A stretch of 64,000 nucleotides of DNA, from positions 8,868 through 72,867 of the forward strand of contig CAYVRK010000014.1 in the NCBI GenBank assembly GCA_964453785.1, read 5' to 3'. Below are positions 1 to 64,000 of the stretch, piece after piece. The notes beneath the pieces were generated by a model. That model searched no databases, was not told the origin of the DNA, and saw nothing but the letters and a program-made list of their open reading frames with translations. This DNA is from an uncultured Bacteroides sp. GTDB lineage: Bacteria; Bacteroidota; Bacteroidia; Bacteroidales; GCA-2748055. Within the stretch, counting starts at the first letter, position 1; each line of letters opens with the position of its first letter. A program made the position numbers and the translations under genes.

Positions 1-1112
1 CCATAATCGTCAGAGGCATTCAGCAATTCCATAAAAAAATCGAAGGTCTCCGAATTAAACAGGTCCTCGCTGGCCACAAGCTCACTGTCGGTCAATTCTT
101 TCAATTCTGCAGGCGTCATGTTGTCATCGGGACCGACCATGAAAGATATAATCTCTTCATGTTTGGTCAGGTTCCCCAGCTTTCCACAACCATAAAGCAC
201 TTCATTCAGCACAAGAGCTCCCAGCTGCATTCTTCTGATTTCCTCATTGCTCCAGTCTGGTTCCCAGGGATTCTCAGGTGGAGCTGTCATCAGAAAATCG
301 ATCCGGCCCAACCACATCATCGCCCTGAAATAATTCTCCAGTGTAATGACGCCATCGTGCGTATAAATCTCCTTGTTGTAGTGGCCCCTTGGAGTAAATT
401 GACTGAAATCAAGGTGACGTATCTTGCTTTCCGTAAAAAGCTTCATATCCTTCTCATCTTCCGCTTCAACGGCCTCCATTACTTCATCGAATTTCAAGCG
501 ATTATCGAACTGAGGAGGAACCTCCTCTCCCATGGCCAGTGAAAGGGCCACAGACAAGTATAGATCAACATCTTTCAGGGTTTCTGTAAATCTTTCATCT
601 CCCGAATACTTGGTCACCACAGTGGGAAAATATCCATACATGGCATTCAGCATCTCCTGCAGGTTGGGTTCAAGAAATTGCCATTCTATGGTCTGTAAAA
701 TCGCATCGTAAGCATTATGAAGGGTCGAGAGTAAAAAATCGGAACTCAGGAAAAGGGGAATGTCCTGGCTGTAAAGGCCGATAAAGGCAGAGGACCAGTC
801 CATGGAAGAGAGTCTCTCTGACACCATGAAAAAATTTTCGCTCAACATCTCCTGCTCCTCCTGAGTGAAATCGAAGTGCCTGTCCAGTGTATCATACCAG
901 GGTACAGCAGAAAGATCGGCCGGATATAGCCGGGAAGAATAGTAGGTGGTCAGCGGTGGGTGATCACTGATGATTCCGGTAGCAGTATAATCCTTATGGG
1001 TTTCCCTGAACTGCATATAGGCGTCGGGGGAAAAGTTGCTCTGGGCTGTAGCCATGATGGAAGCCGCCAGCAGCAGACCAATTGTAAATACGGTTGGGGA
1101 TGTATTTTTCAT
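1..1112 (-). CDS. DUF3160-family secreted protein, C-terminus runs off the window edge
   Basis: Not in the ORF track; translated by hand from ATG at 1112: MKNTSPTVFTIGLLLAASIMATAQ (signal peptide) ... DIPLFLSSDFLLSTLH ... LDFSQFTPRGHY ... YFRAMMWLGRIDF. The frame is open to base 1. These motifs match my recollection of DUF3160. Confidence 0.8.
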   Translation of the reverse strand, partial: MKNTSPTVFTIGLLLAASIMATAQSNFSPDAYMQFRETHKDYTATGIISDHPPLTTYYSSRLYPADLSAVPWYDTLDRHFDFTQEEQEMLSENFFMVSERLSSMDWSSAFIGLYSQDIPLFLSSDFLLSTLHNAYDAILQTIEWQFLEPNLQEMLNAMYGYFPTVVTKYSGDERFTETLKDVDLYLSVALSLAMGEEVPPQFDNRLKFDEVMEAVEAEDEKDMKLFTESKIRHLDFSQFTPRGHYNKEIYTHDGVITLENYFRAMMWLGRIDFLMTAPPENPWEPDWSNEEIRRMQLGALVLNEVLYGCGKLGNLTKHEEIISFMVGPDDNMTPAELKELTDSELVASEDLFNSETFDFFMELLNASDDY

Positions 1113-1218
1113 GACACTGTATTTAAGTTACAAGATACTGAATAGATGTCATTTATCATATTAAGGATGCATTCTTAACAGAAAGGGTTGCGCCATCTGT
1201 ATATTCCGTAAAAAACTT

Positions 1219-1226
1219 TAATTTTG
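1219..1226 (+). promoter_or_regulatory. Bacteroidetes sigma-A -7 element (TAnnTTTG) for the SRPBCC gene
   Basis: TAATTTTG ends 16 nt before ATG 1243. Confidence 0.55.
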
Positions 1227-1242
1227 ATTGGAACACCAACTT

Positions 1243-1623
1243 ATGAAAGACCTGCGAAAATATTACCGAATCAAGGGAACTGCTGAGGAGATCTATGCAG
1301 CCCTTGTCAATCCATTCTCCATCGCTCTGTGGACCGGCAGTAAAGCCATCATGAATGAAGAGGTGGGTAGTGAATTTTCTCTGTTCGACGGAGATATTAC
1401 GGGGTTGAACCTCCTGTTCGAAAAAGAGAGCAAGATTGTACAGGAATGGTACTTCGGGGAGCAGGAAGAAAAATCTATTGTAACCATTACACTGAGACCT
1501 GACAGGCATTACACCAGAATTGAACTTCATCATACAAACATTCCGGATGAGGCCTTCGAAGACATGGATTATGGGTGGGATTCATCCTATTTTGGCAGTC
1601 TGAAGGAGTTTTTTGAAAAATAG
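1243..1623 (+). CDS. SRPBCC/AHSA1 (activator of Hsp90 ATPase 1-like) domain protein
   Basis: EEIYAAL..WTG..A....VG.EFSLFDG.ITG....IVQEW...S.VTI.L....T.IEL.H.NIP...GW pattern; ATG at 1243 preferred over the upstream TTG. Confidence 0.85.
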   Translation: MKDLRKYYRIKGTAEEIYAALVNPFSIALWTGSKAIMNEEVGSEFSLFDGDITGLNLLFEKESKIVQEWYFGEQEEKSIVTITLRPDRHYTRIELHHTNIPDEAFEDMDYGWDSSYFGSLKEFFEK

Positions 1624-1626
1624 TCT

Positions 1627-4600
1627 ATGTTGAAACCTGCAAAATTCTTTTGCATCTTATTGCTTTCATTGCTTTGTTCTGGTCTGGCCGGAAGAGGAAT
1701 TGATGAAATCAAGCGAAGCGGGAAAATCTATGTAGCCTTTACCAGTGATGACCTGAATAACATCAATTACGACCTGGCCCTTGAATTTGCCCGTTATCTG
1801 AATGTGGAGATGATCGAGGTGGAAATCAGCTGGGATGAGGCATTCATGAAAAACGGTGTTATTCCTGAAGGACTGGAAACCGATCCCACCATCAGCTATA
1901 CACCGGATGCCCTGAAAAAAGCTGATATTATATGCTCCACCTTCACCATGATGGAATGGAGAAAGAAATTGTTTGGATTTGCAGAAACCCTGCCTTCTGC
2001 CGAACTGCTGATGGTGAATAAAAACAGTGAAGTTCCGGGAGATTTTGAAGACCTTGCAGGAAAGGAGATCGCGTTTGTGGGGGTGACCACCTTTGAACAG
2101 CACCTCAACGAGATCAACAATTCAACGGCAGCCGGTATCAAACTGGTACCCACCAGTTCCAGTGTGGAGACCAAACAGATGATCGAGAATGGTAAAGTGT
2201 TCGGGATCGTGCTGGATGCCGATGAAGCGCTTAATTTCAATGCAGAGAGTGGACAAAAGTATAAGATTGCATTCCCCATCAGCGATATTACACGCATGGC
2301 ATGGGCAGTGGAAAAGAACAACCCCCTGATCCAGGAGGTGGAGAACTTCTTTGAAACCATTGCCAGCAACGGCGTGCTCGATGAACTTTTTTACCGCCGG
2401 TTTGGAATTACCTATTCTTCCTACCTGGACGGGCTCAATAAAAATTTAAGGCTTGAACGGTATCACAGGGACCTGGATGAGATTCTGGCTTCAAAAAAAC
2501 TTGTGGTTGCCCTGAGGGACCGCAACTTCATTTACCGGGACGGCGGACAGAAACAGTTCATGCATGCCCTGGCAGAAGAGTTTGCCAACCACCTGGGGGT
2601 CAGTCTTGAATTCGTGGTGACCCCCTATTTTGGAAAGTACTGGGAGGCAGACGATGGAAATATTTACAGGGATTCCTCTTACAACCCCGACTGGTTCAAT
2701 TACTTTGACCTTGCCTGTGAGATCATTGCTCCCCTCGACTGGCGAACCAACAAGGTAAATATGGTCCCGGTTTATCCGTCAGCCTATACAGTGGTGGCAA
2801 GGAAAAATACCTCCATCCATTCGCTTGAAGATCTCAAACACCTGAAGGGGGTAACAGACAAAGAAACCGTGTATGAGGATATTCTCAAGGAAAACGGGAT
2901 TGAAGATTATTACTATGAAAAGGTCAATAATTTCCTTTCGGATGTGGAATCCGGAAAAGCCGATTACACCATCATCTACAATGCCTTTTATGAACTGAAT
3001 GATCATCCCGGCCTGGAGGCCAAACTGGAACTGGGTCAGTTGGACGTAAGCTGGGCCCTGCGCAAGGACCAGCCACAACTTCAAAAAGCACTGCAGGAGT
3101 TCATAGCAGGATCAAGGGACAACGGGCTGATCGGGATTCTCTTAAAAGCCCTGCGGGGAAATACACTGCAGACACCCGAAGAGTTCATTCATAGCTATTA
3201 TGAAAGCTTCCAGACCGGACAGATGCCTTATGTGAATTACGGGGCCGATGACGGACTTCCCCAGGAAGACATTTTCTCTATTTTCCAGGACCGGAAAGGA
3301 TATCTCTGGTTCGGGACCAATTCCGGTGCGGTACGTTACAATGGCAGGGAGATGGTTGTATTTAACCATGAAAAGGGATTACCTGCCAATTCGGTTCGGG
3401 ACATCCGTCAGGACAGCAGCGGTACCATGTATTTTGCCACCCCAAATGGTATTGCAAAATTCAAAAATGATACCACAACCCGGGTCCTGCTGGAGGGCGT
3501 TTCATTTAACAGGATTTTCATCGATTCAAGGGACAATCGGTGGTTTATGGGTGATGACGGTATCTATGTGGAAACCACAGACGGGATTGTCAGGCACCTG
3601 AACGGAGCGTTTTCCATATTGCCCTCAACCATTTATCACATCACTGAAGATCCCGATACGGGAAACCTTCTGATGGCGACTATTCTGGGCATCTTTATGT
3701 ACGATCCGGCCGCTGACCAGGTCACACAGCTGAGCAATACGGACAGCTACTCCCTGTTTATTGATGCCAACGACAGCATCTGGATATCCACAAGGGACGG
3801 ACTTTTCATTACAAGCGTAAACGATCTGATTGAAAACAAGTTTGATGCCGTGAGCAGAAACATGAACAAGCGATTCCATTTCCCGGCAAACATCATTTCC
3901 GATATCTCCACCAACAAATTCGGCTCGGTATGGCTGGTCACCGATTCCAGAATTATGCAGGTGATTTCCACGGACCAGGAACCCATCATCTATGAACAGG
4001 AGATCGGTATAAAGAACAACAAGATCCTCTCCTTTCTCATTGACCGGGAAGACAACATCTGGATCGGTTTTTCGGGCGGACTTCAACGGCTGACCAACAG
4101 GAAGGGCTTAAGGAATTTCTACCCGGGAACCATTGACAGTTATATCTATTCGGTATTTGAAGACAACCGGGATCGAATCTGGATCACATCGGACAATGGG
4201 ATTTTTCATTTCAAAAATGAAATCCTGGTGAATTTTACTCCCCGTACCGGTTCGGAAAGCACCAAGTTCTGCGGGACGCTTCTTCCCGGGGGCAACATCC
4301 TTCTTGCCAGCAATGAAGGCCTGATTGAAGTGGACAGCCGGACACTGGAAATTGTCAGACACACCAGGTTCAACCAGATTGCATACAGCCCGGAGAATCT
4401 CTTTGTGACCAGCAAGGGAGAAATTTTTCTTCTCACCGGCATCCATGGCGTCATCTACTATTTTTCCGATTTTCACACCAAGCCACTCCAGATCAAGAAC
4501 AAGTACACTGCCAATATTTTCCAGCTTATTGAGGTTGAAGACAGGATTATCGGGGGTAACAGCACCGGGTTTGTTGTTTTCAACGGTTCCGGATTTGAGA

Positions 4601-6231
4601 TGATGCAGGAGACGGAATGCGGTGTGTGGACCCTCCGCAAAGAGGGCAATGACATATGGGTAGGGACCGATTGCGGAATAGGCCTTATCCGGGAAGGGCA
4701 ATTTGACAGGATGGAACTCTCCAAATTCGACAGGGACCTGGTCATTAAATCGATCCTCCCGGCCAGGAACAGAAACTACATCTGGCTGGGTACCAACAAA
4801 GGCTTCAGTTATTTCAACACAAGTACACAGACATTTGACTTCACCATCAATACCAAAGATGGCCTGAGCGGGGATGAGATCACTCCCGGAGGACTATTTA
4901 TAGACAAAAATGACCTGCTCTGGGTGGGGACCTACCACGGAATATCCAATTTCAACATCAGGGCCAAATCCAACCTGTCATATACGCCAGTCTGCTATAT
5001 TGAAAAGATGTTCCTGAATGGCAAACTCACAGGCGTGAAGAACGGACAGGTTTTCTCACATAACCAGAACAATTTTGTCTTTGAAATCAGTGCGTTGTCA
5101 TTTTCCGATGAAGCTTCTGTGGAATATGAGTACTACCTGAGAGGTACCGGGAACAAATACTCATCCTACCACCGGGGCAGTGAATTCAGGGCTTACTATA
5201 ACAATCTGCCCCCCGGAAAATATGAGTTCATTTATAAGGCAAAGGGAAAAAACAACATATGGGGATACGCCCAGAAGTATGATTTTGCCATCCGCAAAGC
5301 ATGGTACAATACCTGGCTGTTCAGGATCATTATTTTCCTGGTTCTGACCGGGATGGTATACATGTTTTATATGATACGAATGCGGACCATCAAGGCCCAG
5401 AAAAACAGGCTTGAAGAGCAGCTGAGGGAGCGGACCCATGAACTGGAAGTTGCCAACACCGAGATTGGCCAGCGGCAGAAATCTATCATGGACAGCATTC
5501 AATATGCCCGGTCCATCCAGAGCTCCCTGCTTCCAAGTTCAGATTTACTGAAAAAGCTGCTGCCGGAGCATTTCATTCTGTTTAAACCCAGGGACATCGT
5601 GAGTGGTGATTTCTACTGGGTACATGAAGGAGATGCACATGTCTATGTGGCGGCAGCCGATTGTACCGGACATGGGGTTCCAGGCGCATTGATGAGTATG
5701 CTTGGAATGGCCCTTTTGAATGAAATCGTCAGCAAACAGCCACAGGTTGATCCGGAGGTCCTTTTGAACACGTTGCGAGGCCGGATTATTGAAACCCTCA
5801 GCCAGAAGGGGGACCCGGGTTCTGCGAAGGACGGCATGAACATGGTGGTCTGTAAATACAGTCCTGACCGGAAAATATTGCAGTTCGCCGGAGCCAACAA
5901 TTCCCTGTATCTGGTACGCGGGGGAGAACTTACCGAATACAAAACCGATCCGATGCCCGTTTCCATTCATGTGGTCATGAATCCATTCAGGGGCCAGGAG
6001 ATCTCCATAAAGCCGGGTGATGCGGTATACATGTTTTCCGATGGGTATACCGATCAGTTCGGGGGACCCGGCGGTAAAAAATTCAAGTACAGGGAATTCA
6101 GGAAGTTGATCGTTTCCATTGCGGACAAGTCCATGAAGCAACAGGGAGCGGAACTGGATACATCCTTCGAACGCTGGAAGGGAGACCTTGATCAGATCGA
6201 CGATGTTGTTGTGATTGGATTAAAATTCTGA
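1627..6231 (+). CDS. Membrane sensor phosphatase: signal peptide, two family-3 solute-binding (PBP) modules, Reg_prop beta-propellers, Y_Y_Y domain, TM helix, coiled coil, SpoIIE/PP2C phosphatase
   Basis: IKRSGKIYVAF and DLDEILASKKLVVAL start PBP3-like units; DGLPQEDIFSIFQDRKGYLWFGT propeller repeats; YEYYLRG..YNNLPPGKYEF (Y_Y_Y); TM WLFRIIIFLVLTGMVYMFY; PP2C motifs PRDIVSGDFYW, ADCTGHGVPGA, FSDG, IDDV. Confidence 0.85.
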   Translation: MLKPAKFFCILLLSLLCSGLAGRGIDEIKRSGKIYVAFTSDDLNNINYDLALEFARYLNVEMIEVEISWDEAFMKNGVIPEGLETDPTISYTPDALKKADIICSTFTMMEWRKKLFGFAETLPSAELLMVNKNSEVPGDFEDLAGKEIAFVGVTTFEQHLNEINNSTAAGIKLVPTSSSVETKQMIENGKVFGIVLDADEALNFNAESGQKYKIAFPISDITRMAWAVEKNNPLIQEVENFFETIASNGVLDELFYRRFGITYSSYLDGLNKNLRLERYHRDLDEILASKKLVVALRDRNFIYRDGGQKQFMHALAEEFANHLGVSLEFVVTPYFGKYWEADDGNIYRDSSYNPDWFNYFDLACEIIAPLDWRTNKVNMVPVYPSAYTVVARKNTSIHSLEDLKHLKGVTDKETVYEDILKENGIEDYYYEKVNNFLSDVESGKADYTIIYNAFYELNDHPGLEAKLELGQLDVSWALRKDQPQLQKALQEFIAGSRDNGLIGILLKALRGNTLQTPEEFIHSYYESFQTGQMPYVNYGADDGLPQEDIFSIFQDRKGYLWFGTNSGAVRYNGREMVVFNHEKGLPANSVRDIRQDSSGTMYFATPNGIAKFKNDTTTRVLLEGVSFNRIFIDSRDNRWFMGDDGIYVETTDGIVRHLNGAFSILPSTIYHITEDPDTGNLLMATILGIFMYDPAADQVTQLSNTDSYSLFIDANDSIWISTRDGLFITSVNDLIENKFDAVSRNMNKRFHFPANIISDISTNKFGSVWLVTDSRIMQVISTDQEPIIYEQEIGIKNNKILSFLIDREDNIWIGFSGGLQRLTNRKGLRNFYPGTIDSYIYSVFEDNRDRIWITSDNGIFHFKNEILVNFTPRTGSESTKFCGTLLPGGNILLASNEGLIEVDSRTLEIVRHTRFNQIAYSPENLFVTSKGEIFLLTGIHGVIYYFSDFHTKPLQIKNKYTANIFQLIEVEDRIIGGNSTGFVVFNGSGFEMMQETECGVWTLRKEGNDIWVGTDCGIGLIREGQFDRMELSKFDRDLVIKSILPARNRNYIWLGTNKGFSYFNTSTQTFDFTINTKDGLSGDEITPGGLFIDKNDLLWVGTYHGISNFNIRAKSNLSYTPVCYIEKMFLNGKLTGVKNGQVFSHNQNNFVFEISALSFSDEASVEYEYYLRGTGNKYSSYHRGSEFRAYYNNLPPGKYEFIYKAKGKNNIWGYAQKYDFAIRKAWYNTWLFRIIIFLVLTGMVYMFYMIRMRTIKAQKNRLEEQLRERTHELEVANTEIGQRQKSIMDSIQYARSIQSSLLPSSDLLKKLLPEHFILFKPRDIVSGDFYWVHEGDAHVYVAAADCTGHGVPGALMSMLGMALLNEIVSKQPQVDPEVLLNTLRGRIIETLSQKGDPGSAKDGMNMVVCKYSPDRKILQFAGANNSLYLVRGGELTEYKTDPMPVSIHVVMNPFRGQEISIKPGDAVYMFSDGYTDQFGGPGGKKFKYREFRKLIVSIADKSMKQQGAELDTSFERWKGDLDQIDDVVVIGLKF

Positions 6232-6237
6232 CCAGCC

Positions 6238-6266
6238 TGTAACTTTCCGGGACCCGGTTCCGTCTT
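6238..6266 (+). promoter_or_regulatory. ECF sigma-type promoter TGTAAC-N17-CGTCTT upstream of the OM barrel gene
   Basis: Matches the motif upstream of the ECF sigma gene (21380-21407) and of the 19093 gene. Confidence 0.65.
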
Positions 6267-6291
6267 ACCACCAAATCAAAAAATAGATAGA

Positions 6292-7326
6292 ATGAAAAAG
6301 TTATTTATACCCATATTGGTATTTGCCCTGGTCAACCCGTTAATGAGCCAGGAACCTGAAATTCCCGTAGCAGTTGAAACTCCTGAAGCAATCGAAGCAC
6401 CCGAACCGATCGAAGCACCTGAAGCACCTGAAGCACCCGAAGCGATTGAAACTGAAGCTTCGATAGGTGATACTGTCAATGTGATTGGCCGGGTAGAGGT
6501 GATCGAAACCCCTGAGAAAACAAGGGTTACACTGGGGAAAAACGAAGTGATTATTGTGGAAGAAAACGGGGATACGGTGATTGTGGGGCTTGGTTCAAAA
6601 GGAATTAGTATTGTTGAAGACGGAGATGGTGTGGTGATTAATGTTCTGGACATGGAAAATAAGAAGTCCCCGCACTGTTCAAAATACAAGAATAGGTTTA
6701 ATCCGCACTGGGCCGGATTGCAGGTTGGCCTGAACAATTATGTAACTCCCGATTTCAGCCTTGTTTTACCTCCCGGAGAGGAGTTCATGGACCTCAATAC
6801 CGGGACATCCTGGTGCTGGAACATCAATGTTGCCGATTTCGGTGTTGGTTTTGGAACCAAATATGTGGGTCTGGCTTCAGGCCTGGGATTTGAATTCATT
6901 AACTATAACTTTGATGGTCAGAGTGGCATCATGAAAGACGATATTACAGGCAACATTGTTGAATATGTTCCAGATTATGCCGGATTCATTACCAAATCGA
7001 AGATGAATATTACATACATGACCGTTCCTCTCCTGCTGGAGTTTCAAATTCCCTTGGGAGGCAACCGGATCCATATTTCGGGAGGGGTTCTTGGCAGTCT
7101 TAAACTATGGTCCAACACCAAGATCAAGTACACCGAGGCCGGGGATAAATCCAAAGAGAAAAACAAAAGTGATTTCAACCTTTCTCCGATTCGGTGGGGT
7201 GTGACAGCACAGGTAGGATATGGTGGAGTGGGCGTTTTTGCCAATTACTACATGACCTCGCTGTTTAAAAAAGGAGAGGGGCCCGAGTTGTATCCTTTCT
7301 CCCTTGGACTTGCTTTTACCTTTTAA
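6292..7326 (+). CDS. Outer-membrane beta-barrel (porin-family) protein with an acidic Glu/Ala/Pro N-terminal linker
   Basis: Signal peptide MKKLFIPILVFALVNPLMS; amphipathic strands, YMTVPLLLEFQ motif, terminal Phe (GLAFTF). Confidence 0.75.
   Translation: MKKLFIPILVFALVNPLMSQEPEIPVAVETPEAIEAPEPIEAPEAPEAPEAIETEASIGDTVNVIGRVEVIETPEKTRVTLGKNEVIIVEENGDTVIVGLGSKGISIVEDGDGVVINVLDMENKKSPHCSKYKNRFNPHWAGLQVGLNNYVTPDFSLVLPPGEEFMDLNTGTSWCWNINVADFGVGFGTKYVGLASGLGFEFINYNFDGQSGIMKDDITGNIVEYVPDYAGFITKSKMNITYMTVPLLLEFQIPLGGNRIHISGGVLGSLKLWSNTKIKYTEAGDKSKEKNKSDFNLSPIRWGVTAQVGYGGVGVFANYYMTSLFKKGEGPELYPFSLGLAFTF
6376..6447 (+). repeat. Eight imperfect 9-bp in-frame tandem repeats (GAAGCACCY-like) encoding E-A-P/E-A-I triplets
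   Basis: GAAACTCCT GAAGCAATC GAAGCACCC GAACCGATC GAAGCACCT GAAGCACCT GAAGCACCC GAAGCGATT. Confidence 0.85.
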
Positions 7327-7347
7327 GAAATACCTCTATCTACCGTC

Positions 7348-7394
7348 AAACCGGCCGGTTTCAGTAAAATCCTGAACCGGCCGGTTTACTTTTT
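7348..7394 (+). terminator. Intrinsic terminator of the OM barrel gene; each arm is itself palindromic
   Basis: AAACCGGCCGGTTTCAG (7348-7364) pairs with CTGAACCGGCCGGTTT (7372-7387) with a 1-nt bulge, followed by ACTTTTT. Confidence 0.7.
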
Positions 7395-7396
7395 AT

Positions 7397-7404
7397 TAAC
7401 TTTG
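7397..7404 (+). promoter_or_regulatory. Sigma-A -7 element for pepE-asmA-kinase operon
   Basis: TAACTTTG ends 25 nt before the pepE ATG. Confidence 0.65.
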
Positions 7405-7429
7405 CTCACAAAACAATTTCAATCCATCC

Positions 7430-8137
7430 ATGAGACTGCTGTTGATCAGTAATTCAACCAATCCGGGAGAAGCTTACCTTGATTATCCAAAGGAACAGAT
7501 CCGGGATTTTCTGGGAGGCCGTGCCCTGAATTGTCTTTTCATTCCTTACGCCGGTGTAACCATCAGTTTTGATGACTACGAACAGCGGGTAAAGGAGCGT
7601 TTTAATGAAGTAGGACATTCCGTTAGATCGATCCATCATGCAGGCGATCCGGTGAAGGCAGTCATGGAAGCAGAAGCCATTGTGGTGGGCGGGGGCAATA
7701 CCTTCCAGCTCATCAAGATGATGCAGGAAAACGGTCTCATCAGACCCGTGAGGGAGAAAGTTCTAGCCGGAATACCCTATGTGGGCTGGAGTGCAGGAAG
7801 CAATGTATGCTGCCCGACCATACGTACGACCAATGACATGCCCATCCTGGAACCTGCCAGTTTCAATGCGCTCAACCTGATACCCTTCCAGATCAATCCA
7901 CACTACACGGATAAGAATCCTCCCGGGCATGCGGGTGAAACCAGGGAAGACAGGATCATGGAGTACCTGGCCGCCAATCCACGCGATACTGTACTCGGAT
8001 TGCGGGAGGGCTGTGTGTTCAGGGTGGAGGGAAACTCCATGAAACTAACCGGCGAACAAACTGTGAGGGTGTTCCGGTTCAATGAGGCCCCGGTAGAGCT
8101 TGATAACCGTCACGATTTCAGCGAATTCCTGGAATAA
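7430..8137 (+). CDS. pepE: Dipeptidase E (peptidase S51)
   Basis: LLLISNST, IPYAG, VGGGNTF, GWSAGSN nucleophile, PTIRTTNDMP, QINPHY, GETRE. Confidence 0.95.
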   Translation: MRLLLISNSTNPGEAYLDYPKEQIRDFLGGRALNCLFIPYAGVTISFDDYEQRVKERFNEVGHSVRSIHHAGDPVKAVMEAEAIVVGGGNTFQLIKMMQENGLIRPVREKVLAGIPYVGWSAGSNVCCPTIRTTNDMPILEPASFNALNLIPFQINPHYTDKNPPGHAGETREDRIMEYLAANPRDTVLGLREGCVFRVEGNSMKLTGEQTVRVFRFNEAPVELDNRHDFSEFLE

Positions 8138-8139
8138 TC

Positions 8140-10815
8140 ATGCGTCAAAGAATCAGAATTATAGTGGAATATGTCGTGGCCTTTGTGGTGATCATCCTGC
8201 TGATGCTTTCCATTGCCGGTGTGGTGGTGGTTAAGTTTCACGGAGATGATTTGAAGGCGTTTGTGTTGGAGCAGGTCAATGACCGGCTCGACTCAAAAAT
8301 GGATGTGGAGGAGATATCTGTCAAAGTATTCCACAAGTTCCCCAACACCTCCATCGTGCTGAGAAATATTACAGTCTGGTCAAGTCACAACTTCAATATT
8401 CATGATTTCAGTGAAAGTGGTGCAGATACCCTGATGACGGCAGAAATGGTTGGTGTGAGTTTCAACCTCCTGGGAATGATCCGTAAGGATTTTGACATCC
8501 GCCAGATTGAAGTCAGGAACGGATCCCTGCGATTACGCATCGATTCAAAGGGTGAGGAAAACTACCGGCTTAGCAAGGGTGCAAAAAAGAAAGAAGGCCA
8601 GGATCGTCTTATCGAAATCTCACAAATCAGAATTCATGGTTTCAGGATATCCCTGGATAACTTGTCTAAACAGCTAAAAGTAGCGGGTAATCTGGACAAC
8701 CTTGAAGTGAACGGTAAATTCTCCAAAAGAAACACCCAGATCAAAGGATCGTTGAATGGATCCCTTGAGGAAATCTCAAACAAAGGAATCCTGTACGCTT
8801 CAGGACACAAGGTGGGGGCAAGACTGAACATGGATGTCCGGGATTCTGTCTTTACACTGAAATCGGGCCAGGTGCAGATGGACAGGATCGTGGCAGATCT
8901 GGATGGCCGGTTCCATATCTACCCGGGAAAAGGTGTCGAGCTAAATCTGATCGCTGCGGCAAGGGACCTGGAAATCCACGAAGTCCTTGACTTGCTGCCT
9001 TCCGAGTTGAGCCAACCTTTGAAGGAAATCAGGGGGAACGGGATTTTGCAGTTGTACACAAGGATTACAGGCAGGGCCAGCTCCACGTTAACACCCTCCA
9101 TCGAAGCTGATTTTCAAACCGCCAATGCCAATCTTTTCTGGGAACGGGTTCCCTTTTCCCTGAAAAACCTGAACCTGACAGGGTCTTATTCCAATGGTGG
9201 AGAATTTAACCCGGTTACCACCAAACTGAACATTGAATCAATCAGCGCAGTGATTGGCCAGGACCATTTGTCGGGCAAAGGTGAAATTCACAACTTCCTC
9301 GAACCCGATTTCTCCTTTGAACTCAAAGGGGATATCCATCCTGAGCAATGGCTGTCCTGGTATGATTCAATTCCCCTGGACCAGGCTACAGGTACTGTGA
9401 TCACTGATATCAAAGCAAGCGGTTCGTATGACCGGTTGAGGCCCCTGGGTGAAAAGTTTATCGCACTTGATATTTCAGGTGGTATGGCATTGGAGGATGT
9501 GATGGTCAGGATCAACAGCGAAGGGATCCCTTTCAGGGCGCTGAACGGGTCGGTACATATAGACAACGATTTCTGGGAACCCTCCTTTTCGGGAACCTTC
9601 GGGAAAAGTGATTTTACCTTGACCGGTACCGGGCTACACCTGCTCTCATTCCTGCTGGATGGAAAAGACCCTCTGGTGGCTTCGGCCACATTCCGATCCG
9701 ATTATGTGGACCTCCGGGAAATACTGGATCAACTGCCCCACCAAAGTACCGGGGGTAAGACTTCCGTTGTATTTCCTGAAAACCTCAACCTGAGGCTTGC
9801 GTTTATCATCAATGATTTTGTGAAAGACCAGCTGGTGGCAAAAAATGTGCGTGGAATAGCCCGTTACGATTCTCCCGTCTTTTATGTGGACTCCCTGACC
9901 ATGCAGACCATGGATGGGACCCTGCGCGGCTCCTTTGGTATGGCACAGGACGCCGAAGGAACCATCTTTTCCAGTGTGAATGCCAGTCTTTATCAGCTGA
10001 ATATCAGCGAGTTGTTTGAAGCCTTCAATAATTTTGGACAGAAGCAGGTAACCCACAAACACCTGAAGGGTTCCATTTCAGGCACATCCATTTTTTCAGC
10101 AGAATTTGATCCTTCTTTCACCATTCGCCCCGCTTCAATTCTCAGTGAAAATGATATCATCATCCAGAAGGGTGAACTCATCGGTTTTAAACCCATTATG
10201 GCCCTCTCCCGGTTTATTGAGGTGGAGGAGCTCCAGGACATCAGGTTTGAAACACTGGAAAACAACATATTGATCAAGGATAGCCAGGTGATCATCCCGG
10301 TGATGGATATCCAGTCCAATGCACTTGACCTTTCTGCATCAGGCACCCACAGTTTTAACAATACCTATGAATACCACCTGAGGCTGAAGCTTTCGGATAT
10401 TCTTTATAAAAAAGCCAGAAGAGCGTCCCGGTACAATGAATTTGAAATAGCAGAGGATGAATCTGATACAAGAGTGCTATTCCTGAAAGTCTATGACAAG
10501 GGGTCAGGAGCCAATGTGGAGCTCGACAGGGAAAAGGCAGCCATGAAAATCAGGAATGACCTGAAAAACGAGAAATCCGATTTGAAAAGGATACTGAATG
10601 AAGAACTTGGATTGTTCAAACATGATGATGAGGTCCATACCCGGAACATTCAGGTCGAGGAACAGCATGAGTTCTACAGGTTTGACTTCTCTGAAGAAAA
10701 CGATACCTTAAAAACCCAGGTTATAAATAAGAAAAAAGAGAGGCAAAGGAAGAAACGGGTAAAATCTGATACCCTTCAGAATAAACCTGCTGCCGGCTTC
10801 GTTATTGATGAGTAA
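8140..10815 (+). CDS. AsmA-like (bridge-type lipid transfer family) protein
   Basis: N-terminal TM anchor, long beta-rich body, C-terminal I.FETLEN.I.IKD..V.IP.MDIQSNA...SGTH.F AsmA_2-like region. Confidence 0.8.
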   Translation: MRQRIRIIVEYVVAFVVIILLMLSIAGVVVVKFHGDDLKAFVLEQVNDRLDSKMDVEEISVKVFHKFPNTSIVLRNITVWSSHNFNIHDFSESGADTLMTAEMVGVSFNLLGMIRKDFDIRQIEVRNGSLRLRIDSKGEENYRLSKGAKKKEGQDRLIEISQIRIHGFRISLDNLSKQLKVAGNLDNLEVNGKFSKRNTQIKGSLNGSLEEISNKGILYASGHKVGARLNMDVRDSVFTLKSGQVQMDRIVADLDGRFHIYPGKGVELNLIAAARDLEIHEVLDLLPSELSQPLKEIRGNGILQLYTRITGRASSTLTPSIEADFQTANANLFWERVPFSLKNLNLTGSYSNGGEFNPVTTKLNIESISAVIGQDHLSGKGEIHNFLEPDFSFELKGDIHPEQWLSWYDSIPLDQATGTVITDIKASGSYDRLRPLGEKFIALDISGGMALEDVMVRINSEGIPFRALNGSVHIDNDFWEPSFSGTFGKSDFTLTGTGLHLLSFLLDGKDPLVASATFRSDYVDLREILDQLPHQSTGGKTSVVFPENLNLRLAFIINDFVKDQLVAKNVRGIARYDSPVFYVDSLTMQTMDGTLRGSFGMAQDAEGTIFSSVNASLYQLNISELFEAFNNFGQKQVTHKHLKGSISGTSIFSAEFDPSFTIRPASILSENDIIIQKGELIGFKPIMALSRFIEVEELQDIRFETLENNILIKDSQVIIPVMDIQSNALDLSASGTHSFNNTYEYHLRLKLSDILYKKARRASRYNEFEIAEDESDTRVLFLKVYDKGSGANVELDREKAAMKIRNDLKNEKSDLKRILNEELGLFKHDDEVHTRNIQVEEQHEFYRFDFSEENDTLKTQVINKKKERQRKKRVKSDTLQNKPAAGFVIDE

Positions 10816-10831
10816 ACCTTAACCGGATCAA

Positions 10832-11977
10832 TTGGATATCTACAGGAAAAAACAGCGCTGGAAACAGATCCTATTTATAACGGCCATCCTCATTGGTGTA
10901 GGATCTCTGTGGTATACCAACAAACTGGTTAAGCAGATCGAGATAACTGAAAGGCAGAAAATGGAGTTGTGGGCAGAAGCCGTCCGGATCATGAATCTGG
11001 CTGATTTCGACACCGATCTGGCCTTCCCTTTTTCAGTCATTGAAAACAACACCCATATCCCGGTGATCCTGACCGATTCAAACGGCAGGATCCTGAACCA
11101 TAAAAATCTTGACTCCACCAAGGTGAAGGACCAATCATACCTGCAACGGCAACTGGATCATGCCAGGCTTGAGAATGATTCCCTGGTGATCAACCTGGGG
11201 CCTGATGAACAACAATACCTGCATTACAGGGATTCCATTCTGATTCGAAAACTAATCCTTTTCCCCTATGTACAACTGGGAGTGATTATCCTGTTTATAC
11301 TGGTTTCCTATATTGCCTTCAGCATATCAAGGAAGGCTGAACAGAATGAGGTGTGGACTGGTATGTCCAAAGAGACAGCCCACCAGCTGGGTACCCCCAT
11401 CTCTTCACTGATGGGCTGGATGGAGATCCTTAAACAGTCGGAACTGGATGAAAGTACAGTGAGTGAAATGCAGAAAGATGCCTCCCGGCTGGAAAAGATC
11501 ACCGATCGTTTCTCAAAAATCGGGTCCAAACCCACCCTGAATAAAACCAACCTGAGTGAAATCCTTACCGGAAGTCTGGACTATATAAAGACCCGGGGAT
11601 CCAAGAACATTGAGTATCTCCTGGATATTCCTGAAAAGCCGATCATGGCCGTACTGAACGATACGCTGTTCGAATGGGTCATCGAGAATCTGTGTAAAAA
11701 TGCCACCGATGCCGTTCAAAATGGAGGACGGATCATTCTGCATGCGGTGGAGACCGATAACAATGTGATCATTGATGTGGAAGATTCTGGTAAGGGAATT
11801 GCCAAGTCAAAGTTCAAAACAATTTTCAAACCAGGATACACCACAAAAAGGCGCGGATGGGGACTTGGGCTTTCTCTTTCAAAGAGAATTATAGAGAGTT
11901 ATCACCATGGAAAAATCTTCGTTCTCTCATCAGATCCCGGAGATTCCACCATCGTCCGGATCATCCTTAAAAAATAG
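10832..11977 (+). CDS. Two-TM sensor histidine kinase, no adjacent response regulator
   Basis: H-box KETAHQLGTPISSL, N-box ENLCKNA, DSGKGI, GYTTK, GWGLGLSL; TTG start. Confidence 0.9.
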   Translation: MDIYRKKQRWKQILFITAILIGVGSLWYTNKLVKQIEITERQKMELWAEAVRIMNLADFDTDLAFPFSVIENNTHIPVILTDSNGRILNHKNLDSTKVKDQSYLQRQLDHARLENDSLVINLGPDEQQYLHYRDSILIRKLILFPYVQLGVIILFILVSYIAFSISRKAEQNEVWTGMSKETAHQLGTPISSLMGWMEILKQSELDESTVSEMQKDASRLEKITDRFSKIGSKPTLNKTNLSEILTGSLDYIKTRGSKNIEYLLDIPEKPIMAVLNDTLFEWVIENLCKNATDAVQNGGRIILHAVETDNNVIIDVEDSGKGIAKSKFKTIFKPGYTTKRRGWGLGLSLSKRIIESYHHGKIFVLSSDPGDSTIVRIILKK

Positions 11978-11997
11978 GAGGGACACATCTGTACAGG

Positions 11998-13242
11998 TCA
12001 TTTTCTGGGCACCAGTTTGTAGACTTTGTCAGACCGTCGCACCACCTGCTCCACGGGAAAGGAGCATATTTCACCTTTGCTTGCGGTATCAACATTCAAT
12101 TCGTTAACTCTTAACTCTTTGATAGTCGTTTCAATGACCCCGGTGGTGGGTCCGGTAATCAGTATTTCATCCCCCGTTTTCAGACTTCCTGACTCCAGGG
12201 TCACCTCGGCCACCCCAATCTTGTCAAAATAATTGGTTCCTTTGCCCACATACACTTTTCTGACTGTGGCCTTCGAACCATATGTCTCACTCCACTCACC
12301 CAGCCGCTGGCCCAAATAATAACCATTCCAGAATCCCCGGTTGAATACGGTGGCCAGTCTGGCATCCCACTCCTCAATTTTATCTTTTGTGAATGTTCCC
12401 TCCACACAGGCATGAATGGCTTCGTTGTAACAGGAACTTACAGTTTTTACATATTCGGCGGGTCTTGCCCTGCCCTCAATCTTCAGGACGCTCACCCCGG
12501 CATCCAGTACCTTGTTCAGAAAATGAATGGTCTTCAGGTCCCTGGGGGACATGATGAATTCATTTTCAATGTCCAGTTCCACCTCCCGCTCCTTATCGGT
12601 AACCGTATATCCCCTGCGGCATACCTGGAAACAATCGCCCCTGTTGGCAGAATGGTTGTGCTCATGCAGACTCAGATAGCACTTCCCGGAAGTGGCCATG
12701 CACAGAGCCCCGTGTACAAACATCTCAATGCGAAAAAGCTCACCAGACGGACCTCTCACATCCTCCAGAGCGATTCCTTCAGCAATGTCCTTTACCTGGT
12801 CCAGATCCAGTTCCCGGGCAAGTACAGCCACATCAGCAAAATTGGAATAGAATTTCAGGCTTTCTATGTTGCTGATATTCAGTTGGGTAGAAAGATGAAC
12901 CCGGGCTCCCACAAGATGGCAGTACTGCAGCACAGACTGGTCTGAAGCAATGATGGCGCTTATCCCGCTGTCTACAGCCAGATCAATGATTCTTCTCATC
13001 TGCAACAGCTCATGGTTAAAGACCACCGTATTCACGGTCAGATAGGCTTTCAACCCATGAGCCCGGGATTCTGAGACTATCTTTGAAAGATCAGCAGCAG
13101 TAAAATTTGCCGAGGAGCGGGCACGCATATTCAGCTGTTCAATTCCAAAATAGATCGCATCTGCTCCGCCCTGCCAGGCCGCCGCAAGAGATTCATAGCT
13201 TCCGGCAGGTGCCAGCAATTCAAAATCATCTCTTCTCTTCAT
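11998..13242 (-). CDS. Peptidase U32 family Fe-S protein (TrhP-like tRNA U34 hydroxylase candidate)
   Basis: ELLAPAGS, GADAIYFG, FVHGALC....GKCYLS, NRGDCFQVCR (four Cys), LKIEGRAR, C-terminal beta domain. Confidence 0.85.
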   Translation of the reverse strand: MKRRDDFELLAPAGSYESLAAAWQGGADAIYFGIEQLNMRARSSANFTAADLSKIVSESRAHGLKAYLTVNTVVFNHELLQMRRIIDLAVDSGISAIIASDQSVLQYCHLVGARVHLSTQLNISNIESLKFYSNFADVAVLARELDLDQVKDIAEGIALEDVRGPSGELFRIEMFVHGALCMATSGKCYLSLHEHNHSANRGDCFQVCRRGYTVTDKEREVELDIENEFIMSPRDLKTIHFLNKVLDAGVSVLKIEGRARPAEYVKTVSSCYNEAIHACVEGTFTKDKIEEWDARLATVFNRGFWNGYYLGQRLGEWSETYGSKATVRKVYVGKGTNYFDKIGVAEVTLESGSLKTGDEILITGPTTGVIETTIKELRVNELNVDTASKGEICSFPVEQVVRRSDKVYKLVPRK

Positions 13243-14257
13243 GGATATATTTTAGAAGGTTCGCTGCATTGTAAGCAGGATCTATCCGGTCGGAAGGAAT
13301 AATCTCATGTACTTCATGATTCTTCTGAAGGGAAAACAGGTAGGTCTTGTCATAATACTGAAGAGTGATCATGGCTGTGCTGAAAAAGTCATCCCTGTCC
13401 ACCGCATCTTCAGCCTCTTTTGCCCGGTCTCCTCCCAGTCTTTTTGAGATCTTCCGGATACACATTTTCAATTCATCCTTTTTATATCCGGCATAATGCT
13501 TTACAAGATGAGAAGCCCTCATCTCTCTCGAAATATCCAGAAAAAGGATCCTGCTCACCTTCATCTTGGTGTATATCTCTCCGGGAATAACACATCTTCC
13601 CACATTTCTGCTCTCATCTTCTATCCATGTAATCCTGTTGCGGTCAAGTTCCGTAAGCTTCTGATAAAGATTGTTCTCGAATTGTTCAGTAGAGGGCTGT
13701 GGAAATTCACCCAGGGCACCAAAAGCCGAACCCTTATGGTGGGCAAGTCCTTCCAGGTCAATTACCTGCTCACCCGCTTTCTCCAGGTGACTGAGGATAT
13801 CCGTTTTGCCGCTTCCGGTCCGGCCACCCAGCACGAGGAGTTTCAAAGGTTTTTCAAATTCACTGTGCACCTGGCTCCTGTAGCTCTTGTATCCCCCCTC
13901 CAGAAGATAACAGGTAATTCCCATGGTTTCGAAAAGCCAAACCATGCTTTTGCTTCGCATACCGCCCCTCCAGCAATGTACCAGCAGGGTTTTTCCTTTC
14001 CCGGCCTTTCTTTCGCCTTCCTTGGCCAGCTGCACCAGCTTTTTGCCTGCAAAATCAAGACCAAGGTACATGGCCGCTTCTTTGTTGACTTGTTTGTATG
14101 TTGTCCCCACCTCCGCTCTTTCCTGGTCATCAAAAAGAGCAATGTTCAACGCTCCGGGAATATGTCCCTGGGCAAACTCAGAAGGGGAGCGCACATCAAT
14201 GACAGGGTAGGAGGCTGAAAGGGTAAGAAAATGCTCTATTTGAATGGAGTCAGCCAT
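13226..14257 (-). CDS. mnmH: tRNA 2-selenouridine(34) synthase
   Basis: Rhodanese IDVRSPSEF..GHIPGA, HCWRGGMRS, P-loop GGRTGSGKT, DLEGLAHHKGSAFG, WIEDESRNVG. Confidence 0.92.
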   Translation of the reverse strand: MADSIQIEHFLTLSASYPVIDVRSPSEFAQGHIPGALNIALFDDQERAEVGTTYKQVNKEAAMYLGLDFAGKKLVQLAKEGERKAGKGKTLLVHCWRGGMRSKSMVWLFETMGITCYLLEGGYKSYRSQVHSEFEKPLKLLVLGGRTGSGKTDILSHLEKAGEQVIDLEGLAHHKGSAFGALGEFPQPSTEQFENNLYQKLTELDRNRITWIEDESRNVGRCVIPGEIYTKMKVSRILFLDISREMRASHLVKHYAGYKKDELKMCIRKISKRLGGDRAKEAEDAVDRDDFFSTAMITLQYYDKTYLFSLQKNHEVHEIIPSDRIDPAYNAANLLKYIHEEKR

Positions 14258-14275
14258 ACCCAATGGTCCGGTGAA

Positions 14276-15043
14276 TCACCTTTCAAGGAAATTGCCAAGA
14301 ATCGAACTACCCTCTTTGCGAATGTTCTTTCCGTATGGGGAGATGGCCTGGATCAGTTTCCGGATAGGCATGGACTGAAGCCAAATCGTCCCTGTTCCCC
14401 GAAGGGTTGCCAGAAATATACCCTCCCCGCCGAAAACCATAGACCGCAGGCTTCCAGATGTTTCAATATTAAAATCAATGCCGGGGGTATAGCCCACTAT
14501 GCAACCGGTATCGATCTTCAGTGTCTCGTTATTCAATCTGCGTTCAATAACGGTTCCCCCCGCATGCATGAAGGCTTTTCCGCTACCTTCAAGCTTCTGC
14601 AGGATGAACCCTTCACCTCCCACAAGTCCGGCCCCTATTCTCCTGTTCAGGGTAATGCTGATGCGGGTACCCTTGGCAGCACAGAGGAATCCGTCTTTCT
14701 GTACAATGATGGACCCTCCCAGGTGGTCCAGCTCCAAAGGAACGATTTTGCCTGGATAAGGAGCGGCAAAAGCCACCCGCTGTTTCCCTCCCTCCATATT
14801 GGTAAAGTGGGTCACGAACAGGGATTCTCCGGTCAGTAACCTGCTGCCTGCCGACAACAGTTTGCTCATCATCCCCTGGTTGGGGTCCGACCCATCTCCC
14901 ATTTTTGTTTCAAATCGGATCCCACTGTCCATATACATCATGGTCCCCGCCTCAGCGATAACCGTTTCCATAGGATCGAGCTCTATCTCTACCAGTTGGA
15001 TATCATCCCCGATAATCCTGTAATCCAAATCGTGCGTATGCAT
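14276..15043 (-). CDS. TIGR00266/AIM24 family protein
   Basis: [64 protein letters not shown]. Confidence 0.9.
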
Positions 15044-15047
15044 GGTG

Positions 15048-17912
15048 CTAAATGGTGGTTGAAAATAATTTGATTAGTAGTTGCTTAATATTCTCTACCC
15101 GGGCAGGTTTCATTACATATTCATTCATGCCTGCATCAAAGGCAGCCTTTCTGGTGATATCATCCTCATCGGCCGACATGGCTATGACGGGCAGGGTATA
15201 ACCCTTCTGGCGGATCTGCTGTGTAGCCTGGTAACCATCCAACTCGGGCATCAGGATATCCATAAAAACCACATCGTACTTTCCTTCATCAATCATTTTC
15301 ACGGCTTCACTGCCGTTCTTGGCTATATCAATCTCGTATCCGATGTTTTTAAAGATGGATTGGGCTACTTTTTGATTGATCAGGTTATCCTCCGCCAGGA
15401 GAATAGACAGCTGCTCCGGCAGTGCATTGAGCATGGGCTCAAGACTTTTCCGGTCTTCAATACCCGGGAAGTGGTCTGACAGAATATCGAACACCTCCTT
15501 GGTCTCAAAGGGCTCGATCAAATAGTTGTCAATACCCAGTTTGCGACAGGTTTTGTAATTTCCTGATTTATCATTGGAGCTGACCAGCACTATGGGATAT
15601 TGGTCTGTAAGTGCCTTGTTCTGCATCTCCTGTGCCAGTGCAAATCCATCCAGCTGATTCTTGTCCATCAGCACCACCAGCTTATAATTGTCCTTTTTGA
15701 CCTGGATGTGATGAATGACACTGTCCAAAGAGCTGTCCTGGTAAATCTTGGTAACCACATTCAGCCCGAATTTCTCCAGCATCCTGGCCATGGTATTTTT
15801 GGATGGATCTGATTCCTTTGTAAGGATAAGGGCGCTGATATCACTTAACCTTGTAATCTGCCCGTAATTAAATCTCTTTGATATTTTTTCGTTGGAATAA
15901 GCCTCAATGGTAAAACTGAATTTTGAACCAGGGAATTCCTCGTCCGAATGGATTGAGGAAGGACTTTCAACCCATATCTCTCCATGCATCAGTTCAACCA
16001 GCTGCTTGGCAATGGCGGTTCCCAATCCTGTCCCCCCAAATTTTCGGGTAACTGACCCTCTGGCCTGGGTGTAACTTCCAAAGATCTCCTTGAGCCGGTC
16101 CTCAGGAATCCCAATGCCTGTATCTTCTACGGTAAACAAAATATTCACCTGGCTTCTGAAGGACTCCATCAGGGTCGCTCCAATAACGATCTTGCCCTTT
16201 TCGGTAAATTTCACAGCGTTGCTAACCAGGTTTGAAATGACCTGTCGCAGGCGGAAAGGGTCTCCGATCAGCTTATTGGGGACATCCGGTTTCAGGTCGA
16301 TCTCAATCTGAAGGCCCTTTTCCTCAGCCAGGGAGCGGAATAGTTCACCAACCAGGTCCAGTTCATCTGAGAGAATAAACGGTATTTCTTCAAGCATCAT
16401 CCGCCCTGCTTCAATTTTTGAGAAATCAAGGATATCATTGATGATATTCATCAGAAGATCAGATGACCGTTTGATAATTAGGATCTTCTCCTTCAGATCG
16501 CCGTTTGTTTTCTGCTCAAGAAGGTTGTTGACCATTCCAAGAATTCCGTTCATGGGTGTACGGATTTCGTGGCTCATGGCTGCAAGAAAATCCGATTTTG
16601 CTTTGTTGGCAGCCACCTCTCCTTTTCTTGACTTTTCCAATGGCGATACATCGATAAGTGCGATAAGCCTAAGCTCTTCTCCTCCGATATTTGTCACCTT
16701 TTCGGTCCGGAATATGACTGTCTCTATTCCGTCTTTTTCATAGTACAGGTAGTGTGAATCATCAAGGAACGGACTTGGGCTATCGCTCAGCAGGTATTTG
16801 TTGGAGATCAGGAACTGCTTGCTAAAATCTTTCCCCACAAGGTTATCCGATTTTCCCAGAAAGAGCATTTTTTGCGCGGCACTATTGATGTTGCGGATGA
16901 TATTCATCTCGTCGATGATCATGATCCCCACAGGATAGTGCTCGATGATCTGTCTGAATACAATTTCAGAGAGCTTCAATCGCTTTTCCCTCTTTCTCGC
17001 CCTGCCCATTCCTATGAGCAGGTAAACCACCAGCGCCGTTGCAAGAATCTGTGACAAGATGGCCACCAGTATGTTCCTGTTTAGAAAGAATCCGAAAAAA
17101 ATCTGCTTGCTGGCAGAAAACATGATCCCCATCTTTTTGGAATAAATACTAAGGGGATAGTAGGCTGTATAAATTTTTTCATTCGACCTTGCTTCACTGC
17201 TGAATTCATGTTCCAGTATTCCCGCCGCTTCAGCAGCCACACTGTCTACCAGCTCATTTAATGATCCGATACGAACGGAATCAAACTCGAAGTTATCCAG
17301 TATAATATTACCTTCCGCATCAAGCATCCATTGCCAATTCACTGTATTCCCAACCGGATAAAGATTGAATATTTCCTTGGCAAACCTTTCTATATCCACC
17401 TCCACCATCACGTTCCCGTTGACCACATCCTGTCCGAAATAGGGATAATAGTACTTCAGCACGCTGCCCTCCTGCTCTACCCTGTCACGCGAAAAGAGCC
17501 TCGGCTGGGCCTTCCTGGGAAAGCTGTCGACCACGAACCTGTCAGTCTTCCCGAATTTATCTTCGGTATCAAGATAGAGTGCATAGAAATTCTTCTTGTT
17601 GTCATAAACCGAAATGTTGGTGATCAGTCCCCTGTACTTGGTATAGAACAACCTGAGGCTCTGTGTTGCTTCCCTGAATTTTACGGGGTCACCAAAAATT
17701 TCAGAGTATTTGTACATGTTCAGCTCATGGTTGATGTCACTTGAGAACTGGAGGAGGGTGGTTTCCATGTACTCTCCGCAGAGTTGGGATTGTTTGAGCA
17801 GCGTACTGTTCAGGAAATCCACATACCTGTTGTTGAGGCTGAAAATGGTAATTCCATTCAACGCAAAAATAATGAAAAGGATAAATCCCGATATAATATT
17901 GCTTCTGATCAT
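15048..17912 (-). CDS. Hybrid sensor histidine kinase (periplasmic sensor, PAS-like, HisKA, HATPase, pseudo-receiver, receiver)
   Basis: [51 protein letters not shown]; last receiver canonical (AEDN, FMDILMP, KP); the first lacks the acidic pocket and KP. Confidence 0.92.
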
Positions 17913-17971
17913 CAGCAGCCTGTGAGTAAGTCTATAAACTTAAAAACTATTTTCCACTTGACTGAATAAAG

Positions 17972-18898
17972 TTATCGATATTTTCCATTGTCCTCCTCCA
18001 TCATCATCAGGTAGTTTAAATATCTGAATTCGCTGATGTTCCCCTCCTCAACCTCCTTTTTTACGCTGCACCCTGGTTCGTTGAAATGCATGCAGTTATG
18101 GTACTTGCAATTCTTGCTGGCTTTAAATATCTCCGGGAAAAAATGAAATAATTCGGATTTATCAATATCTACGGTCCCAAATCCCCTGAGCCCGGGCGTA
18201 TCAATGATCCTGATCCCACATTCCAGATCAAACATTTCTGCGAATGTGGTGGTATGGATTCCCGTCTGATGAGATTCAGAGACCCCTCCGACCTTCAGCC
18301 TGAATCCGGGGTCCAGTACGTTGATCAATGTGGATTTTCCAACACCCGAATTGCCTGAGATCACATTGAGCTTACCTGTCATCTCTTCCCGCACCTCTTC
18401 CAATCCCGCCCTGGTCTGCAGTGACAGCTCCATGCACCGGTAACCCACTGCCGAATAGACCTCCCAAAGCTCTTTCATCTCAGCTTTTTCCGCTTCACCA
18501 TACAGGTCGGTTTTGTTGAAAAGGACAATCACTGGTATCCTGTAGGCCTCAGCCGAAACCAGAAAACGATCTATAAATGCAGTAAATGTGCGGGGCAGCA
18601 CCATGCTGATCATCAGCCATGCCAGGTCCACATTGGATGCCAGAAGCTGATATTCCCTGGAAAGATTCGAGGACCTGCGAATGATATAATTGGTACGTTC
18701 TTCAATGAAAGTGATGATTCCCTTGGTCCTGTCCCCATCATATTCAAACCTGACCCGGTCTCCTACTGCAACAGGATTGGTAGCCCGGATCCCCTTGATT
18801 CTGAATTTCCCCCTGATCCCACAGTTGATGATCTCTCCTTCAGCGTTTTTCACGGTAAACCAGCGGCCGGTGGATTTTATAACGGTTCCTTCTCCCAA
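17972..18898 (-). CDS. rsgA: Ribosome small-subunit-dependent GTPase A
   Basis: G.VIKSTG, NPVAVGD.V, NKTDL, GNSGVGKST, G.HTTT, DTPG, C..H.C.H..EP.C zinc finger. Confidence 0.96.
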   Translation of the reverse strand: MGEGTVIKSTGRWFTVKNAEGEIINCGIRGKFRIKGIRATNPVAVGDRVRFEYDGDRTKGIITFIEERTNYIIRRSSNLSREYQLLASNVDLAWLMISMVLPRTFTAFIDRFLVSAEAYRIPVIVLFNKTDLYGEAEKAEMKELWEVYSAVGYRCMELSLQTRAGLEEVREEMTGKLNVISGNSGVGKSTLINVLDPGFRLKVGGVSESHQTGIHTTTFAEMFDLECGIRIIDTPGLRGFGTVDIDKSELFHFFPEIFKASKNCKYHNCMHFNEPGCSVKKEVEEGNISEFRYLNYLMMMEEDNGKYR

Positions 18899-18915
18899 AG
18901 CGAATGTTTATAACT

Positions 18916-18923
18916 CAAAAGTA
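18916..18923 (-). promoter_or_regulatory. Sigma-A -7 element for rsgA
   Basis: TACTTTTG on the minus strand, 17 nt before the TTG start. Confidence 0.55.
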
Positions 18924-19016
18924 AGTAAAAAGCCTACAAATACGGGTTCTTACCCTCTTCGCTGCATCCAATGCTTCGCATTGCCTAACACATCCTCGGC
19001 TAATAACCCTTCGTAT

Positions 19017-19047
19017 AAAAGAAAAACCGCCCCCCGGGGGAGGCGGT
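19017..19047 (-). terminator. Intrinsic terminator of the ECF operon
   Basis: Minus strand ACCGCCTCCCCCGGGGGGCGGT hairpin followed by TTTTCTTTT. Confidence 0.75.
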
Positions 19048-19092
19048 ACCCTAAAACTAAATCCTGCGTGCAGGAGGAGATATAAAAACCTG

Positions 19093-19692
19093 TTAAAACC
19101 AGCCGAATTTAAAGGCAAGGAAGCCACCCGGGGCGGAGAAGTCCGAAGAAGAATAACCTGGAAGGTCTACAAAGGTGAAAAGGTTGTACGAAGCGCCGGC
19201 CCCCAGCCTGAAGAAACGGGTCAGGTTCAGTTCTACCTCAAGGGTAGGAGAAAGAGCGAATATATTGTCGGGCCATATGTTTTCCGAGTAATAATCACCT
19301 TTAATTCCAAGTTCTCCCCAACCTATAAGCGTGGAGATCGTTATGTGGATCGGGCGTTCCCCGAACAGGGAATAACCCAGCCAGAAACCTCCGTGGCTGA
19401 CACTTAAATAATCACCAACCCGGTAATTTTGATCTTTTCGAAGATCAACCTGAATCTGGTTGGTGAGTCCAACTCCGTAACCACCGAAAAAGAAATCTCC
19501 CACAAGAATGGCACCACCTCCACCCAACATGTGGGCAAACTCCCCGTCAACTGCAGTAAACTGCATGAACAGACCACCCATTCCAGAGATCCTTACATTA
19601 TCGAAATCAACCAGGGTTTGGTACTCCCTGTCCTGAGAATTTGCTGTAATGGCAACAGCCAGAATGATTCCTAACAGTGTAGCTTTTTTCAT
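19093..19692 (-). CDS. Small outer-membrane beta-barrel protein, unknown function
   Basis: Signal peptide MKKATLLGIILAVAITANS, Gly-rich amphipathic strands, terminal FKFGWF; ATG at 19692 preferred. Confidence 0.7.
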   Translation of the reverse strand: MKKATLLGIILAVAITANSQDREYQTLVDFDNVRISGMGGLFMQFTAVDGEFAHMLGGGGAILVGDFFFGGYGVGLTNQIQVDLRKDQNYRVGDYLSVSHGGFWLGYSLFGERPIHITISTLIGWGELGIKGDYYSENIWPDNIFALSPTLEVELNLTRFFRLGAGASYNLFTFVDLPGYSSSDFSAPGGFLAFKFGWF

Positions 19693-19717
19693 GATGTTCA
19701 AATTACAATTTAATGTA

Positions 19718-19745
19718 AAGACAACACCGGAAAAAAGAAGTTGCA
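19718..19745 (-). promoter_or_regulatory. ECF-type promoter TGCAAC-N16-TGTCTT internal to the sigma operon
   Basis: Same architecture as the two other copies; ends 25 nt before ATG 19692. Confidence 0.55.
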
Positions 19746-19756
19746 TCAAATGTGCA

Positions 19757-20863
19757 TTATTCTGTTCTGTTCACAGGGGAATCTACCGATAACAGGTTTG
19801 ATTTAAACCGAAATCCTGAAATTTCTCCGTCTTCATTCCTGGAAAGATCCAATGATAATTCCGATCTGGTCAGGCGGTTAATTCCATGGACTCCAGCACT
19901 GGCAACGGTCAGAAGAGAAAGATCCTTCTCTTTTATAAAGTCCCTGTAAGTTTGCCTCAGACCCTTTTCAGAAAGCTGGGCCCAGGTCAAACTGCCGGAC
20001 TGGTTAGAAAAAGGTGGCAGATCAAGTGAAACAATCCGGTCATACTGCCCTGCTTCTATAGCTTTCGGGTAAGATTGCATCATACCAAACTTCAAAGGCC
20101 TGGTCTGTATCTTTTCTTCATCAATGATCCGGGAGGCAGAGTCTGATTTTAAACCTGTTTGAACCGGATCTTGATTTTCTCCTGTCAACTCAGGAGGGTC
20201 CTGGTGTTTCTTAATGGAAAACGTTACCGGTTCACTGGCAAGGATTACCGGATCCACAGAAGGTTCCTGCTGTTTCGTCTTTCCTTTGTCTTCAAAGGCT
20301 GTGGGGTCATCCACAGCGTCAACAATAATCTCGCGGCTGGTCCCTGCCGGATCTGTCAGGACAGGGTTGATCCTGAACAGGGTAATAATCATGGCCAGAG
20401 CCGCCGCTGTTGAGATTACACTGATCCAGATCATCCTGCTCCTGCGTACCGGTGTTTTGATCAATTGGTGTTTTCTGCCGTAAAGGATTACTTCACCGGT
20501 AAGCCGGGTTTTTTGCCAGGCCTCCCATTCTTTTTTCCTGGCCCCATCCGCAGCCACCAGACGATCATGATCCGCCTCCTGGGCCGGAGTAAGATCTCCT
20601 TCAAGCCTGGCGATTGAAAACAGGTCAAAATTGGATGGGGTTAAAGGGGTCGAAGAATCCGGAAGCTCTTTCTTCAGCCCTGCTTTTCCCTTAAAAACGA
20701 TTGTGCCTGATGCAAGATTCCAGGTCTGTTCCCCGATGAATCCTTCATCACAATCGGGATGCAACAGCAAAAAATCACGAACCTGCTGCGACTCTTCCGC
20801 AGTCAGCCTGCCTTCCATCAGGTCGAGGAGGTACTCTTCGTAATTATTTCTGTTGATATCCAT
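19757..20863 (-). CDS. Putative membrane anti-sigma factor
   Basis: Directly after the ECF sigma; N-terminal INRNNYEEYLLDLMEG.L, single TM (WISVISTAAALAMIITLF), periplasmic C-terminus. Confidence 0.7.
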   Translation of the reverse strand: MDINRNNYEEYLLDLMEGRLTAEESQQVRDFLLLHPDCDEGFIGEQTWNLASGTIVFKGKAGLKKELPDSSTPLTPSNFDLFSIARLEGDLTPAQEADHDRLVAADGARKKEWEAWQKTRLTGEVILYGRKHQLIKTPVRRSRMIWISVISTAAALAMIITLFRINPVLTDPAGTSREIIVDAVDDPTAFEDKGKTKQQEPSVDPVILASEPVTFSIKKHQDPPELTGENQDPVQTGLKSDSASRIIDEEKIQTRPLKFGMMQSYPKAIEAGQYDRIVSLDLPPFSNQSGSLTWAQLSEKGLRQTYRDFIKEKDLSLLTVASAGVHGINRLTRSELSLDLSRNEDGEISGFRFKSNLLSVDSPVNRTE

Positions 20864-20869
20864 TGTTAT

Positions 20870-21355
20870 TTAAATGACCTGTTCAATGCTGCCGATATAG
20901 TTCTTCAGGTAGACCCTGGCTCTGTATATGTAAACCTTTACCTGTGATTCTGACAGACCTGTTATATCTGCAATCTCCCTGTATGCGTATCCTTCATAAT
21001 CCCTAAGCATCACCACTGCCTTCTGATCTTCCGGCAAATTTCCCACTGCGATCTCAAGCAATTCAGTCAGGTCCGAATAGTGGGAAGAATGGGAAGGTTC
21101 TATCCCTTCTCCCGGATCAAACCCGACGTATCTCTTCTCTTTCCTGATGTAGTCTATCATGGTGTGATAAGCGCTTGTAAAGAGATAGGTTTTCACCTTC
21201 AGTACAGAAACAGCTTCCAGCTTCACCCACAGTTTCTCAAATGTCTCCTGAACAATATCTTCAGACAAATGCACATCTTTCAGGTTCTTCAGAACAAACC
21301 TGTACAGATTATCGGCATATGATTCCACTGCCTTGTTGTAATCCTCTACCGTCAT
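20870..21355 (-). CDS. ECF RNA polymerase sigma factor
   Basis: Region 2 LYRF...EDIVQETFEKLW..KTYLF..AYHTMID; region 4 LPEDQKAVVMLRDYEGY.Y.EIA.ITG.S...VK..IYRAR. Confidence 0.95.
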   Translation of the reverse strand: MTVEDYNKAVESYADNLYRFVLKNLKDVHLSEDIVQETFEKLWVKLEAVSVLKVKTYLFTSAYHTMIDYIRKEKRYVGFDPGEGIEPSHSSHYSDLTELLEIAVGNLPEDQKAVVMLRDYEGYAYREIADITGLSESQVKVYIYRARVYLKNYIGSIEQVI

Positions 21356-21379
21356 GAATACCCTTTACTTGGCGTGAAT

Positions 21380-21407
21380 AAGACGAACCAGTAGCGTGAA
21401 AGTTACA
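21380..21407 (-). promoter_or_regulatory. ECF autoregulatory promoter TGTAAC-N16-CGTCTT
   Basis: Lies 24 nt upstream of the sigma ATG; ECF genes commonly carry their own promoter. Confidence 0.7.
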
Positions 21408-21460
21408 GGGAAAAATCAAAAAAAATCAAAAAAAGCTTGACTTTCGGGTTTAAAAATACT

Positions 21461-21484
21461 TATTTTTGACTAAACGTTCAGTCA
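21461..21484 (+). promoter_or_regulatory. Sigma-A -7 element (21461-21468) overlapped by an 18-bp TetR operator palindrome (21467-21484)
   Basis: TATTTTTG plus TGACTAAACGTTCAGTCA (8 of 9 pairs complementary), just before the TetR ATG. Confidence 0.75.
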
Positions 21485-21492
21485 TAAACACA

Positions 21493-22086
21493 ATGTCACC
21501 ACGAACGGAGGAACAATTCGAAGAGATACGTGAAGCACGCCGTCTTCAGATCATGGAAACGGCACTGAAACTGTTTGCCCTGGAGGGATACGGACATTGT
21601 TCTATCTCCATGTTGTCGAAGGAAGCAGGCATATCCAAGGGGTTGATGTACAACTACTTTGAAAGCAAAGCAGCTCTTCTGGCAGCCATCGTTGAACATG
21701 GAATGAATGAAATTACAGAGCTCTTTGATCCTGATCATGACGGTGTTCTTACCACTGAAGAGTTTTCAGCCTTCATCCACAAAATCTTCACGACCATTCG
21801 CGGTCATCAGGAATATTGGATCCTGTTTTACAGTGTTATTATACAGCCCCGGGTCAAAGAGCATTTGAAAAATGAAACCTTTGCCCTTTATATGGATACA
21901 TTCTTTACCATGATGGTCAACTATTTTGAGAGGCGGAATTTCGAAAATCCACTCCTGGAGGTGTTCACTTTTTCTGCCCTCATTGAAGGATTTGGGGCTT
22001 TGCTTATCTATGCCTACGAGGCGTTCGAAATTCCTGATGAGTTAATCGTTCAATTTGAAAACCGCATCATTGAGATGTATACATAA
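21493..22086 (+). CDS. TetR/AcrR family regulator
   Basis: MSPRT.EQFEEIRE.RR.QI...AL.LF...GY...SI..L..EAGISKGL.YNYF.SK HTH. Confidence 0.93.
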   Translation: MSPRTEEQFEEIREARRLQIMETALKLFALEGYGHCSISMLSKEAGISKGLMYNYFESKAALLAAIVEHGMNEITELFDPDHDGVLTTEEFSAFIHKIFTTIRGHQEYWILFYSVIIQPRVKEHLKNETFALYMDTFFTMMVNYFERRNFENPLLEVFTFSALIEGFGALLIYAYEAFEIPDELIVQFENRIIEMYT

Positions 22087-22102
22087 TATAAACACTGAAT
22101 CC

Positions 22103-22864
22103 ATGAAAACGAAAATCGCAATCATCCTTTTCCTGCATATTTCAGGCATCATCATCCCGGCCCTGGGTCAGGAACTTTCACCAAAGGAGATCATTAGAAA
22201 GGCTAATGAAAGGTTTAATGGTGAAAAGACCAGCATCAGCCTGATGGCCATGACCATCGTCAGGCCTACCTGGGAAAGAACCCTGGAATTTAAAAACTGG
22301 AACAGCGGCAGTGATCTGGCCCTTACCCTGATCACCGCCCCGGCCAGGGATAATGGCCAGACATTTCTGAAAAGGGAAAATGAGATGTGGAACTGGAATC
22401 CCACCATCAGCAGGCTGATCAAGCTGCCCCCTTCCATGATGTCCCAGGGCTGGATGGGATCAGATTATACCAACGATGATATTTTGAAGGAATCCTCTGT
22501 GGTCAATGATTATACACATGAGATGATGGGTGAAGAGGAATTTGGGGGGCGATTGTGCTACAAGATAAAAATGGTCGCTAAAGAGGATGCGGCTGTGATC
22601 TGGGGCCACCAGGTGCGCTGGATCGATAAAAAGGATTTCATTTTTATGAAATCTGAACTCTATGATGAAGATGGTTACCTGGTCCGCACCGAAATCGGGA
22701 AGGAGATTAAAATGATGGACGGACGCTTGATCCCTACAATATTAGAACTGATCCCTGCCGAAGAAGAAAACCAAAAAACTATTATTGAGATCAGGGAGAT
22801 TCAATTCAATGTGCCCATCCAGGAGAACTTTTTTTCCCAGCAGAACATGAAACGGATCCGTTAA
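22103..22864 (+). CDS. Outer-membrane lipoprotein-sorting (LolA-like) periplasmic protein
   Basis: Signal peptide; M.IVRP.W.R, ITAPARD.G..FLK, W.W.P.I.R.IK.PPSMMSQ.WMGSD.TNDD motifs. Confidence 0.85.
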   Translation: MKTKIAIILFLHISGIIIPALGQELSPKEIIRKANERFNGEKTSISLMAMTIVRPTWERTLEFKNWNSGSDLALTLITAPARDNGQTFLKRENEMWNWNPTISRLIKLPPSMMSQGWMGSDYTNDDILKESSVVNDYTHEMMGEEEFGGRLCYKIKMVAKEDAAVIWGHQVRWIDKKDFIFMKSELYDEDGYLVRTEIGKEIKMMDGRLIPTILELIPAEEENQKTIIEIREIQFNVPIQENFFSQQNMKRIR

Positions 22865-22888
22865 TTCATCCCTTACAAATAAACTGTT

Positions 22889-24304
22889 ATGAACAACATT
22901 ATACTTGCCTGGCGAAACCTCTGGAGGAACAGACGCAGAACGCTGATCACCTCAGCCTCGGTATTCTTTGCTGTTTTATTTGCACTGTTCATGAGATCGT
23001 TACAGCTTGGTTCATACGATCATATGTACAAAAATGTAATTGAATCCTATACAGGATACATCCAGGTTCAACAAAAAGATTTCTGGGAGGACAAGATCGT
23101 GGACAATAGCTTTCCATATGATCTGCAGCTGGATCAGAAAATCCTCGAAGACGAAAATGTAGTGGCCACCATTCCCCGCTTTGAATCTTTCGCCCTGGCC
23201 TCCAATGGGCCCCAGACCAAAGGTGTGCTGGTGATGGGGGTGGATCCTGAAAAAGAGAAAAACCTGTCGAAAGTAAGAGATCGAATGGTAAAATACCGGC
23301 TTACTCCCGAAGCCATTGACCGGATCAAACAGGATCCCGGTATTCCCGCAAAAGTGAAGGAATTGACAGAATTATTCGAAAACTCTGCCTACACCAATGC
23401 ATCCAGGTTGCAGCTCGACCTGGGAATTACAGACAAGGATGCCCCGGACATCATGCCTGCCGTTGAAAGACATTCTCATTTTGAAAATGGTGCCATTCAG
23501 CTTGGTGAACCAGGCGTATGGGTGGGAGATAAATTGTCAGAGTACCTGCAACTGGGGATCGGGGATACCATTGTCCTGATCAGCCAGGGATATCACGCAT
23601 CCACTGCTGCCGGAAAATATGAAATCAAGGGAATTGTAAAGCTTCCCCTTCCCGATATTGACAACAAAATTGTCTACCTGCCCCTTGATATCTGCCAGGG
23701 ACTTTTCAATGCAGAGAACAACCTGACATCCCTCGCGCTGGCGGTGAATGATAACGAGGATAAAGCAATCCTTGAAACCATGAACCGGATCAAATCCTTG
23801 CTATCCCCAGAGTTACGGCTCATGGAATGGCGGGAGATGAATGAAGTGATGGTTTCCCAGATGGATGCAGATAACAAAAGCGGGATGATCATGATCGGGA
23901 TTCTTTACCTGGTGATTGCTTTTGGTGTCTTTGGAACGGTGCTGATGCTAACAGCAGAGCGAAAAAGGGAGTTCGGCGTTCTGGTGGCCATCGGTATGCA
24001 AAAAAAGAAACTGGCATCCATCATGACCATTGAAATGCTGCTCATCGGATTCCTTGGCATTATTTCAGGTTCCCTAATCGCTTCTGCCATTATCCTTTAT
24101 GGAGTGGACCACCCCCTGGTTTTCAAAGGCGAATTTGCCAAAATGTTCGAGGAGTATGGAATGGAACCCATGATGGCCTTTACAGGGATCGATACCTATT
24201 TTATCTGGCAGGTGGTTATCGTGGCAATGATGGTTTTCCTCGCCATCGGATATCCGGTGAGAAAGATTTTCGGAATGAAAGTAGTAAACGCTTTAAAAGC
24301 ATAA
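22889..24304 (+). CDS. MacB/LolE/FtsX-type ABC permease with an inserted helical segment
   Basis: LAWRNLWRNRRRT, large periplasmic loop, ER.REFG.L.AIGM, four TMs. Confidence 0.9.
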   Translation: MNNIILAWRNLWRNRRRTLITSASVFFAVLFALFMRSLQLGSYDHMYKNVIESYTGYIQVQQKDFWEDKIVDNSFPYDLQLDQKILEDENVVATIPRFESFALASNGPQTKGVLVMGVDPEKEKNLSKVRDRMVKYRLTPEAIDRIKQDPGIPAKVKELTELFENSAYTNASRLQLDLGITDKDAPDIMPAVERHSHFENGAIQLGEPGVWVGDKLSEYLQLGIGDTIVLISQGYHASTAAGKYEIKGIVKLPLPDIDNKIVYLPLDICQGLFNAENNLTSLALAVNDNEDKAILETMNRIKSLLSPELRLMEWREMNEVMVSQMDADNKSGMIMIGILYLVIAFGVFGTVLMLTAERKREFGVLVAIGMQKKKLASIMTIEMLLIGFLGIISGSLIASAIILYGVDHPLVFKGEFAKMFEEYGMEPMMAFTGIDTYFIWQVVIVAMMVFLAIGYPVRKIFGMKVVNALKA

Positions 24305-24315
24305 ATAACAGCATC

Positions 24316-25743
24316 ATGATCTGGAAAACAGCATGGAAAAATGTTTGGCGGAATAAAGTCCGCAGCCTGGTGGTGATCATCTCGGTGACCATCGGCATAT
24401 TCGGCGGCGTTTTTGCAGTGGCTATCATGAACGGGGCTATTGCACAGCGTGTTGATGCAGCCCTGAACCAGGAAATCTCGCATATACACATCAACGACAA
24501 AGCATTCCGCGATAATTACGATATACAGCTTACCATACCTGACGGTGAGCAAATCCTCAAAGAGATTGAAGAAATGCCCGGAGTATCAGCAGTAGCTCCC
24601 AGAATACAGATAACCGGTATGGCCAGTACAGCCACTAAAAGTGCCGGTGTTGAAATCATCGGCATCGATCCTGAGCGGGAAAAGAAAGTGTTGAATTTAT
24701 ATGATACCACCATACCCGGAACAGGAGATTTTTTCGAATCTGAAAGCAGCAGCTTAACCGCATACATCGGTCAGGAACTTGCCAAGGAGTTGAATATTAT
24801 CCGATACATAGTGGATGAGGATGTCCTGGCTGCTTTGACTGGAAAGGAGGTCCCCGGAGAAGTACTGAATAAGCTGACTCCTTTTGTGGGTATACGTTTC
24901 AAAAACGAAAAGGCATTCAAAAAAGCGCTGAAGGGATCGCTTACCCTGAAGGAGCAGCGCAATTTTGGAAAATCAATCAGGGATGCTGCCTGGTCGTTTC
25001 GCAGCCGGTCCAAAATGACACTTACCTTCCTGGACAAAACCCAGATGCAAACCGGGGCTGTGTTCCGGATCGCCGGTATTTATGATGTTAGGAACAGTAT
25101 GTTTGAAATGAGCCAGGTGTTTGTTAAAAATGAAGACCTGATCCCACTCACCGGCATGGCCCCCGGAGAATTTCACCAGCTCGTGGTCAGAATTGATGAC
25201 CTGGAAGCCACCGAAGAAATCACCGCTGCCCTGAAAGACAAACTCCCGGACCTTGAAGTAATGGACTGGAAGGAGATCCAACCCGACCTGGCCATGATGA
25301 CCGATATGGTTCAGCGGTTCTATGCTTTTTTCATGGTCATTATCCTGGCAGCCCTTGCTTTTGGCATCGTAAACACCATGCTGATGGTGGTGCTCGAGCG
25401 AACCAAGGAGCTGGGAATGCTCACCGCCATCGGGATGAACAAAAAACGGGTATTCAGCATGATCATGCTTGAATCTGTTTTCCTCTCCCTTGTGGGAGGT
25501 GTATTGGGAATGATCATCAGTCAGGTTCTGATTGGGATAACCGCGAGAAACGGGATCAACTTCTCCAATTACCAGGAGGGCCTTGAAGCATTGGGTTATA
25601 CTTCTCACATTTACCCGGCTATTTCCATGCCTTTTTTCATTACTGTCACCGTGTTGATCATCCTTACCGGAATCCTCTCGTCCATTTACCCTGCTTTGAA
25701 AGCCCTGAAGCTGGATCCGGCAGAGGCCCTGAGAACAGATTAA
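24316..25743 (+). CDS. Second MacB/LolE/FtsX-type ABC permease with an inserted helical segment
   Basis: AWKNVWRNKVRS, NTMLM.VLERTKELGML.AIGM, YPALKALKLDPAEAL. Confidence 0.9.
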   Translation: MIWKTAWKNVWRNKVRSLVVIISVTIGIFGGVFAVAIMNGAIAQRVDAALNQEISHIHINDKAFRDNYDIQLTIPDGEQILKEIEEMPGVSAVAPRIQITGMASTATKSAGVEIIGIDPEREKKVLNLYDTTIPGTGDFFESESSSLTAYIGQELAKELNIIRYIVDEDVLAALTGKEVPGEVLNKLTPFVGIRFKNEKAFKKALKGSLTLKEQRNFGKSIRDAAWSFRSRSKMTLTFLDKTQMQTGAVFRIAGIYDVRNSMFEMSQVFVKNEDLIPLTGMAPGEFHQLVVRIDDLEATEEITAALKDKLPDLEVMDWKEIQPDLAMMTDMVQRFYAFFMVIILAALAFGIVNTMLMVVLERTKELGMLTAIGMNKKRVFSMIMLESVFLSLVGGVLGMIISQVLIGITARNGINFSNYQEGLEALGYTSHIYPAISMPFFITVTVLIILTGILSSIYPALKALKLDPAEALRTD

Positions 25744-25773
25744 TTTATTAAACCAATAATAGATATAACAGCT

Positions 25774-26460
25774 ATGAAAGTATTAGAAATTAAGAACGTA
25801 CACAAAATATACAACAGTTCTGAAGTCAAGGTACACGCAGTCAACGGAGTCAATCTTGAGTTCGAAAAAGGTGAATTTGCTGCCATCGTGGGGCCTTCCG
25901 GATCGGGCAAAACCACCCTGTTGAATATGATCGGCGGACTGGACACTCCCACCCAGGGAGAAATTTTGGTGGACAATACAAACCTGGCAGGCCTGAAGTC
26001 CTCAAGGCTCATCGATTTCCGCATGCGCAACATCGGATTTGTATTCCAGTCCTACAACCTGATCCCGGTGCTCACTGCCAAAGAGAATGTTGAATTCATC
26101 ATGAACCTCCAGAAATGGGACAAAAAGGAGCGGGATGAACGTACCTTTGAACTTCTGAAAGCAGTTGGCCTCGAAGACAGGGTGAACAGCAGGCCCTCCA
26201 AACTCTCGGGAGGGCAGCAACAAAGGGTGGCCGTAGCCAGGGCCCTTGCTTCCAAACCCAAATTTGTGCTGGCAGATGAACCCACGGCCAACCTGGATTC
26301 AAAATCCACGGAGACCCTGCTGGACATCATGGAGCATCTCAACAAGGAGGAGGGGATCACCTTTATTTTTTCCACCCATGATGCACGGGTAATGAAAAAA
26401 GCCAGGCGGGTGATCACAATTGAAGACGGGAGGGTCATCTCTGACGAGCGTAAGAATTAA
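25774..26460 (+). CDS. ABC transporter ATP-binding protein (LolD/MacB-like)
   Basis: Walker A GPSGSGKT, LSGGQQQRVAVARAL, LADEPT, STHD. Confidence 0.96.
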   Translation: MKVLEIKNVHKIYNSSEVKVHAVNGVNLEFEKGEFAAIVGPSGSGKTTLLNMIGGLDTPTQGEILVDNTNLAGLKSSRLIDFRMRNIGFVFQSYNLIPVLTAKENVEFIMNLQKWDKKERDERTFELLKAVGLEDRVNSRPSKLSGGQQQRVAVARALASKPKFVLADEPTANLDSKSTETLLDIMEHLNKEEGITFIFSTHDARVMKKARRVITIEDGRVISDERKN

Positions 26461-26463
26461 TCC

Positions 26464-27636
26464 ATGCACCCCCGTTTTTCCCCCATACTGATCCTCTCCA
26501 TGGTCCTGTTTTCAGGATTAAAAGCCCAGGAAAGGGTCTCCCTTACCGGGTACTTTTCAGATATGCAAACTTTGTATCACCTACCGGATCAGTGGCTCTG
26601 GGAAAACAGCCTTCACAACAGGCTTAATCTCCAGTTTTATCCTACCGGCTGGTTATCAGGTACAATCCAGGTAAGAAACCGTTTTATTACAGGTAACACC
26701 ATTTCTAAAATACCCGGCTATGCGGATGGTGCAGGAGGTGACCTGGGGTGGGTTGACATGACCTGGGCCGCAGACGGAAACATGGGAGACAGTGCCGGCT
26801 ATTTGGTCACTTCGGCCATTGACCGCCTGTGGCTCCAGTTTACCTTCGGGAACCTGGAGATCAAAGCGGGACGTCAGCGTATAAACTGGGGGCAGACCTT
26901 TGTATGGAATCCCAACGATATCTTCAATTCCTACTCCTATTTTGAGGTTGATTACCCTGAAAGGCCCGGGAGCGATGCCATCAGACTCCAGTACTATACA
27001 GGCAATGCTTCAACTGTTGAACTGGCTGCCAAACTGGACAGCGCCAACCGGATCACTGCAGCTGGATATTTCCGGTTCAATACGTTCGGTTTTGATGTAC
27101 AACTTCTGGGAGGCATCTACCAGGAAGAGGACCTCATTCTGGGTGCCGGATGGAGTGGAAACCTGGGCCCAACGGCATTCCGGGGCGAACTGAGCTGGTT
27201 CAGGGACCTGGATCATTTCAGTGATACCACAGGCTATTTCATGGCATCAACCGGTTTTGACTATACTTTTTCCAACTCCCTGATAATCCAGGTGGAGGGG
27301 CTCTATTCTGCATTTGCCCGTGAATTGGATATACAAAGTTTCCTTCAATTCTATGCAGGCGACATGGATGTAAAAAGCCTTGGATTTACAGAATGGTCCT
27401 TTTTCGCCAGCCTTTCCTATCCGTTCACACCGCTTTTCAACGGAAGTTTTGCTGCCATTTACTTTCCCGAGTGGCAAGGATTTTACCTGGGACCCTCCTT
27501 TGACCTCTCATTGAACAACAACCTTAGCCTCTCATTGATCCTTCAGCACTTCTCTGCCAGGTTTGACAACCCCCTTTCGGACCCTTCCAGGCAAAACAAT
27601 ACCTTTGGTTTTCTTCGTTTGAAGTGGAATTTTTAA
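26464..27636 (+). CDS. Outer-membrane beta-barrel associated with the ABC operon
   Basis: Signal peptide; DRLW, GRQRINWG...WNP.D.FN, ERPGSDA motifs; terminal LKWNF. Confidence 0.75.
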   Translation: MHPRFSPILILSMVLFSGLKAQERVSLTGYFSDMQTLYHLPDQWLWENSLHNRLNLQFYPTGWLSGTIQVRNRFITGNTISKIPGYADGAGGDLGWVDMTWAADGNMGDSAGYLVTSAIDRLWLQFTFGNLEIKAGRQRINWGQTFVWNPNDIFNSYSYFEVDYPERPGSDAIRLQYYTGNASTVELAAKLDSANRITAAGYFRFNTFGFDVQLLGGIYQEEDLILGAGWSGNLGPTAFRGELSWFRDLDHFSDTTGYFMASTGFDYTFSNSLIIQVEGLYSAFARELDIQSFLQFYAGDMDVKSLGFTEWSFFASLSYPFTPLFNGSFAAIYFPEWQGFYLGPSFDLSLNNNLSLSLILQHFSARFDNPLSDPSRQNNTFGFLRLKWNF

Positions 27637-27746
27637 AGCTTCACATCACTTTTCTGCATTTTTACCAAATTGTTAAAAACTCATCTGCACCCCCATTACA
27701 TTTTGCTATTAATTAGTAATTATCAACCAGTTAGCAAAAGGCATCC

Positions 27747-28172
27747 ATGGAAAACAGCGATTCGAAGGAGTTTGTGGCCAATTTGGATCACAATCAGTAT
27801 CATTGGGACAACAAGGTTGTTCTGATTACAGAAGATGAGGAGGTCAATTTTTTCTATCTGAAGACCATTTTTAAAAAGACAGAGGCGCGAATCCTCCGTG
27901 CAAAAAACGGAAAAGAGGCCGTGGAAATCATTGAACAACACAAGGGAGATATTGATCTGATCCTGATGGATCTGAACATGCCGGTGATGGATGGATACGA
28001 AGCGATGCGGATCATCAAATCCAAACATCCGAAAATTCCAATCATTGCCCAGACAGCTTATACCTTAACTGAAGACCGTCTCAAATGCATGCGGGCGGGG
28101 TTCAACGATTATATTGCAAAGCCCATCAACCGTGTCGCTCTTTTCAGGCTGGTTAACGATAACCTGTCATGA
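27747..28172 (+). CDS. Single-domain response regulator
   Basis: ITEDE, DLILMDLNMPVMDG, IAQTA, YIAKP; no output domain. Confidence 0.92.
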   Translation: MENSDSKEFVANLDHNQYHWDNKVVLITEDEEVNFFYLKTIFKKTEARILRAKNGKEAVEIIEQHKGDIDLILMDLNMPVMDGYEAMRIIKSKHPKIPIIAQTAYTLTEDRLKCMRAGFNDYIAKPINRVALFRLVNDNLS

Positions 28173-28621
28173 AAGCGGTAATACAGCGAGTCACTGATGC
28201 ACACCTGATCATCAACCATAAAAAAGAGTACACCATAGGCATGGGGCTGGTGGTCCTGCTTGGCATTGAAACGGCGGACGAAGCTTCGGACATAGTCTGG
28301 CTGAGCGGCAAAATCAGCAGGTTACGGATCTTCAATGATGAAAAGGGTGTGATGAACCTGTCAGTCACAGACCTGAAAGGTGAGGTAATGATCATCAGTC
28401 AGTTTACCCTCCACGCAAGCACCCGTAAGGGCAACCGGCCGTCTTATATTAAAGCGGCTTCCCCTGAAGTAGCGGTCCCACTGTATAAACAGTTTATAGG
28501 CCAGATGGAAATTGACCTTGGGAAAAAGGTTGTAACTGGCGAATTCGGGGCAAACATGCAGATCAATCTCACAAACGACGGCCCGGTCACCATCCTGATT
28601 GACACAAAAAACAAGGAATAA
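28169..28621 (+). CDS. dtd: D-aminoacyl-tRNA deacylase
   Basis: MKAVIQRV, LRIFND..G.MN, SQFTL, GNRPS, FGA.MQI.L.NDGPVT. Confidence 0.97.
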   Translation: MKAVIQRVTDAHLIINHKKEYTIGMGLVVLLGIETADEASDIVWLSGKISRLRIFNDEKGVMNLSVTDLKGEVMIISQFTLHASTRKGNRPSYIKAASPEVAVPLYKQFIGQMEIDLGKKVVTGEFGANMQINLTNDGPVTILIDTKNKE

Positions 28622-28959
28622 TGACCCTACAGGAAGCGCAGCTAAAGGTCGATACCTGGATCCGCCAATATGGAGTCAGGTATTTCAACGAACTGACCAA
28701 CATGGCCATCCTTACCGAAGAGGTAGGAGAAGTGGCCCGCATTATCGCCCGCACCTACGGTGAACAATCAGCCGGAAAGAATAAGCCGGGGAAAGGTGAT
28801 CTGGCCGATGAACTGGCTGATGTATTGTTCGTGATCATTTGTCTTGCAAACCAGACAGGGACAGACCTGGAAGAAGCCTTTCGGAAGAATCTGCAGAAAA
28901 AAACTTCCCGGGATTTTGACCGTCATCAACAAAATGATAAATTAAGGGGTTCAACCTGA
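28621..28959 (+). CDS. MazG-like nucleotide pyrophosphohydrolase
   Basis: LTEEVGEVARI..R.YGEQ, DELADVLFV..CLANQTG. Confidence 0.9.
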   Translation: MTLQEAQLKVDTWIRQYGVRYFNELTNMAILTEEVGEVARIIARTYGEQSAGKNKPGKGDLADELADVLFVIICLANQTGTDLEEAFRKNLQKKTSRDFDRHQQNDKLRGST

Positions 28960-28964
28960 CAATT

Positions 28965-29837
28965 ATGAAAATCCTTTCCGATTTCAACATGACCGTCGAT
29001 GCAGACGAAGTTTCACAGGTGCTGGATCGGGTAAAGGAACAGATTCCATCCGGTGACGACAAGGATTTGTTAAAGAAGATCTTCAGCCTGATCGATCTCA
29101 CCACCCTTAGCGAAAGGGACAATATTAAAAATGTCGCTGCCATGTGCGAAAAGGTGAATTTGCTTTCCGAGGCCTATCCATCCATGCCGGCTGTAGCAGC
29201 GGTATGTGTTTTCCCTGAATTGATCTCTGTGGTCAAAGAAACACTGGTAAATCCCCTTGTGAGTATCGCTTCGGTAGGTGGAGGTTTCCCTGCATCACAA
29301 ACCTTTACCAACATCAAAGTGATGGAAATTGAGCAGGCCATTGGAATGGGGGCTGAAGAAATTGATATGGTTCTCCCTGTGGGTAAATTCCTGATGGAGG
29401 AGTATGAATATGCAGAGTATGAGATTCAGGTGGTCAAGGAAAGAATCGGACCGGTTCACCTCAAGGTGATCCTTGAAACCGGTAGTCTGCAGGATTTTTC
29501 GCTGATCCGCAAGGCATCCTTTCTGGCCATCGGGGCAGGGGCAAATTTTATAAAAACTTCTACGGGAAAAATATCCCCGGGTGCTACACCAGAAGCCATG
29601 GTGGTTATGTGCCAGGCCATCAACGATTACTACAACAGGACTGGGAAAAAGATCGGTATCAAGCCAGCCGGCGGTATTTCCGATGTGGATACAGCATTGC
29701 TTTATTATGCGATCGTAAAATATGTCCTGGGTGAGAGCTGGCTCAATGCAGAAAGGTTCAGAATTGGAGCCAGCAGGCTTGCCAACGCATTATTGGCTAA
29801 AATTTTTGACCAAGGGCCTGATTTTGGTTATTTCTGA
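28965..29837 (+). CDS. deoC: Deoxyribose-phosphate aldolase
   Basis: IDLTTL, AAVCV, GAEEIDMV, LKVILETG, FIKTSTGK, GIKPAGGI, RIGAS. Confidence 0.95.
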   Translation: MKILSDFNMTVDADEVSQVLDRVKEQIPSGDDKDLLKKIFSLIDLTTLSERDNIKNVAAMCEKVNLLSEAYPSMPAVAAVCVFPELISVVKETLVNPLVSIASVGGGFPASQTFTNIKVMEIEQAIGMGAEEIDMVLPVGKFLMEEYEYAEYEIQVVKERIGPVHLKVILETGSLQDFSLIRKASFLAIGAGANFIKTSTGKISPGATPEAMVVMCQAINDYYNRTGKKIGIKPAGGISDVDTALLYYAIVKYVLGESWLNAERFRIGASRLANALLAKIFDQGPDFGYF

Positions 29838-29862
29838 CCATGCTTGGTATGTATAAAAGAAT

Positions 29863-29870
29863 TATATTTG
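29863..29870 (+). promoter_or_regulatory. Sigma-A -7 element with no downstream CDS on the same strand
   Basis: TATATTTG between convergent deoC and TPR genes. Confidence 0.55.
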
Positions 29871-29875
29871 TCTTG

Positions 29876-29958
29876 AGCGGTTCGATAGCATTCCATTCTC
29901 ATAGAGACGGGTTGAATTCCATGGCTTTTTTTCTTCAATATCGGACCGCTTTTTTTTA
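29876..29958 (+). ncRNA. Candidate small RNA, family not recognised
   Basis: Starts 5 nt after the -7 box; AGCGGTTCGATA (29876-29887) pairs with TATCGGACCGCT (29939-29950) (12 bp with one G-U); T-tract follows. Confidence 0.45.
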
Positions 29959-32184
29959 TTTCACCAAACGATAGTGTAAGTAGTCCAGCATCAGGGGAAT
30001 ATCTTTCTGACTGATACCGTTTTTGATCAGGATGGACTGGTCCTCTTCCATGGTTTTAAGAAAATCCTCCATCTCAAACTGAAGGTCTCTCAGGGATTGT
30101 ATGTATAATTCAATGGCATCCCTTTTATTTCCAAGGGCCCATTGGACATGGCCGTAATTGATATAGTCGTAATATCCCGGCTTCAACTGAAACACTTTCT
30201 GGAAGTACTTTTCCGATTTTTCCAGCTCCCCCATCGCAAAATAACACCAGGCAATAGGCCTGAGGATGTGCTGATTTCCCGGATTCATATATTCAATTTT
30301 AAAATATTGTTTTAGGGCTGTCTGGTATTCTCCCAGCTTCAGCCGGCAAAATCCAATCAGTGATTCCGTGGTGGTATCTCCCGGTTGAAGCAGAGCGACC
30401 TTTTCATACACTTCCAGGGCCGACTTGAAGTTGTTGTCCTTGCGGTAACAGATTCCCAGGTTCTTCAGGGTCCACAGATTCTGCTCACCGGCCAGGCTGA
30501 TCCGGGAATAATATCCGATGGCCTGCCGGTAATTGCCATCCTTCTGAAAACAGTACCCCGTCTTCTCAAGCAATTCACGATCATCAGGCCTGGATTCGAG
30601 CATCATTTTAAAAATATCCAGGGCCTCTTCAAAATGTTCCTTTTCAAAAAGGTACTCTGCGATGTTTCTGGTGATGGATTCATCTTCACTGATCTCACGG
30701 AAAAAGTAGGACTTGTACAGATCCAGCTTGCCGTCAAATACATCCTCAAATTCATTTTTAAAAGGAGATATTTTGAAGAAACGGTACAGGTCCTGTATAT
30801 ACTGGATAAACACCGTCCGTTTCGTGAAATCGCCCGACGTAAGCTTTTCATCGGCGATCATTTCCTGCAAGCCCTCCATCTCCATCAGGAAAGCGTTGGA
30901 AAGCATCTTTTTCTGATCCCCGGGCAAATACCTCAGGTTGAAGATAAAACTGTATTTGTCGCTGTTACACAGGAATGGCGTTTTCTTGAGACCATCCACA
31001 AAAATATCCGGATCAAAAGAGTCACTCCTGGAAGCGTAGATTTCGGACAGGTCCGGGTTTTCATTGTGAAAGGGAACCAGCCAGTTGGTAAGTTCGTTAA
31101 AGAACGGGAACTGTTTGAGATGCGCAAATGTGGTCATGTAGACATCAGCGCCTTCCATTTGAAGTTTCATAAACTCATCCACTTTCCTGTAAAGATCATC
31201 CGATTCACTGAACATGGATTCCCAGTCAGGATTCCTTCCCTCTTCAAGCAATTCATCACGAATATCATCCATCTTCAGCTTATCCTCCAGCTTGGGCCTG
31301 AGTTTTGCCATTTCAGGCATCAGGTCTTCCTGCAGCTTCCTGCCAATCTCCAGGGTATCACGTGTGCGGATCAGTTGCAGGGCAATTTTTTCAAAACTCT
31401 GTTCCAGCTCCAGTTCTCCACTGACCAATTGCAACCTTTGTATGACCTTGGGATAGAACTCAATTCTGTCATCATAACGGTAAAGTAGGATGACCAGTGC
31501 CACGATGGCCCTGGCCGAAACCTCCTGATCCTCCTCACCTGCAAAATCGATGAGCCTGTGTAGCTTCTCTTCGTCCCAGTACCTCAACCCTGACAACAGG
31601 ATCCCACTTACAAAAAGTGCTTTTTCGTACCATAGAAACTCGCGGCACGATAAAATGGCTGCAGAAAGGCTGTTTTCGGCCTCGTTATACCTGTTGCTCA
31701 GCCACAAATGCCTGAATATTTCCATGGAGAGGTTCCTTCGTCGCTCTTCATTGGCGCCGGGTGAAATCCTGTTCTCGTTGATGATCTCGTCCAGTTCAAG
31801 CTTGAACGAGAGGTCATCCATGGTCTCGATGATCTTTTTTCCGGTAAGTTGCTGCTTGCGATCCAGCTCCGCCTTTAATATATAGGTATGCCAGCCGGCG
31901 TTTTTTTCCATCAACAGGTCTTTGACCCTGTCAGCCAGTTCCAGGATGGAGGTAAGTAATTTCTGATATACACTGTCCCGTTGTGGATCCTGAACTCCTT
32001 CGAGCATATAATTAAGCATCTGCTCATAGGTGTGCTCCAGATGTTCCTGCTGAATAAAAAAGTCGCTGAAACCCGATTCACTGACCAGACCATTCAGTAC
32101 ATCCAGGGCATCCTTCACCTTCCGGGAAGAGACCAGCTGGCACAAACGTTGTGTGCGGGCTCTTATCTGCTGAACATTGATCAT
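29956..32184 (-). CDS. Tetratricopeptide-repeat protein
   Basis: C-terminal TPR units (IAEYLFEKEHFEEALDIF, GYCFQKDGNYRQAIGYY, IAWCYFAMGELEKS); FLCNSDKYS motif. Confidence 0.85.
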   Translation of the reverse strand: MINVQQIRARTQRLCQLVSSRKVKDALDVLNGLVSESGFSDFFIQQEHLEHTYEQMLNYMLEGVQDPQRDSVYQKLLTSILELADRVKDLLMEKNAGWHTYILKAELDRKQQLTGKKIIETMDDLSFKLELDEIINENRISPGANEERRRNLSMEIFRHLWLSNRYNEAENSLSAAILSCREFLWYEKALFVSGILLSGLRYWDEEKLHRLIDFAGEEDQEVSARAIVALVILLYRYDDRIEFYPKVIQRLQLVSGELELEQSFEKIALQLIRTRDTLEIGRKLQEDLMPEMAKLRPKLEDKLKMDDIRDELLEEGRNPDWESMFSESDDLYRKVDEFMKLQMEGADVYMTTFAHLKQFPFFNELTNWLVPFHNENPDLSEIYASRSDSFDPDIFVDGLKKTPFLCNSDKYSFIFNLRYLPGDQKKMLSNAFLMEMEGLQEMIADEKLTSGDFTKRTVFIQYIQDLYRFFKISPFKNEFEDVFDGKLDLYKSYFFREISEDESITRNIAEYLFEKEHFEEALDIFKMMLESRPDDRELLEKTGYCFQKDGNYRQAIGYYSRISLAGEQNLWTLKNLGICYRKDNNFKSALEVYEKVALLQPGDTTTESLIGFCRLKLGEYQTALKQYFKIEYMNPGNQHILRPIAWCYFAMGELEKSEKYFQKVFQLKPGYYDYINYGHVQWALGNKRDAIELYIQSLRDLQFEMEDFLKTMEEDQSILIKNGISQKDIPLMLDYLHYRLVK

Positions 32185-32348
32185 TCAAAATTATTTCCGT
32201 GATCCTGTCCAAATATCAAGCCATCCGAACGAAACAGACAGAATGGCAGGGATATCAATAGGTCAGCAAACAAGATAAAACAATCCTTTCCAATATTTGA
32301 TTAAATGGTGGCCACATTCTGTATAAAACGGAGAATCATTCCGGAAGA

Positions 32349-32804
32349 TTACTCTCCCTTGCGAACCAGAGGATAGACTACATAGGTATAAACCCAGCAG
32401 CCTGCACAGAAATTGAGTCCGCATTCCAGAAATGCAAATCCAACCAGGGTTACCCCGGCAATGATTGCCAGCATTGGCAATCCGATGATCGCAGCAACTG
32501 TGGTAAGGGTGGTAAGTAAAAATCCTACCCTGGCCGCAAACACTTTCGGCGCTTTATCAATCCAAACGGGCTGTGTTCCCATGACCTTCACAAACAGATG
32601 GCCAAGCCAGCTCAGCGGGCTGTATTTCAGTCCGGTGAAAGCCCTGATGAAAAAGTCCGCCACCAGCATTGCCGGAAATATGGCACTATCGAAGATGAAA
32701 AATGCCCCCATGAGGATAACCACACTAAAAGCTGTTACCCTGACCATGTTCTCATCCACCCTTTCGGTGGAGACCGGGCATATGAGTTGATTAAATTTAG
32801 CCAT
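32349..32804 (-). CDS. DUF4395-family membrane protein
   Basis: CP....VDEN.VR..A, DF.IRAF....SPL, PK.FAARVG, FAFLE..LNFCAGCW.Y. Confidence 0.85.
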   Translation of the reverse strand: MAKFNQLICPVSTERVDENMVRVTAFSVVILMGAFFIFDSAIFPAMLVADFFIRAFTGLKYSPLSWLGHLFVKVMGTQPVWIDKAPKVFAARVGFLLTTLTTVAAIIGLPMLAIIAGVTLVGFAFLECGLNFCAGCWVYTYVVYPLVRKGE

Positions 32805-32872
32805 GTCTTTGAATATAAGTTCTCTTCTTTGGACGTGAATAGTCACAATACCTTACTCCCTCTTCCCGCCTG

Positions 32873-32880
32873 CAAATGTA
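32873..32880 (-). promoter_or_regulatory. Sigma-A -7 element for the DUF4395 gene
   Basis: TACATTTG on the minus strand. Confidence 0.5.
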
Positions 32881-33010
32881 AACATGACCCTGGTTGAGGC
32901 CCGGATGTGAGGGGATTTTAGCAATATTTTAACACAATCGGATGAAATGATTCTCATTTTTATTCTGAATCGCCTAGCTTTAGTCCCGGATAATTCCTAA
33001 CAACCATGCC

Positions 33011-33724
33011 GTGTCAATTCAGAACTTAAAAATTGATAAACGCCTTGTCAATATCGATCCACAGGAGCTGTTGTTCCTTCTTGGAGGCAATGATATGGAA
33101 TCGGATCCCCACACACAGGAATTGATTGAAGAACTTATCAAAACATGTTCAAAGATCATGACTCCCCGGGGAGGATATATAACCAAAAAAGCAATCCCAA
33201 CAGGATCGAAGGATGAGATTTCCATAGAAGGAATGGATTTTAATACCGGCAGGACCATCAAAAAAATGCTTCAGGGAGCTGAAGCATATGCGTTTTTCGT
33301 AGCCACTGCCGGCCCTGGCCCGGAAGCGTTGTCCCGCTCCCTGATCAGCAAGGGAGATTACCTGGAGGGATATATCGCAGATCTGGTGGGGTCGGCCATA
33401 GCAGAATCGGTAGCCATGCAAATCCATGATCAGGTAAAAATGGAAGCAGGTAAAAACGGATTAAGTGTTACTAATTGTTACAGCCCCGGATATTGCGGTT
33501 GGGAGGTTGGAGAACAACAGAAACTTTTCAGTCTCTTCCCAAATGGATGGTGTGAGGTCACCCTCTCGAAATCATCATTGATGTCTCCCATTAAGTCGGT
33601 AAGCGGGGTGATCGGAACAGGGGCAACAGTATCATTCAGGGATTACACCTGCGAGATTTGCTCCATGAAAGATTGCATCTTCCGGCGAACCCGGACGAGT
33701 CATCCCCATGATTCCTCCAAATAG
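33011..33724 (+). CDS. Stand-alone cobalamin-dependent methionine synthase activation-domain protein
   Basis: FVATAG, YIADLVGS.IAE, T..YSPGYCGW....Q..LF, V.L..S.LM.PIKSVSG.IG, C..C....C..R; GTG start. Confidence 0.8.
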   Translation: MSIQNLKIDKRLVNIDPQELLFLLGGNDMESDPHTQELIEELIKTCSKIMTPRGGYITKKAIPTGSKDEISIEGMDFNTGRTIKKMLQGAEAYAFFVATAGPGPEALSRSLISKGDYLEGYIADLVGSAIAESVAMQIHDQVKMEAGKNGLSVTNCYSPGYCGWEVGEQQKLFSLFPNGWCEVTLSKSSLMSPIKSVSGVIGTGATVSFRDYTCEICSMKDCIFRRTRTSHPHDSSK

Positions 33725-33801
33725 GTCTTCATTCCGTGATTGAATACAGCACAAAATGGGTTGGTGATTGTTAACTCATCATCTGCGTAAATTATTTATA
33801 C

Positions 33802-34488
33802 GTGGAGAATTTGAATACAAGAGAGATGAATGTGAATGTAGAACAGGCAATATATACGATTGACAAGGTCAGGCACCTTACCGAATCAACCTATGTGTTA
33901 AGATTTTCAAGGAACGGCATGCCGTTTACTCCGGGTCAGCACCTGGTGCTTGGACTGCCCGGTTCACAAGAATTGAGAGAATATTCCATATACAGTGGAA
34001 TCCATGATGATGCACTGGAGGTGATCATCAAAGAGGTGGACGAAGGAGTCGTCAGCCGGCAGCTTAAAAACATCAAACCCGGGGATTCCCTGGAGGTAAG
34101 AGGGCCCTATGGCTTTTTCCTGACCAGGGCCGCGTTACCCAAGGCTGGAAAGTTGTTGTTTCTTTCAAGCGGAACCGGGATAGCTCCTTTCCACAGTTAT
34201 ATAAAATCATTCCCCGGAGCCGATTACAGATTAATACACGGTGTGCGTAACAGGAATGAAGCCTACGATGCAGAAGATTACCAGGCCAGGCGCTTTGTTG
34301 CCTGTACCTCAAGGGACCGGGGGGGAGACTTCTATGGCAGGCTGACCGACTACCTGCTCGAAACAGAACTGGATACCCAAAGCCTGGTATTCCTTTGTGG
34401 CAACAGCAACATGATCTTTGATGCCATGGATATATTACGGGCAAGAGGGTTTTCGCAGAACCAGATCTATACAGAAGTCTATTTCTAG
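33802..34488 (+). CDS. Ferredoxin/flavodoxin-NADP+ reductase-like FAD/NAD(P) oxidoreductase
   Basis: PGQH, REYSI.S, G.VS, GPYG.F, SGTGIAPF, LCGN..M, C-terminal EVYF. Confidence 0.88.
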   Translation: MENLNTREMNVNVEQAIYTIDKVRHLTESTYVLRFSRNGMPFTPGQHLVLGLPGSQELREYSIYSGIHDDALEVIIKEVDEGVVSRQLKNIKPGDSLEVRGPYGFFLTRAALPKAGKLLFLSSGTGIAPFHSYIKSFPGADYRLIHGVRNRNEAYDAEDYQARRFVACTSRDRGGDFYGRLTDYLLETELDTQSLVFLCGNSNMIFDAMDILRARGFSQNQIYTEVYF

Positions 34489-34516
34489 GAGGCACGCATG
34501 CCGGCTGTGGAATATA

Positions 34517-34524
34517 TAACTTTG
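34517..34524 (+). promoter_or_regulatory. Sigma-A -7 element only 5 nt before the mtaB ATG
   Basis: TAACTTTG CAGGA ATG. Confidence 0.6.
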
Positions 34525-34529
34525 CAGGA

Positions 34530-35813
34530 ATGAAAAAAGTATCTTTTAAGACCCTGGGCTGCCGCCTGAACCAATACGAAACAGACGCACTCGTGACACA
34601 GTTCCACCAGGCTGGTTATCAGGTGGTCGACTTTTCAAACCAGGCTGACATTACCGTGATCAACACCTGTACGGTTACCAACCAGAGTGACCAGAAATCA
34701 AGGAACATCATCAGCCAGGCCGCCAGAAAGAACAGCGACGGATTGGTGGTGGTAACCGGTTGCATGGCCAACAACCATAAAGCACTGTTGGAAGCCAACG
34801 ATCAGGTCACCTATGTGGTTGACAATGAGCGGAAAAGTCAGATTGTCGCATTAATCGATGCACACTTCAAAGGAGAGGTTGTGCATCCCGATGCCTATGC
34901 CAGGGATGTGTTTGGATTCGACACAGTAGACAAAAGCCTGCATACCCGTACCTCCATCAAGGTTCAGGATGGATGTGATAATTTCTGCACCTATTGCATT
35001 GTCCCTTCGGTAAGGGGACGGGCTGTAAGCCGACCGCTGGAAGGGATCCTGGAAAATGTCCGCAGGGTGGTGGACAACGGATTCAAAGAGGTGGTCATTA
35101 CCGGGGTAAACATCGGCAGGTATGATCACAACGGAACCAATATTGAAGGTGCCCTTGAAAAAATTCTTGAACTTCCGGGTGATTTCCGGGTCAGGATCTC
35201 CTCACTGGAACCCGATGGCTTTGGTCCTGATTTCCACAATCTGTTTCAGCATCCAAAAATGTCCCCGCACCTTCACCTGTGTATCCAGAGTGGTTCAGAA
35301 ACAATTCTTCTGAAAATGCGAAGGATGTATACGGCAAGAACTTTTATGGAAATTGTGGAGAAATTCCGGACGCAAATGCCCGGCTTTAACTTCACGACCG
35401 ATGTGATTGTCGGATTCCCCGGTGAAACCGAAGATGATTTCCGGGACACCATACGGCTTGTAAAGGAGGCCCGTTTCAGTCATGTACATACTTTCCGTTA
35501 CTCACGCCGGAAGGGTACCCGGGCCGACAGAATGGAGAACCAGCTGGAAGAACAGATCAAAAATGAGAGAAGTGAAATGATCAGGCAAATCTCTGAAGTG
35601 AACCGCCTCAACTACATGCAAAGCATGACCGGTATTCATCAAAGGGTTCTTGTGGAACAGGTAGACAAAAACGGAATGGCCCGGGGATACGGCGAGCATT
35701 ACCTGCCCATCCGTTTCCAGACCGGGAATCGCACGAGAAACCGGTTTGAAGATGTGGTTATGGAGCGTGTTGATCTGTCAGATCCCCCGGTCATGATGGC
35801 CACCAACATTTAA
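34530..35813 (+). CDS. mtaB: tRNA t6A37 methylthiotransferase
   Basis: TLGCRLNQYET, INTCTVT, VTGC, KVQDGCDNFCTYCIVP (radical SAM), RISSLEP, DVIVGFPGET, H.F.YS.R.GT.A. Confidence 0.93.
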   Translation: MKKVSFKTLGCRLNQYETDALVTQFHQAGYQVVDFSNQADITVINTCTVTNQSDQKSRNIISQAARKNSDGLVVVTGCMANNHKALLEANDQVTYVVDNERKSQIVALIDAHFKGEVVHPDAYARDVFGFDTVDKSLHTRTSIKVQDGCDNFCTYCIVPSVRGRAVSRPLEGILENVRRVVDNGFKEVVITGVNIGRYDHNGTNIEGALEKILELPGDFRVRISSLEPDGFGPDFHNLFQHPKMSPHLHLCIQSGSETILLKMRRMYTARTFMEIVEKFRTQMPGFNFTTDVIVGFPGETEDDFRDTIRLVKEARFSHVHTFRYSRRKGTRADRMENQLEEQIKNERSEMIRQISEVNRLNYMQSMTGIHQRVLVEQVDKNGMARGYGEHYLPIRFQTGNRTRNRFEDVVMERVDLSDPPVMMATNI

Positions 35814-36012
35814 CAGGCGTATTATCTTAATTAAATAAGATTTATTCTTCTTTAATTGAAGTATTACATGAAGTTATTCTAGCCGCCTCAGATCTGTTTC
35901 ATTTCTATCCTCACCCTGAAAGCCTCGGCAACTTCCTTCACAACATCCCAAGACGCTGTATTTATTGAATCTGATTCCGTATAAATTGCAAAAACGGGGG
36001 AAAAAGGATGTT

Positions 36013-36504
36013 TCAAAGCTTCAGACCGTAGTACAGGTGATCTGAAATATCTCCATCTATCTTTGCTATGCCAGGCATGGCACCCCACCGGGTGAATCCG
36101 AATTTTTCAAGTATACCGATACTGGCAATATTTTTATCCAGAAGAATGGCCACCAGAACAGTGAACCCATACTGGATGGCCGTCCTGAGCACATGCTCCA
36201 GAAGCATGCTGCCAATTCCCTTTCCGCGGTATTCCCGGTCCACATAATAACTGACCTCACCCACATGTGCAAGCGCCTCTCTTCCAGGACGGTAAGCGCT
36301 CAGTGATATCCACCCTGTTACTTTTTCCTGCTCATGACTGACAAATACGGGAGTTTGGTCCGGATCATGGCCGGTGAACCACCTCCGCCTGTATTCCATA
36401 TCCACGGGAAAAAGATGTGCCGTACAGAAGCGTTGACTGACTGACTGATTGTAGATCTCGTTGATGGTAACAAGATCGTCGGGCCTGGCCTTTCGGATTT
36501 GCAT
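36013..36504 (-). CDS. GNAT N-acetyltransferase (Pat/YncA-like)
   Basis: IR.A...DL..I.EIYN, E.SYYV....RGKGIG, N..SI..LEKFGF..WG. Confidence 0.9.
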   Translation of the reverse strand: MQIRKARPDDLVTINEIYNQSVSQRFCTAHLFPVDMEYRRRWFTGHDPDQTPVFVSHEQEKVTGWISLSAYRPGREALAHVGEVSYYVDREYRGKGIGSMLLEHVLRTAIQYGFTVLVAILLDKNIASIGILEKFGFTRWGAMPGIAKIDGDISDHLYYGLKL

Positions 36505-36592
36505 ACCCAAAGTTAATCATCCTGTTGCTTTGAATTTTCAAAAGATTAGCAGATCCTGTTAAACTTTTCAAATCTAAAATGATCTAAATATC

Positions 36593-36600
36593 TATCTTTG
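36593..36600 (+). promoter_or_regulatory. Sigma-A -7 element for the RND operon
   Basis: TATCTTTG ends 28 nt before ATG 36629. Confidence 0.6.
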
Positions 36601-36628
36601 CACCTTCGTTTGAGTTTAATATCAGAAA

Positions 36629-37852
36629 ATGAGAAAAATAGACAGAAGGATTGTTATCATCGTCAGTGTGATATTTATCCTGGGGCTGGCGTATGGATTG
36701 ATGAGATTTTTGATTGCGCAGAAAGAGCCTCCTCCGGTTCGAATGACCATTGAATCCCGCAGATTTGTAGTGGTTGAACCGGTCATATACACCAGTATCA
36801 AGGCACAGGTTACCGGTCCGGGCCGCGTGTCCTCCGTTTCCGAAGTAGATATCGTTTCGGAAGCCGCAGGAAAAATTGAACCCGGTAAAATAGCTTTAAA
36901 GAAAGGAGCCGGTTTTTTAAAAGGGGATGTGCTTTTTGTGATCTATCCCGACGAGGCCGTTCTGTCACTGAAGGCCAGTAAAAGTCAATACCAGAATACC
37001 CTGGCCGGTATCCTTCCTGACCTGGCCATCGATTTCCCCGAAGCCGAACCTGCCTTTAAGGATTTTTTCAGCTCCATCAGGGTGGATGAAGCCCTGCCGC
37101 AACTGCCCGAAATCAAGGATGACAAACTCAAAATATTCCTGGCCAGCAGGAATGTGATCAGTGAGTACTACAACATCCAGCGGGATGAGCTTCAGCTGGA
37201 CCGAAGGACCGTAAGGGCACCTTTTAACGGAACCTACGTGGATGTGTACATGGAAATCGGAGCATATACCAACATCGGAGGAAAGGTTGCCAGGGCCATA
37301 CGTACCGACGGAATGGAATTGGAAATTCCGCTGGATCGTACCGATGCTTCCTGGGTGAAAAAGGGTGATCCTGTGATAATCCATTCTGAAAAAAGAGACC
37401 TCAGCTGGAATGGAAAGGTCATCCGGAAAAGCCAGTATGTGGATGAAAACACCCAATCACAGGAGATATTTGTGGGGGTTTCATATGACAGAGACAAGCC
37501 CTTACTGGCCGGCGAATACATGGAAGCCACCTTCCCGGTGAGGCCCATCGAAGGGGTAATGGAAATCCCCAGAAATTCTGTTTTCAATACCAATGAAGTA
37601 TTTATTGTGAGGGAAGGTCGACTGGCCAAACGGGAGATCAATGTGGTCAAGGTCAACGAACGAACCCTTCTTTTCAACGGATTGCCTGAAGGTGATTCGG
37701 TGGTGGTTCAGCAACTGATCAATGTGTCGGAGGGAACCCTGGTCCAGCTGGAAAAGGAAGATCTTGCAAAAAACCAAAGACCACCTGGGAATCCCGGTGC
37801 AATGCAAAAGGGTGATCAGGCAAAAAATAGCAAAAAGAAAAGCAGGAACTGA
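36629..37852 (+). CDS. RND efflux periplasmic adaptor (MFP)
   Basis: N-terminal TM, VRAPFNG lipoyl half-motif, IPRNSV, Q/K-rich tail. Confidence 0.85.
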   Translation: MRKIDRRIVIIVSVIFILGLAYGLMRFLIAQKEPPPVRMTIESRRFVVVEPVIYTSIKAQVTGPGRVSSVSEVDIVSEAAGKIEPGKIALKKGAGFLKGDVLFVIYPDEAVLSLKASKSQYQNTLAGILPDLAIDFPEAEPAFKDFFSSIRVDEALPQLPEIKDDKLKIFLASRNVISEYYNIQRDELQLDRRTVRAPFNGTYVDVYMEIGAYTNIGGKVARAIRTDGMELEIPLDRTDASWVKKGDPVIIHSEKRDLSWNGKVIRKSQYVDENTQSQEIFVGVSYDRDKPLLAGEYMEATFPVRPIEGVMEIPRNSVFNTNEVFIVREGRLAKREINVVKVNERTLLFNGLPEGDSVVVQQLINVSEGTLVQLEKEDLAKNQRPPGNPGAMQKGDQAKNSKKKSRN

Positions 37853-37854
37853 TC

Positions 37855-40800
37855 ATGAGGAAAATCATTGAAAGGTTTGTTGAATATCCTGTATATGCCA
37901 ACCTGATTCTGGCTATTGTCATTCTGGCCGGCGGACTGAGCCTCCTATCCCTGAAAAAGTCGTTCTTTCCGGAAACCGAAAGCAGGTATCTGTCCGTATC
38001 GGTATTTTACCCGGGAGCCTCACCGGTCGAAATGGAGGAGGGGGTGACAACGAGGATTGAGGAAGCGGTTCGTGGATTGATCGGGATTAAGGAGATTACC
38101 TCCACTTCCGTGGAGAACATGAGCAACATATCCATCGAAACCACAGGAGAGTATCCCATCAATGAAGTGCTGCAGGAAGTAAAAAATGCCGTGGATGGAA
38201 TCTCCTCCTTGCCCACTGCTGCAGAGCGCCCTATCGTTTCAAAAAGAAGATCCCGGGCAGGTGCCATCCGCATGGAACTGGTGCCGGTGGATGGACAGGA
38301 CATGGATTTGATGACCCTGAAGGAACATGCCCAGCGCATTGAAGAGGATTTTCTGAACTCCGGGGTGGCCAGCCAGGTCTCCACGTCGGGTTATCCCCAG
38401 CCGGAGATTTCTGTAGAAATAATGGAAGAAGTTCTGCTGCGATACAACATCACATTTGACCAGATAGTAAGGGCCATACAGAACAACAACCAGGATATCT
38501 CCGGTGGAGAGATCAAGTCTAAGGAAGAGGAGTACCTGATCAGGCTGCGTTCCAGGAGTGCCGATCCTGGTAAGATCGGGAATATTATTCTACGCGGTGA
38601 ACCCGATGGAAGTTTTATCCACATCAGGGATGTGGCAGAAGTGAAGGTCAAATTTGCAGACTCCCCCAACAAGCAATGGACCAACGGGAAACCCTCAGTT
38701 TCCATCGATGTTGAGAAACTTCCCGAAGAGGACCTGGATGAGATTACCAAGTGGGCCAACAACTACATTAAAGCGTTCAACAACCGGAACCAGGGCGTGG
38801 AGATCATTGTCTCCAGGGCCTACCTGGACATTCTCAAGAGCCGGCTCGACCTGCTCACAAGAAATGGATTGCTCGGGTTGGTGCTTGTCATCATTTCCCT
38901 GTCCATGTTCCTGAGTTTCAGACTTTCTCTCTGGGTTTCCTGGAGTATTCCTTTCAGCTTCCTGGCCATGTTTGTGGCCGCACATTTTCTTGGTGTAACC
39001 CTCAACCTCCAGTCTCTCTTCGGGATGATTCTGGTGGTCGGAATCCTGGTGGATGACGGGATTGTTATTGCAGAAAACATCTACCTGCAATTTGAGCGGG
39101 GCAAAACCCCCATGCATGCTGCTGTGGATGGGACCATGGAAGTAATGCCTGCCGTAATGACTTCAGTGGCTACAACCATCGTGGCATTCTCTCCCCTGCT
39201 GTTCCTTAACGGAACCCGCATGGAAATGATGTATGATGTGGCCATCGTGGTGATTGCCTCTCTGTTTTTCTCACTCTTCGAAGCACTCCTGGTTCTCCCG
39301 GCCCACCTGGGAAATAAAAGAGTGTTGAGCCGGAAAAGCATTGAAGCCAAGAGCAAGGGAATTAAAAAGTACTTTGAAGGTTTTATCAACTGGCTGCGGG
39401 ACCGCGTTTATCATTATTTTCTCAACTGGCTGGTGAAATGGCGGTATATTGCGCTCAGTTTCCCCATTGCGCTGGTCCTGATTACCATAGGACTGTTCAT
39501 GGGAGGACACATCCGAAACACCTTTTTCCCCATGGTGGACTTCGACAGTTTTACATTGAATGTGGCCTTTACCCCGGGGGATGGTGAAAAGCAAACCCTT
39601 GAATTCCTGGATCGTTTTGAGAAAGCAGTCTGGGAGGTGAATGACGAAATTGTTGAGGAGATGGGACTGGACCATAACATCATCGAACGTACCAGCAAAA
39701 GACTGGGCAGTGCATTTGAGGGCCAGGAGCGGGGAGCCCATGCCGGAAGCATCAATGTCTACCCGGTAGACCTGGAAGGATATCCCATCTCCGGGAGGGA
39801 CATATCCACCAGGGTAAATGCAAAAATTGGCCGGGTTCCCGAATCTAGAAAATTTACGGTGGGGGGACGCAACCGGTGGGGATCTCCCGTATCGGTCGGA
39901 CTGATGTCCAAAAACCTGCAGGAACTTGAGGAAGCCAAAGAGTTTCTCCTTGCACGCCTGAATGAAATGCCCCAGTTAAAAGATGTGAATGAAAACATTG
40001 CACTGGGTAAACAGGAAATCCGTCTCAATCTGAAGCCAAAGGCCTATTTCCTGGGATTGGATGAAAATGCCATTGCAGGTCAGGTGAGACAGGGATTTTA
40101 CGGAGCCCAGGCCCAGCGCCTGCAGGTGGGCCGGGACGAACTCAGGGTCTGGGTTCGCTATCCCAAATCGGACCGCCTCACCCTGGGTCAGATGGAGGAC
40201 ATGAAGATCAAAACTCCTTCGGGAATCTATCCGCTGTCAGAGCTGGCCGACTACCACATGGAGCGCGGACCGGTGGCCATCAACCGTTTCAACGGATCGC
40301 GTGAGATCCGGGTGGAAGCAGAAACTGTTGATCCGCTGGCTTCTGTGCCGGAGATTCTCGAACAAATTGAACATCAGATCATGCCGGAGGTGATGTCACG
40401 GTTCTCCGGTATCCGGTATATCTACCAGGGACAACAGCGGTACAGCCGTGAAGCCATGGGTCAGGCAGGTAAATATTATATGCTTGCCTTTGCCATTATT
40501 TTTATGTTGCTGGTTCTTCATTTCCACAGCGTACCGAAAGCATTTATTATCATCCTGATGATACCCATTTCGCTGCTGGGGGTAGCCTGGGGACACGGTC
40601 TTCATGGACAGCCTCTCTCCATGATGAGCTTGTGGGGTGCTGTGGCGCTAACCGGGGTGGTCATTAATGATGCCATTGTGTTCTATTCCAAATTTGACGG
40701 CTTGCTTATCGAAGGGTGGAAAGTTCCGGAGGCTGTGAAAGAGGCTGGTAAAGTGAGGCTCAGACCCATCATCCTTACTTCCCTTACTACCTCCGTTGGT

Positions 40801-41055
40801 TTGTTTCCCATGCTTTTTGAAAAAAGTGTTCAGGCGCAGTTCCTGATCCCCATGGCCATCAGCCTGGCCTATGGTGTGGCCCTTGGAACAATCTTTATCC
40901 TGATCTTTTTCCCGGTACTTATCATGCTATTAAACGATGCCCGTGTTTACACCAGATATCTCTGGACAGGAGTAAGACCATCCAGGGAAGAGGTGGAAAC
41001 AGCCATCATCCAGAACGAAAGGAAACTCAAATTTGAGCGAAACAAATCCGTATAA
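37855..41055 (+). CDS. RND efflux permease (AcrB/D/F family)
   Basis: 1066 aa; YPGASP.EME, GILVDDGIVI.ENI, GVVINDAI, RLRPIILTSLTT. Confidence 0.95.
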   Translation: MRKIIERFVEYPVYANLILAIVILAGGLSLLSLKKSFFPETESRYLSVSVFYPGASPVEMEEGVTTRIEEAVRGLIGIKEITSTSVENMSNISIETTGEYPINEVLQEVKNAVDGISSLPTAAERPIVSKRRSRAGAIRMELVPVDGQDMDLMTLKEHAQRIEEDFLNSGVASQVSTSGYPQPEISVEIMEEVLLRYNITFDQIVRAIQNNNQDISGGEIKSKEEEYLIRLRSRSADPGKIGNIILRGEPDGSFIHIRDVAEVKVKFADSPNKQWTNGKPSVSIDVEKLPEEDLDEITKWANNYIKAFNNRNQGVEIIVSRAYLDILKSRLDLLTRNGLLGLVLVIISLSMFLSFRLSLWVSWSIPFSFLAMFVAAHFLGVTLNLQSLFGMILVVGILVDDGIVIAENIYLQFERGKTPMHAAVDGTMEVMPAVMTSVATTIVAFSPLLFLNGTRMEMMYDVAIVVIASLFFSLFEALLVLPAHLGNKRVLSRKSIEAKSKGIKKYFEGFINWLRDRVYHYFLNWLVKWRYIALSFPIALVLITIGLFMGGHIRNTFFPMVDFDSFTLNVAFTPGDGEKQTLEFLDRFEKAVWEVNDEIVEEMGLDHNIIERTSKRLGSAFEGQERGAHAGSINVYPVDLEGYPISGRDISTRVNAKIGRVPESRKFTVGGRNRWGSPVSVGLMSKNLQELEEAKEFLLARLNEMPQLKDVNENIALGKQEIRLNLKPKAYFLGLDENAIAGQVRQGFYGAQAQRLQVGRDELRVWVRYPKSDRLTLGQMEDMKIKTPSGIYPLSELADYHMERGPVAINRFNGSREIRVEAETVDPLASVPEILEQIEHQIMPEVMSRFSGIRYIYQGQQRYSREAMGQAGKYYMLAFAIIFMLLVLHFHSVPKAFIIILMIPISLLGVAWGHGLHGQPLSMMSLWGAVALTGVVINDAIVFYSKFDGLLIEGWKVPEAVKEAGKVRLRPIILTSLTTSVGLFPMLFEKSVQAQFLIPMAISLAYGVALGTIFILIFFPVLIMLLNDARVYTRYLWTGVRPSREEVETAIIQNERKLKFERNKSV

Positions 41056-41056
41056 A

Positions 41057-42352
41057 ATGACTCAGAAGAGAAGACATATATTTTCCATGGCTTTCTTTGC
41101 CTTTTTTACCATGGCAGTGTTTCCGCAGGAAGAACTTACCCTCTCCGGGGCCATCGGCCGGGCCATGGAAAACAATTACGGACTGATCATTTCAAGAGCC
41201 GAAACTGAGATAGCCGGCATCAACAACAATTGGGGAAATGCCGGCCGTTATCCCACCATCGGGTTTGAAGCTTCGGAAAACAACAGTTATGACCTGCGGG
41301 ACGAGTCGTTCAGTAGCAGATTCTCAGCCGGTGTTGGGCTCAACTGGGTCCTCTTTGACGGTTTCAGGGTAAACATGACCAAAACCAAGCTCGGACAAAT
41401 GGAAATGCTGTCAGAGGGCAGGCTGGGAGTGCTGATCGAGAGCACCATTGAGGATGTGATCCTTGCCTATTACAACGTACTGCTGCAACAGGAACAGCTG
41501 AAGGTGCTTCAGACGGTGATGGAACTCTCCGATGACAGGTACCACTATGAACTGGATCGGAAATCCCTGGGCGGTTCTGTTACCTACAATGTTCTGCAGG
41601 CACAGAACGTATATCTCACGGATAAGGCCAATTACCTGAACCAGGAAATGGAAGTCAGAAATACAGTTCGCAACCTGAATTTTCTGATGGGCATTGAGCC
41701 CACCATCACCTGGGAGTTTGGTGACTCCTTTGAAGCAGATACTTCAAGGTATCAGCTTGGTGACCTGCTGTCGAAAATGAAGTCCAGCAACCAGACACTG
41801 AAGAATCAATATACCAACCTGATGCTGCAGGAAAATGCAAGCTCTATCAGCAAGAGTGCTTACGCTCCAACTTTTTCCGTGGGAGCGGGAATCGATTTAA
41901 GCGAGTCATGGACCGCTCAGGCAAATCAATCCACGGTCAACAGCAGTATTGCCCCTTATGGAAACCTGAGGCTCTCCTACGACATCTACAGTGCCGGAGT
42001 CCGGAAACGATCCGTGGAGGTCGCCCGGATCAATGAAGAAGTGGCCAGGGTCGAAATCCAGGAGATGGAACATGCCCTGACCAATGAGTTGTTCAACCTT
42101 TATGACTACTATGAAGTACGCATTGAATTGCTGAATGTGGCCATCGAAAACATGGCAGCAGCTGAACTGAACCTCTCCATTTCGGAAGAGAAATACAAAA
42201 CCGGCGTGATCAACTCGTTCAATTACAGGGATGTTCAGCTGATTTATCTGAATGCCGCCGTACGGTATCTGCAGTCTGTTTACGGTCTGATCAATTCCAA
42301 AACCCAGCTCACAAGGATCACCGGCGGATTCCTGGGAACCAGCTCGCAGTAA
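41057..42352 (+). CDS. TolC-family outer-membrane channel
   Basis: LTL..AI..A.ENN, VILAYYNVL, A..NL..SEEKY..G. Confidence 0.9.
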   Translation: MTQKRRHIFSMAFFAFFTMAVFPQEELTLSGAIGRAMENNYGLIISRAETEIAGINNNWGNAGRYPTIGFEASENNSYDLRDESFSSRFSAGVGLNWVLFDGFRVNMTKTKLGQMEMLSEGRLGVLIESTIEDVILAYYNVLLQQEQLKVLQTVMELSDDRYHYELDRKSLGGSVTYNVLQAQNVYLTDKANYLNQEMEVRNTVRNLNFLMGIEPTITWEFGDSFEADTSRYQLGDLLSKMKSSNQTLKNQYTNLMLQENASSISKSAYAPTFSVGAGIDLSESWTAQANQSTVNSSIAPYGNLRLSYDIYSAGVRKRSVEVARINEEVARVEIQEMEHALTNELFNLYDYYEVRIELLNVAIENMAAAELNLSISEEKYKTGVINSFNYRDVQLIYLNAAVRYLQSVYGLINSKTQLTRITGGFLGTSSQ

Positions 42353-42443
42353 TACGCTGAGAACTGTACATTTTCCAACAGCGCTTGACAAAGCCGGAAT
42401 AGTATCATAACTTGCAGATACTCTAATCACTAAACTCAAATTG

Positions 42444-43790
42444 ATGTCACGATCAAACCTCTTATCTGTTTGGGTGAGCGTTACATTCTTTCTGGTTCTG
42501 ACCAGTTGTACCCGCGATACCCGGTTTACAAATGAGATCATTCATATTGAAGGCGTTTCCAGAGCCTGCAATATCACTACTTCCTATGTCTGGTTCGGTT
42601 CCGCCAGTGAATCCGAGGCGCAACCGGAAGTGCGTCTGCCCGCATCGGATGGGGACCTTATCTATATGTTGAACGAGGATGGTTCAAATCTATATTACCG
42701 GTACAACCCGGATGACGGGATTCACCTGGTGATATCACAGGATACCATGAAACCGTACCTGTTCTTTATCAATGGTATGCTGAGTCAGTTTGAAGTGACT
42801 TCAGAGACCATTCACAGTCTGAATGAGGAACTCTTCACTTTGAAGCCCGGCCGGTTCCCAACCTTGCTGTTCAGTGATTCCCTTACCGGGACCATGATCA
42901 TGGAGCTGAAGAAGCTGCCGGAAAACTCCGGAGGATCGGGAATTCTTATTGAACATGATCTTTCAACCGGGACATTTCAGGACCTCATCTCCATCTGCAG
43001 ACCCAGCTGGCTGGTTGCAGAATCCCTCCCGGCAGGATCAGGAACAGACCGGTGGAAACTCCCCAAAGAACTGGAACTCCTGTGGATCACGGGGGCGCCC
43101 CTGTTATTCTCCGGGGATGACCTGTGTCAGGGAAACCTGGAATCGCTGATCATTGCTGAATGGTTGCCGGCCCGGGATGAAGTGATCCGTCTTTCTGGCC
43201 TGAAGAAACTTCATACACTCACACTGGCCAGCTGTAAAATACCCGATCTGTCGCCCATCCAGTTTCCGCGAAGCTTAAAGCGATTGTTTCTGGTCGGATG
43301 TGAAGAGCTTACCGATATTGCCGGTATTCCGTCCCTGAAATGTTTTGGAATGTCAGGCAGCCGTGATATATCATCCCTGGAACCTGTCAGGGAATTACCG
43401 GAACTTACGCGATTGGCATTCCCCGGCAACACCTCCCAGGAGGATTTTGAATCTGTCATTGAGTGGCTTCCTCATCTGGAAGTGGTAGAACTGATCGATT
43501 GTCCGGAGATCCATGACCTTTCTCCCCTGCAACAAAGCAGGAACCTGGAAATCCTGATTCTTCGTCCCGACTCGATTTTACCAGAACATATCGGATCCCT
43601 GGACCAGCTGGAACTGATCATTATAAGCGAAAAAATATTTGGAAATTCTCCGGAGTTTATCTCCGAACTCCGTTCACAACTCCCAAATACAATGATAGTT
43701 CCCGGCAGCGGACTGTGTCTGGGCTCGGGTTGGTTGTTGCTGATTCTCCCCATGGTGATTGCTGCAAGGTTCTTTTTCAAAAGAAAGTAA
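42444..43790 (+). CDS. Leucine-rich-repeat lipoprotein with a C-terminal Gly/Cys-TM-basic tail
   Basis: Lipobox LTSC; LRRs (LKKLHTLTLASCKIPDLSPI, LPHLEVVELIDCPEIHDLSPL); ends PGSGLCLGSGWLLLILPMVIAARFFFKRK. Confidence 0.8.
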   Translation: MSRSNLLSVWVSVTFFLVLTSCTRDTRFTNEIIHIEGVSRACNITTSYVWFGSASESEAQPEVRLPASDGDLIYMLNEDGSNLYYRYNPDDGIHLVISQDTMKPYLFFINGMLSQFEVTSETIHSLNEELFTLKPGRFPTLLFSDSLTGTMIMELKKLPENSGGSGILIEHDLSTGTFQDLISICRPSWLVAESLPAGSGTDRWKLPKELELLWITGAPLLFSGDDLCQGNLESLIIAEWLPARDEVIRLSGLKKLHTLTLASCKIPDLSPIQFPRSLKRLFLVGCEELTDIAGIPSLKCFGMSGSRDISSLEPVRELPELTRLAFPGNTSQEDFESVIEWLPHLEVVELIDCPEIHDLSPLQQSRNLEILILRPDSILPEHIGSLDQLELIIISEKIFGNSPEFISELRSQLPNTMIVPGSGLCLGSGWLLLILPMVIAARFFFKRK

Positions 43791-44469
43791 AAAACCCTCT
43801 GCCCTGGAACCTCTCCGGAATAGTGCGCTTTGTACCAGGCAGAACCTGCAACGAATCAGAGACGTGTCAGGAGCTGTGACCGGAATTTTGCTGTTTGCCC
43901 TGTTCGTTCATGATCCCGGGGCCCTAAGGGTCCTGGCTTATGCCAGCCTTGCGGCTTCAACAGTATGGATCGGCTATTCCACATGTCATGTTTCTCTCCT
44001 CAAGGTATGCGGAATTACACTACCTGGCCGCCGTACCCTGTTGTGCATTCTTCCGGCTCTACTACTGGGTGCCTTTCTGGGCATAGCCACGCGGAACAGG
44101 TTCGGGCTTTCTTTGATCCCCTTGACCCTGGGAAGGGTGGCTTTGGTGGCTCCCTGTATCGGGGCCTTTGAGGAGATTCTCTTCAGGGGATATATCCAGG
44201 GCACCCTTCAACCAGCAGGCAGAATCCTTTCCGTTGTGATTGCGGCCATAACCCACGCTGCCTATAAACTGCTCCTGATCTGTTCCTTTCCCGGACCCCT
44301 GCAATTCGATCTTTTATTTCTCGGGCTTTGGACCTTTGCAGGTGGACTGGCTTTCGGGATCCTGAAGGAACTGTCGGGAAACACGATACCCCCGGTAATC
44401 GCCCATGCGCTGTTTGACATCATCCTTTACGGAGGATTGTCTGTGGCACCGGCATGGGTCTGGGGCTAA
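43759..44469 (+). CDS. CPBP/Abi (Rce1-like) glutamic intramembrane protease; start uncertain (TTG 43759 or GTG 43864)
   Basis: FEEILFRG, downstream H (THAAY), HALFD; multiple TMs. Confidence 0.85.
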   Translation: MLQGSFSKESKKPSALEPLRNSALCTRQNLQRIRDVSGAVTGILLFALFVHDPGALRVLAYASLAASTVWIGYSTCHVSLLKVCGITLPGRRTLLCILPALLLGAFLGIATRNRFGLSLIPLTLGRVALVAPCIGAFEEILFRGYIQGTLQPAGRILSVVIAAITHAAYKLLLICSFPGPLQFDLLFLGLWTFAGGLAFGILKELSGNTIPPVIAHALFDIILYGGLSVAPAWVWG

Positions 44470-44607
44470 GTGAAGAGAAAGGACATGTTCAACATCATCT
44501 GTGCGAATTGTATACAGTTTGTTCTTATTCAATATATTTAAAGACGGAAACCTGATTGGGCTGAACTTCACAGTATGCAAACAGATCAACATTAAAAACC
44601 TATAGAT

Positions 44608-45018
44608 ATGGCCAACAACTATTTTTGTCCCGTTTGCAAAAGCAACATGAACATTGGAAATTCTTTGGTCTTTTCCGCCAAATCGCCAGACAACGTAAAG
44701 GGACTGATTTTTTTGGATACAGAACTGGGTGACTACACCAAAACCACCCACCCTGATTTTGAACTGCAGGAAGGCGTGAAATACACATTCTATTGCCCCA
44801 TTTGTCACGCCAAGCTGAACAAGAGGGAGAATCCAAACCTGGTGAAAATACTTATGACCGATGATTCAGATAAGGAGTGTGAGATCAATATCTCCAACAT
44901 CATAGGTGAATTTTGCACATACAAAATACTGGATAAAGAGACTGAGGCATTCGGTCCCGATGCAGACCATTACCGGAAATACCTTGATTTACCAAAAGAA
45001 TATCACAAATACTTATAG
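44608..45018 (+). CDS. Small soluble protein with two CxxC motifs (putative zinc-binding)
   Basis: YFCPVC and FYCPICH. Confidence 0.65.
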   Translation: MANNYFCPVCKSNMNIGNSLVFSAKSPDNVKGLIFLDTELGDYTKTTHPDFELQEGVKYTFYCPICHAKLNKRENPNLVKILMTDDSDKECEINISNIIGEFCTYKILDKETEAFGPDADHYRKYLDLPKEYHKYL

Positions 45019-45105
45019 AGACACATCCTTTTATTCCGAAGGCAGATCATATATATTTTATAACTTCGTTATTATATCAAACATAACGATTTAATCATTT
45101 CCCAA

Positions 45106-45720
45106 ATGAAACTGATCCGCCATCCATTCGTTTTCGCTCTTGTTCTATCTGGGCTGTTTGCATCTCCCATACGGTCCGTATATGCGCAGGCTGACATGCC
45201 TCCGGTCATGGATTCAGCCACATTCGAGGCCCAGATGGAATACCTCCAGGAAAAGACCAGGATCTACAATGGTTTCAGGGCCATCCGGGATGATATATTC
45301 CTTAAAATGAAGGAGAATGCACTTGACTCAATGGCAAAAGAAAAACTGGAAGTAGCGCGGTTAAACAGCGAGATGAGTGAGCGTGATTTCCAGATTGAAT
45401 CACTGAATTCGGACCTGGTCCGGGCCAGGAATGAAAGAGATCAGGCCATCCGGACAAAAGACAGTTTCTCTTTCCTGGGTATCCAGATGCAAAAAGGTCT
45501 CTATAACACAATCATGTGGATCATTGTGCTGGGGCTTGCTTCTCTGGCAGTGATTCTCTTCCTGCTGTTCAAGCGAAGCCATGTGGTCACCGTTCAGACC
45601 AAGAAGGAGTTGGAAAATATCCAGGAAGCATTTGAGGAGTACCGGAAAAGCTCCAGGGAGAAATATGAAAAGCTGGTGGTCTCACATCACAGTGAAATCA
45701 TGAAACTGAAGCGTTCATGA
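45106..45720 (+). CDS. Signal-peptide/coiled-coil/TM protein of unknown function
   Basis: Signal peptide, coiled coil, KDSFSFLG, TM IMWIIVLGLASLAVILFLLF, C-terminal coiled coil. Confidence 0.65.
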   Translation: MKLIRHPFVFALVLSGLFASPIRSVYAQADMPPVMDSATFEAQMEYLQEKTRIYNGFRAIRDDIFLKMKENALDSMAKEKLEVARLNSEMSERDFQIESLNSDLVRARNERDQAIRTKDSFSFLGIQMQKGLYNTIMWIIVLGLASLAVILFLLFKRSHVVTVQTKKELENIQEAFEEYRKSSREKYEKLVVSHHSEIMKLKRS

Positions 45721-46619
45721 TTATATCAAGAGGAAATATTGGATTCATTGGCCTGGGAGTCATGGGAAAACCCATGAGTCTGAACCTGTTGAAAGCAGGA
45801 TATCACCTGACGGTATATGACATAAGGCCCGAAATGGTTGCAGAGGTAATGAAAGCCGGCGCTGTGGAAGGCGGCTCTCCATCCCGGGTGGCGGCAGAAA
45901 GTGATACCATTATTACCATGTTGCCCGACTCTCCCCAGGTGGAGGAGGTGATCCTCGGAAAAGAGGGTGTGCTGGAGGGGGCCAGACCGGGAAGCCTGAT
46001 CATCGATATGAGTTCCATCGCTCCCAGGGTTGCGGTTCAGATTTCTGAAGCTGCCGCATTGAAAGGTGTTGGTATGCTTGATGCGCCTGTAAGCGGGGGT
46101 GAACCCAAAGCCATCGATGGTACACTTTCCATCATGGTTGGGGGGGAGACCGGCTATTTCGAACGGGCCGAAGAGATTCTACTGACCATGGGTGCATCGG
46201 CTGTTTTGATGGGGAGCATCGGAAGTGGAAACATTACCAAACTGGCCAACCAGATCATGGTGGCCATTCACCTTGCGGCCATGTCAGAAGCAATGGTGTT
46301 TGCCGAAAAGGCCGGTGTCGATAGTGAAAAGGTATACCGGGCCATCAGGGGAGGCCTGGCCGGAAGTGCTGTGCTTGATGCAAAAATGCCTCTTATCCTT
46401 GAAAGGAATTTCAAACCCGGAGGCCCCATCCGGATGCATACCAAAGACCTGGTAAATGTCCGGGATACTGCATTTGAAATTGATGCACCTATCCCGCTTA
46501 CAACCCAGGTAATGGAGTTTATGAAAGCCCTGAAAGCTGATGGCCTGGAGGGTGATGACCACGGCGGCCTTATTCAGTACCATGAAAAATTGGCCGGGGT
46601 TACTGTAAAACGAAAATAG
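45717..46619 (+). CDS. garR: 2-hydroxy-3-oxopropionate (tartronate semialdehyde) reductase
   Basis: GFIGLGVMG.PM, MLPDSPQV, DAPVSGGEPKAIDGTL, KLANQ, GGLAGS.VL.AK, DHG...QY.EKLA. Confidence 0.85.
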   Translation: MIISRGNIGFIGLGVMGKPMSLNLLKAGYHLTVYDIRPEMVAEVMKAGAVEGGSPSRVAAESDTIITMLPDSPQVEEVILGKEGVLEGARPGSLIIDMSSIAPRVAVQISEAAALKGVGMLDAPVSGGEPKAIDGTLSIMVGGETGYFERAEEILLTMGASAVLMGSIGSGNITKLANQIMVAIHLAAMSEAMVFAEKAGVDSEKVYRAIRGGLAGSAVLDAKMPLILERNFKPGGPIRMHTKDLVNVRDTAFEIDAPIPLTTQVMEFMKALKADGLEGDDHGGLIQYHEKLAGVTVKRK

Positions 46620-46631
46620 TACTTCCCTTTC

Positions 46632-47657
46632 TCAAGCTTTCAAAGAGCCGCTGTAAAGGGCCACTTCATTTTTCCGCTGGTTGGCACTCAGGATATAATC
46701 CCTGTTTTCAAAAGCAAAAACCTGGGTTTGAGTCGGTCCTGCTTCTTCCTCAATAACATTCCGGTTTACAGCGCCTTTATCGAGGTTATCTACAGTAAAT
46801 ATTTCAAGGGCAAGAGAATCCCTGCGGTTGCCGGCCACAATCACCGGTTCCCCGTTGAACATGCCGCTGCTGAGGCCATGACCGAAGGAAAGGGAATCGG
46901 AGAATTTCAGTTTCCAATGACCGTCAAACCGTTTATAGATATTCAAAGCACTTCCATGAAAAGGTTCAATGGTGATCAATTCCAAAACCCCATCCCCATC
47001 CAGGTCCGCAAAGCCCATTTCACTTACCTCCCTGTCGAAAACCTGTTTTATTTCGATGCCCCCTGAAACAGCTGAACTTAATGCAAAAATTCCCTCTACT
47101 CCGGAGACACAAAGAGCTTCACGGCCATTGAAGCTGGTTTTAGTCATTCCGTGGTTGCGGGTAATCCCGGAATCCAGCAGCTGCGATCCCCAGCTTTCAG
47201 TGAGGCTTTCACCGGGAGTTAACAGGTAGATTTCCCCGGGCTTCGACCAATCCTGTGGGTTTTCCTTATGTTGGCTTACACTGGCTGCCACCAGAACTGA
47301 GCCGCCTTCAAGATGAAGGAATTCGCACCGGTGTGCAAAAGGGAGATCCATTGCTTTTGAAGTTTCCCAGCTATTTCCATGACGAATGTGAATATACAGG
47401 GCAGCATCTTTACCGATAAAAGGCGGGAAGAGTCCCATAATGGAGACATATGCATCCGGGTTTCCGGGAATAGGAATGAAACTCATCATCCCTCCCGGAC
47501 AGTGATCCGGTTGCTCCATCTTTTCTGTGGCCAGATTGTACAACTGAACCACCGGCTCGGTCTCAGAACCTGCCCCTATAAAGAATTGAGAACCCGACTG
47601 AAATGCGTGGGCCGTATACACATTTTTAATCTTCAGTATGTTTTGCTTTTTCAACAT
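46632..47657 (-). CDS. FG-GAP/VCBS-like beta-propeller protein, no signal peptide
   Basis: ADLDGDGVLELITIEPFHG repeat; repeated G....H motifs (PFAHR, ITRNHG, FGHG). Confidence 0.55.
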   Translation of the reverse strand: MLKKQNILKIKNVYTAHAFQSGSQFFIGAGSETEPVVQLYNLATEKMEQPDHCPGGMMSFIPIPGNPDAYVSIMGLFPPFIGKDAALYIHIRHGNSWETSKAMDLPFAHRCEFLHLEGGSVLVAASVSQHKENPQDWSKPGEIYLLTPGESLTESWGSQLLDSGITRNHGMTKTSFNGREALCVSGVEGIFALSSAVSGGIEIKQVFDREVSEMGFADLDGDGVLELITIEPFHGSALNIYKRFDGHWKLKFSDSLSFGHGLSSGMFNGEPVIVAGNRRDSLALEIFTVDNLDKGAVNRNVIEEEAGPTQTQVFAFENRDYILSANQRKNEVALYSGSLKA

Positions 47658-47817
47658 GATGCACGGAGTTTTTTATAAATATAAGGGAATCATTCCATTT
47701 TTTATAAGGCAATACCTGCAGAGATGAATCCCGGGCGGAACAGAGAGAATTTCACAATCTATCAACAATGCTGGTCATTGATCCGATTGATCCATATCTT
47801 TAGGGAAAACCCCATTA

Positions 47818-48723
47818 ATGAACAACATACCCGTACTCTGTGTTTCAGGGGAATCCCTCGCAGAAACCTATGAAGCTGCCCTGGTCAGGCTTTACAACGA
47901 AGGTACCCGTTTCAAAACCCAGTATGATAAACCAGGATATCCCCTGAGCCTGGACTGCACCCTGAATGCAACAGTTATCAATCCCGAAAGCGATCCTATG
48001 ATCCACCAGGCGTTTCCCGGGGGAATCGATGAGCTGAAAGAGTATGTGATGGAACTAAAGGGTTTTAAGGACCACTGGGTGAAAAACATGAATGACCCGG
48101 ATGATACCCGGTGGGAGTACACCTACCACGGGAGATTGCAGCGCTATGGTTCATGGAAGGAAACAGTAGTGGTGGATGGAGAAAGGATCCGGAAAGATGT
48201 GGGATTTCAGGTAGACCAGGTGGAACATGTCATCCAGAAGCTGGTTGAGCAGCCCTATACCCGGCAGGCACAGATGATCACCTGGATGCCAAACCACGAC
48301 CTCCAGGTATATGATCCTCCCTGTCTTCAATCTCTTTGGTACAGAATCATGGAAGATGAAGAGGGAATTCAGTGGCTGAACTGCAACATTCGGTTCCGAA
48401 GCAACGACGCCTGGGGAGCGAGTTTTATGAATATGTTCGGGTTTATCCGGTTCAACCGGGAGGTGATCGCTGATGAAATTTCCAGGAGGAGCGGGAAAAC
48501 CGTTCGCCTGGGAAGAATGAACTGGCAGGCTGATTCATACCACATTTATGGAAAGGATATCGCCCAGGCAAAGGCCATGCTGTTTGACCGTATCGGTTCT
48601 TTAACCGTGGAGGAGAGAACCTTCAACTTTGGAGATGATTTTATCAGGGATATGTACGAGCAGGCTGAGCAAACAACCCTGATGAAGATCAGGAAGTACG
48701 ACGAGGAGCATGCGCAGAAATAA
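47818..48723 (+). CDS. thyA: Divergent (archaeal-type) thymidylate synthase homologue
   Basis: YTYHGRL, YTRQA, DPPCLQ (catalytic Cys), RFRSNDAWGASFMN, ADSYHIY. Confidence 0.7.
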   Translation: MNNIPVLCVSGESLAETYEAALVRLYNEGTRFKTQYDKPGYPLSLDCTLNATVINPESDPMIHQAFPGGIDELKEYVMELKGFKDHWVKNMNDPDDTRWEYTYHGRLQRYGSWKETVVVDGERIRKDVGFQVDQVEHVIQKLVEQPYTRQAQMITWMPNHDLQVYDPPCLQSLWYRIMEDEEGIQWLNCNIRFRSNDAWGASFMNMFGFIRFNREVIADEISRRSGKTVRLGRMNWQADSYHIYGKDIAQAKAMLFDRIGSLTVEERTFNFGDDFIRDMYEQAEQTTLMKIRKYDEEHAQK

Positions 48724-49129
48724 ACTGCTTCAATGCGCCTGCCAGATCATCAGTATTACTGTATTCATTCAGCCTCACCCCTTCACTGCCGGCGATCATG
48801 GCCGACAGTTTGTTCCCTGTTGATAAATTAAACAGGCAAAGAACCGGTTTTTTTAATTCGATGGCACGACCTACCTCATATCCCACACCCAGGCTGGGAA
48901 TGGTCACCTCTGCCACTACCAGATCCGATTCCATAATCCACTTCATATCCCTGTCGTGAATTTGCCTGTTGGTCAGGTTCCGATCTCTGGCGCTCTCTTT
49001 CCCCGGTTCCCCCACATGTTCGGTAAGTACCTCGCCATAATCTTGAAGCATCTGTATAAGGGTCCTGTAGACAGCCTCCAGTTGTCTGCCGCCCCTGATG
49101 GATCCGCAAAAGTATATCCTGGTATGCAA
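48689..49129 (-). CDS. 2'-deoxynucleoside 5'-phosphate N-hydrolase (DNPH1/Rcl-like, NDT fold)
   Basis: IYFCGSIRGGR, VLTEHV, I..RD..W, AEVT.PSLGVGYE.GRA, LSAMIAG, the Rcl/DNPH1 motif set. Confidence 0.88.
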   Translation of the reverse strand: MHTRIYFCGSIRGGRQLEAVYRTLIQMLQDYGEVLTEHVGEPGKESARDRNLTNRQIHDRDMKWIMESDLVVAEVTIPSLGVGYEVGRAIELKKPVLCLFNLSTGNKLSAMIAGSEGVRLNEYSNTDDLAGALKQFISAHAPRRTS

Positions 49130-49235
49130 CGATCCTATTTGTTTTTGTATTTTAATGAAAGTCTTCTTTGATCCTTTTCATATCCACCTAAAATAGATAA
49201 ATTTATTCACCTGATACCAAAACCAAAATCCAAAA

Positions 49236-49421
49236 ATGATGAAAAAAGAAGTTCAGAACAATGCACAGACAAATGCCGTATACGGGGTCGGACTCATTGG
49301 AGCCGCCATCTATTATATCTCCACAGCCACTGGTTTCTGGATGGGCGTACTTGGTGTGTTAAAAGCCCTCGTGTGGCCGGCGTTCCTGGTCTATGAAGCA
49401 CTGAAGTCGCTGGGAGCCTGA
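49236..49421 (+). CDS. Small membrane protein
   Basis: 61 aa; AVYG.GLIGAAIYYI..A..FW.GVLG.LKA.VWPAFLVY, a pattern typical of a conserved small hypothetical. Confidence 0.7.
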   Translation: MMKKEVQNNAQTNAVYGVGLIGAAIYYISTATGFWMGVLGVLKALVWPAFLVYEALKSLGA

Positions 49422-49436
49422 CACGGCAAAGGACTC

Positions 49437-49829
49437 CTAGAGTTCCATGTCTCCCAGGTGCAGGTCCAGGGCCCTGACTGAAATCTGGATTTCCCAAATG
49501 GAAATGGCCAGCGAAATGATCAGCATGACCAGTGCGATTCCGAAAAGGATCTCACCGGCCAACTGGAAATCAATGTAGACCAGAAACATACAGACAACGC
49601 AGAGCAACAAGCTGCCGATGCCAAGCAGTTGCATGGTCCGGGTCAACGAAAGCCGTTTCCGAAGGTTATGAATCTGTCCAACGAGAATTTGATCAGGATT
49701 CTCTTTGAACCGTGCGTGCAGGGTTCTCACCACATTGGCATACGCCAGAAAGCGGTTTGTGTATGCCAGCAGCAACAGGGAGATGGCTGAAAACAACAAC
49801 GCAGGGGTTGTCAGGGTCAGTTCATTCAT
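49437..49829 (-). CDS. DUF2721-family membrane protein
   Basis: LTTPALLFSAISLLLLAYTNRF, QI.NLR.R, EIQIS..AL. Confidence 0.85.
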   Translation of the reverse strand: MNELTLTTPALLFSAISLLLLAYTNRFLAYANVVRTLHARFKENPDQILVGQIHNLRKRLSLTRTMQLLGIGSLLLCVVCMFLVYIDFQLAGEILFGIALVMLIISLAISIWEIQISVRALDLHLGDMEL

Positions 49830-49852
49830 GGTTATACTTTTTGCAAGCAGTG

Positions 49853-50716
49853 CTATCCCCTTACACTGGCTTCCGGCAATCTCTTCTGAATATCCCTTAG
49901 GTATTCAATGTTATCAATGCCCATTGTAAAGGCGTCTGTAATACCCGTACCCAACTGAAACTGAAGGCACTCATCTTTCTTGTCGAGCAACAGACCTGCA
50001 CCATATACCTTCATACCCAAAATGGCCTTGCCATTCTTCTTCATGCGTGTCAATACTTTCTGAACCGTATCCACATCGGCATCCATCCTGGCACCCCCCG
50101 GATTAAACCGGGCCAGGTCCACATCAACCCACGGCTCATCAGCTGCAGTTTGCAGGGCCTCAAGAGAATGGCATGAAAGTCCGTGTGCCCTGATGGTCCC
50201 TTCCTCTTTGGCCTCAGCCAGCGCCTCCATGGCTCCTTTCATATTGGTGTTCCAGTTTCCATCGGTAACGGCATGGAGCAATACGATATCAAAATAGTCC
50301 GTACCCAGCTCCTGCTTAAACCTGTCCAGGTCGCTTTTTACATCCTTGTAGGTCTTGGAATTGGTCTTGGTCAGGATGACCACCTCCTCTCTGTTGGTTT
50401 TTTTCAAAGCCTCTTTCACGTGTGGATGAGAACCATACTGATCAGCTGTCTCCCAGAAGTTAATTCCATCATCGAAAGCGGCCCGCAGCAGATCCGACAC
50501 CCCTTTGATACCCAGCTTGCGGGTCTGGTCAGAACTCCCCCCAAAGCCGTTGGTCCCTGTACCCATAGCCATGCGGGACAGCTCTATTCCCGTATTACCC
50601 AGTTTAACCCGGTCATGGGGGTAGAGCCTGGTATCGCCAGCAAGCAATTCATAAGGGAAAGCGGAAAGAAGGGCGGACCCTGCCAGGGTGGTTCTGATAA
50701 AATGTCTGCGTTTCAT
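49853..50716 (-). CDS. Aldo/keto reductase with twin-arginine signal
   Basis: MKRRHFI Tat motif; LG.TG...SR..MGT, GINFWETADQYG, ILTK, LG.DY.DIVLLH, LGMK. Confidence 0.88.
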   Translation of the reverse strand: MKRRHFIRTTLAGSALLSAFPYELLAGDTRLYPHDRVKLGNTGIELSRMAMGTGTNGFGGSSDQTRKLGIKGVSDLLRAAFDDGINFWETADQYGSHPHVKEALKKTNREEVVILTKTNSKTYKDVKSDLDRFKQELGTDYFDIVLLHAVTDGNWNTNMKGAMEALAEAKEEGTIRAHGLSCHSLEALQTAADEPWVDVDLARFNPGGARMDADVDTVQKVLTRMKKNGKAILGMKVYGAGLLLDKKDECLQFQLGTGITDAFTMGIDNIEYLRDIQKRLPEASVRG

Positions 50717-50894
50717 CCGGAGCTGTTTTTTAGAATTGGTTCAATTTACAAAATTTGTATAAACTTGCGGCGGGTGCACCTGTATAACAACAAAAAGTCC
50801 CTGTTGGTTTAACAATTGCTCTTCGCTTGGATGCCATCTGTTTAGGTTGACAGCAATTGATTACCTTGTATCGCAATAAATCACCGGCAGTACC

Positions 50895-51731
50895 ATGATG
50901 CAGCAGGGAAAAATCAGCAAGCTGAAAATTATCAAACGGGCAACGTTCGGCCTCTATCTGGGAGACGAATCGGGTGATGAGGTTTTACTCCCCAATAAGT
51001 TCTGTACAGATGTCATGAAGCCGGGACAGGACATTGATGTTTTTATTTACCGGGATTCCGAAGGAAGGGTGGTTGCTACTACCCAAACTCCCAAAATCTC
51101 CATTCATGAATTTGCCCTGTTGCAGGTGACCTCTGTCACGGCTGTGGGTGCATTCCTGAACTGGGGACTGGACAAGGACCTGATGGTTCCTTTCAGGGAG
51201 CAAAAACAAAAAATGGAAGAGGGGCGCTGGTATATTGTTTATCTGGACCTTGATGAAAAGACAGACCGGCTTTATGCAAGCAACCGGGTGGAAAGATTTC
51301 TACAAAACAATGAGGTTTCCTTAAAGGAGGGGGAAGAGGTTTCCCTGGTGGTTTTATCAAAAACTGATCTGGGATATTCCGTGATCATCAACCACGCCCA
51401 CAAAGGTTTGATCTTTGAAAATGAAATTTTCCGGGAAATCAACATTGGGGACTCCCTGAGGGGCTATGTAAAAAATATCCGGGAGGACGGGAAAATCGAC
51501 ATCTCCCTTCAACCCATCGGATTCAACAAATTCAGTGATGCAAACATCCAGTTGATTTACAAGCACCTGACAGAAAATCATGGTTTTCTCAATCTCACCG
51601 ACAAAAGCTCCCCGGAGGAAATCTCCGCTAAACTGGGGATCAGCAAAAAAGCATTCAAAAAAGCAGTTGGGGCCTTATACAAACAGAAAAAAATCGAAAT
51701 TCAGCCCGATGGAATCAAGCTGATTTCCTGA
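50895..51731 (+). CDS. CvfB/YitL-like S1 RNA-binding protein
   Basis: FGLYL, VLLP, VFIY.DSE.R..AT, GAFL.WGL.KDL.VP, C-terminal wHTH (SK..FKKA.G.LYK). Confidence 0.9.
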   Translation: MMQQGKISKLKIIKRATFGLYLGDESGDEVLLPNKFCTDVMKPGQDIDVFIYRDSEGRVVATTQTPKISIHEFALLQVTSVTAVGAFLNWGLDKDLMVPFREQKQKMEEGRWYIVYLDLDEKTDRLYASNRVERFLQNNEVSLKEGEEVSLVVLSKTDLGYSVIINHAHKGLIFENEIFREINIGDSLRGYVKNIREDGKIDISLQPIGFNKFSDANIQLIYKHLTENHGFLNLTDKSSPEEISAKLGISKKAFKKAVGALYKQKKIEIQPDGIKLIS

Positions 51732-51749
51732 TGCTTGAAAAATCTGGTA

Positions 51750-52754
51750 TCAGGGATTTTTGAATGGTTTGAATCCCTGGATGGTCATGGATACCAGGAT
51801 TTGCTGGGAATAATCAACCTGGTTTTCTGCAAAATGAAGGACAAAGTTGATTTTCAGGTTTACATGCTTGTTGTGAAAAGGCATGATGAAAAGATCAAGC
51901 CTGCCATATTGGTCCAGTCTGTAAAAGGGATCACCATAAAGAAAGGTGAGTGCTTGCCCCCGGTAATAGAGACCACTCATGCCAAACCACCCGTACATGG
52001 CGGTGAACTGACTTAAAAAACCGGCGGGGGTTTGCCAGCCATCATCCACTCCCCGTATCCGGTCAAGGGAAACCAGGCTTCCGACACTCACAGAGAGGGA
52101 GTCCAATGGTGTCTTGTTCGAAAGATCCATCCCTAATTGCAGATCAAACCCTCCATTATCTCTCAAGTGGAAATCCGGCTCACGGATCCCGGCTCCTGCA
52201 AAATGTCCCATCATCAGGTGATGGTCCAGAAACAAAACTCCCTTATGAAGCCTTCCAGAAAAACCGAAAATGAATCTCTCCGGTTGAACATCTGTTTGCC
52301 GGCTGGTCCAGTCAATGAACACATTCTGATACCCCCAGTTTCCCTTAAAGGCCAGATATGCTCCTTCGATATTGGGACGATAATAGAGCAAGGTATCAGA
52401 CAAAAGGGCCAGGGGATAATTGAGCAAATTGTTCCGGGGAAAAGCGCCAATCCTGATATCAAACCGTTCATCTTCAAATTGGTAGTACATGGTTACATCC
52501 GGTAAATGGGCGTCCATGTTGTGTCCAAACTCATAAAGATAGTTAAGCCCTATCCTGAACCGATGCTGATCTGACATGGTGGCCCCCATCTCACCCCACG
52601 TCCTGGATCCAAAAATGGTTTGCGGATCGTTTATACTGGCATACTCTCTGTTGTCCAGAAAACCATTAAATCCGGCCTGCCACTCAAATGTTTGTGAAAC
52701 AGCTGGCAAGGCCATGAACAGGACCAGCGTCAGTAAGATGAATAAATAACGCAT
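51750..52754 (-). CDS. Outer-membrane beta-barrel protein, unknown function
   Basis: Signal peptide; F..FLDNREY, G.FPR, YYRPN.EG, DW..RQ....E.F amphipathic strands. Confidence 0.65.
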   Translation of the reverse strand: MRYLFILLTLVLFMALPAVSQTFEWQAGFNGFLDNREYASINDPQTIFGSRTWGEMGATMSDQHRFRIGLNYLYEFGHNMDAHLPDVTMYYQFEDERFDIRIGAFPRNNLLNYPLALLSDTLLYYRPNIEGAYLAFKGNWGYQNVFIDWTSRQTDVQPERFIFGFSGRLHKGVLFLDHHLMMGHFAGAGIREPDFHLRDNGGFDLQLGMDLSNKTPLDSLSVSVGSLVSLDRIRGVDDGWQTPAGFLSQFTAMYGWFGMSGLYYRGQALTFLYGDPFYRLDQYGRLDLFIMPFHNKHVNLKINFVLHFAENQVDYSQQILVSMTIQGFKPFKNP

Positions 52755-52758
52755 CTGT

Positions 52759-54513
52759 TTGCTAATTTCGTCTGCTTATGGCAAATTTAGACTTCTAATC
52801 CTGATTATTACAAAATCGGCGAAGAGAATACTTCTGTTTGTTATTTTCTGGTTCGTTATAAACCTCATCCAATCGTTCTTCACCGAGATCATTGACGATG
52901 AAGCTTATCACTGGATTTATTCAAAGTTCCTGGATTGGGGATATTTTGATCATCCCCCGATGATTGCCATTCTTATCCGCCTCGGATCTGTCCTTTTACC
53001 CGGAGCAATCGGGGTAAGGTTGATTACTTCATTGATGGGAGCCGGTTCCATTTTCCTTGTATTTCTGATGCTAAAAGATGAAGTACGTGATTTGAGAATC
53101 CTGATGCTGGTTTGTTTTTCCATCCCACTGCTTCATTTTCATGTGGCCGGTTTTATTGCCACTCCTGACCTGCCCCTGGTCTTCACATCAACGCTGTTCT
53201 TCTTCTTCTACCGACGATATCTGGAAAAGGAAACTCCGCTTATCATTTTACTGCTTAGCCTGTCCATTGCCCTGATGCTGTATAGCAAATACCACGCCTT
53301 CCTGATTATCCTGTTCACCATATTATCAAACCTGAGGATTCTTTATCACCGTTCATTCTGGTTGATTGTCATTAGTTCAACGATACTTTACCTCCCACAC
53401 ATTTTCTGGCAGTTCAATCATGATTTCGTATCGTTCAGTTATCACCTGATTGACAGAAACAACCCTTTTCAAGTTAAGTATCTGCTTGAATACCTTGTAA
53501 ACCAGTTTCTTTTACTTGGTCCTTTCTGTGGTGTTGTTCTGTTTTATCTGGGTGTTACCCGTAAGACGAGTGACCATTTTAATAGGGCTCTTCGGTTCAA
53601 TGTCATCGGGTTTCTTCTCTTCTTTCTTGTTTCCAGTCTGAGGGGTCATGTTGAACCTCACTGGACCGCGGCAGCATTTATCCCCCTTATTCTATTAACT
53701 GTCCCGTTGATTGAGAAGAACCTGATCTTAAAAAAGTGGATATATATACTGGGATTCATTAGCATACCCATTGTAATATTTGCCAGAATATCTCTCATGG
53801 TGGAGCTTGAGCCCTTCCCCGAAAAACTAAGCCAACGTTTTCATCATAAGGAGGAATTCTATCAGCAGATCCATAAAGAGGCGAAAGGTCGTCCGGTGGT
53901 TTTTAGCAACTCATATCAAAAAGCTTCTCTCTACTGGTTTTTCACCGGAGAACAGGCTTTTTCACAAAACAACAAACACTATCGAAAAAATCAGTTTGAC
54001 CTGTTGCATTTAGAATCAGACCTGCAGGGAGAAGAAGTGCTCTATTTTCCCGCCGTGGCATTTCCAGGCTGTGATACGCTGGAAACAATATTTGGAGATT
54101 TTACCATACATCACACGGATTACTTCTGTCATTTTAACCGGATTAAAGTGATCCTTCCTGAAATGGATTGGGAGTTCGGGCCTGGTGAGAAAGTGCATGT
54201 AAATCTAAAGCTGGAAAACCCCACCCAAAGTCCCGTCTGTTTCTGTGATTCATGTACCCACAAACCGCAGCTGATATATTCATTTTTCTCTGAGAACGGG
54301 GACCATAGGGCATGTTTTGCCAGCTATACCGGGCTGCTTCCTGATCTGGTCCCCGGAGATTGTACCGTTTTTCCTGTTGAAATGACGGCTCCTGAAACAC
54401 CGGGAAAATACCAGTTGATGTTTTCATTCGGCGCAAGAGATATCCCTGCCGGGATAAACGGCAGACCAATTAAGATGACCGTACGCTCCAGGTCCAGTAA
54501 GAATTCAGGGTAA
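52759..54513 (+). CDS. GT-C (GT39/ArnT-like) polyprenyl-phosphate-sugar glycosyltransferase; true start probably a non-ATG codon near 52801
   Basis: DDEAYHW....LDWGYFDHPPM, TPD.PL, SKYH, many TMs, C-terminal Ig-like periplasmic part. Confidence 0.85.
   Translation: MLISSAYGKFRLLILIITKSAKRILLFVIFWFVINLIQSFFTEIIDDEAYHWIYSKFLDWGYFDHPPMIAILIRLGSVLLPGAIGVRLITSLMGAGSIFLVFLMLKDEVRDLRILMLVCFSIPLLHFHVAGFIATPDLPLVFTSTLFFFFYRRYLEKETPLIILLLSLSIALMLYSKYHAFLIILFTILSNLRILYHRSFWLIVISSTILYLPHIFWQFNHDFVSFSYHLIDRNNPFQVKYLLEYLVNQFLLLGPFCGVVLFYLGVTRKTSDHFNRALRFNVIGFLLFFLVSSLRGHVEPHWTAAAFIPLILLTVPLIEKNLILKKWIYILGFISIPIVIFARISLMVELEPFPEKLSQRFHHKEEFYQQIHKEAKGRPVVFSNSYQKASLYWFFTGEQAFSQNNKHYRKNQFDLLHLESDLQGEEVLYFPAVAFPGCDTLETIFGDFTIHHTDYFCHFNRIKVILPEMDWEFGPGEKVHVNLKLENPTQSPVCFCDSCTHKPQLIYSFFSENGDHRACFASYTGLLPDLVPGDCTVFPVEMTAPETPGKYQLMFSFGARDIPAGINGRPIKMTVRSRSSKNSG
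52782..52789 (-). promoter_or_regulatory. Sigma-A -7 element for the 51750-52754 gene
   Basis: TAAATTTG on the minus strand, 27 nt before ATG 52754. Confidence 0.5.
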
Positions 54514-54886
54514 AGTTAAATACAGTACCAATAAGGATTCCGATCATATTCGAAAGCAGGTCGTGCATACCAAAAACCCTTACCAGCAAAAGAAGCACCA
54601 AATAATTAACAATCCCCGCTAAGCCGGTCACAAGGTGATACCTTAGAAATCTTGACCAAAACCTAATCGGCGTATTTCTATTCCTAAAGGTCCATAAGCT
54701 ATTCAGGGAGAAATTGGTCAGAATGGATACCTCAATGGCGATTGGGGAAGCTATTTCCAATTTTATGGAGAAGGAGCGGGTTAGCAGGTACAGGAGGCCC
54801 ATATTTACTAAAATACCGGTCCCGCCCACAATGGCGAATTTTACAAATTCTTCAAATCTTTTATAATCGATTCTCGAGAGTTTCAA
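54470..54886 (-). CDS. GtrA-family putative flippase
   Basis: FVKFAIVG..G..VN, A.E.SIL.NF.LN..WTF, N.IGI..G..FNF..N..WTW. Confidence 0.9.
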   Translation of the reverse strand: MKLSRIDYKRFEEFVKFAIVGGTGILVNMGLLYLLTRSFSIKLEIASPIAIEVSILTNFSLNSLWTFRNRNTPIRFWSRFLRYHLVTGLAGIVNYLVLLLLVRVFGMHDLLSNMIGILIGTVFNFTLNSYWTWSVRSS

Positions 54887-54913
54887 ACCTCCTTGATTAT
54901 AATGTTCATATAG

Positions 54914-57034
54914 TTAGAAAAAGTCATTCAGGTTTTCCCAGTGAACGTTCCATTTTCCATTTTTGGGAAACTGGTCTTTGGTACACATCCTGGCCACCGT
55001 GGTCAGCAATGCTCCATTCCCCGGCAGATAAATGGTTAATCTTTCATCCTGGTAATTGTGACCATTGGGAAGATAGGTGTTTTTTTGAACATCAAGAAGC
55101 AGGTAATCCACGGCCTCTTCATACCGGCCCAGGGCTCCGGCTGCCATGGCCACCATGGGGTAATCCCACCCCCAGGTTTCCGGCCAGTTCCAGCTTGAAA
55201 CCACCCTGCTGAAAGTGCGGTCCATGATCTTCCTGTTTACATATTCCGAAGGAGGCAACATGCCCATACAACCCAGGACCATAGGATGATCAGATAAGTA
55301 TCTCAAGTTATCATATGAGTCAATTCCGTTCTCCGTAAAAAGGTAAAGTGAATCCTTTACAGGCAGCTTCGAAAGCCGGTTTACTACCTCGCTCCAAGCT
55401 GATGGCGCCGGTTCATTGACGCGTTTCTTCCATTCAATGGCCGTGTGTAGGGCCCAGTTCCAGTAAGTGAGCTCAAAAGCGGGATTCATGGTGGTGTGTA
55501 CATCGAATGTTTCCTGTGCCGGAACTAGCGGAGGTGCCAGAATATACCGGTTGTTCGTGCTGTCCAGAGCAGGAAATGAAGCCATAAAGTCAGCTGTTTC
55601 AAAAACCAGTTTTCCATACTTCCCAAGCGTTGAAACTTTGTCACTGGATAACTGATACAATAATTCAGAGAAATAAATGTAGTGGGGCTGTTGCCAGATC
55701 AGGTAATTCCCCACTGTACTCGGGCTGGTTATACCGTAGGGGCCTGTCATTTTTGGCCAGCGTATCCCTTCGTAACGCTGCATACCGGCCAGACTCCTTG
55801 CCTGATCCTCAATGGAGGAATAATATTCCATCTGTTTTTCAAGAACGTTTTCCTTTTGCCACAATGCAAAATGCACGCCATGCCACCAATGCATTTCCAT
55901 GTGGACTTTCCCATACCAGCTGTTAAAGGTAAGGCCGGTTTCCTGGGGGGGCAGATTCCCGCTGCACTGGATCTGGGTCAGGTACCTTGAGAGAATGACC
56001 CTTCTTTCAAGTTCGAAAGCCCTTGGATCGGAACAACTGGAAAAATCTACCGCCCCTCCGGTGCTCCAGAAGGTTTCCCAATATGAATTGGCAGACGCCC
56101 TGGTGGAACCAAAATCCGGTTCGTCCCCTTTTTCATCCGCGTTTTCAACAAATTCACAGCAAAATTCAATGGAATCTGTATCCCTGGAAGGAACCAGTAC
56201 AAACCGGTGTTTGCCGCTTTCCGCAACCTCTCCAGAAGCATTGGAAAATACCACATAATAGCGCGTCGAATCCTGTACATGTTCAATTGTTGTACTTCGT
56301 TCACCCGATATAAAAATCCTGCTTTGGTGATGCAGGTCATCGCCCCATAGCTCTTCATTCTTCCAGGAAGGATCCGATTCCGGAAACCGAAGTTCCACTT
56401 TCAGCAGTCCACTTTTAATGAGCTCCGAATGAATGCTTGCCGCTACCATGTCCTTTTCAGGATGGATTATGGTAATGACCGTTACGGGTACACCGTTCGC
56501 TTCAAAATTGCTGGTTATTTCGCCTTTCCAAAGGTCCAGTTCCTGATGAGGAATATCAATTTTTCCAATGTCCAGCAACTGGTCATTTACATCATACAGA
56601 TTCAGACCGATCGTCCCAAGGTTGATCCTGTGCGGGTTCTCCCTCAACCAGCGTGATGCTTTGGCCCTTTCTGTTGTTCGTTCGTTGCTGTAATCATGAA
56701 AATATCCCACTTCTCTTCCGGACACATCAAATTTTCGTATCACCTGTTCATGTGTATAACCCACAGTATCGGGGTAGCTGTGCCAGCCCCAGTTTGAGAG
56801 GGTGCCAAGGGGTATTCCGTTCAGATAATGCCCGGGGAAAGACTGCAGTCCCGTGATATCCACGGTAAAAGCAAAATCGCCATTCCCTACCGAAAGCGGA
56901 CCCAGGCTGTCAATGGTGGTGTTTACCACGCGATGCCTGTTCACCAGATCGTAGCGATCTATTGCCGGAGGCCCGGTTTCTCCACAGGAAGAGATGATCA
57001 ACCCGATCAACAAGTAGAGGAGCGCTTTCTTCAT
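54914..57034 (-). CDS. Lipoprotein six-hairpin glycosidase (GH65/GH95-like)
   Basis: Lipobox ISSC; IDR..LV.RH, LSVGNG.FAFTVD.TGLQ, PQETGL..NSW.GK.H.EM.WWH, PAQE, WGWDYP, LPGNG.LL. Confidence 0.7.
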   Translation of the reverse strand: MKKALLYLLIGLIISSCGETGPPAIDRYDLVNRHRVVNTTIDSLGPLSVGNGDFAFTVDITGLQSFPGHYLNGIPLGTLSNWGWHSYPDTVGYTHEQVIRKFDVSGREVGYFHDYSNERTTERAKASRWLRENPHRINLGTIGLNLYDVNDQLLDIGKIDIPHQELDLWKGEITSNFEANGVPVTVITIIHPEKDMVAASIHSELIKSGLLKVELRFPESDPSWKNEELWGDDLHHQSRIFISGERSTTIEHVQDSTRYYVVFSNASGEVAESGKHRFVLVPSRDTDSIEFCCEFVENADEKGDEPDFGSTRASANSYWETFWSTGGAVDFSSCSDPRAFELERRVILSRYLTQIQCSGNLPPQETGLTFNSWYGKVHMEMHWWHGVHFALWQKENVLEKQMEYYSSIEDQARSLAGMQRYEGIRWPKMTGPYGITSPSTVGNYLIWQQPHYIYFSELLYQLSSDKVSTLGKYGKLVFETADFMASFPALDSTNNRYILAPPLVPAQETFDVHTTMNPAFELTYWNWALHTAIEWKKRVNEPAPSAWSEVVNRLSKLPVKDSLYLFTENGIDSYDNLRYLSDHPMVLGCMGMLPPSEYVNRKIMDRTFSRVVSSWNWPETWGWDYPMVAMAAGALGRYEEAVDYLLLDVQKNTYLPNGHNYQDERLTIYLPGNGALLTTVARMCTKDQFPKNGKWNVHWENLNDFF

Positions 57035-57201
57035 TCGATTCAGTCAGCTCATTTCTAAAATTATTAATCACCAATAAATCTACAATTTATGATCCAATAA
57101 TGCTGCATCCCATCGAAACATGAATCTGCTGTTTATTTTAATTTTTGTGCGTAATTTGGTGGCAGAGATTCTGTATCCTCTGTGAGCCAAAACTGATCAT
57201 C

Positions 57202-59136
57202 ATGAAACCATCCATTTTCTTTTTATTCATTCTTTTTGTTCTATCTCCTTTTTCTGCCAACGCCCAGATAATGTTGCCCCAGATCATTGGCGATGGTATG
57301 GTCCTTCAGAGAGACCAAAATATAAAGATCTGGGGATGGGCCTCTGCCGGAGAGGAGATAAGCTTATATATAGAAAACAAAGCATACAAGACCATTGCCG
57401 ACGGAGCCGGTAACTGGGAGATTAATCTTCCTCCACATACTGCAGGAGGTCCGGTGGATTTAACACTCAGGGGAAACAATGAAATGGTCGTAAAAGATAT
57501 ACTTTTTGGTGATGTTTGGTTATGTGCCGGGCAATCGAATATGGTGCTTCCCATGGAACGGGTGAAAGAAAAATATCCCGATGAAATAGCCAATGCCCGT
57601 TACCCGGAAATAAGGAATTTTTTCATCAGTACAGTCACCGATCTTCAGGAGCCGCAGAAGGATTTGCCACCAGGGAAGTGGAAATCCGCCAATCCCGGTG
57701 ATGTAATGACCTTTGGCGCTGTTTCCTATTTTTTTGCCAGGGAGATTTATGAAAAATACCATGTGCCCATTGGCTTAATCAATGCCAGTGTGGGTGGTAC
57801 ACCCATTGAGGCATGGTTAAGCGAAGAAGGATTGAAAGAATTCCCCGGCCTGCTGGATATCATTCAGCAAAACAAAGACACGGCCAGCGTCAATCAAAGG
57901 ATCCGGGTTGCCCGGGCCAATCATGTTGAAAGAGAAGAAGCTGACAAAGGTTTATTGGAACCCATTCAATGGTTTGATCCGGCCTATACCCCAAAGAACT
58001 GGAGAAACATTCACATTCCCGGATATTGGGAGGACCAGGGACTGAAGGACCTGAATGGGGTAGTCTGGTACAGAAAAGAGATCAATGTACCCGCTTCCAT
58101 GACGGGTGTTCCTGCCAGACTTTTTATGGGCAGAATTATCGATGCCGATGTTATGTATGTAAATGGAGTGAAAGTTGGAAATATAACCTATCAATACCCC
58201 CCCCGCAGATATGTACTAAAGCCCGGTATTCTGAAACCAGGAAAAAACACAATCGTAATCAGGGTCATAAACACCAATGGCAAAGGTGGTTTTGTGCCCG
58301 ATAAACCCTATTTTCTTACGGCAAACGGACAGAACATTGATTTGAAAGGGGATTGGGATTATAAAGTCGGCGATGTGTACAAACCGCTTATCAATCAGAA
58401 AGCGGGATTTTCATTCCAAAACCAGCCGGCCTCCCTTTACAATGCCATGGTAGCCCCCATAAGAAATCAAGCGATCAAAGGTATTCTCTGGTATCAGGGC
58501 GAAACAAATGCAGGAAATCCGGGCCCTTATTATAAGCTATTGCCCGCTTTAATTGATGATTGGCGAAAACAATGGAATAATGATCAATTGCCTTTCCTGT
58601 ATGTACAGCTGGCTAATTTTATGGACCGGGATTTCCTGCCTGTTGAAAGCAACTGGGCCGAACTGCGCGATGCCCAGTTGAAGGCGCTTTCTGTGCCCAA
58701 TACTGCCATGGCAACAACCATAGATCTGGGAGAGTGGAACGACATTCATCCGTTGAACAAGAAAGATGTGGGATACAGGCTTGCACTCGGAGCAAGATAT
58801 CTGGCATACGGTGAAAAAGAACTTGTTTATTCCGGGCCTATATACAGTTCATATGCAATCCGGGGAAATCAGATTATCATCTATTTTGACCATACCGGAT
58901 CCGGACTGATGTCTCTTGATGATGAGCCGCTGAGTCAATTCGCCATTGCAGGGGCTGACAGGAAATTTGAATGGGCCGATGCGAAAATAGTAAACGGTAC
59001 TGTGGTGGTTTCCAATAAGCATATTTCTAATCCGGTTTACATCCGATACGCCTGGTCCAATAATCCGGACGGAGCCAACCTCTATAACAAAGAGGGCTTG
59101 CCGGCCTCTCCTTTTCAAATTGAACCTGATGAATGA
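57202..59136 (+). CDS. Sialate O-acetylesterase (SASA, SGNH) with internal beta-sandwich
   Basis: MVLQR, GDVWLCAGQSNM, GGTPIEAW, GILWYQGETN, DIHP.NK..VG.RLA, RYAW.NNP, GLPASPF. Confidence 0.9.
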   Translation: MKPSIFFLFILFVLSPFSANAQIMLPQIIGDGMVLQRDQNIKIWGWASAGEEISLYIENKAYKTIADGAGNWEINLPPHTAGGPVDLTLRGNNEMVVKDILFGDVWLCAGQSNMVLPMERVKEKYPDEIANARYPEIRNFFISTVTDLQEPQKDLPPGKWKSANPGDVMTFGAVSYFFAREIYEKYHVPIGLINASVGGTPIEAWLSEEGLKEFPGLLDIIQQNKDTASVNQRIRVARANHVEREEADKGLLEPIQWFDPAYTPKNWRNIHIPGYWEDQGLKDLNGVVWYRKEINVPASMTGVPARLFMGRIIDADVMYVNGVKVGNITYQYPPRRYVLKPGILKPGKNTIVIRVINTNGKGGFVPDKPYFLTANGQNIDLKGDWDYKVGDVYKPLINQKAGFSFQNQPASLYNAMVAPIRNQAIKGILWYQGETNAGNPGPYYKLLPALIDDWRKQWNNDQLPFLYVQLANFMDRDFLPVESNWAELRDAQLKALSVPNTAMATTIDLGEWNDIHPLNKKDVGYRLALGARYLAYGEKELVYSGPIYSSYAIRGNQIIIYFDHTGSGLMSLDDEPLSQFAIAGADRKFEWADAKIVNGTVVVSNKHISNPVYIRYAWSNNPDGANLYNKEGLPASPFQIEPDE

Positions 59137-59172
59137 AATAAACACGGGTATCAAATTAAATGTTAGCTATAT

Positions 59173-60528
59173 ATGAAAAATGTAGTGGTGCTTTTTTTTC
59201 TTAGCGCAGCAATGGTTTCACAATCATATGCCCAGTTTAATCAGGCTGCCTGGGATAGTATTCGTGCCCTGACCCAGGCCGATTACTATTTGATGTTGGA
59301 CCAATTGGGCATAGATCCATCGGAAATACGACCAGGCCCGTCCGGAAATCCTTCGGATGCCGATGCGGCAAACACCGATGAATCAAAGGCGAAGACCTAT
59401 GACAGACTACCGGATCCCCTGGTTTTCAACAATGGAGATACGGTTCGAACCGCAACCGAGTGGGTAACAATTCGCCGGGCTGAAATAGTGGAGCTCTTTG
59501 ACCGGGAAATCTATGGGCGGATTCCTGCCGGTGTGCCGGAGGTTACCTGGGAATTAGTTAGCATGAAGGACACCATGGACGGCGCATATCCCGTTAAAAT
59601 CAAGCATTTGATTGGACATGTGGACAATTCCGCTTTCCCGGAAATCAATGTAGATTTAGATTTGGTATTAGGTACACCCGCCCGTTCAACGAAAGCGGTC
59701 CCTGTAGTTACTGAGTTCGGTTTTAACTGGACGGCAGCGCAGCTGGCCAGATTCAGCCGAAGGCCACAAACGGGTTTGACCTGGAAACAACAGCTCCTGG
59801 CCAAAGGCTGGGGTTATGCTGTTCTGGTTCCGGGAACCATCCAGGCGGATAACGGAGCCGGACTTACCCAGGGCATCATCGGACTTGTAAATAAAGGAGA
59901 AACAAGAACGCCCGAACAATGGGGCTCACTCAGAGCCTGGGCTTGGGGTGCGAGCCGGACCATAGACTATTATGTAACGGATCCTGATGTGGATGCAAGC
60001 CGTCTGGGAATCGAAGGGCTTTCAAGGTATGGCAAAGCAGCGATTGTCGCCATGGCCTATGAACCTCGTTTTGCCATTGGTTTTATTGGTTCATCAGGTG
60101 CGGGTGGCACCAAATTGCTTCGCAGAAACCTTGGCGAGCAGGTAGAAAATCTAGCCGGTTCGGGAGAGTATCATTGGTTTGCAGGCAATTTCATCAAATA
60201 TGCAGGGCCATTAACCAAAAATGATCTGCCTGTAGATGCGCATGAACTGGTCGCATTATGTGCTCCAAGGCCCGTCTTCATTAGTTCCGGGTCAGCCAAT
60301 GTAGAAGGCCAGTGGGTCGATGCAAAAGGAATGTTTCTGGGTGGAATGCATGCAGGGCCTGTATACAGGCTTCTGGGAAAAAATGATATGGGTGCCAAAC
60401 AATTTCCTGCCCAGGAAACCACCTTAACAGACGGAGAGATTGCCTTCCGACAGCACGAGGGAGGGCATACCACCGGGCCAAACTGGCCATATTTCATCCG
60501 CTATGCCAGCCGTTACTTTGAAAAATAG
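59173..60528 (+). CDS. CE15 (glucuronoyl esterase-like) carbohydrate esterase
   Basis: LPDPL, LRAWAWGASR.IDY, EGLSRYGKAA nucleophile elbow, SSG.GG, GEQVENL, LPVDAHELVAL.APRP, GGHT. Confidence 0.85.
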   Translation: MKNVVVLFFLSAAMVSQSYAQFNQAAWDSIRALTQADYYLMLDQLGIDPSEIRPGPSGNPSDADAANTDESKAKTYDRLPDPLVFNNGDTVRTATEWVTIRRAEIVELFDREIYGRIPAGVPEVTWELVSMKDTMDGAYPVKIKHLIGHVDNSAFPEINVDLDLVLGTPARSTKAVPVVTEFGFNWTAAQLARFSRRPQTGLTWKQQLLAKGWGYAVLVPGTIQADNGAGLTQGIIGLVNKGETRTPEQWGSLRAWAWGASRTIDYYVTDPDVDASRLGIEGLSRYGKAAIVAMAYEPRFAIGFIGSSGAGGTKLLRRNLGEQVENLAGSGEYHWFAGNFIKYAGPLTKNDLPVDAHELVALCAPRPVFISSGSANVEGQWVDAKGMFLGGMHAGPVYRLLGKNDMGAKQFPAQETTLTDGEIAFRQHEGGHTTGPNWPYFIRYASRYFEK

Positions 60529-60538
60529 TTATGGGAAT

Positions 60539-61750
60539 ATGAAAAAGCTTCAACAACCAATTCATCTTGCAGTCCTACTCCTTTGTATGATGCCGGTTCT
60601 CAGTTGTAAGATTGGTCATGAAAATTCCATGATGGGAGCATTCACCGATCCGGTTCTGGATTCCTGCAAAATAGAGCCTGATCATTCATATTACATTACA
60701 CAGCCCGATCATCATAATTCCGAACAAAAATTTCCTCTGGTTATTGTCATCGATCCTCATGGGGATGGCTTGTCTGCGATGGAAAAATTCAAAGATGCCC
60801 TTAAGGATGTTCCAATTGTTATAGCTGGTTCAAAGAAACTCAGAAATAATTATGACGGGTTTGAAACTTCTATAAAAAATTTGCATAACGATCTGGTTGA
60901 AAAATATCCGGTAGATCCCACAAAGGTTATTGTAGCCGGATTCTCCGGTGGTGCCAGGATGGCCTTGTATTACGGGATGAAGTATCCCGTTTATGGAATC
61001 ATCATGTTTGGCGCCGGTCCGGGGCGGCTAATCGACGGGTTTCCCCAAAAACAAATCTACGGGGTATCCGGGACACGGGATTTTAACTTTATTGAACAAT
61101 ACCGCCCTCTGTTTGATGATATCGGGACTAACTCCAAATATGTGAACGATTATTTCAGGGGAACGCACGCCTGGCCTCCGGAACGATATATTCGGGAAGC
61201 AGTTGTTTTCAGTCTCAGGGAAGCATCGGAACCTTACCGGACTTTTTCACTTGAATATGTTGAAGAATTCCTTGAGGAGTCAGACAGCCTGCAAAGGCAA
61301 AATGACCTGTTTTTTGCCGGTAAAGCGCTTGAGAAAACCTGGTATTTTGCCGCAGGGAGCCCTCAACAAAAACAGTTGTCCGGTAAGATCAATGCCTTTC
61401 GAAACAATCCCGGCTGGTTGGCCTATCGGGAAACAATCGAGTCGTTGCTGAATTCGGAAGTCCAAATGAAACGCATGTACGCTGAACATCTTGTTGAGCC
61501 GGATACGGTCTGGTGGTCAAAGGAATTAAATAGCTTGTTCACCCGAATCAATGTTTGTAAGGACCCCGCTGAAAAGGACTATTATTACCGTTTAAAAGGA
61601 TTTATTGGAATATACCTCTATTCACAAATTAACTCATTCCTGAACAAGAAAGATTCTGGCGATCTAATAAAGCGGTTGATTTGGATATACGAACAGGTTG
61701 AACCTGACTCCCCGGATCTTGTGCGATTTAAAACCAGTGTCTCCTTCTGA
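60539..61750 (+). CDS. Lipoprotein alpha/beta-hydrolase (esterase-like) with helical C-terminus
   Basis: Lipobox VLSC; PLVIVIDPHG, AGFSGGARMA (GxSxG), GTRDFN, GTHAWPP. Confidence 0.7.
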   Translation: MKKLQQPIHLAVLLLCMMPVLSCKIGHENSMMGAFTDPVLDSCKIEPDHSYYITQPDHHNSEQKFPLVIVIDPHGDGLSAMEKFKDALKDVPIVIAGSKKLRNNYDGFETSIKNLHNDLVEKYPVDPTKVIVAGFSGGARMALYYGMKYPVYGIIMFGAGPGRLIDGFPQKQIYGVSGTRDFNFIEQYRPLFDDIGTNSKYVNDYFRGTHAWPPERYIREAVVFSLREASEPYRTFSLEYVEEFLEESDSLQRQNDLFFAGKALEKTWYFAAGSPQQKQLSGKINAFRNNPGWLAYRETIESLLNSEVQMKRMYAEHLVEPDTVWWSKELNSLFTRINVCKDPAEKDYYYRLKGFIGIYLYSQINSFLNKKDSGDLIKRLIWIYEQVEPDSPDLVRFKTSVSF

Positions 61751-62657
61751 ATAAAAGCACTCCGCAAAAGGACAGTAATAAAGAGCAAACAAGTATGAGC
61801 GGCATGGCCCATATTGAATTTTCCATCCGATTTGGCACATTCATACCAAAAATGCTGGCGATCAAAGTGGGAATCATCAGGATGATGGAGATCAGGGTCA
61901 GCTGTTTCATGACCACATTCAGATTGTTGGAAATAACAGAAGCGAATGCATCCATCATTCCACTCTGGATATCAGAATAAATCTCTGCCGTTTCAAGTGC
62001 CTGTTTGTTTTCAATAAAAGCATCCTCAAGCAAATCTTCATTGATTTCGCTCTTGATCTTCTTTGAATTGCGTAGCCTAGCCAACACTATTTGGTTGGCC
62101 TTGATGGAAGTAATAAAATAGACGAGACACTTTTCCATTTTAAGCAATTCATTTAACTCCCTGTTTTTTATTGATTTCTCCAGGTCCTGTTCAATAAGGC
62201 CAGTCTGCCTGTTGATCTGTTTCAGGTAACTTAAATACAAACTCCCACTCCGGAGAAATAACCTTAAGATAAAATTATTAACATCCGTTATCTGCTTGTA
62301 TTGTTCCCTGAAAGGAGAGGACTGTTCAATGGGCAGAATCTCATTGTTTTGCAAGCAAAGTGTGAGGGTAAAATTCTTGGTGATATATATACCAAGAGGC
62401 AAGGTGTGATAGGGTACTCCGTTATTATCGATTTGAACCGGAATTCGCATGATCACCAGGGACCAGTCATCATCAAATTCCACACGGGGCCGTTCATCTG
62501 CGTCCAGAATATCATTGATGGCATCTGCCGGTAAATGAAATTCCTCGGTAAGCCTTTGTATTTCTTCGGGCGTTGGTTGTGTTACATTGATCCAGCACTC
62601 GTTTTCAACTTCGGATATCTCGATATATCCCCCGAATGTTTTAAAGATCTTAATCAT
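61728..62657 (-). CDS. corA: CorA-family Mg2+/Co2+ transporter
   Basis: WINV..PT.EE, LD.DER.R, SNNLN.VMK.LT, FGMN signature, two C-terminal TMs. Confidence 0.95.
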   Translation of the reverse strand: MIKIFKTFGGYIEISEVENECWINVTQPTPEEIQRLTEEFHLPADAINDILDADERPRVEFDDDWSLVIMRIPVQIDNNGVPYHTLPLGIYITKNFTLTLCLQNNEILPIEQSSPFREQYKQITDVNNFILRLFLRSGSLYLSYLKQINRQTGLIEQDLEKSIKNRELNELLKMEKCLVYFITSIKANQIVLARLRNSKKIKSEINEDLLEDAFIENKQALETAEIYSDIQSGMMDAFASVISNNLNVVMKQLTLISIILMIPTLIASIFGMNVPNRMENSIWAMPLILVCSLLLSFCGVLLFRRRHWF

Positions 62658-62753
62658 CTTTTTGCCTCCTTACATGCTTAACCTGTAAGGATACAAAATG
62701 GCCCTACAGATTGGTTAATACTCTGATTGTCTATGATACGGGCCTTCGTCCAT
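62658..62753 (-). promoter_or_regulatory. corA 5' leader with SD-sequestering hairpin and 12-aa uORF
   Basis: mRNA UCCUUACA-GGUUAAGCA-UGUAAGGA hairpin (62667-62691) covers AAGGAGG (62665-62671), 7 nt before ATG; uORF 62753-62715 = MDEGPYHRQSEY*. Confidence 0.6.
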
Positions 62754-62795
62754 TATTGTAGAATTGATTTCGATGCCGAAAGTAGTAAATAATTT

Positions 62796-63980
62796 TCATT
62801 TATTCTCCGGTTTAAGCCGGAGGTGAACCACTCCATGTGCCGGAATGTGTGTTATCATTTTTTTTCCTGTACTTCCAAGAAACTGATGTCCCCATAAATC
62901 CCTGATCCTGTAACCGGGATCAATCCTTAAACGTATCCAGTCAAATTCAACATCAATCCCAATGTCCTCCCTGTTGAAGAAACAGACCGAAAGCTCCCCC
63001 CTTTGCAAGGGTTTGAGATAAACTTCAAATTCACCATCATCAATCACTTTTTTGGCTGAAATCCCAAGTGAATCCTGATCAATTTGTATAACTTCCCGGT
63101 TGGTCAGAATTTCGGTTGTTTCCCGGTCCATTTTTCTTAAATCGTTCCCGGCCATAAGCGGAGCCGCCAGCATAGACCAGAGGCTGAATTGGGATTTTGC
63201 TTCCTCTTCAGTCAGTTCCCCGTTCCCGATCTCCAGCATGTCTGGATCATTCCAGCCGTCCGGTCCATTGAAGGGATCGAGCTGATGCTGCATATCCAGG
63301 TTGATGATCACTCCTCCACCCCACACCTTTCCATCTTTTGCGTCCGGAATATCCCAGTTGTTGCGTATATCACCGGTGGTCCTCCAAAGATGGCCCACAC
63401 GATCAGCCCACAACCAGGGTTTGCTTAATCCCCATTCGCAAAGGCTGAATACCACCGGCCTTCCTGCCTGGTAAATGGCATCGCGCATCAAAGTATAGGA
63501 CGAAATAGCATCCTGGGTACCCGTATTGCACCAGTCATATTTTAAAAAGTCTACTCCCCACAAGGCATAGCTCCTTGCATCCTGGAATTCATACCCCCTG
63601 CTTCCCGGCCTTCCCTGACAGGTAAGGGTTCCTGCACATGAGTAAACGCCAAATTTTAGCCCCAGCTCATGGATATAGTCTGCCAGTACTTTCATCCCCG
63701 AAGGAAATTTCTCGGGATCAGCCAAGATATTGCCCTGCTTATCCCTGCCAACCTGCCAGCAATCATCAATTACGATATACTGATATCCGGCTTCCTTCAT
63801 GCCCGAACTGACCATGGCATCGGCCGCCTCCATGATTACCTGTTCGCTGATCCCGTCACAATTGAAGTAATTCCAACTGTTCCAGCCCATGGGTGGTACC
63901 GGGGCCAATCCTTCAAATTTCTGTGAAAAGAGGGTAAGACCATGGCACAATAAAAGAAACAATGCTATTCTCCTGAACAT
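62796..63980 (-). CDS. Alpha-galactosidase, GH27
   Basis: PPMGWNSWN, YIVIDDCWQ, KFGVYS.AG..TC, WGVDFLKYDWC, WRTTGDI, WNDPDML, APLMAGND. Confidence 0.95.
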   Translation of the reverse strand: MFRRIALFLLLCHGLTLFSQKFEGLAPVPPMGWNSWNYFNCDGISEQVIMEAADAMVSSGMKEAGYQYIVIDDCWQVGRDKQGNILADPEKFPSGMKVLADYIHELGLKFGVYSCAGTLTCQGRPGSRGYEFQDARSYALWGVDFLKYDWCNTGTQDAISSYTLMRDAIYQAGRPVVFSLCEWGLSKPWLWADRVGHLWRTTGDIRNNWDIPDAKDGKVWGGGVIINLDMQHQLDPFNGPDGWNDPDMLEIGNGELTEEEAKSQFSLWSMLAAPLMAGNDLRKMDRETTEILTNREVIQIDQDSLGISAKKVIDDGEFEVYLKPLQRGELSVCFFNREDIGIDVEFDWIRLRIDPGYRIRDLWGHQFLGSTGKKMITHIPAHGVVHLRLKPENK

Positions 63981-64000
63981 CTTTTTCCGGTTTAAAAGTT

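Follow-up and report, generated by a model that had tools for sequence, protein, structure and literature searches.

The gap between deoC and a convergent gene for a TPR protein, in the genome of an uncultured Bacteroides sp., contains a promoter-like box followed by a long-range stem, and the question raised by this locus is whether the two belong to an independently transcribed small RNA (sRNA) or merely form the end of the deoC operon. The original prediction proposed an sRNA of about 80 nt with paired ends. We have compared the element with its homologues in related genomes, in metagenomes and in viral contigs, with positions given throughout in the window, i.e. the whole stretch of 64,000 nt that was analysed. 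The comparison of sequences supports the sRNA reading, and we consider it likely that the gap encodes an independently transcribed + strand sRNA.

The element in the deoC-TPR gap

The sequence features proposed for the element were all recovered (Table 1). The -7 box is present base for base, the 12-bp stem around a 51-nt interior was confirmed, including one G.U pair, both small pairings in the interior lie where they had been placed, and the T-tract 3' of the stem is a run of eight T.

Table 1. Features of the element and its neighbouring genes, in window positions.
Feature	Position	Strand	Basis or comment
deoC, last gene of the co-oriented dtd-mazG-deoC run	28965-29837	+	TIGR00126, 159 bits
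-7 promoter box TATATTTG	29863-29870	+	Bacteroidota TAnnTTTG type; read in the sequence
Predicted transcription start	~29874-29878	+	placed a few nt 3' of the -7 box
P1 closing stem, 5' arm AGCGGTTCGATA	29876-29887	+	paired in all variants
Variable linker, GC in the window	29888-29889	+	alignments; 2-7 nt of differing sequence in relatives
48-nt nearly invariant core ATTCCATTCTCATAGAGACGGGTTGAATTCCATGGCTTTTTTTCTTCA	29890-29937	+	alignments of variants
AUUCCAU repeat, two copies in the core	29890-96 and 29916-22	+	
Small hairpin UCUC-AUA-GAGA in the core	29897-29907	+	predicted fold and placement of insertions
Predicted hairpin GGG-UUGAAU-UCC	29909-20	+	RNAfold prediction
Loop UUGAA (29912-16) pairing with UUCAA (29934-38)	29909-29938	+	possible H-type pseudoknot, predicted
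Part common to phage contigs, ACGGGTTGAATTCCATGGC...TTCAA	29909-29938	+	loci L258, L177 and L218
Internal U7 of the core	29926-32	+	
P1 3' arm TATCGGACCGCT	29939-29950	+	read in the sequence, fold, alignment
T8 tract, with P1 a putative intrinsic terminator	29950-29957	+	T-rich tract 3' of P1 in every homologue
Convergent 742-aa protein, C-terminal TPR repeats	29956-32184	-	N-terminal part matches no family

The closing stem (P1) consists of 11 Watson-Crick pairs and one U.G pair (T29882:G29944). The -7 box is located 25 nt after the end of deoC and five nt before P1. As had been predicted, the gap leads into no same-strand coding sequence: no + strand ORF was found in the window 3' of the element, and the next gene is convergent, its stop codon (29956-58, minus strand) being overlapped by the T8 tract. 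The U-tract trails P1 on the + strand only, and in a minus-strand reading P1 lacks a trailing U-run. Inspection of the sequence and a terminator scan found no second terminator between the deoC stop codon and P1, and since none is present there, P1 with its U8 run probably also ends the dtd-mazG-deoC transcript. A stem directly followed by a U-run is what an intrinsic terminator should have. The loop, on the other hand, is 51 nt long instead of 3-8 nt, and the consensus scan, which covers loops of 3-8 nt, does not call the site, in line with the earlier remark that such a loop is atypical for a plain terminator.

Two further motifs were observed in the neighbouring genes. The consensus scan called a terminator-like hairpin (GCCAACGCATTATTGGC, then TAAAATTTTT; 29781-29797) within the 3' end of the deoC coding sequence, which is probably a chance match. 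At the other end of the TPR gene a -7 box TAATTTTG (32186-32193, minus strand) ends one base before the annotated ATG (32184), which implies either a leaderless mRNA, a true start codon located later, or a chance match.

The element was compared with known RNA classes. When the window region was searched with Rfam 15 (4,227 models, including SRP, 6S, tmRNA and Y RNA, riboswitches, ribozymes and the Bacteroides/Bacteroidales motifs), the best scores were 13-16 bits against thresholds of 45-56 (E > 5), and the Rfam scan that the original prediction had called for gave no match at E <= 10. Longer forms of the element from relatives (L031, L033, L034) and the phage locus L258 described below also had no Rfam match. 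ARAGORN called no tRNA or tmRNA gene in the whole window; together with the search of the SRP models this agrees with the first impression that the element is neither a tRNA nor an SRP RNA. A small protein gene was rejected, as indels of 1, 2, 8 and ~31 nt shift every candidate frame, among them a 44-aa ORF (29840-29974) and a 17-aa ORF starting at the ATG of CCATGG. A riboswitch was rejected as well, with no same-strand ORF downstream and a convergent next gene in all six genera that carry the element. A keyword search of the literature found no description of the RNA, and a search by sequence strings retrieved only PCR primers with EcoRI/NcoI sites. The element thus appears to represent a real and previously undescribed small RNA family, with a gene of ~80 nt that has its own putative promoter box, closing stem and terminator.

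Within this one sequence the element is only weakly above chance. The folding energy obtained with RNAfold was -20.7 kcal/mol (z = -2.47), and 3 of 200 shuffles folded as well. The motif TANNTTTG occurs 32 times in the window, compared with 38.6 +/- 6 expected from shuffles, i.e. at chance frequency, and further inverted repeats of at least 11 bp within 100 nt are present elsewhere in the window. It is conservation among relatives that places the element far above chance.

Conservation, strand and promoter box

The element is single-copy in its own genome, and a repeat or mobile element was therefore ruled out. With a 601-nt query across the gap, the same deoC/TPR junction was found in 23 of 41 relatives; in these the flanking genes are 70-81% identical at the DNA level within the genus, and ~75 nt of the gap are almost unchanged. 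Between the genera that carry the RNA the TPR proteins are 58-64% identical, and the core meanwhile is nearly invariant. An exact 21-mer of the core is present in 58 contigs of uncultured Bacteroidales MAGs and a 19-mer in 92 metagenome contigs; class-wide, the 19-mer is absent from 400 other genomes even when one mismatch is allowed.

A covariance model (R1), built from 30 distinct copies, matched 57 of the 91 genomes of the family, distributed over 6 of its 14 genera. Full-length matches all scored above 94 bits, and partial matches sit at contig ends. The other eight genera gave no credible match (best score 27 bits), and among 401 genomes sampled across the order the model had four matches, all within the element's own family. 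The genomes of the six genera that had no R1 match were found either to lack the TPR locus too or to have a contig end ~70 nt past the TPR stop. Since every miss is accounted for in this way, the RNA is effectively universal in the six-genus clade.

The arrangement dtd-mazG-deoC, RNA and convergent TPR gene is identical in all six genera, and the RNA is therefore linked to the whole block and not to the TPR gene alone. TPR orthologues are found in all 14 genera; those next to the RNA have 58-97% identity and those of the genera without it 35-41%, and in the latter genera the flank downstream of the TPR orthologue is unrelated. Across 43 distinct variants the core exhibits only four single-substitution positions, 2-nt insertions at the small hairpin and a T7/T6 length variation. 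The linkers that flank it vary in both length and sequence. The TAnnTTTG box was found in 70 of 70 homologous loci checked and the stem in 43 of 43 distinct variants, the reverse of the missing conservation that the original prediction had named as speaking against it.

A number of MAG contigs (G006:C137 and C100; G485:C57 and C32; G484:C93; L032/L075; L062/L077) end inside or at the edge of the core, and where a locus is split the same 50-odd nt are carried on both halves. The invariant core evidently breaks metagenome assemblies where related species co-occur.

The variable pairs of P1 are 1:88 (A-U or G.U), 6:83 (U-A or U.G) and 7:82 (U.G, U-A or C-G). Because all of them pass through G.U, the alignments strongly favour the + strand; in a minus-strand reading, 31 of the 43 variants would have a central C.A mismatch in the stem. 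The P1 cells of the alignment are paired to 98.2%, as against 31-46% with the partners slid by 1-3 columns, and to judge from the alignment the closing stem is well supported. The proposal to collect deoC-TPR homologues and to analyse their covariation was followed: conserved homologues were found at the same junction, and over the 43 variants no pair exhibited double-sided changes relative to its commonest form, and the covariation score was that of shuffles. Other support for a structured RNA comes from pair 7:82, which is U-A or C-G via U.G, from the unrelated closing stem of the phage copy L258, and from hairpins in the leaders of longer forms.

For the interior, folding predicts the small hairpin, the GGG/UCC hairpin, a CCAU/AUGG helix and possibly a UUGAA/UUCAA pseudoknot helix, a fold that is only a prediction because the core columns do not vary. 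The insertions (ATAGA, ATATA) fall in or beside the loop of the small hairpin, and in one lineage, which has an additional AG, a U.G pair is converted to C-G by a U-to-C change (L025 compared with L233). Pair 44:68 is U-A in 41 cases and U.G in one, the A-to-G change opposite U in UUGAA/UUCR keeping the pairing.

The box keeps its place amid a surrounding spacer that is not conserved. All leaderless forms have it at a distance of 4-6 nt from P1; in the others it precedes a CGTTCT motif by 12-15 nt. In the short architecture, found in the window and a few other loci, the box is followed at this distance of 4-6 nt by P1. The medium architecture, typical of most of the genus, has the box, 12-15 nt, a conserved (A)CGTTCTT motif, ~20 nt and then P1, and the long architecture of the other genera has in addition an 8-11 bp hairpin and the conserved TGACCGATA before P1. 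The sequence of the long-form hairpin differs in nearly every locus, and 8-11 bp are always formed. Most relatives thus have a 5' leader of 30-75 nt, which is missing from the form in the window.

In a tree of the flanking DNA (85 loci), seven short forms and four leader-bearing forms fall into one clade with 94% support. Since the short forms share this clade with leader-bearing ones and a regain is implausible, the leader has been deleted on at least two occasions, with the box coming to lie 4-6 nt from P1 every time. On the sequence evidence the RNA of ~80 nt encoded in the window is a derived form without a leader, and the ancestral RNA would have had ~115-150 nt. The original prediction of an end-paired sRNA is in this way supported by the comparison, with the exception that 80 nt does not represent the ancestral length. 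A promoter followed by a transcribed leader should behave in this way: the box persists through the deletions, and the leader of the long form is structured. The motif TATATTTG, conserved in all 70 loci, agrees with the -7 element of a sigma-ABfr-type promoter, the start site being a prediction from it. Promoters of this type also have a -33 element, TTTG, which precedes the -7 element by ~19-21 nt. A loose (T)TTGG is found 15-17 nt upstream of the box in the window and in many relatives, a spacing shorter than that of the consensus.

These observations bear on two other explanations. If the element were a mere elaborate intrinsic terminator or a 3'-UTR element of the deoC operon, without transcription of its own, the TAnnTTTG box would be incidental, and it is true that the stem runs directly into T8, that it is the only terminator found after the deoC stop codon, and that the box motif alone occurs at chance frequency in the window. 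An incidental box, however, would have had to be kept in 70 of 70 loci amid a non-conserved spacer and to stay next to P1 after at least two independent leader deletions. Moreover, termination does not need 48 invariant loop nucleotides, and the stem is nearly fixed between genera, between which terminator stems normally vary freely. We consider this explanation very improbable.

The other is a regulated terminator or cis-antisense device that acts against the convergent TPR gene, in which read-through would produce RNA antisense to TPR, TPR transcripts would carry an antisense copy of ~80 nt, and the two would control each other. The stop codon of the TPR gene is overlapped by the U-tract, the TPR coding end lies within ~40 nt of P1 (usually within 15 nt) in the homologous loci read out, and a second, internal hairpin followed by U7 (29893-29932) could give an alternative early stop. 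As the minus-strand stem has no U-run, TPR transcripts should also cross the RNA gene. An effect of this kind would nevertheless need no invariant core of 48 nt, the phage copies are found in other contexts, and no alternative anti-terminator pairing was found; since dtd-mazG-deoC and TPR are inherited as a block, their linkage could be a matter of history alone. The overlapping 3' ends make a cis-antisense relation with TPR possible, but as an account of the element such a device is improbable.

Look-alikes in phage contigs

Look-alikes were searched for with the 19-mer in metagenomes and with a 17-mer in viral contigs, which besides the loci described here gave a few chance matches in coding regions. 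One look-alike is on a 27-kb viral contig (L258, IMGVR_UViG_3300037460_000298) that is ~60% complete, Bacteroidota-like and contains several TATATTTG boxes. Its region 6695-6790 includes ACGGGTTGAATTCCATGGCTTTTTTTCTTC, a 30-nt stretch in exact agreement with the 3' half of the core, enclosed in a 12-bp stem of its own and of unrelated sequence (CAGGGAATCCGC / GCGGATTCCCTG) that is followed by the U-rich AATTTTTAT. This copy folds with -30.2 kcal/mol (z = -3.1) and sits between a tail-like gene and small ORFs.

The core 19-mer was also found on the phage-like contigs L177 (the same sequence as L259), L185, L173 and L218. The regions concerned are 825-1250 of L177 and ~2650-3030 of L218. L177 has a two-piece tmRNA gene (Rfam tmRNA_permuted, 59.8 bits), and in L218 a tmRNA-like tag frame was read by eye, without a call by Rfam or ARAGORN. 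The tag frames of the L177 and L218 types are GKVVQLNPSTLSQVAA and GKVVQLPQLEAAA, ending in ...VAA and ...AAA. In both contig types the 19-mer ACGGGTTGAATTCCATGGC plus UUCAA makes up the loop of a G+C-rich hairpin 3' of the tag (~110 nt in L177). The stems of these hairpins differ between L177-type and L218-type contigs, and in L177 and L173 the hairpin lies just 5' of tRNA genes. The common denominator of the phage copies is thus the loop sequence and not the stem, which suggests that the loop itself may be the functional unit.

An ORF-free stretch of 540 nt (L235, ~810-1347 of Ga0224513_10017367) was observed in an unrelated context. It contains TTTCCATTCTCATTGAGACGGGTTGAATTCCATGGC, 36 nt that closely resemble the 5' and middle parts of the core, is without an Rfam match, and could belong to a larger non-coding RNA.

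Small RNA genes are frequent sites of phage integration, and the 30 nt in which the host element and L258 are identical could be an att core, in which case the element would act at the DNA level, e.g. as a phage attachment site or a protein-binding site. However, no tyrosine integrase (PF00589) was found on the 27-kb, ~60% complete contig, and the attP/attB idea is not supported. The phage copy is a complete stem-loop with matched 12-bp arms of its own and a U-tract, and the changes passing through G.U in the host stems point to selection on RNA. In addition, no interrupted copy was seen; shared k-mers account for the contig breaks in the core, and the two contig ends in G006 are the deoC side and the TPR side of the locus. 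We give a DNA-level role almost no weight.

A different reading is a folded RNA that binds a protein or a small ligand (a decoy, a scaffold, or an aptamer-like or catalytic RNA), with a compact core fold, perhaps a pseudoknot, under selection. This reading is kept mainly because the phage copies share the loop and not the stem: the module ACGGGUUGAAUUCCAUGGC(...UUCAA) recurs as a loop within quite different stems, both in L258 and in the hairpins after the phage tmRNA genes of L177 and L218. It is also consistent with 48 nearly invariant nucleotides across genera with ~60% identical proteins, with variation being found only in the linkers, the closing stem and a single hairpin loop, and with the finding that a 5' leader containing a candidate seed can be lost while the core stays. 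On the other hand, no partner candidate is at hand, the TPR neighbour being present also in the eight genera without the RNA (35-41% identity), covariation inside the core is absent, the known riboswitch and ribozyme models do not match, and the distribution is very narrow for an aptamer. A folded, binding RNA of this kind is possible, though somewhat unlikely. A more specific version, which we find doubtful, is that the core is a portable folded RNA module, possibly the H-type pseudoknot GGG-UUGAAU-UCC...UUCAA, that is bound by a conserved cellular factor or ligand, and that the phage copies mimic or compete with the host RNA. If true, a regulatory RNA of the host would have look-alikes encoded by phages, or the element would define a new class of small structured RNAs.

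Mode of action and relation to known RNAs

The explanation that we prefer is a + strand non-coding sRNA gene with its own promoter at the 3' end of an operon. It would be read from the Bacteroidota-type promoter with the -7 box at 29863-70, the transcript starting at or just before the first base of P1 (~29875) and ending at the P1 + U8 intrinsic terminator (~29953-57). The RNA would take the shape of a 12-bp stem holding the pyrimidine-rich core of 48 nt, to which the leader of the relatives would add a conserved CGUUCU motif. As a trans-acting regulator, it would expose the pyrimidine-rich UUGAAUUCCAUGGCUUUUUUUCUUCA for pairing with the translation initiation regions of mRNAs. This mode is favoured because it is established for Bacteroides sRNAs and because the core complement resembles a start region: the complement of the 3' half of the core is like a consensus start region of this genome, A-rich at -14 to -10 and followed by AUG, and that of UUGAAUUCCAUGGCUUUUUUUCUUCA is like an A-rich Bacteroidota start region with AUG GAA after it. 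Base-pairing with start regions is proposed by analogy and only tentatively as the main mode of action; the explanation as a whole we judge to be reasonably probable.

To what extent the genome offers targets was addressed with two kinds of search. RNAduplex, applied to the core and 3,314 predicted start regions, yielded 853 duplexes of -20 kcal/mol or lower, compared with 551 +/- 130 for shuffled cores and above the number for any of the 23 shuffles, an excess that may simply result from the U-run meeting A-rich start regions. In a scan for ungapped helices the best start region belonged to a STAS anti-sigma-antagonist gene (a helix of 15 bp that covers the AUG, score 34); this score was matched or beaten by 46 of 200 shuffles and is not significant, and the conservation of the pairing site, which is due to coding, is just as high in genera that lack the RNA. 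The STAS protein itself (115 aa; contig C19:66070-66417 of the same genome, minus strand; family judged from its sequence alone) is 84-97% identical across the whole family (loci L264-L288), and its start region, (T)TCAGC(T/A) ATG GAA TTC AA, is largely conserved. Within the window, 13 bp (three of them G.U; -20.5 kcal/mol) could be formed between the core and GGGGTTCAACCTG (28944-28956), which lies in the last mazG codons, 11-23 nt upstream of the deoC ATG. deoC was rejected as a target, as the match is located in the variable C-terminal coding end of mazG and is limited to the lineage of the window and a few further ones. A seed would need far fewer than 48 invariant nucleotides, and their number speaks for an RNA that is folded or bound by protein; the extreme invariance together with the phage copies fits a folded, factor-binding RNA at least as well as base-pairing.

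The GibS and FopS sRNAs of Bacteroides have canonical sigma-ABfr promoters, single-stranded seeds and a terminator, they pair with translation initiation regions, and their shared R1 seed and consensus structure have been deposited in Rfam (PMC11697453). The present RNA comes from the same phylum, its promoter is of a similar type as judged from the -7 box alone, and pairing with initiation regions is proposed here by analogy only. In contrast to GibS and FopS, it gave no sequence or Rfam match, with the qualification that the release searched may not include the GibS/FopS model. Its terminator stem encloses an invariant core of 48 nt in place of a small loop, the form in the window is without any 5' seed stretch, and the RNA is single-copy, compared with 14 copies of FopS. 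The hosts differ too, an uncultured environmental family here and gut Bacteroides there.

The position of the gene recalls the 'type I' 3'-UTR sRNAs, such as DapZ and MicL, which have their own promoter and share the terminator of the upstream mRNA. The present element likewise follows directly after the last gene of an operon, has its own promoter motif, and would have one terminator for both transcripts. Unlike in that type, the putative promoter is located 3' of the stop codon and not inside the coding sequence. An Hfq or ProQ chaperone is not expected in Bacteroidota.

Like an ordinary intrinsic (Rho-independent) terminator, the element has a G+C-containing stem followed by eight U, but it differs in its loop (51 nt and invariant in sequence, as compared with 3-8 nt) and in the dedicated promoter box upstream. 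AspocR of Listeria is an antisense RNA controlled by a B12 riboswitch, and the order of promoter, conserved structured RNA and terminator facing a convergent gene is similar here. The differences from AspocR are that none of the known aptamers matches, nothing suggests a ligand, and an anti-terminator was not found.

What is known of riboregulation in Bacteroidota comes almost entirely from a handful of gut species, and the RNA would represent a clade-wide sRNA of an uncultured family from sediments and digesters, with an unusually rigid core of 48 nt. The leaderless variants found in nature set the core apart from the 5' motif, and the promoter box that tracks the RNA through repeated deletions would provide a clean comparative promoter signature. 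On the practical side, the breaking of metagenome assemblies at the deoC/TPR locus by the invariant core is a warning to be kept in mind. Finally, the part of the core that is common to phage contigs hints at an interplay between phage and host at the RNA level.

Follow-up and report, generated by a model that had tools for sequence, protein, structure and literature searches.

An LRR protein with a Cys-containing C-terminal tail and its adjacent CPBP protease look like an undescribed one-client protein-sorting system

In an uncultured Bacteroides sp., a gene for an LRR protein ends in a stretch that resembles a C-terminal sorting signal and runs directly into a gene for a CPBP-family protease. 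This arrangement raises the question of whether the two form a dedicated system, in which the enzyme processes the tail of its neighbor. We analyzed the pair within a window of 64,000 nucleotides, by which we mean the whole stretch of contig DNA under study, and in relatives from genomes and metagenomes. A first-pass annotation had proposed such a system, and both the open reading frames and Pfam agree with its placement of the two genes and with its reading of intact EExxxR, H, and H motifs in the CPBP protein. All features described here lie on the forward strand, and their positions are those of the window.

The proposed client is an LRR envelope protein precursor of 448 amino acids, encoded at positions 42444 to 43790 (ATG at 42444 to the stop at 43790), for which we found 217 homologues, each of ∼450 amino acids. 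It begins with a signal peptide (42444 to 42509), modeled by AF2 as a helix over residues 3 to 21, and at its end L19-T-S-C22 (Cys codon, 42507 to 42509) follows the lipobox pattern [LVI][ASTVI][GAS]C, making the product a putative bacterial lipoprotein and signal peptidase II substrate. The N-terminal lipobox described in the first-pass annotation is thus present in the window protein but is not universal. Of 128 diverse family members, 105 have Cys at the aligned lipobox position, and some of the ∼18% without a lipobox apparently carry an uncleaved N-terminal signal anchor. A beta-rich domain (residues ∼31 to 118; 42534 to 42797; AF2 strands with pLDDT of 92 to 98), for which a Pfam scan gave no match, precedes the LRR solenoid (residues ∼120 to 422; 42801 to 43709), which is delimited by AF2 secondary structure and by Pfam LRR_4 and LRR_R13L1-DRL21. 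The LRR_4 (PF12799) score was 32.2 bits (cutoff, 27), and the AF2 model of the protein had a pLDDT of 91.2. Fold searches with this model recovered the solenoid, with internalins, Leptospira (LIC) LRR proteins, and TLRs as the only matches; these are generic LRR proteins and gave no hint of a ligand. Promoter and terminator scans detected no signal above shuffled controls.

In the AF2 model, the final solenoid strand (residues 417 to 422, MIVPGS) leads directly into the tail motif. The tail as we define it covers L413 to K448 (43680 to 43787), and these final 36 residues read LPNTMIVPGSGLCLGSGWLLLILPMVIAARFFFKRK, that is, LP-x-T-x-IV-PGSG-L-C-L-GSG-W, a Leu-rich helix with Pro436, and then R442 and KRK. 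Its layout (PGSGLCLGSGW-LLLILPMVIAA-RFFFKRK) is tripartite, with a signature, a hydrophobic helix, and a basic cluster at the extreme C terminus of a protein that also has an N-terminal signal peptide. The core signature, C425-L-G-S-G-W430 (43716 to 43733), delimited by conservation across 128 sequences, is the proposed recognition and cleavage site. It runs into a predicted TM helix with a basic cytoplasmic end (AF2; residues 429 to 447; 43728 to 43784), within which Pro436 is encoded at 43749 to 43751.

No part of the LRR protein is more conserved than its tail, an outcome that favors the proposal made from the window alone. Across 128 relatives that are 18 to 82% identical, C425, G427, and P436 never vary, and conservation reaches 0.98 at S428 and 0.99 at both G429 and W430; C425 is also present in the tails of all loci. 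Measured as the majority-residue fraction, conservation is 0.77 in the tail (residues 413 to 436) versus 0.40 in the body; columns conserved at 90% or more number 10 of 24 in the tail and 8 of 384 in the body. Although the motif as first noted is conserved, its PGSG prefix is a typical feature of the closer Bacteroidales clade alone and is replaced by NEGF, EPF, or NSG in distant members; what the whole family shares is C-[LM]-G-S-G-W together with a Pro located 11 residues past the Cys. A motif of this type occurs once in the whole 64-kb window. In the AF2 model, the invariant tail residues lie together in one uninterrupted, Gly/Ser-rich segment without helix, between the final LRR strand and the TM helix, a pattern more in keeping with an enzyme site than with the packing of helices. 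We found no second invariant Cys in the CPBP protein (75 clade members) or in the LRR body (128 sequences), which argues against a conserved disulfide within the pair and for modification or recognition of Cys425. A disulfide role for this residue is unlikely on the same grounds, although a homodimeric disulfide could still form. We also rejected the tail motif as a second lipobox, given that position −1 is Leu or Ile and not Gly, Ala, or Ser.

The second gene encodes a CPBP/Rce1-like glutamic intramembrane protease (43759 to 44469) of 236 amino acids when read from the TTG at 43759, and it shares 32 nt with the end of the LRR gene. An alternative GTG start lies at 43864, and the TTG is the sole start 5′ of the conserved RQNLQRIRD segment. 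The protein, with 81 homologues, matched Pfam PF02517 (Rce1-like) at 53.5 bits (cutoff, 22.4; E value, 3.1e-14), and its AF2 model (pLDDT, 90.9) has 7 TM helices. MmRce1 (PDB 4cad) was the only significant PDB fold match to this model (Foldseek probability, 1.0; TM, 0.52), and a sequence-profile search of the PDB with the CPBP clade found no relative. The catalytic motifs are E138-E139-I-L-F-R143 (44170 to 44187, with E138/E139 at 44170 to 44175 and R143 at 44185 to 44187), H166-A-A-Y169-K170 (44254 to 44268, with H166 at 44254 to 44256), and H216-A-L-F219-D220 (44404 to 44418, with H216 at 44404 to 44406 and D220 at 44416 to 44418). E138, E139, R143, H166, H216, and D220 are invariant across 75 clade members, and Y169, K170, and F219 are likewise invariant. 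Based on the invariant catalytic residues and the modeled fold match to MmRce1, the protein is an active-looking enzyme. The positive-inside rule gives an N-in/C-out topology, and the clade-specific invariant residues H51, P121, D184, P231, W233, and W235 fall on the periplasmic side, as does the tail motif.

The pairing of the two genes is close to absolute. Among the 62 metagenomic loci with enough downstream DNA, the CPBP gene was next on the same strand in all 62, directly adjacent in 61 and 733 nt away in one, and the first aligned CPBP residue lay 4 to 300 nt past the LRR stop in 61 of 62. Conversely, a tailed LRR protein was encoded upstream in all 15 CPBP-seeded GTDB genome loci with upstream DNA, and further distant pairs were adjacent in 4 of 4 cases. 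Neither gene was found alone in these three sets, so the co-occurrence and adjacency check suggested with the first-pass annotation also came out in its favor. The LRR gene always comes first, and the genes overlap or nearly abut. The GTDB loci were from Bacteroidales, Rikenellaceae, Prolixibacteraceae, Cyclobacteriaceae, Flavobacterium, Gemmatimonadaceae, and Spirochaetales, placing the pair in at least three phyla: Bacteroidota, Gemmatimonadota, and Spirochaetota (the latter two as MAGs). What had been taken for a Bacteroidales system is therefore present in that order but also in other Bacteroidota orders and in MAGs of the two other phyla. Culturable hosts include Shivajiella indica KCTC 19812 and Flavobacterium sp. 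ZS1P14.

The pair is retained while all flanking genes vary, down to ∼20% body identity. Across 50 loci of at least 6 kb, LRR and CPBP were the only gene families present in every locus, and no third conserved gene, such as one for a lipid transferase or a secretion component, was found. The next commonest families (17/50 and 16/50) were upstream efflux genes that are syntenic within one subclade. Within the 64-kb window, we counted a single tail and a single CPBP. One lineage carries the LRR body and tail where a BlaR1-type M56 transducer has its sensor, next to a BlaI-like repressor, and the CPBP gene still follows downstream.

We then searched a tail-only HMM against 1.84 billion (1.84e9) representative proteins and inspected the best 150 of 251 matches, among which we detected only LRR family members and no case of the tail on a non-homologous protein. 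Of 144 proteins newly found by this HMM, 129 matched an LRR-body HMM and 15 were short contig-end fragments; at the DNA level, 383 of 421 matches to the tail motif were LRR relatives. The occurrence of the tail on a single family among the best 150 of 251 matches fits the "one-target" system that had been proposed. It also means that modularity, the classic hallmark of a sorting signal, is absent, and that a sorting signal and a conserved docking helix are inseparable from sequence alone.

Weighing these results, we consider it probable, though well short of certain, that the LRR and CPBP genes constitute a self-contained two-gene module of a client and its intramembrane processing protease, analogous to JDVT-CTERM/MrtJ. 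The LRR precursor would be exported by Sec and, judging from the lipobox, lipidated at its N-terminal Cys in most members. The C-terminal helix (residues 429 to 447) would keep the precursor in the inner membrane, with RFFFKRK predicted to be cytoplasmic by AF2 and the positive-inside rule. The co-translated 7-TM CPBP may recognize the flexible juxtamembrane GSG-L-C425-L-GSG-W together with the Leu-rich helix kinked at Pro436 and, by analogy with MrtX/MYXO-CTERM and Rce1/CaaX, cut at or just past Cys425. Such a cut would remove the C-terminal anchor and leave the LRR domain held by its N-terminal lipid alone, or possibly also by a modified C-terminal Cys, and the domain could then be free to reach its final envelope location. 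Counting against this model, Cys425 lies only three residues past the final LRR strand and a flexible linker is absent from the AF2 model, which forces the folded domain directly up against the protease. In members that lack a lipobox but have an N-terminal signal anchor, cutting the tail could not free the protein from the inner membrane. The co-occurrence itself also weighs less than it might, since an identical pattern is expected of an uncleaved docking helix.

Such a helix would be part of a stable complex, with the LRR protein as an uncleaved sensor or recruiting subunit docked in a CPBP that acts on another substrate or is regulated by an LRR ligand. We regard this arrangement as unlikely, although it is a genuine contender. 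Among the best 150 of 251 matches, the tail occurs in just one orthologous family, in line with a subunit interface, but its strongest conservation is in the Gly/Ser/Cys stretch outside the helix and defines no helical face. Pure docking is also hard to square with an invariant Cys that has no conserved partner Cys. The folded LRR domain reaches the membrane with no linker (AF2), some members have two membrane anchors, an N-terminal signal anchor and the C-terminal helix, and the BlaR1-type M56 arrangement beside a BlaI-like repressor suggests sensing by the LRR domain; the client nevertheless has no cytoplasmic output domain, just 4 to 10 basic or aromatic residues. Nor did the 50 loci contain another conserved gene nearby that could encode a candidate substrate.

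It is improbable that the CPBP protein is instead a modifier that adds an acyl or lipid group to Cys425, or acts on the N-terminal lipoprotein Cys, with no endoproteolysis. LnsB, a CPBP-family protein, reportedly takes part in S. aureus lipoprotein N-acylation and would be a precedent for such a role, yet in the clade studied here the complete protease catalytic set (EE, R, H, and H/D) is invariant. The invariance of the tail Cys would suit a modifier, as would the absence of a separate lipid transferase conserved beside the pair (50 loci); the link between the genes, however, is the tail, whose Cys is present in all members, and not the N-terminal Cys, which is present in 82%. Moreover, of the CPBPs that have been tested, MrtX is nearest in context, and it cuts its client (PMC11980579). 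A reading in which the adjacency has no function, with the tail serving as an ordinary membrane anchor beside an inherited CPBP neighbor, draws on the many loci from related Bacteroidota and their flanking synteny (upstream efflux genes, 16 to 17 of 50), but it can be discounted almost entirely, because the pair persists across three phyla at ∼20% body identity with all flanking genes changed and an ordinary anchor would not hold 6 to 10 invariant residues during ectodomain divergence.

Returning to the processing module, we asked how it relates to known C-terminal sorting systems. The window CPBP reached no cutoff of the Mrt models (Mrt_core NF040914, MrtJ NF033192, MrtS NF040589, MrtP, MrtC, and MrtX), with scores of 27.2 versus 100, 25.6 versus 75, 29.6 versus 130, and 24 versus 250 bits, and 27 clade members gave best E values of 2e-9 to 2e-7, none near the curated cutoffs. 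As a control, 10 unrelated CPBPs (from Chloroflexi, Acidobacteriota, archaea, and others) scored ∼20 to 67 bits on the same models, most of them equal to or above the window protein. We therefore dropped myxosortase kinship based on sub-threshold NCBIfam Mrt matches, and the previously suggested link to MrtX/MrtJ-type sortases is unsupported; gene context and motif architecture, rather than phylogeny, underlie the myxosortase analogy. The remark in the first-pass annotation that no named CTERM family was known with the tail motif fared better, as no curated CTERM model matches. Two tail sequences matched no NCBIfam family at an E value of ≤10, a search in which HMMER filters can drop very short weak matches, and full-length scans detected no CTERM domain (MYXO-CTERM TIGR03901, JDVT-CTERM, Synerg-CTERM, or CGP-CTERM TIGR04288). 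Literature searches for the LRR-CPBP pair returned nothing beyond myxosortase papers. The tail does share an invariant signature Cys with the named Cys-type CTERM domains (C425, 128 sequences).

JDVT-CTERM/MrtJ is a dedicated, adjacent, one-client system (Haft, bioRxiv 10.1101/2023.06.07.544157). Like the LRR-CPBP pair, it has one client adjoining its own CPBP-family glutamic intramembrane protease, is sporadic across several lineages, and has a function assigned from a conserved two-gene neighborhood; both tails are tripartite and combine one invariant Cys, a conserved Pro within a Leu-rich helix, and basic residues at the end. The two differ in signature (CLGSGW with Pro at +11 versus a DP motif at +9) and in phyla (Bacteroidota, Gemmatimonadota, and Spirochaetota versus Pseudomonadota), and the 25.6 bits of the window CPBP on the MrtJ model NF033192 (cutoff, 75) are not above those of unrelated CPBPs. 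Unlike in JDVT-CTERM/MrtJ, the client here is always from one LRR family, usually with an N-terminal lipobox as well.

The experimental precedent for Cys-dependent tail removal by such an enzyme is MrtX, which cuts MYXO-CTERM in a Cys-dependent manner, also in E. coli (Guo, Haft & Wall, mBio 2025, PMC11980579). MrtX and the window protein are both CPBP proteases of Rce1-like 7-TM fold, and MYXO-CTERM, like the LRR tail, places a Cys-containing juxtamembrane motif and a TM helix on a Sec-exported protein, with an Arg-rich tail in MYXO-CTERM. However, MrtX acts as a housekeeping enzyme on dozens of clients that are neither linked to it nor related to one another, and MYXO-CTERM is a modular signal, whereas here one client family is found in an obligate operon. 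MYXO-CTERM helices also lack the Pro that is invariant in the LRR tail, which does not reach the MYXO-CTERM HMM threshold. Synerg-CTERM, with an invariant Pro within its Leu-rich helix (10.1101/2023.06.07.544157), resembles the LRR tail in this TM feature, in its invariant Cys, and in its short tail. Unlike the LRR-CPBP pair, Synerg-CTERM/MrtS is confined to Synergistetes and has several clients; the window CPBP scored 29.6 bits on the MrtS model NF040589 (cutoff, 130), and the Synerg-CTERM HMM did not match the tail.

Among eukaryotic and archaeal Rce1 enzymes, MmRce1 (PDB 4cad) resembles the window CPBP in fold (TM, 0.52) and catalytic motifs, and the Rce1 CaaX substrate resembles the LRR tail in having a Cys directly before small or aliphatic residues (C-L-G-S versus C-a-a-X). 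CaaX, however, is at the extreme C terminus of a cytosolic, prenylated protein, whereas in the exported LRR protein the Cys lies on the periplasmic side, ahead of an entire TM helix. Internalins and sortase A (LPXTG) likewise combine an envelope LRR ectodomain, a C-terminal tripartite signal, and a dedicated enzyme, and internalins are among the best fold matches to the LRR model. Sortase A, in contrast to a CPBP glutamic intramembrane protease, is a Cys transpeptidase that uses another motif for Gram-positive cell-wall anchoring and serves many clients per sortase. A fuller reading, which we regard as doubtful, is that "CLGSGW-CTERM" would be a fifth, unnamed Cys-type system of Bacteroidota, Gemmatimonadota, and Spirochaetota, with a divergent CPBP of separate origin from the myxosortases that cuts at the invariant Cys, a lipid-modified C-terminal Cys, an LRR arch tethered by lipids at both Cys22 and Cys425, and, in some lineages, recruitment as the sensor of a BlaR1-type signaling protease.

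Bacterial CPBP/Rce1-like proteases are abundant, but to our knowledge very few have a known substrate, and it was in 2025 that one of them, MrtX, was first shown to be a sorting enzyme. The LRR-CPBP pair looks like an undescribed one-client protein-sorting system, offering one enzyme, one proposed substrate, and a sharp motif (C-L-G-S-G-W plus Pro at +11). Its presence in culturable hosts would make it a clean system in which to study the need of bacterial CPBPs for a lipidated Cys, the exact cut site, and the entry of the substrate helix. If the proposal is true, a family of "hypothetical" LRR proteins, comprising ∼250 clusters at 50% identity, would gain a name and a testable role. Surface display in Bacteroidota is usually credited to lipoprotein export signals and the T9SS, and Cys-type C-terminal sorting would be extended to this phylum.

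The LRR protein gene (positions 42444 to 43790, forward strand) is an ORF of 448 amino acids with a signal peptide closing with the lipobox L-T-S-C22, a Pfam LRR_4 match (32.2 bits; cutoff, 27), and a C-terminus that reads LPNTMIVPGSGLCLGSGWLLLILPMVIAARFFFKRK. Overlapping it by 32 nt is the ORF of a 236-aa, Rce1-like CPBP protein (43759 to 44469, forward strand), for which TTG 43759 is the sole start 5′ of a conserved RQNLQRIRD segment; the alternative is GTG 43864. The CPBP protein matches PF02517 at 53.5 bits (cutoff, 22.4) and carries the motifs E138-E139-xxx-R143, H166-xx-Y-K, and H216-xx-F-D220. On rereading the ORFs, lipobox, LRR_4 match, tail, overlap, and CPBP motifs, we found that the first-pass annotation, which proposed a one-target sortase system formed by an LRR lipoprotein with a Cys-containing CTERM tail and the adjoining CPBP protease, had described both genes accurately. 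The 64-kb window holds one copy of the tail motif and one CPBP gene.

A word-indexed search with the window protein returned 217 homologues of ∼450 aa (37 to 82% identity among the 120 listed), nearly all ending in IVPGSG[LI]CLGSGW[LI]LLL[LI]P. We aligned 128 sequences, including 50%-identity cluster representatives whose bodies are just 18 to 30% identical to the window protein. Only C425, G427, and P436 are invariant in this alignment, and S428, G429, and W430 are 98 to 99% conserved. Residues 413 to 436 have a majority-residue fraction of 0.77, versus 0.40 for the body, and at least 90% conservation is reached by 10 of 24 tail columns versus 8 of 384 in the body. No other region of the LRR protein is as constrained as the tail, which bears out the motif conservation on which the sortase proposal depended. 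Based on column conservation, the core shared by the whole family is C-[LM]-G-S-G-W, after which comes a Leu-rich helix that has Pro at +11. Only one clade has the PGSG prefix; NEGF, EPF, or NSG takes its place in distant members.

The two genes occur together at every locus that could be scored, whichever of them was used as the starting point. Among 62 metagenomic loci with at least 700 nt of downstream DNA, 61 have the CPBP gene directly adjacent on the same strand (first aligned residue 4 to 300 nt past the LRR stop), and in the remaining one, L079, that residue lies 733 nt past the stop. In eight shorter loci, the contig breaks off within the CPBP gene. Scanning GTDB species genomes from the CPBP side yielded 16 full-length relatives, and all 15 with upstream DNA are preceded by an ORF of ∼450 to 515 aa whose product terminates in C[LMI]G[ST][GV][WY] and a helix. 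These loci include MAGs labeled Bacteroidales, Rikenellaceae, Prolixibacteraceae, Cyclobacteriaceae, Gemmatimonadaceae, and Spirochaetales, as well as the isolates Shivajiella indica KCTC 19812 and Flavobacterium sp. ZS1P14. Adjacency also holds for four additional distant pairs, of which two were reached by starting from the tail-HMM matches that diverge most. When all ORFs from the 50 loci spanning 6 kb or more were clustered, the LRR and CPBP families alone were present in all 50; the next commonest, an FtsX-type ABC permease and a TolC-like protein (17 and 16 loci), reflect subclade synteny. The pair is a strict two-gene module, and the co-occurrence and adjacency that the first-pass annotation had anticipated hold from both sides.

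In the window, a gene for an AcrB-type RND transporter (37855 to 41055, forward; ACR_tran, 510 bits) overlaps one for a TolC-like outer-membrane efflux protein (41033 to 42352, forward; OEP, 148 bits) directly 5′ of the LRR gene. Because a TolC-like or FtsX-type gene precedes the pair in just 16 to 17 of the 50 loci, these genes look like subclade synteny outside the module. Just 3′ of the CPBP gene, a 136-aa ORF (44608 to 45018, forward) with two CxxC pairs (CPVC...CPIC) looks like a zinc ribbon; its sole Pfam match, CoiA_N, is sub-threshold (24.5 versus 26.3 bits). Beyond it are genes for a 204-aa protein with a signal peptide, coiled coil, and TM segment but no Pfam match (45106 to 45720, forward) and a 3-hydroxyisobutyrate-dehydrogenase-like protein (45717 to 46619, forward; NAD_binding_2 and NAD_binding_11), both also found 3′ of the pair at the related metagenomic locus L002. 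A 341-aa ORF lacking Pfam matches (46632 to 47657, reverse) and a 301-aa protein (47818 to 48723, forward) follow; the latter's thymidylate synthase match, weak (40.7 bits) and covering just residues 120 to 255, marks it as a divergent ThyA-like enzyme.

A 36-position tail-only HMM run against 1.84 billion representative proteins gave 251 matches at E ≤ 1e-3. Of 144 newly returned proteins among the best 150 matches, 129 also match an LRR-body HMM lacking the tail, and the remaining 15 are short pieces of C-terminal sequence from contig ends. C[LM]GSGW[LI]L[LV] is encoded in 421 metagenomic DNA stretches, 383 of them confirmed LRR relatives. As HMM matches, metagenomic stretches, and the window all point to LRR relatives, the tail is confined to one protein family, which fits a one-client system. 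That part of the one-target claim stands; the modularity of classical sorting signals, sought as tails on unrelated families among the best 150 of 251 matches, was not found.

Several homologues depart from the usual architecture. P0266 (748 aa; JGI sample 3300075153, 6.1-kb contig) has a BlaR1-like Peptidase_M56 domain (HExxH) fused in frame before the LRR body and CLGSGW tail, in the order BlaI-like repressor, fusion, Rce1-like CPBP, radical SAM/SPASM protein. Its sibling P0230 (positions 4001 to 5416 of locus L124) lacks M56, keeps the linker sequence KRLAMMTKIQ, and is followed 16 nt 3′ by the CPBP gene. P0327 (825 aa) has ∼370 additional N-terminal residues (a beta-rich region and a TM segment) before the LRR body and tail. 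P0330 (675 aa), from a high-GC organism, continues beyond its tail with Arg/Pro/Gly sequence of low complexity; this is probably an artifact of gene calling or of a frameshift across the CPBP gene start.

The AF2 model of the LRR protein (128-sequence alignment; pLDDT, 91.2) comprises a signal helix (residues 3 to 21), a beta domain (31 to 118), an LRR solenoid whose last strand is MIVPGS (417 to 422), a short irregular Cys-bearing segment (G423 to S428), and a TM helix (429 to 447). This order leaves no linker and makes the motif a nonhelical juxtamembrane stretch. The fold search of the PDB returned generic LRR proteins (internalins, Leptospira LIC proteins, and TLRs). The CPBP model (pLDDT, 90.9) has seven TM helices, and its sole meaningful PDB fold match is MmRce1 4cad (probability, 1.0; TM, 0.52); a sequence profile of the clade found no PDB entry. 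With the positive-inside rule applied across 75 members of the clade, the topology comes out as N-in/C-out, and the invariant residues specific to the clade (H51, P121, D184, P231, W233, and W235) fall on the periplasmic side.

Given the conservation, exclusivity, adjacency, and fold analyzed directly here, we lean toward cleavage of the tail at or after Cys425 by the partner CPBP. After export, the precursor would stay in the inner membrane, anchored through its C-terminal helix; 82% of members have a predicted lipoprotein Cys at the N-terminus. The coexpressed CPBP would recognize GSG-L-C-L-GSG-W and the Pro-kinked helix and cut at or after Cys425, freeing the C-terminus and leaving the LRR domain held by its N-terminal lipid and possibly also by a modified C-terminal Cys. 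An unlikely but substantive alternative is a stable uncleaved complex with the LRR protein as sensor or recruiting subunit, consistent with the nonmodular tail, the missing linker between LRR domain and TM helix, the apparent N-terminal signal anchor of some members, and the locus with the M56 fusion between a BlaI-like repressor and CPBP. Arguing for an enzyme-substrate relation over simple docking are the contiguous small-residue motif around the Cys, the lack of a second invariant Cys in either protein, and the invariant CPBP catalytic residues. That the CPBP is instead a nonproteolytic, LnsB-like Cys-modifying enzyme seems improbable. Functionally meaningless adjacency is essentially excluded by the near-universal pairing, the 50 two-family loci, and the tail conservation.

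The first-pass interpretation passed every computational test it had proposed except specific kinship with Mrt enzymes. The best NCBIfam matches of the window CPBP (MrtS, 29.6; Mrt_core, 27.2; MrtJ, 25.6 bits) are far under the cutoffs, which are likewise unreached in all 27 clade members scanned. Ten unrelated control CPBPs score ∼20 to 67 bits on the same models, most of them equal to or above the window CPBP, so these matches reflect the common CPBP core rather than myxosortase kinship. The clade is a divergent CPBP lineage. Curated CTERM models in NCBIfam gave no match to the tail, in agreement with the earlier statement that no named CTERM family is known to have this motif. A literature search found no paper describing the LRR/CPBP pair, and homologues with a source name are labeled “hypothetical protein,” except two labeled LRR proteins.

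Haft's analysis assigned four Cys-containing tripartite tails to CPBP enzymes, including the dedicated JDVT-CTERM/MrtJ system (one client per genome, genes adjacent), and described an invariant Pro within the Leu-rich helix of another of the four, Synerg-CTERM (10.1101/2023.06.07.544157). MrtX was shown to cleave the MYXO-CTERM tail from TraA, also in E. coli, and the Cys is needed; lipidation of that Cys is still hypothetical (Guo, Haft and Wall, PMC11980579). We file the module, with cleavage as its predicted step, under dedicated-type, CPBP-processed, Cys-containing C-terminal signals, where it is distinct in having its own motif, a divergent protease clade, a single LRR client family, and an occurrence in several phyla.

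What the first reader, a model, noticed from the sequence alone, without database searches (positions are those of the whole stretch)
62658..62760. corA leader: rare Bacteroidetes SD locked in a hairpin, with an upstream 12-codon ORF
Seen (minus strand): AAGGAGG 7 nt before the corA ATG, the only strong SD I noticed at a gene start here. It lies in a perfect 8-bp hairpin (62667-62674 with 62684-62691). A second stem GGCCC/GGGCC (62740-62744 with 62700-62704) spans a uORF MDEGPYHRQSEY* (62753-62715). Known: Bacteroidetes mostly lack SDs, and Mg transporters are often leader-controlled (M-box riboswitch; Salmonella mgtA leader with the mgtL uORF). This leader does not resemble the M-box. Inference: an undescribed Mg2+-responsive translational switch coupling uORF translation to SD release.
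Basis: partly seen in the sequence, partly recalled or inferred. Interest (0 to 1): 0.62.

Follow-up and report, generated by a model that had tools for sequence, protein, structure and literature searches.

The report
Leader-peptide switch before magnesium channel genes
The short stretch in front of this corA magnesium-channel gene is a widely conserved control device: a tiny translated mini-gene followed by two competing RNA hairpins, one of which hides the ribosome-binding site. The same device also sits in front of the unrelated magnesium channel mgtE, so it most likely switches magnesium uptake on when cellular magnesium is low.

Summary

- **Conservation:** 74 of 94 CorA orthologues across the order carry an upstream ORF starting M-D-[D/E], and 66 of those also have a GGAG Shine-Dalgarno (SD). 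19 have neither.
- **Rarity:** in this genome, AGGAGG precedes only 20 of 3,799 long ORFs.
- **Switch:** The two are mutually exclusive and nearly equal in energy.
- **The uORF is read as protein:** codon 5 is Pro in 88 of 90 leaders and uses all four Pro codons. The uORF stop always lies on or just before the anti-sequestrator helix.
- **Specificity:** leader-first searches found the element only before CorA or MgtE, two unrelated Mg2+ channels.
- **Best reading:** a translational attenuator. Mg2+-sensitive abortive translation of the acidic/proline N-terminus decides whether the SD is exposed, as in Salmonella mgtQ and mgtL.

There is no Rfam match, no M-box in this genome, and no publication that I could find. 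This scan noted the same element earlier on another genome (e1-5159874).

The parts
62777..62784 (-). Bacteroidota-type promoter -7 box, TACTTTCG (consensus TAnnTTTG, one mismatch). It predicts a transcription start upstream of the uORF.
   Evidence: An exact TAnnTTTG box occurs in 109 of 127 distinct leaders, against 10 in reverse-complement controls. The box ends 24-28 nt before the uORF ATG in most; in the window it ends 24 nt before. No transcript data were available.
62715..62753 (-). Leader ORF (uORF) MDEGPYHRQSEY plus TAA. The N-terminal M-D-E-x-P is the proposed sensor.
   Evidence: 129 distinct leader peptides have D at residue 2 in 121 and D/E at residue 3 in 120. Codon 5 is Pro in 88 of 90 type-A leaders, using all four codons. 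The start context is A-rich and SD-less.
62740..62744 (-). Region 1: GGCCC inside uORF codons 4-5. It can pair with GGGCC at 62704-62700 (helix P1:2).
   Evidence: Present in the window's minimum-energy fold. Across 90 leaders it is only 71% paired, with weak covariation.
62702..62712 (-). Region 2: AAUCUGUAGGG, the 5' arm of the anti-sequestrator helix P2:3. It begins 3 nt after the uORF stop codon.
   Evidence: P2:3 is 92% paired over 90 leaders, with 10 of 12 pairs changed on both sides; no shuffle out of 500 reaches the observed value.
62680..62697 (-). Region 3: the anti-SD strand shared by both helices. 62690-62680 pairs with region 2; 62697-62684 pairs with region 4.
62661..62674 (-). 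Region 4: the 3' arm of the sequestrator helix P3:4. It contains the Shine-Dalgarno AAGGAGG (62671-62665).
   Evidence: P3:4 is 91% paired, with 11 of 12 pairs changed on both sides; no shuffle out of 500 reaches the observed value.
61728..62657 (-). Regulated gene: a 309-aa CorA-family divalent-cation channel with a GMN motif.
   Evidence: Pfam CorA E 1.3e-53. NCBIfam TIGR00383 scores 130.9 bits, below the equivalog cut-off of 200.75.

Best explanation
This is a leader-peptide-controlled translational attenuator for an auxiliary Mg2+ channel.

The mRNA starts at its own promoter about 20 nt before a 12-codon leader ORF. Downstream lie three RNA segments. Region 2 is an SD look-alike, region 3 is the anti-SD, and region 4 is the SD of corA. 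Region 3 can pair either with region 2, leaving the SD free (ON), or with region 4, hiding the SD (OFF).

The leader ORF stops on or within 8 nt of region 2. A ribosome that translates the leader to its end therefore unwinds P2:3 and lets P3:4 form, giving OFF. In this leader type a further weak helix, between region 1 (inside the uORF) and region 2, also favours OFF when the uORF is empty.

The leader peptide begins M-D-E-G-P, an acidic/proline N-terminus of the kind that destabilises the translating ribosome and aborts translation. In E. coli and Salmonella (MgtL, MgtQ) this effect is stronger at low Mg2+. At low Mg2+, ribosomes sit on or fall off the first codons and do not reach region 2. 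P2:3 persists, the SD is exposed, and CorA is made.

- **Shown here:** the parts, their conservation, covariation of both helices, peptide-level selection, the fixed stop position, and the exclusive link to CorA and MgtE.
- **Inferred:** that the uORF is translated, that Mg2+ is the signal, that ribosome destabilisation is the sensing step, and the direction of regulation.
For: **Conservation.** 97 of 401 genomes of the order have the CorA orthologue. Of 94 evaluable, 66 have uORF and SD, 8 the uORF only, 1 the SD only and 19 neither.

**Two mutually exclusive helices.** Both are supported on 90 distinct leaders. P3:4 is 91% paired with 11 of 12 pairs doubly changed. P2:3 is 92% paired with 10 of 12. 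For both, no shuffle out of 500 reaches the observed value, and slid controls give 42-61% paired. Energies are near equal: -13.7 against -14.7 kcal/mol. The same holds in an independent metagenome set and in 43 leaders with unrelated RNA sequence (-13.8 against -12.1).

**Stop position.** The uORF stop is 8 nt before region 2 in 51 type-A leaders and 3 nt inside it in 33. In all 43 non-A leaders it is 0-8 nt from the hairpin.

**Peptide.**
- M[DE][DE] occurs in 92% of 129 leader peptides, against 0.8% of the genome's N-termini.
- At least 3 D/E/P among residues 2-7 occurs in 84%, against 3.5%.
- The Pro codon varies synonymously.

**Specificity.**
- The metagenome scan with the uORF DNA gave 42 CorA (plus one cut off by a contig end), about 25 MgtE, 4 chance coding hits, 1 unassignable at a contig end and 6 too short.
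- The covariance model found 9 hits in 151 genomes: 4 CorA, 5 MgtE, nothing else.
- The type-B pattern gave 5 of 5 CorA, with 0 in the control.

**Promoter box** upstream of the uORF.

**Precedents.** MgtL's EPDP aborts translation within six residues, more so at low Mg2+. mgtQ uses Asp2/Glu5 and a 1:2 / 2:3 / RBS-hairpin design. corL translation is inversely related to corA expression.
Against:
- Equilibrium folding with a ribosome masked on codons 4/5 barely opens the SD. The type-A mean rises from 0.04 to 0.18, and the window's own copy stays at 0.22-0.23. In the window, P2:3 (-11.7 kcal/mol) is 3 kcal/mol weaker than P3:4 (-14.7). The switch therefore has to be kinetic.
- P1:2 has weak covariation.
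- Bacteroidia ribosomes are reported to be blind to SDs, so what 'SD release' achieves is unclear.
- Ribosome destabilisation has been shown only in enterobacteria, and with richer D/E/P runs.
- The CorA scores below the equivalog cut-off, so its substrate is not certain.
- 8 uORF-bearing leaders lack a GGAG.
- The Fisher test (p about 1e-12) is not corrected for shared ancestry.
Confidence: 0.7

Rival explanations
1. The leader is a metabolite- or metal-binding riboswitch. The RNA itself binds Mg2+ or another ligand and flips between P2:3 and P3:4, and the small ORF is incidental.
For: Two mutually exclusive, covarying helices are the usual riboswitch expression platform. Mg2+ transporters are classic riboswitch targets, as with the M-box.
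Against: - No Rfam family matches, and there is no M-box in the genome.
- The RNA has no conserved multi-helix aptamer. Outside the two helices, the only strongly conserved block is the uORF.
- Leaders of types B and C have unrelated RNA sequences but keep the peptide start M-D-[DE], the in-frame stop next to the hairpin, and synonymous variation at Pro.
Confidence: 0.07
2. It is the same leader-peptide attenuator but senses something other than Mg2+. Candidates are proline or charged tRNA-Pro (or EF-P activity) at the conserved Pro codon, Asp/Glu supply, another divalent cation (Co2+, Ni2+, Zn2+), or general translation stress.
For: - The conserved Pro at codon 5 follows Gly or Asp, both slow peptide-bond donors.
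- Salmonella mgtL and mgtP Pro codons are reported to respond to proline-tRNA (cited).
- His and Tyr are conserved at residues 6-7 in type A and at 4-5 in type B.
- The CorA scores below the equivalog cut-off and CorA-family members carry other cations.
Against: The element is found only before CorA and MgtE, two unrelated channel families whose shared known substrate is Mg2+. Nothing links these genes to proline or acidic amino-acid metabolism.
Confidence: 0.15
3. It is a constitutive structured 5' UTR. The hairpin merely tunes or stabilises the mRNA, the uORF encodes a small functional peptide or nothing, and there is no switching.
For: Equilibrium folds keep the SD paired in every ribosome-mask scenario for the window's own copy. 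Short ORFs and hairpins are common in leaders.
Against: - Covariation supports a second helix that is incompatible with the first and about equal in energy.
- The stop codon sits at a fixed distance from that helix in leaders with unrelated sequences.
- Only the first 5-7 residues of the peptide are conserved, while length (8-30 codons) and C-terminus vary. That fits a sensor rather than a functional peptide.
Confidence: 0.05

Closest known systems
mgtQ, the translation-aborting 8-codon ORF before mgtB in the Salmonella mgtCBRU operon (Choi et al. 2021, PMC8092293)
   Same: - A very short ORF with acidic residues right after Met (Asp2, Glu5).
- A four-segment RNA in which a ribosome on segment 1 allows a 2:3 helix that ties up the anti-RBS strand and frees the RBS of a Mg2+ transporter gene.
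- Control at the level of translation, not transcription.
   Different: - There is no sequence similarity.
- mgtQ has a strong SD of its own, whereas this uORF has an A-rich SD-less start.
- mgtQ lies between two genes of an operon, whereas this leader has its own promoter box.
- The target there is a P-type ATPase; here it is the channels CorA and MgtE.
- The phylum is different.
- Here the uORF stop codon sits on the anti-sequestrator helix, which suggests that complete translation turns the gene off.
mgtL-mgtA leader of Salmonella and E. coli (Rfam Mg_sensor) and corL-corA (PMC11552253)
   Same: A leader peptide with a D/E/P-rich N-terminus (MgtL: M-E-P-D-P) whose translation aborts more at low Mg2+. 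Efficient leader translation lowers transporter expression. corA itself is a target.
   Different: - Those leaders act on transcription elongation through Rho-dependent termination and are about 200-260 nt long.
- This leader is about 120 nt, has no Rfam match, shows no terminator, and ends in an SD-sequestering hairpin.
ermC/cat-type translational attenuation
   Same: A leader peptide, alternative pairings among regions 1-4 with the SD of the regulated gene in region 4, and a ribosome paused in the leader that frees the SD. This comparison rests on established knowledge.
   Different: The inducer there is a ribosome-bound antibiotic and the target is a resistance gene. Here the proposed trigger is intrinsic to the acidic/Pro nascent chain and to Mg2+.
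M-box (ykoK) Mg2+ riboswitch, Rfam RF00380
   Same: A cis-acting leader found in front of unrelated Mg2+ transporter families (mgtE, corA, mgtA).
   Different: That is a large three-helix metal-binding aptamer with a terminator. There is no match in this leader or anywhere in this genome, and it needs no ORF.
rpsU (bS21) SD autoregulation in Bacteroidia (PMC9976891, PMC13000453)
   Same: One of the very few conserved strong SDs in a lineage that otherwise lacks them.
   Different: The rpsU SD is read by ribosomes that lack bS21, and no uORF or switch is described. Those papers do not mention corA or mgtE.

Membership tests
M-box riboswitch (RF00380) | Match to the family covariance model | tested here: not met
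   No Rfam match at E<=10 on 62400-63000, both strands. No RF00380 match in the whole genome, while the control genomes B. subtilis and L. lactis gave matches.
mgtA/mgtL leader (Rfam Mg_sensor) | Match to the family covariance model | tested here: not met
   The Rfam scan of all 4,227 families found nothing.
mgtA/mgtL leader (Rfam Mg_sensor) | Leader peptide with a D/E/P-rich N-terminus | tested here: met
   The window peptide MDEGPYH has 3 D/E/P in residues 2-7. 109 of 129 leader peptides have at least 3, against 3.5% of the genome's N-termini.
mgtA/mgtL leader (Rfam Mg_sensor) | Output through Rho-dependent transcription termination | not testable with these tools
   No terminator-like site lies in the leader. 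The last helix holds the SD, which points to translational control.
mgtQ-type translation-aborting uORF | Short ORF with acidic residues immediately after Met | tested here: met
   D at residue 2 in 121 of 129 and D/E at residue 3 in 120 of 129. Lengths are mostly 8-16 codons.
mgtQ-type translation-aborting uORF | Mutually exclusive helices in which 2:3 frees the RBS held by 3:4 | tested here: met
   Both helices covary and are close in energy.
mgtQ-type translation-aborting uORF | The uORF has a strong SD of its own and lies between mgtC and mgtB | tested here: not met
   The uORF start context is A-rich with 2-7% G at -12 to -6. It has its own promoter box. The downstream genes are CorA or MgtE, and none of 8 MgtA-type ATPases has it.
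mgtQ-type translation-aborting uORF | Translation abort that depends on acidic codons, bL31 and Mg2+ | not testable with these tools
   This needs in vitro translation or reporters.
Leader-peptide translational attenuator (ermC type, by mechanism) | The leader ORF is translated | tested here: inconclusive
   The support is comparative only: a conserved start, in-frame stops, synonymous Pro codons, and third-position entropy that is highest (0.45/0.66/0.84). There are no Ribo-seq or reporter data.
Leader-peptide translational attenuator (ermC type, by mechanism) | The SD of the regulated gene lies in the last arm of alternative pairings | tested here: met
   AAGGAGG at 62671-62665 lies in the 3' arm of P3:4.

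The most novel reading that the evidence does not exclude
The conserved SD is functional in a class whose ribosomes normally hide their anti-SD. The switch would then gate an mRNA that only ribosomes with an exposed anti-SD can initiate on efficiently, for example ribosomes lacking bS21 or loosened at low Mg2+. Magnesium starvation would be read twice: by abortive translation of the SD-less uORF, and by a specialised ribosome pool acting on the SD-led transporter gene. This would be the second natural SD-dependent regulatory circuit in Bacteroidia after rpsU, and a link between Mg2+ homeostasis and ribosome heterogeneity.
Probability: 0.12. Interest if true: 0.85.

Novelty: new variant of a known kind. 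Interest (0 to 1): 0.68.

Why it matters
Control of Mg2+ uptake is understood mainly from two systems: the M-box riboswitch of Firmicutes and the mgtL, mgtP, mgtQ and corL leader peptides of enterobacteria. For Bacteroidota I found nothing published.

This element would fill that gap. It is compact (about 120 nt), modular (the same leader precedes two unrelated channel families) and widespread (about three quarters of the orthologous CorA genes across the order).

It would also be independent evolutionary support for two ideas. One is that an acidic/proline N-terminus of a nascent peptide is a general Mg2+ sensor. The other is that a Shine-Dalgarno sequence can be kept for regulation in a lineage that otherwise does without it. 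Practically, it offers a small Mg2+-responsive expression module for Bacteroidota genetics.

Tried and rejected
- **Rfam:** the scan at E<=10 found nothing, and there is no M-box anywhere in the genome.
- **Sigma-70 promoter and terminator scan:** uninformative, no better than shuffles. The Bacteroidota -7 box was the relevant signal.
- **First P1:2 count:** it was one column out of register. Redone, support stayed weak.
- **Equilibrium folding with ribosome masks:** this did not reproduce switching for type A, so I do not claim a thermodynamic switch.
- **All-ATG SD count:** too noisy. It was replaced by a first-ATG count with a positional control.
- **Loose uORF...GGAG...ATG pattern in the own genome:** it gave mostly coding noise. 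The mini-ORF MDDPQRGK on contig C5 has no switch or transporter behind it.
- **Other Mg2+ genes of this genome:** its own MgtE and its second CorA paralogue have no leader.
- **Strict type-A pattern in a phylum-wide sample:** the sample was mostly other orders and classes, and only chance coding hits appeared.
- **16S 3' end:** not in the assembly, so the anti-SD could not be read.
- **Literature:** seven searches found no description of this element. The Breaker-lab mgtE motif is a different RNA, confined to Thioalkalivibrio.

Full report
**1. The observation.**

On the minus strand, the alpha-galactosidase gene (Pfam Melibiase_2) stops at 62796 and a 309-aa ORF starts at ATG 62657. That ORF matches Pfam CorA at E 1.3e-53, has the GMN motif, and scores below NCBIfam's CorA equivalog cut-off.

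- AAGGAGG at 62671-62665, 7 nt before the ATG.
- A perfect 8-bp hairpin, 62691-62684 with 62674-62667.
- GGCCC at 62744-62740 and GGGCC at 62704-62700.
- The ORF MDEGPYHRQSEY at 62753-62715.

The leader folds better than shuffles (z = -2.2). No Rfam family matches it even at E<=10, and the genome holds no M-box.

**2. Is the SD unusual here?**

Yes. Among 3,799 long ORFs of the window's genome, AGGAGG lies at -16..-5 of the first ATG in 20 and GGAGG in 48. The same count 30 nt further upstream gives 12 and 33. GGAGG is no commoner before ATGs than its permutations. This organism does not use SDs in general, as reported for Bacteroidia.

**3. Conservation.**

The 309-aa CorA has orthologues in 97 of 401 sampled genomes of the order, covering 67 of 236 genera. 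Named close relatives include Ancylomarina, Draconibacterium, Saccharicrinis, Anaerophaga, Marinifilum, a few Flavobacteriales and MAGs with other labels.

I extracted the upstream DNA of all of them. Of 94 evaluable orthologues:

| | SD (GGAG) | no SD |
|---|---|---|
| uORF starting M-D/E-D/E | 66 | 8 |
| no uORF | 1 | 19 |

Fisher's test gives about 1e-12, not corrected for relatedness.

The leaders fall into three sequence types:

- Type A: MDEGPYHS..., the window's type.
- Type B: MDDYH-x-[DE]...
- Type C: MDDSNPR..., MDDPNSR... and MDDDNPKYY.

The RNA sequences of the three types are unrelated. The layout is the same in all.

**4. Two competing helices.**

On a MAFFT alignment of 90 distinct type-A leaders (A1), both helices are well supported:

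| Helix | Paired | Pairs changed on both sides |
|---|---|---|

P2:3 joins CUGUA(A)GGG just after the uORF to the same anti-SD strand. In the window it is 62712-62702 with 62690-62680. For both helices, no shuffle out of 500 reaches the observed value, and sliding the partner by 1-3 columns drops pairing to 42-61%.

The two helices cannot coexist. Their energies are almost equal: means of -13.7 and -14.7 kcal/mol, with ON more stable in 36 of 90.

The same holds in two other sets:

- In leaders selected from metagenomes only by their uORF DNA, CorA-linked leaders give -13.1 and -13.9, and MgtE-linked leaders give -14.4 and -16.0.
- In 43 type-B/C leaders the means are -13.8 and -12.1.

It is 71% paired, rests mainly on an invariant CCC/GGG core, and 4 of 500 shuffles do as well.

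**5. The uORF behaves as a coding sequence and as the coupling device.**

- Codon 5 is Pro in 88 of 90 type-A leaders, spelled CCG 60, CCT 19, CCA 6 and CCC 3.
- Variability rises from codon position 1 to 3 (0.45, 0.66, 0.84 bits).
- One leader uses TTG as its start.
- Upstream of the uORF ATG the sequence is A-rich, about 70% A at -12 to -14 and 66% at -3, with almost no G. This is the SD-less initiation context described for Bacteroidia. The transporter start instead has the G-rich SD block (context).
- The uORF stop is not free to wander. In type A it lies 8 nt before region 2 (51 leaders) or 3 nt inside it (33). In all 43 other leaders it is 0-8 nt from the first paired base of the anti-sequestrator hairpin. 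A terminating ribosome must therefore open P2:3.
- An exact Bacteroidota -7 promoter box (TAnnTTTG) precedes the uORF in 109 of 127 distinct leaders, against 10 in controls, and ends 24-28 nt before the ATG. The window has TACTTTCG at 62784-62777, ending 24 nt before. The uORF should therefore be inside the transcript.

**6. What does it sense?**

The strongest clue is gene association, tested from the leader side.

- A scan of public metagenome contigs for the first 20 nt of the uORF gave 113 contigs. Of the 80 loci returned, 42 are followed by CorA (plus one cut off by a contig end) and about 25 by a 445-460-aa protein with Pfam MgtE_N, CBS and MgtE domains. A further 4 are chance matches inside unrelated genes without the RNA, 1 sits at a contig end and could not be assigned, and 6 are too short to tell.
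- A covariance model of the type-A leader (R1) found one copy each in 9 of 151 genomes: four before CorA, five before MgtE, none elsewhere.
- A type-B pattern found 5 sites, all before CorA, with 0 for the reversed pattern.

From the protein side:

- Only a distinct MgtE subfamily carries the leader (4 of 28). The 22 'housekeeping' MgtE genes have neither uORF nor SD.
- None of 8 genuine MgtA genes has it.
- In the window's genome, the ordinary MgtE and a second, distant CorA have no leader.

CorA and MgtE share no ancestry; Mg2+ transport is their shared function. So a Mg2+-related signal is the economical reading.

**7. How might it sense it?**

The only universally conserved feature across the three leader types is the peptide start.

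- D is at residue 2 in 121 of 129 distinct peptides.
- D/E is at residue 3 in 120.
- P is at residue 5 in 87.
- At least three D/E/P occur among residues 2-7 in 84%, against 3.5% of the genome's own N-termini.
- M[DE][DE] occurs in 92%, against 0.8%.

This is the kind of sequence shown in E. coli to destabilise the translating ribosome from within. The effect is strongest at the very N-terminus and at low Mg2+, and MgtL uses it (M-E-P-D-P, aborting within six residues) to switch on mgtA. Salmonella mgtQ uses Asp2 and Glu5 to free the hidden RBS of mgtB through a 1:2 / 2:3 / RBS-hairpin arrangement. In E. coli, efficient corL translation lowers corA expression.

The proposed sequence of events, by inference:

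- At ample Mg2+, ribosomes finish the leader, run onto region 2 and break P2:3. P3:4 closes over the SD, giving OFF.
- At low Mg2+, ribosomes stall on or fall off the first codons. P2:3 stays, because it is transcribed before region 4 exists. The SD is open, giving ON.

**8. Weak points.**

- Equilibrium folding with a ribosome footprint masked on codons 4/5 raises SD accessibility only from 0.04 to 0.18 on average. It does not raise it at all in the window's own copy, where P2:3 is 3 kcal/mol weaker than P3:4. Any switching must therefore be kinetic.
- The Mg2+ response, the translation of the uORF and the direction of control are all untested.
- Bacteroidia ribosomes are reported to ignore SDs because bS21, bS18 and bS6 hide the anti-SD. 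Why a GGAGG is kept here, in leaders whose other nucleotides have diverged completely, is unexplained. This is the basis of the more novel reading I give.
- The assembly lacks the 16S 3' end, so the anti-SD could not be checked.

**9. Comparison and novelty.**

It works like mgtQ-mgtB (translational, with an acidic uORF and a 2:3 anti-sequestrator) and like mgtL-mgtA or corL-corA (a Mg2+-sensing leader peptide). It is not a member of those families:

- There is no Rfam match.
- There is no sequence similarity.
- The uORF start is SD-less.
- It has its own promoter.
- The target genes and the phylum differ.

It is not an M-box. Seven full-text searches found no description. The 'mgtE motif' of the Breaker-lab survey is a different RNA, restricted to Thioalkalivibrio.

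Within this scan, the same element was noted earlier on another genome (e1-5159874). I reached the reading before seeing that note. I reproduced its CorA and MgtE links independently, but not its mgtA link.

I class this as a new variant of a known kind.

Noticed in passing
window 62714-62720 (minus strand); alignment A1 columns 61-69: Type-A leaders conserve the nucleotides (G/U)UAUUAAC in both forms. In the 12-codon form, UAA is the in-frame uORF stop. In the 16-codon form it is read through as V-L-T, and the stop lies 12 nt later inside region 2. Coding alone does not explain this conservation.
   Followed up: partly
L006 (G029:C111), about 60-170 nt upstream of its CorA start: A run of 10 N is followed by a 27-nt perfect foldback whose loop holds the start of the uORF in reverse orientation. 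It looks like a scaffold-gap or foldback assembly artefact rather than biology.
   Followed up: no
L048 (G245:C12): A CorA orthologue with four in-frame stops (2 TAG, 2 TAA) still has an intact leader (MDEEPYHS...). It may be a recent pseudogene.
   Followed up: no
window 62805-62822 (minus strand): A 6-bp hairpin, CUCCGG-CUUAAA-CCGGAG, lies inside the last codons of the alpha-galactosidase gene and ends 6 nt before its stop codon, just upstream of the corA promoter box.
   Followed up: no
G000 contig C24 near 11835 and 13356; contig C63 (1301-aa ORF): These are other rare gene starts with strong SDs in this SD-poor genome (TAAGGAGGACAAAAATTATG, TTAGGAGGTAGCATATG, AAAAAAGGAGGGCTGTATG). I did not check whether they have leaders or switches.
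   Followed up: no
L320, L326, L329, L347, L395 versus L316 and about 22 other MgtE loci: Leader-bearing MgtE genes form a subfamily, 47-68% identical to a leader-linked MgtE. They are distinct from the common MgtE, which often follows a gene ending in a conserved ...RPEQL...F..L motif and has neither uORF nor SD.
   Followed up: partly
L152 (Yeosuana marina NZ_JAAKGI010000005.1): Its leader ORF begins with TTG instead of ATG, but the peptide (DEGPYHC...) and the downstream helices are kept.
   Followed up: no
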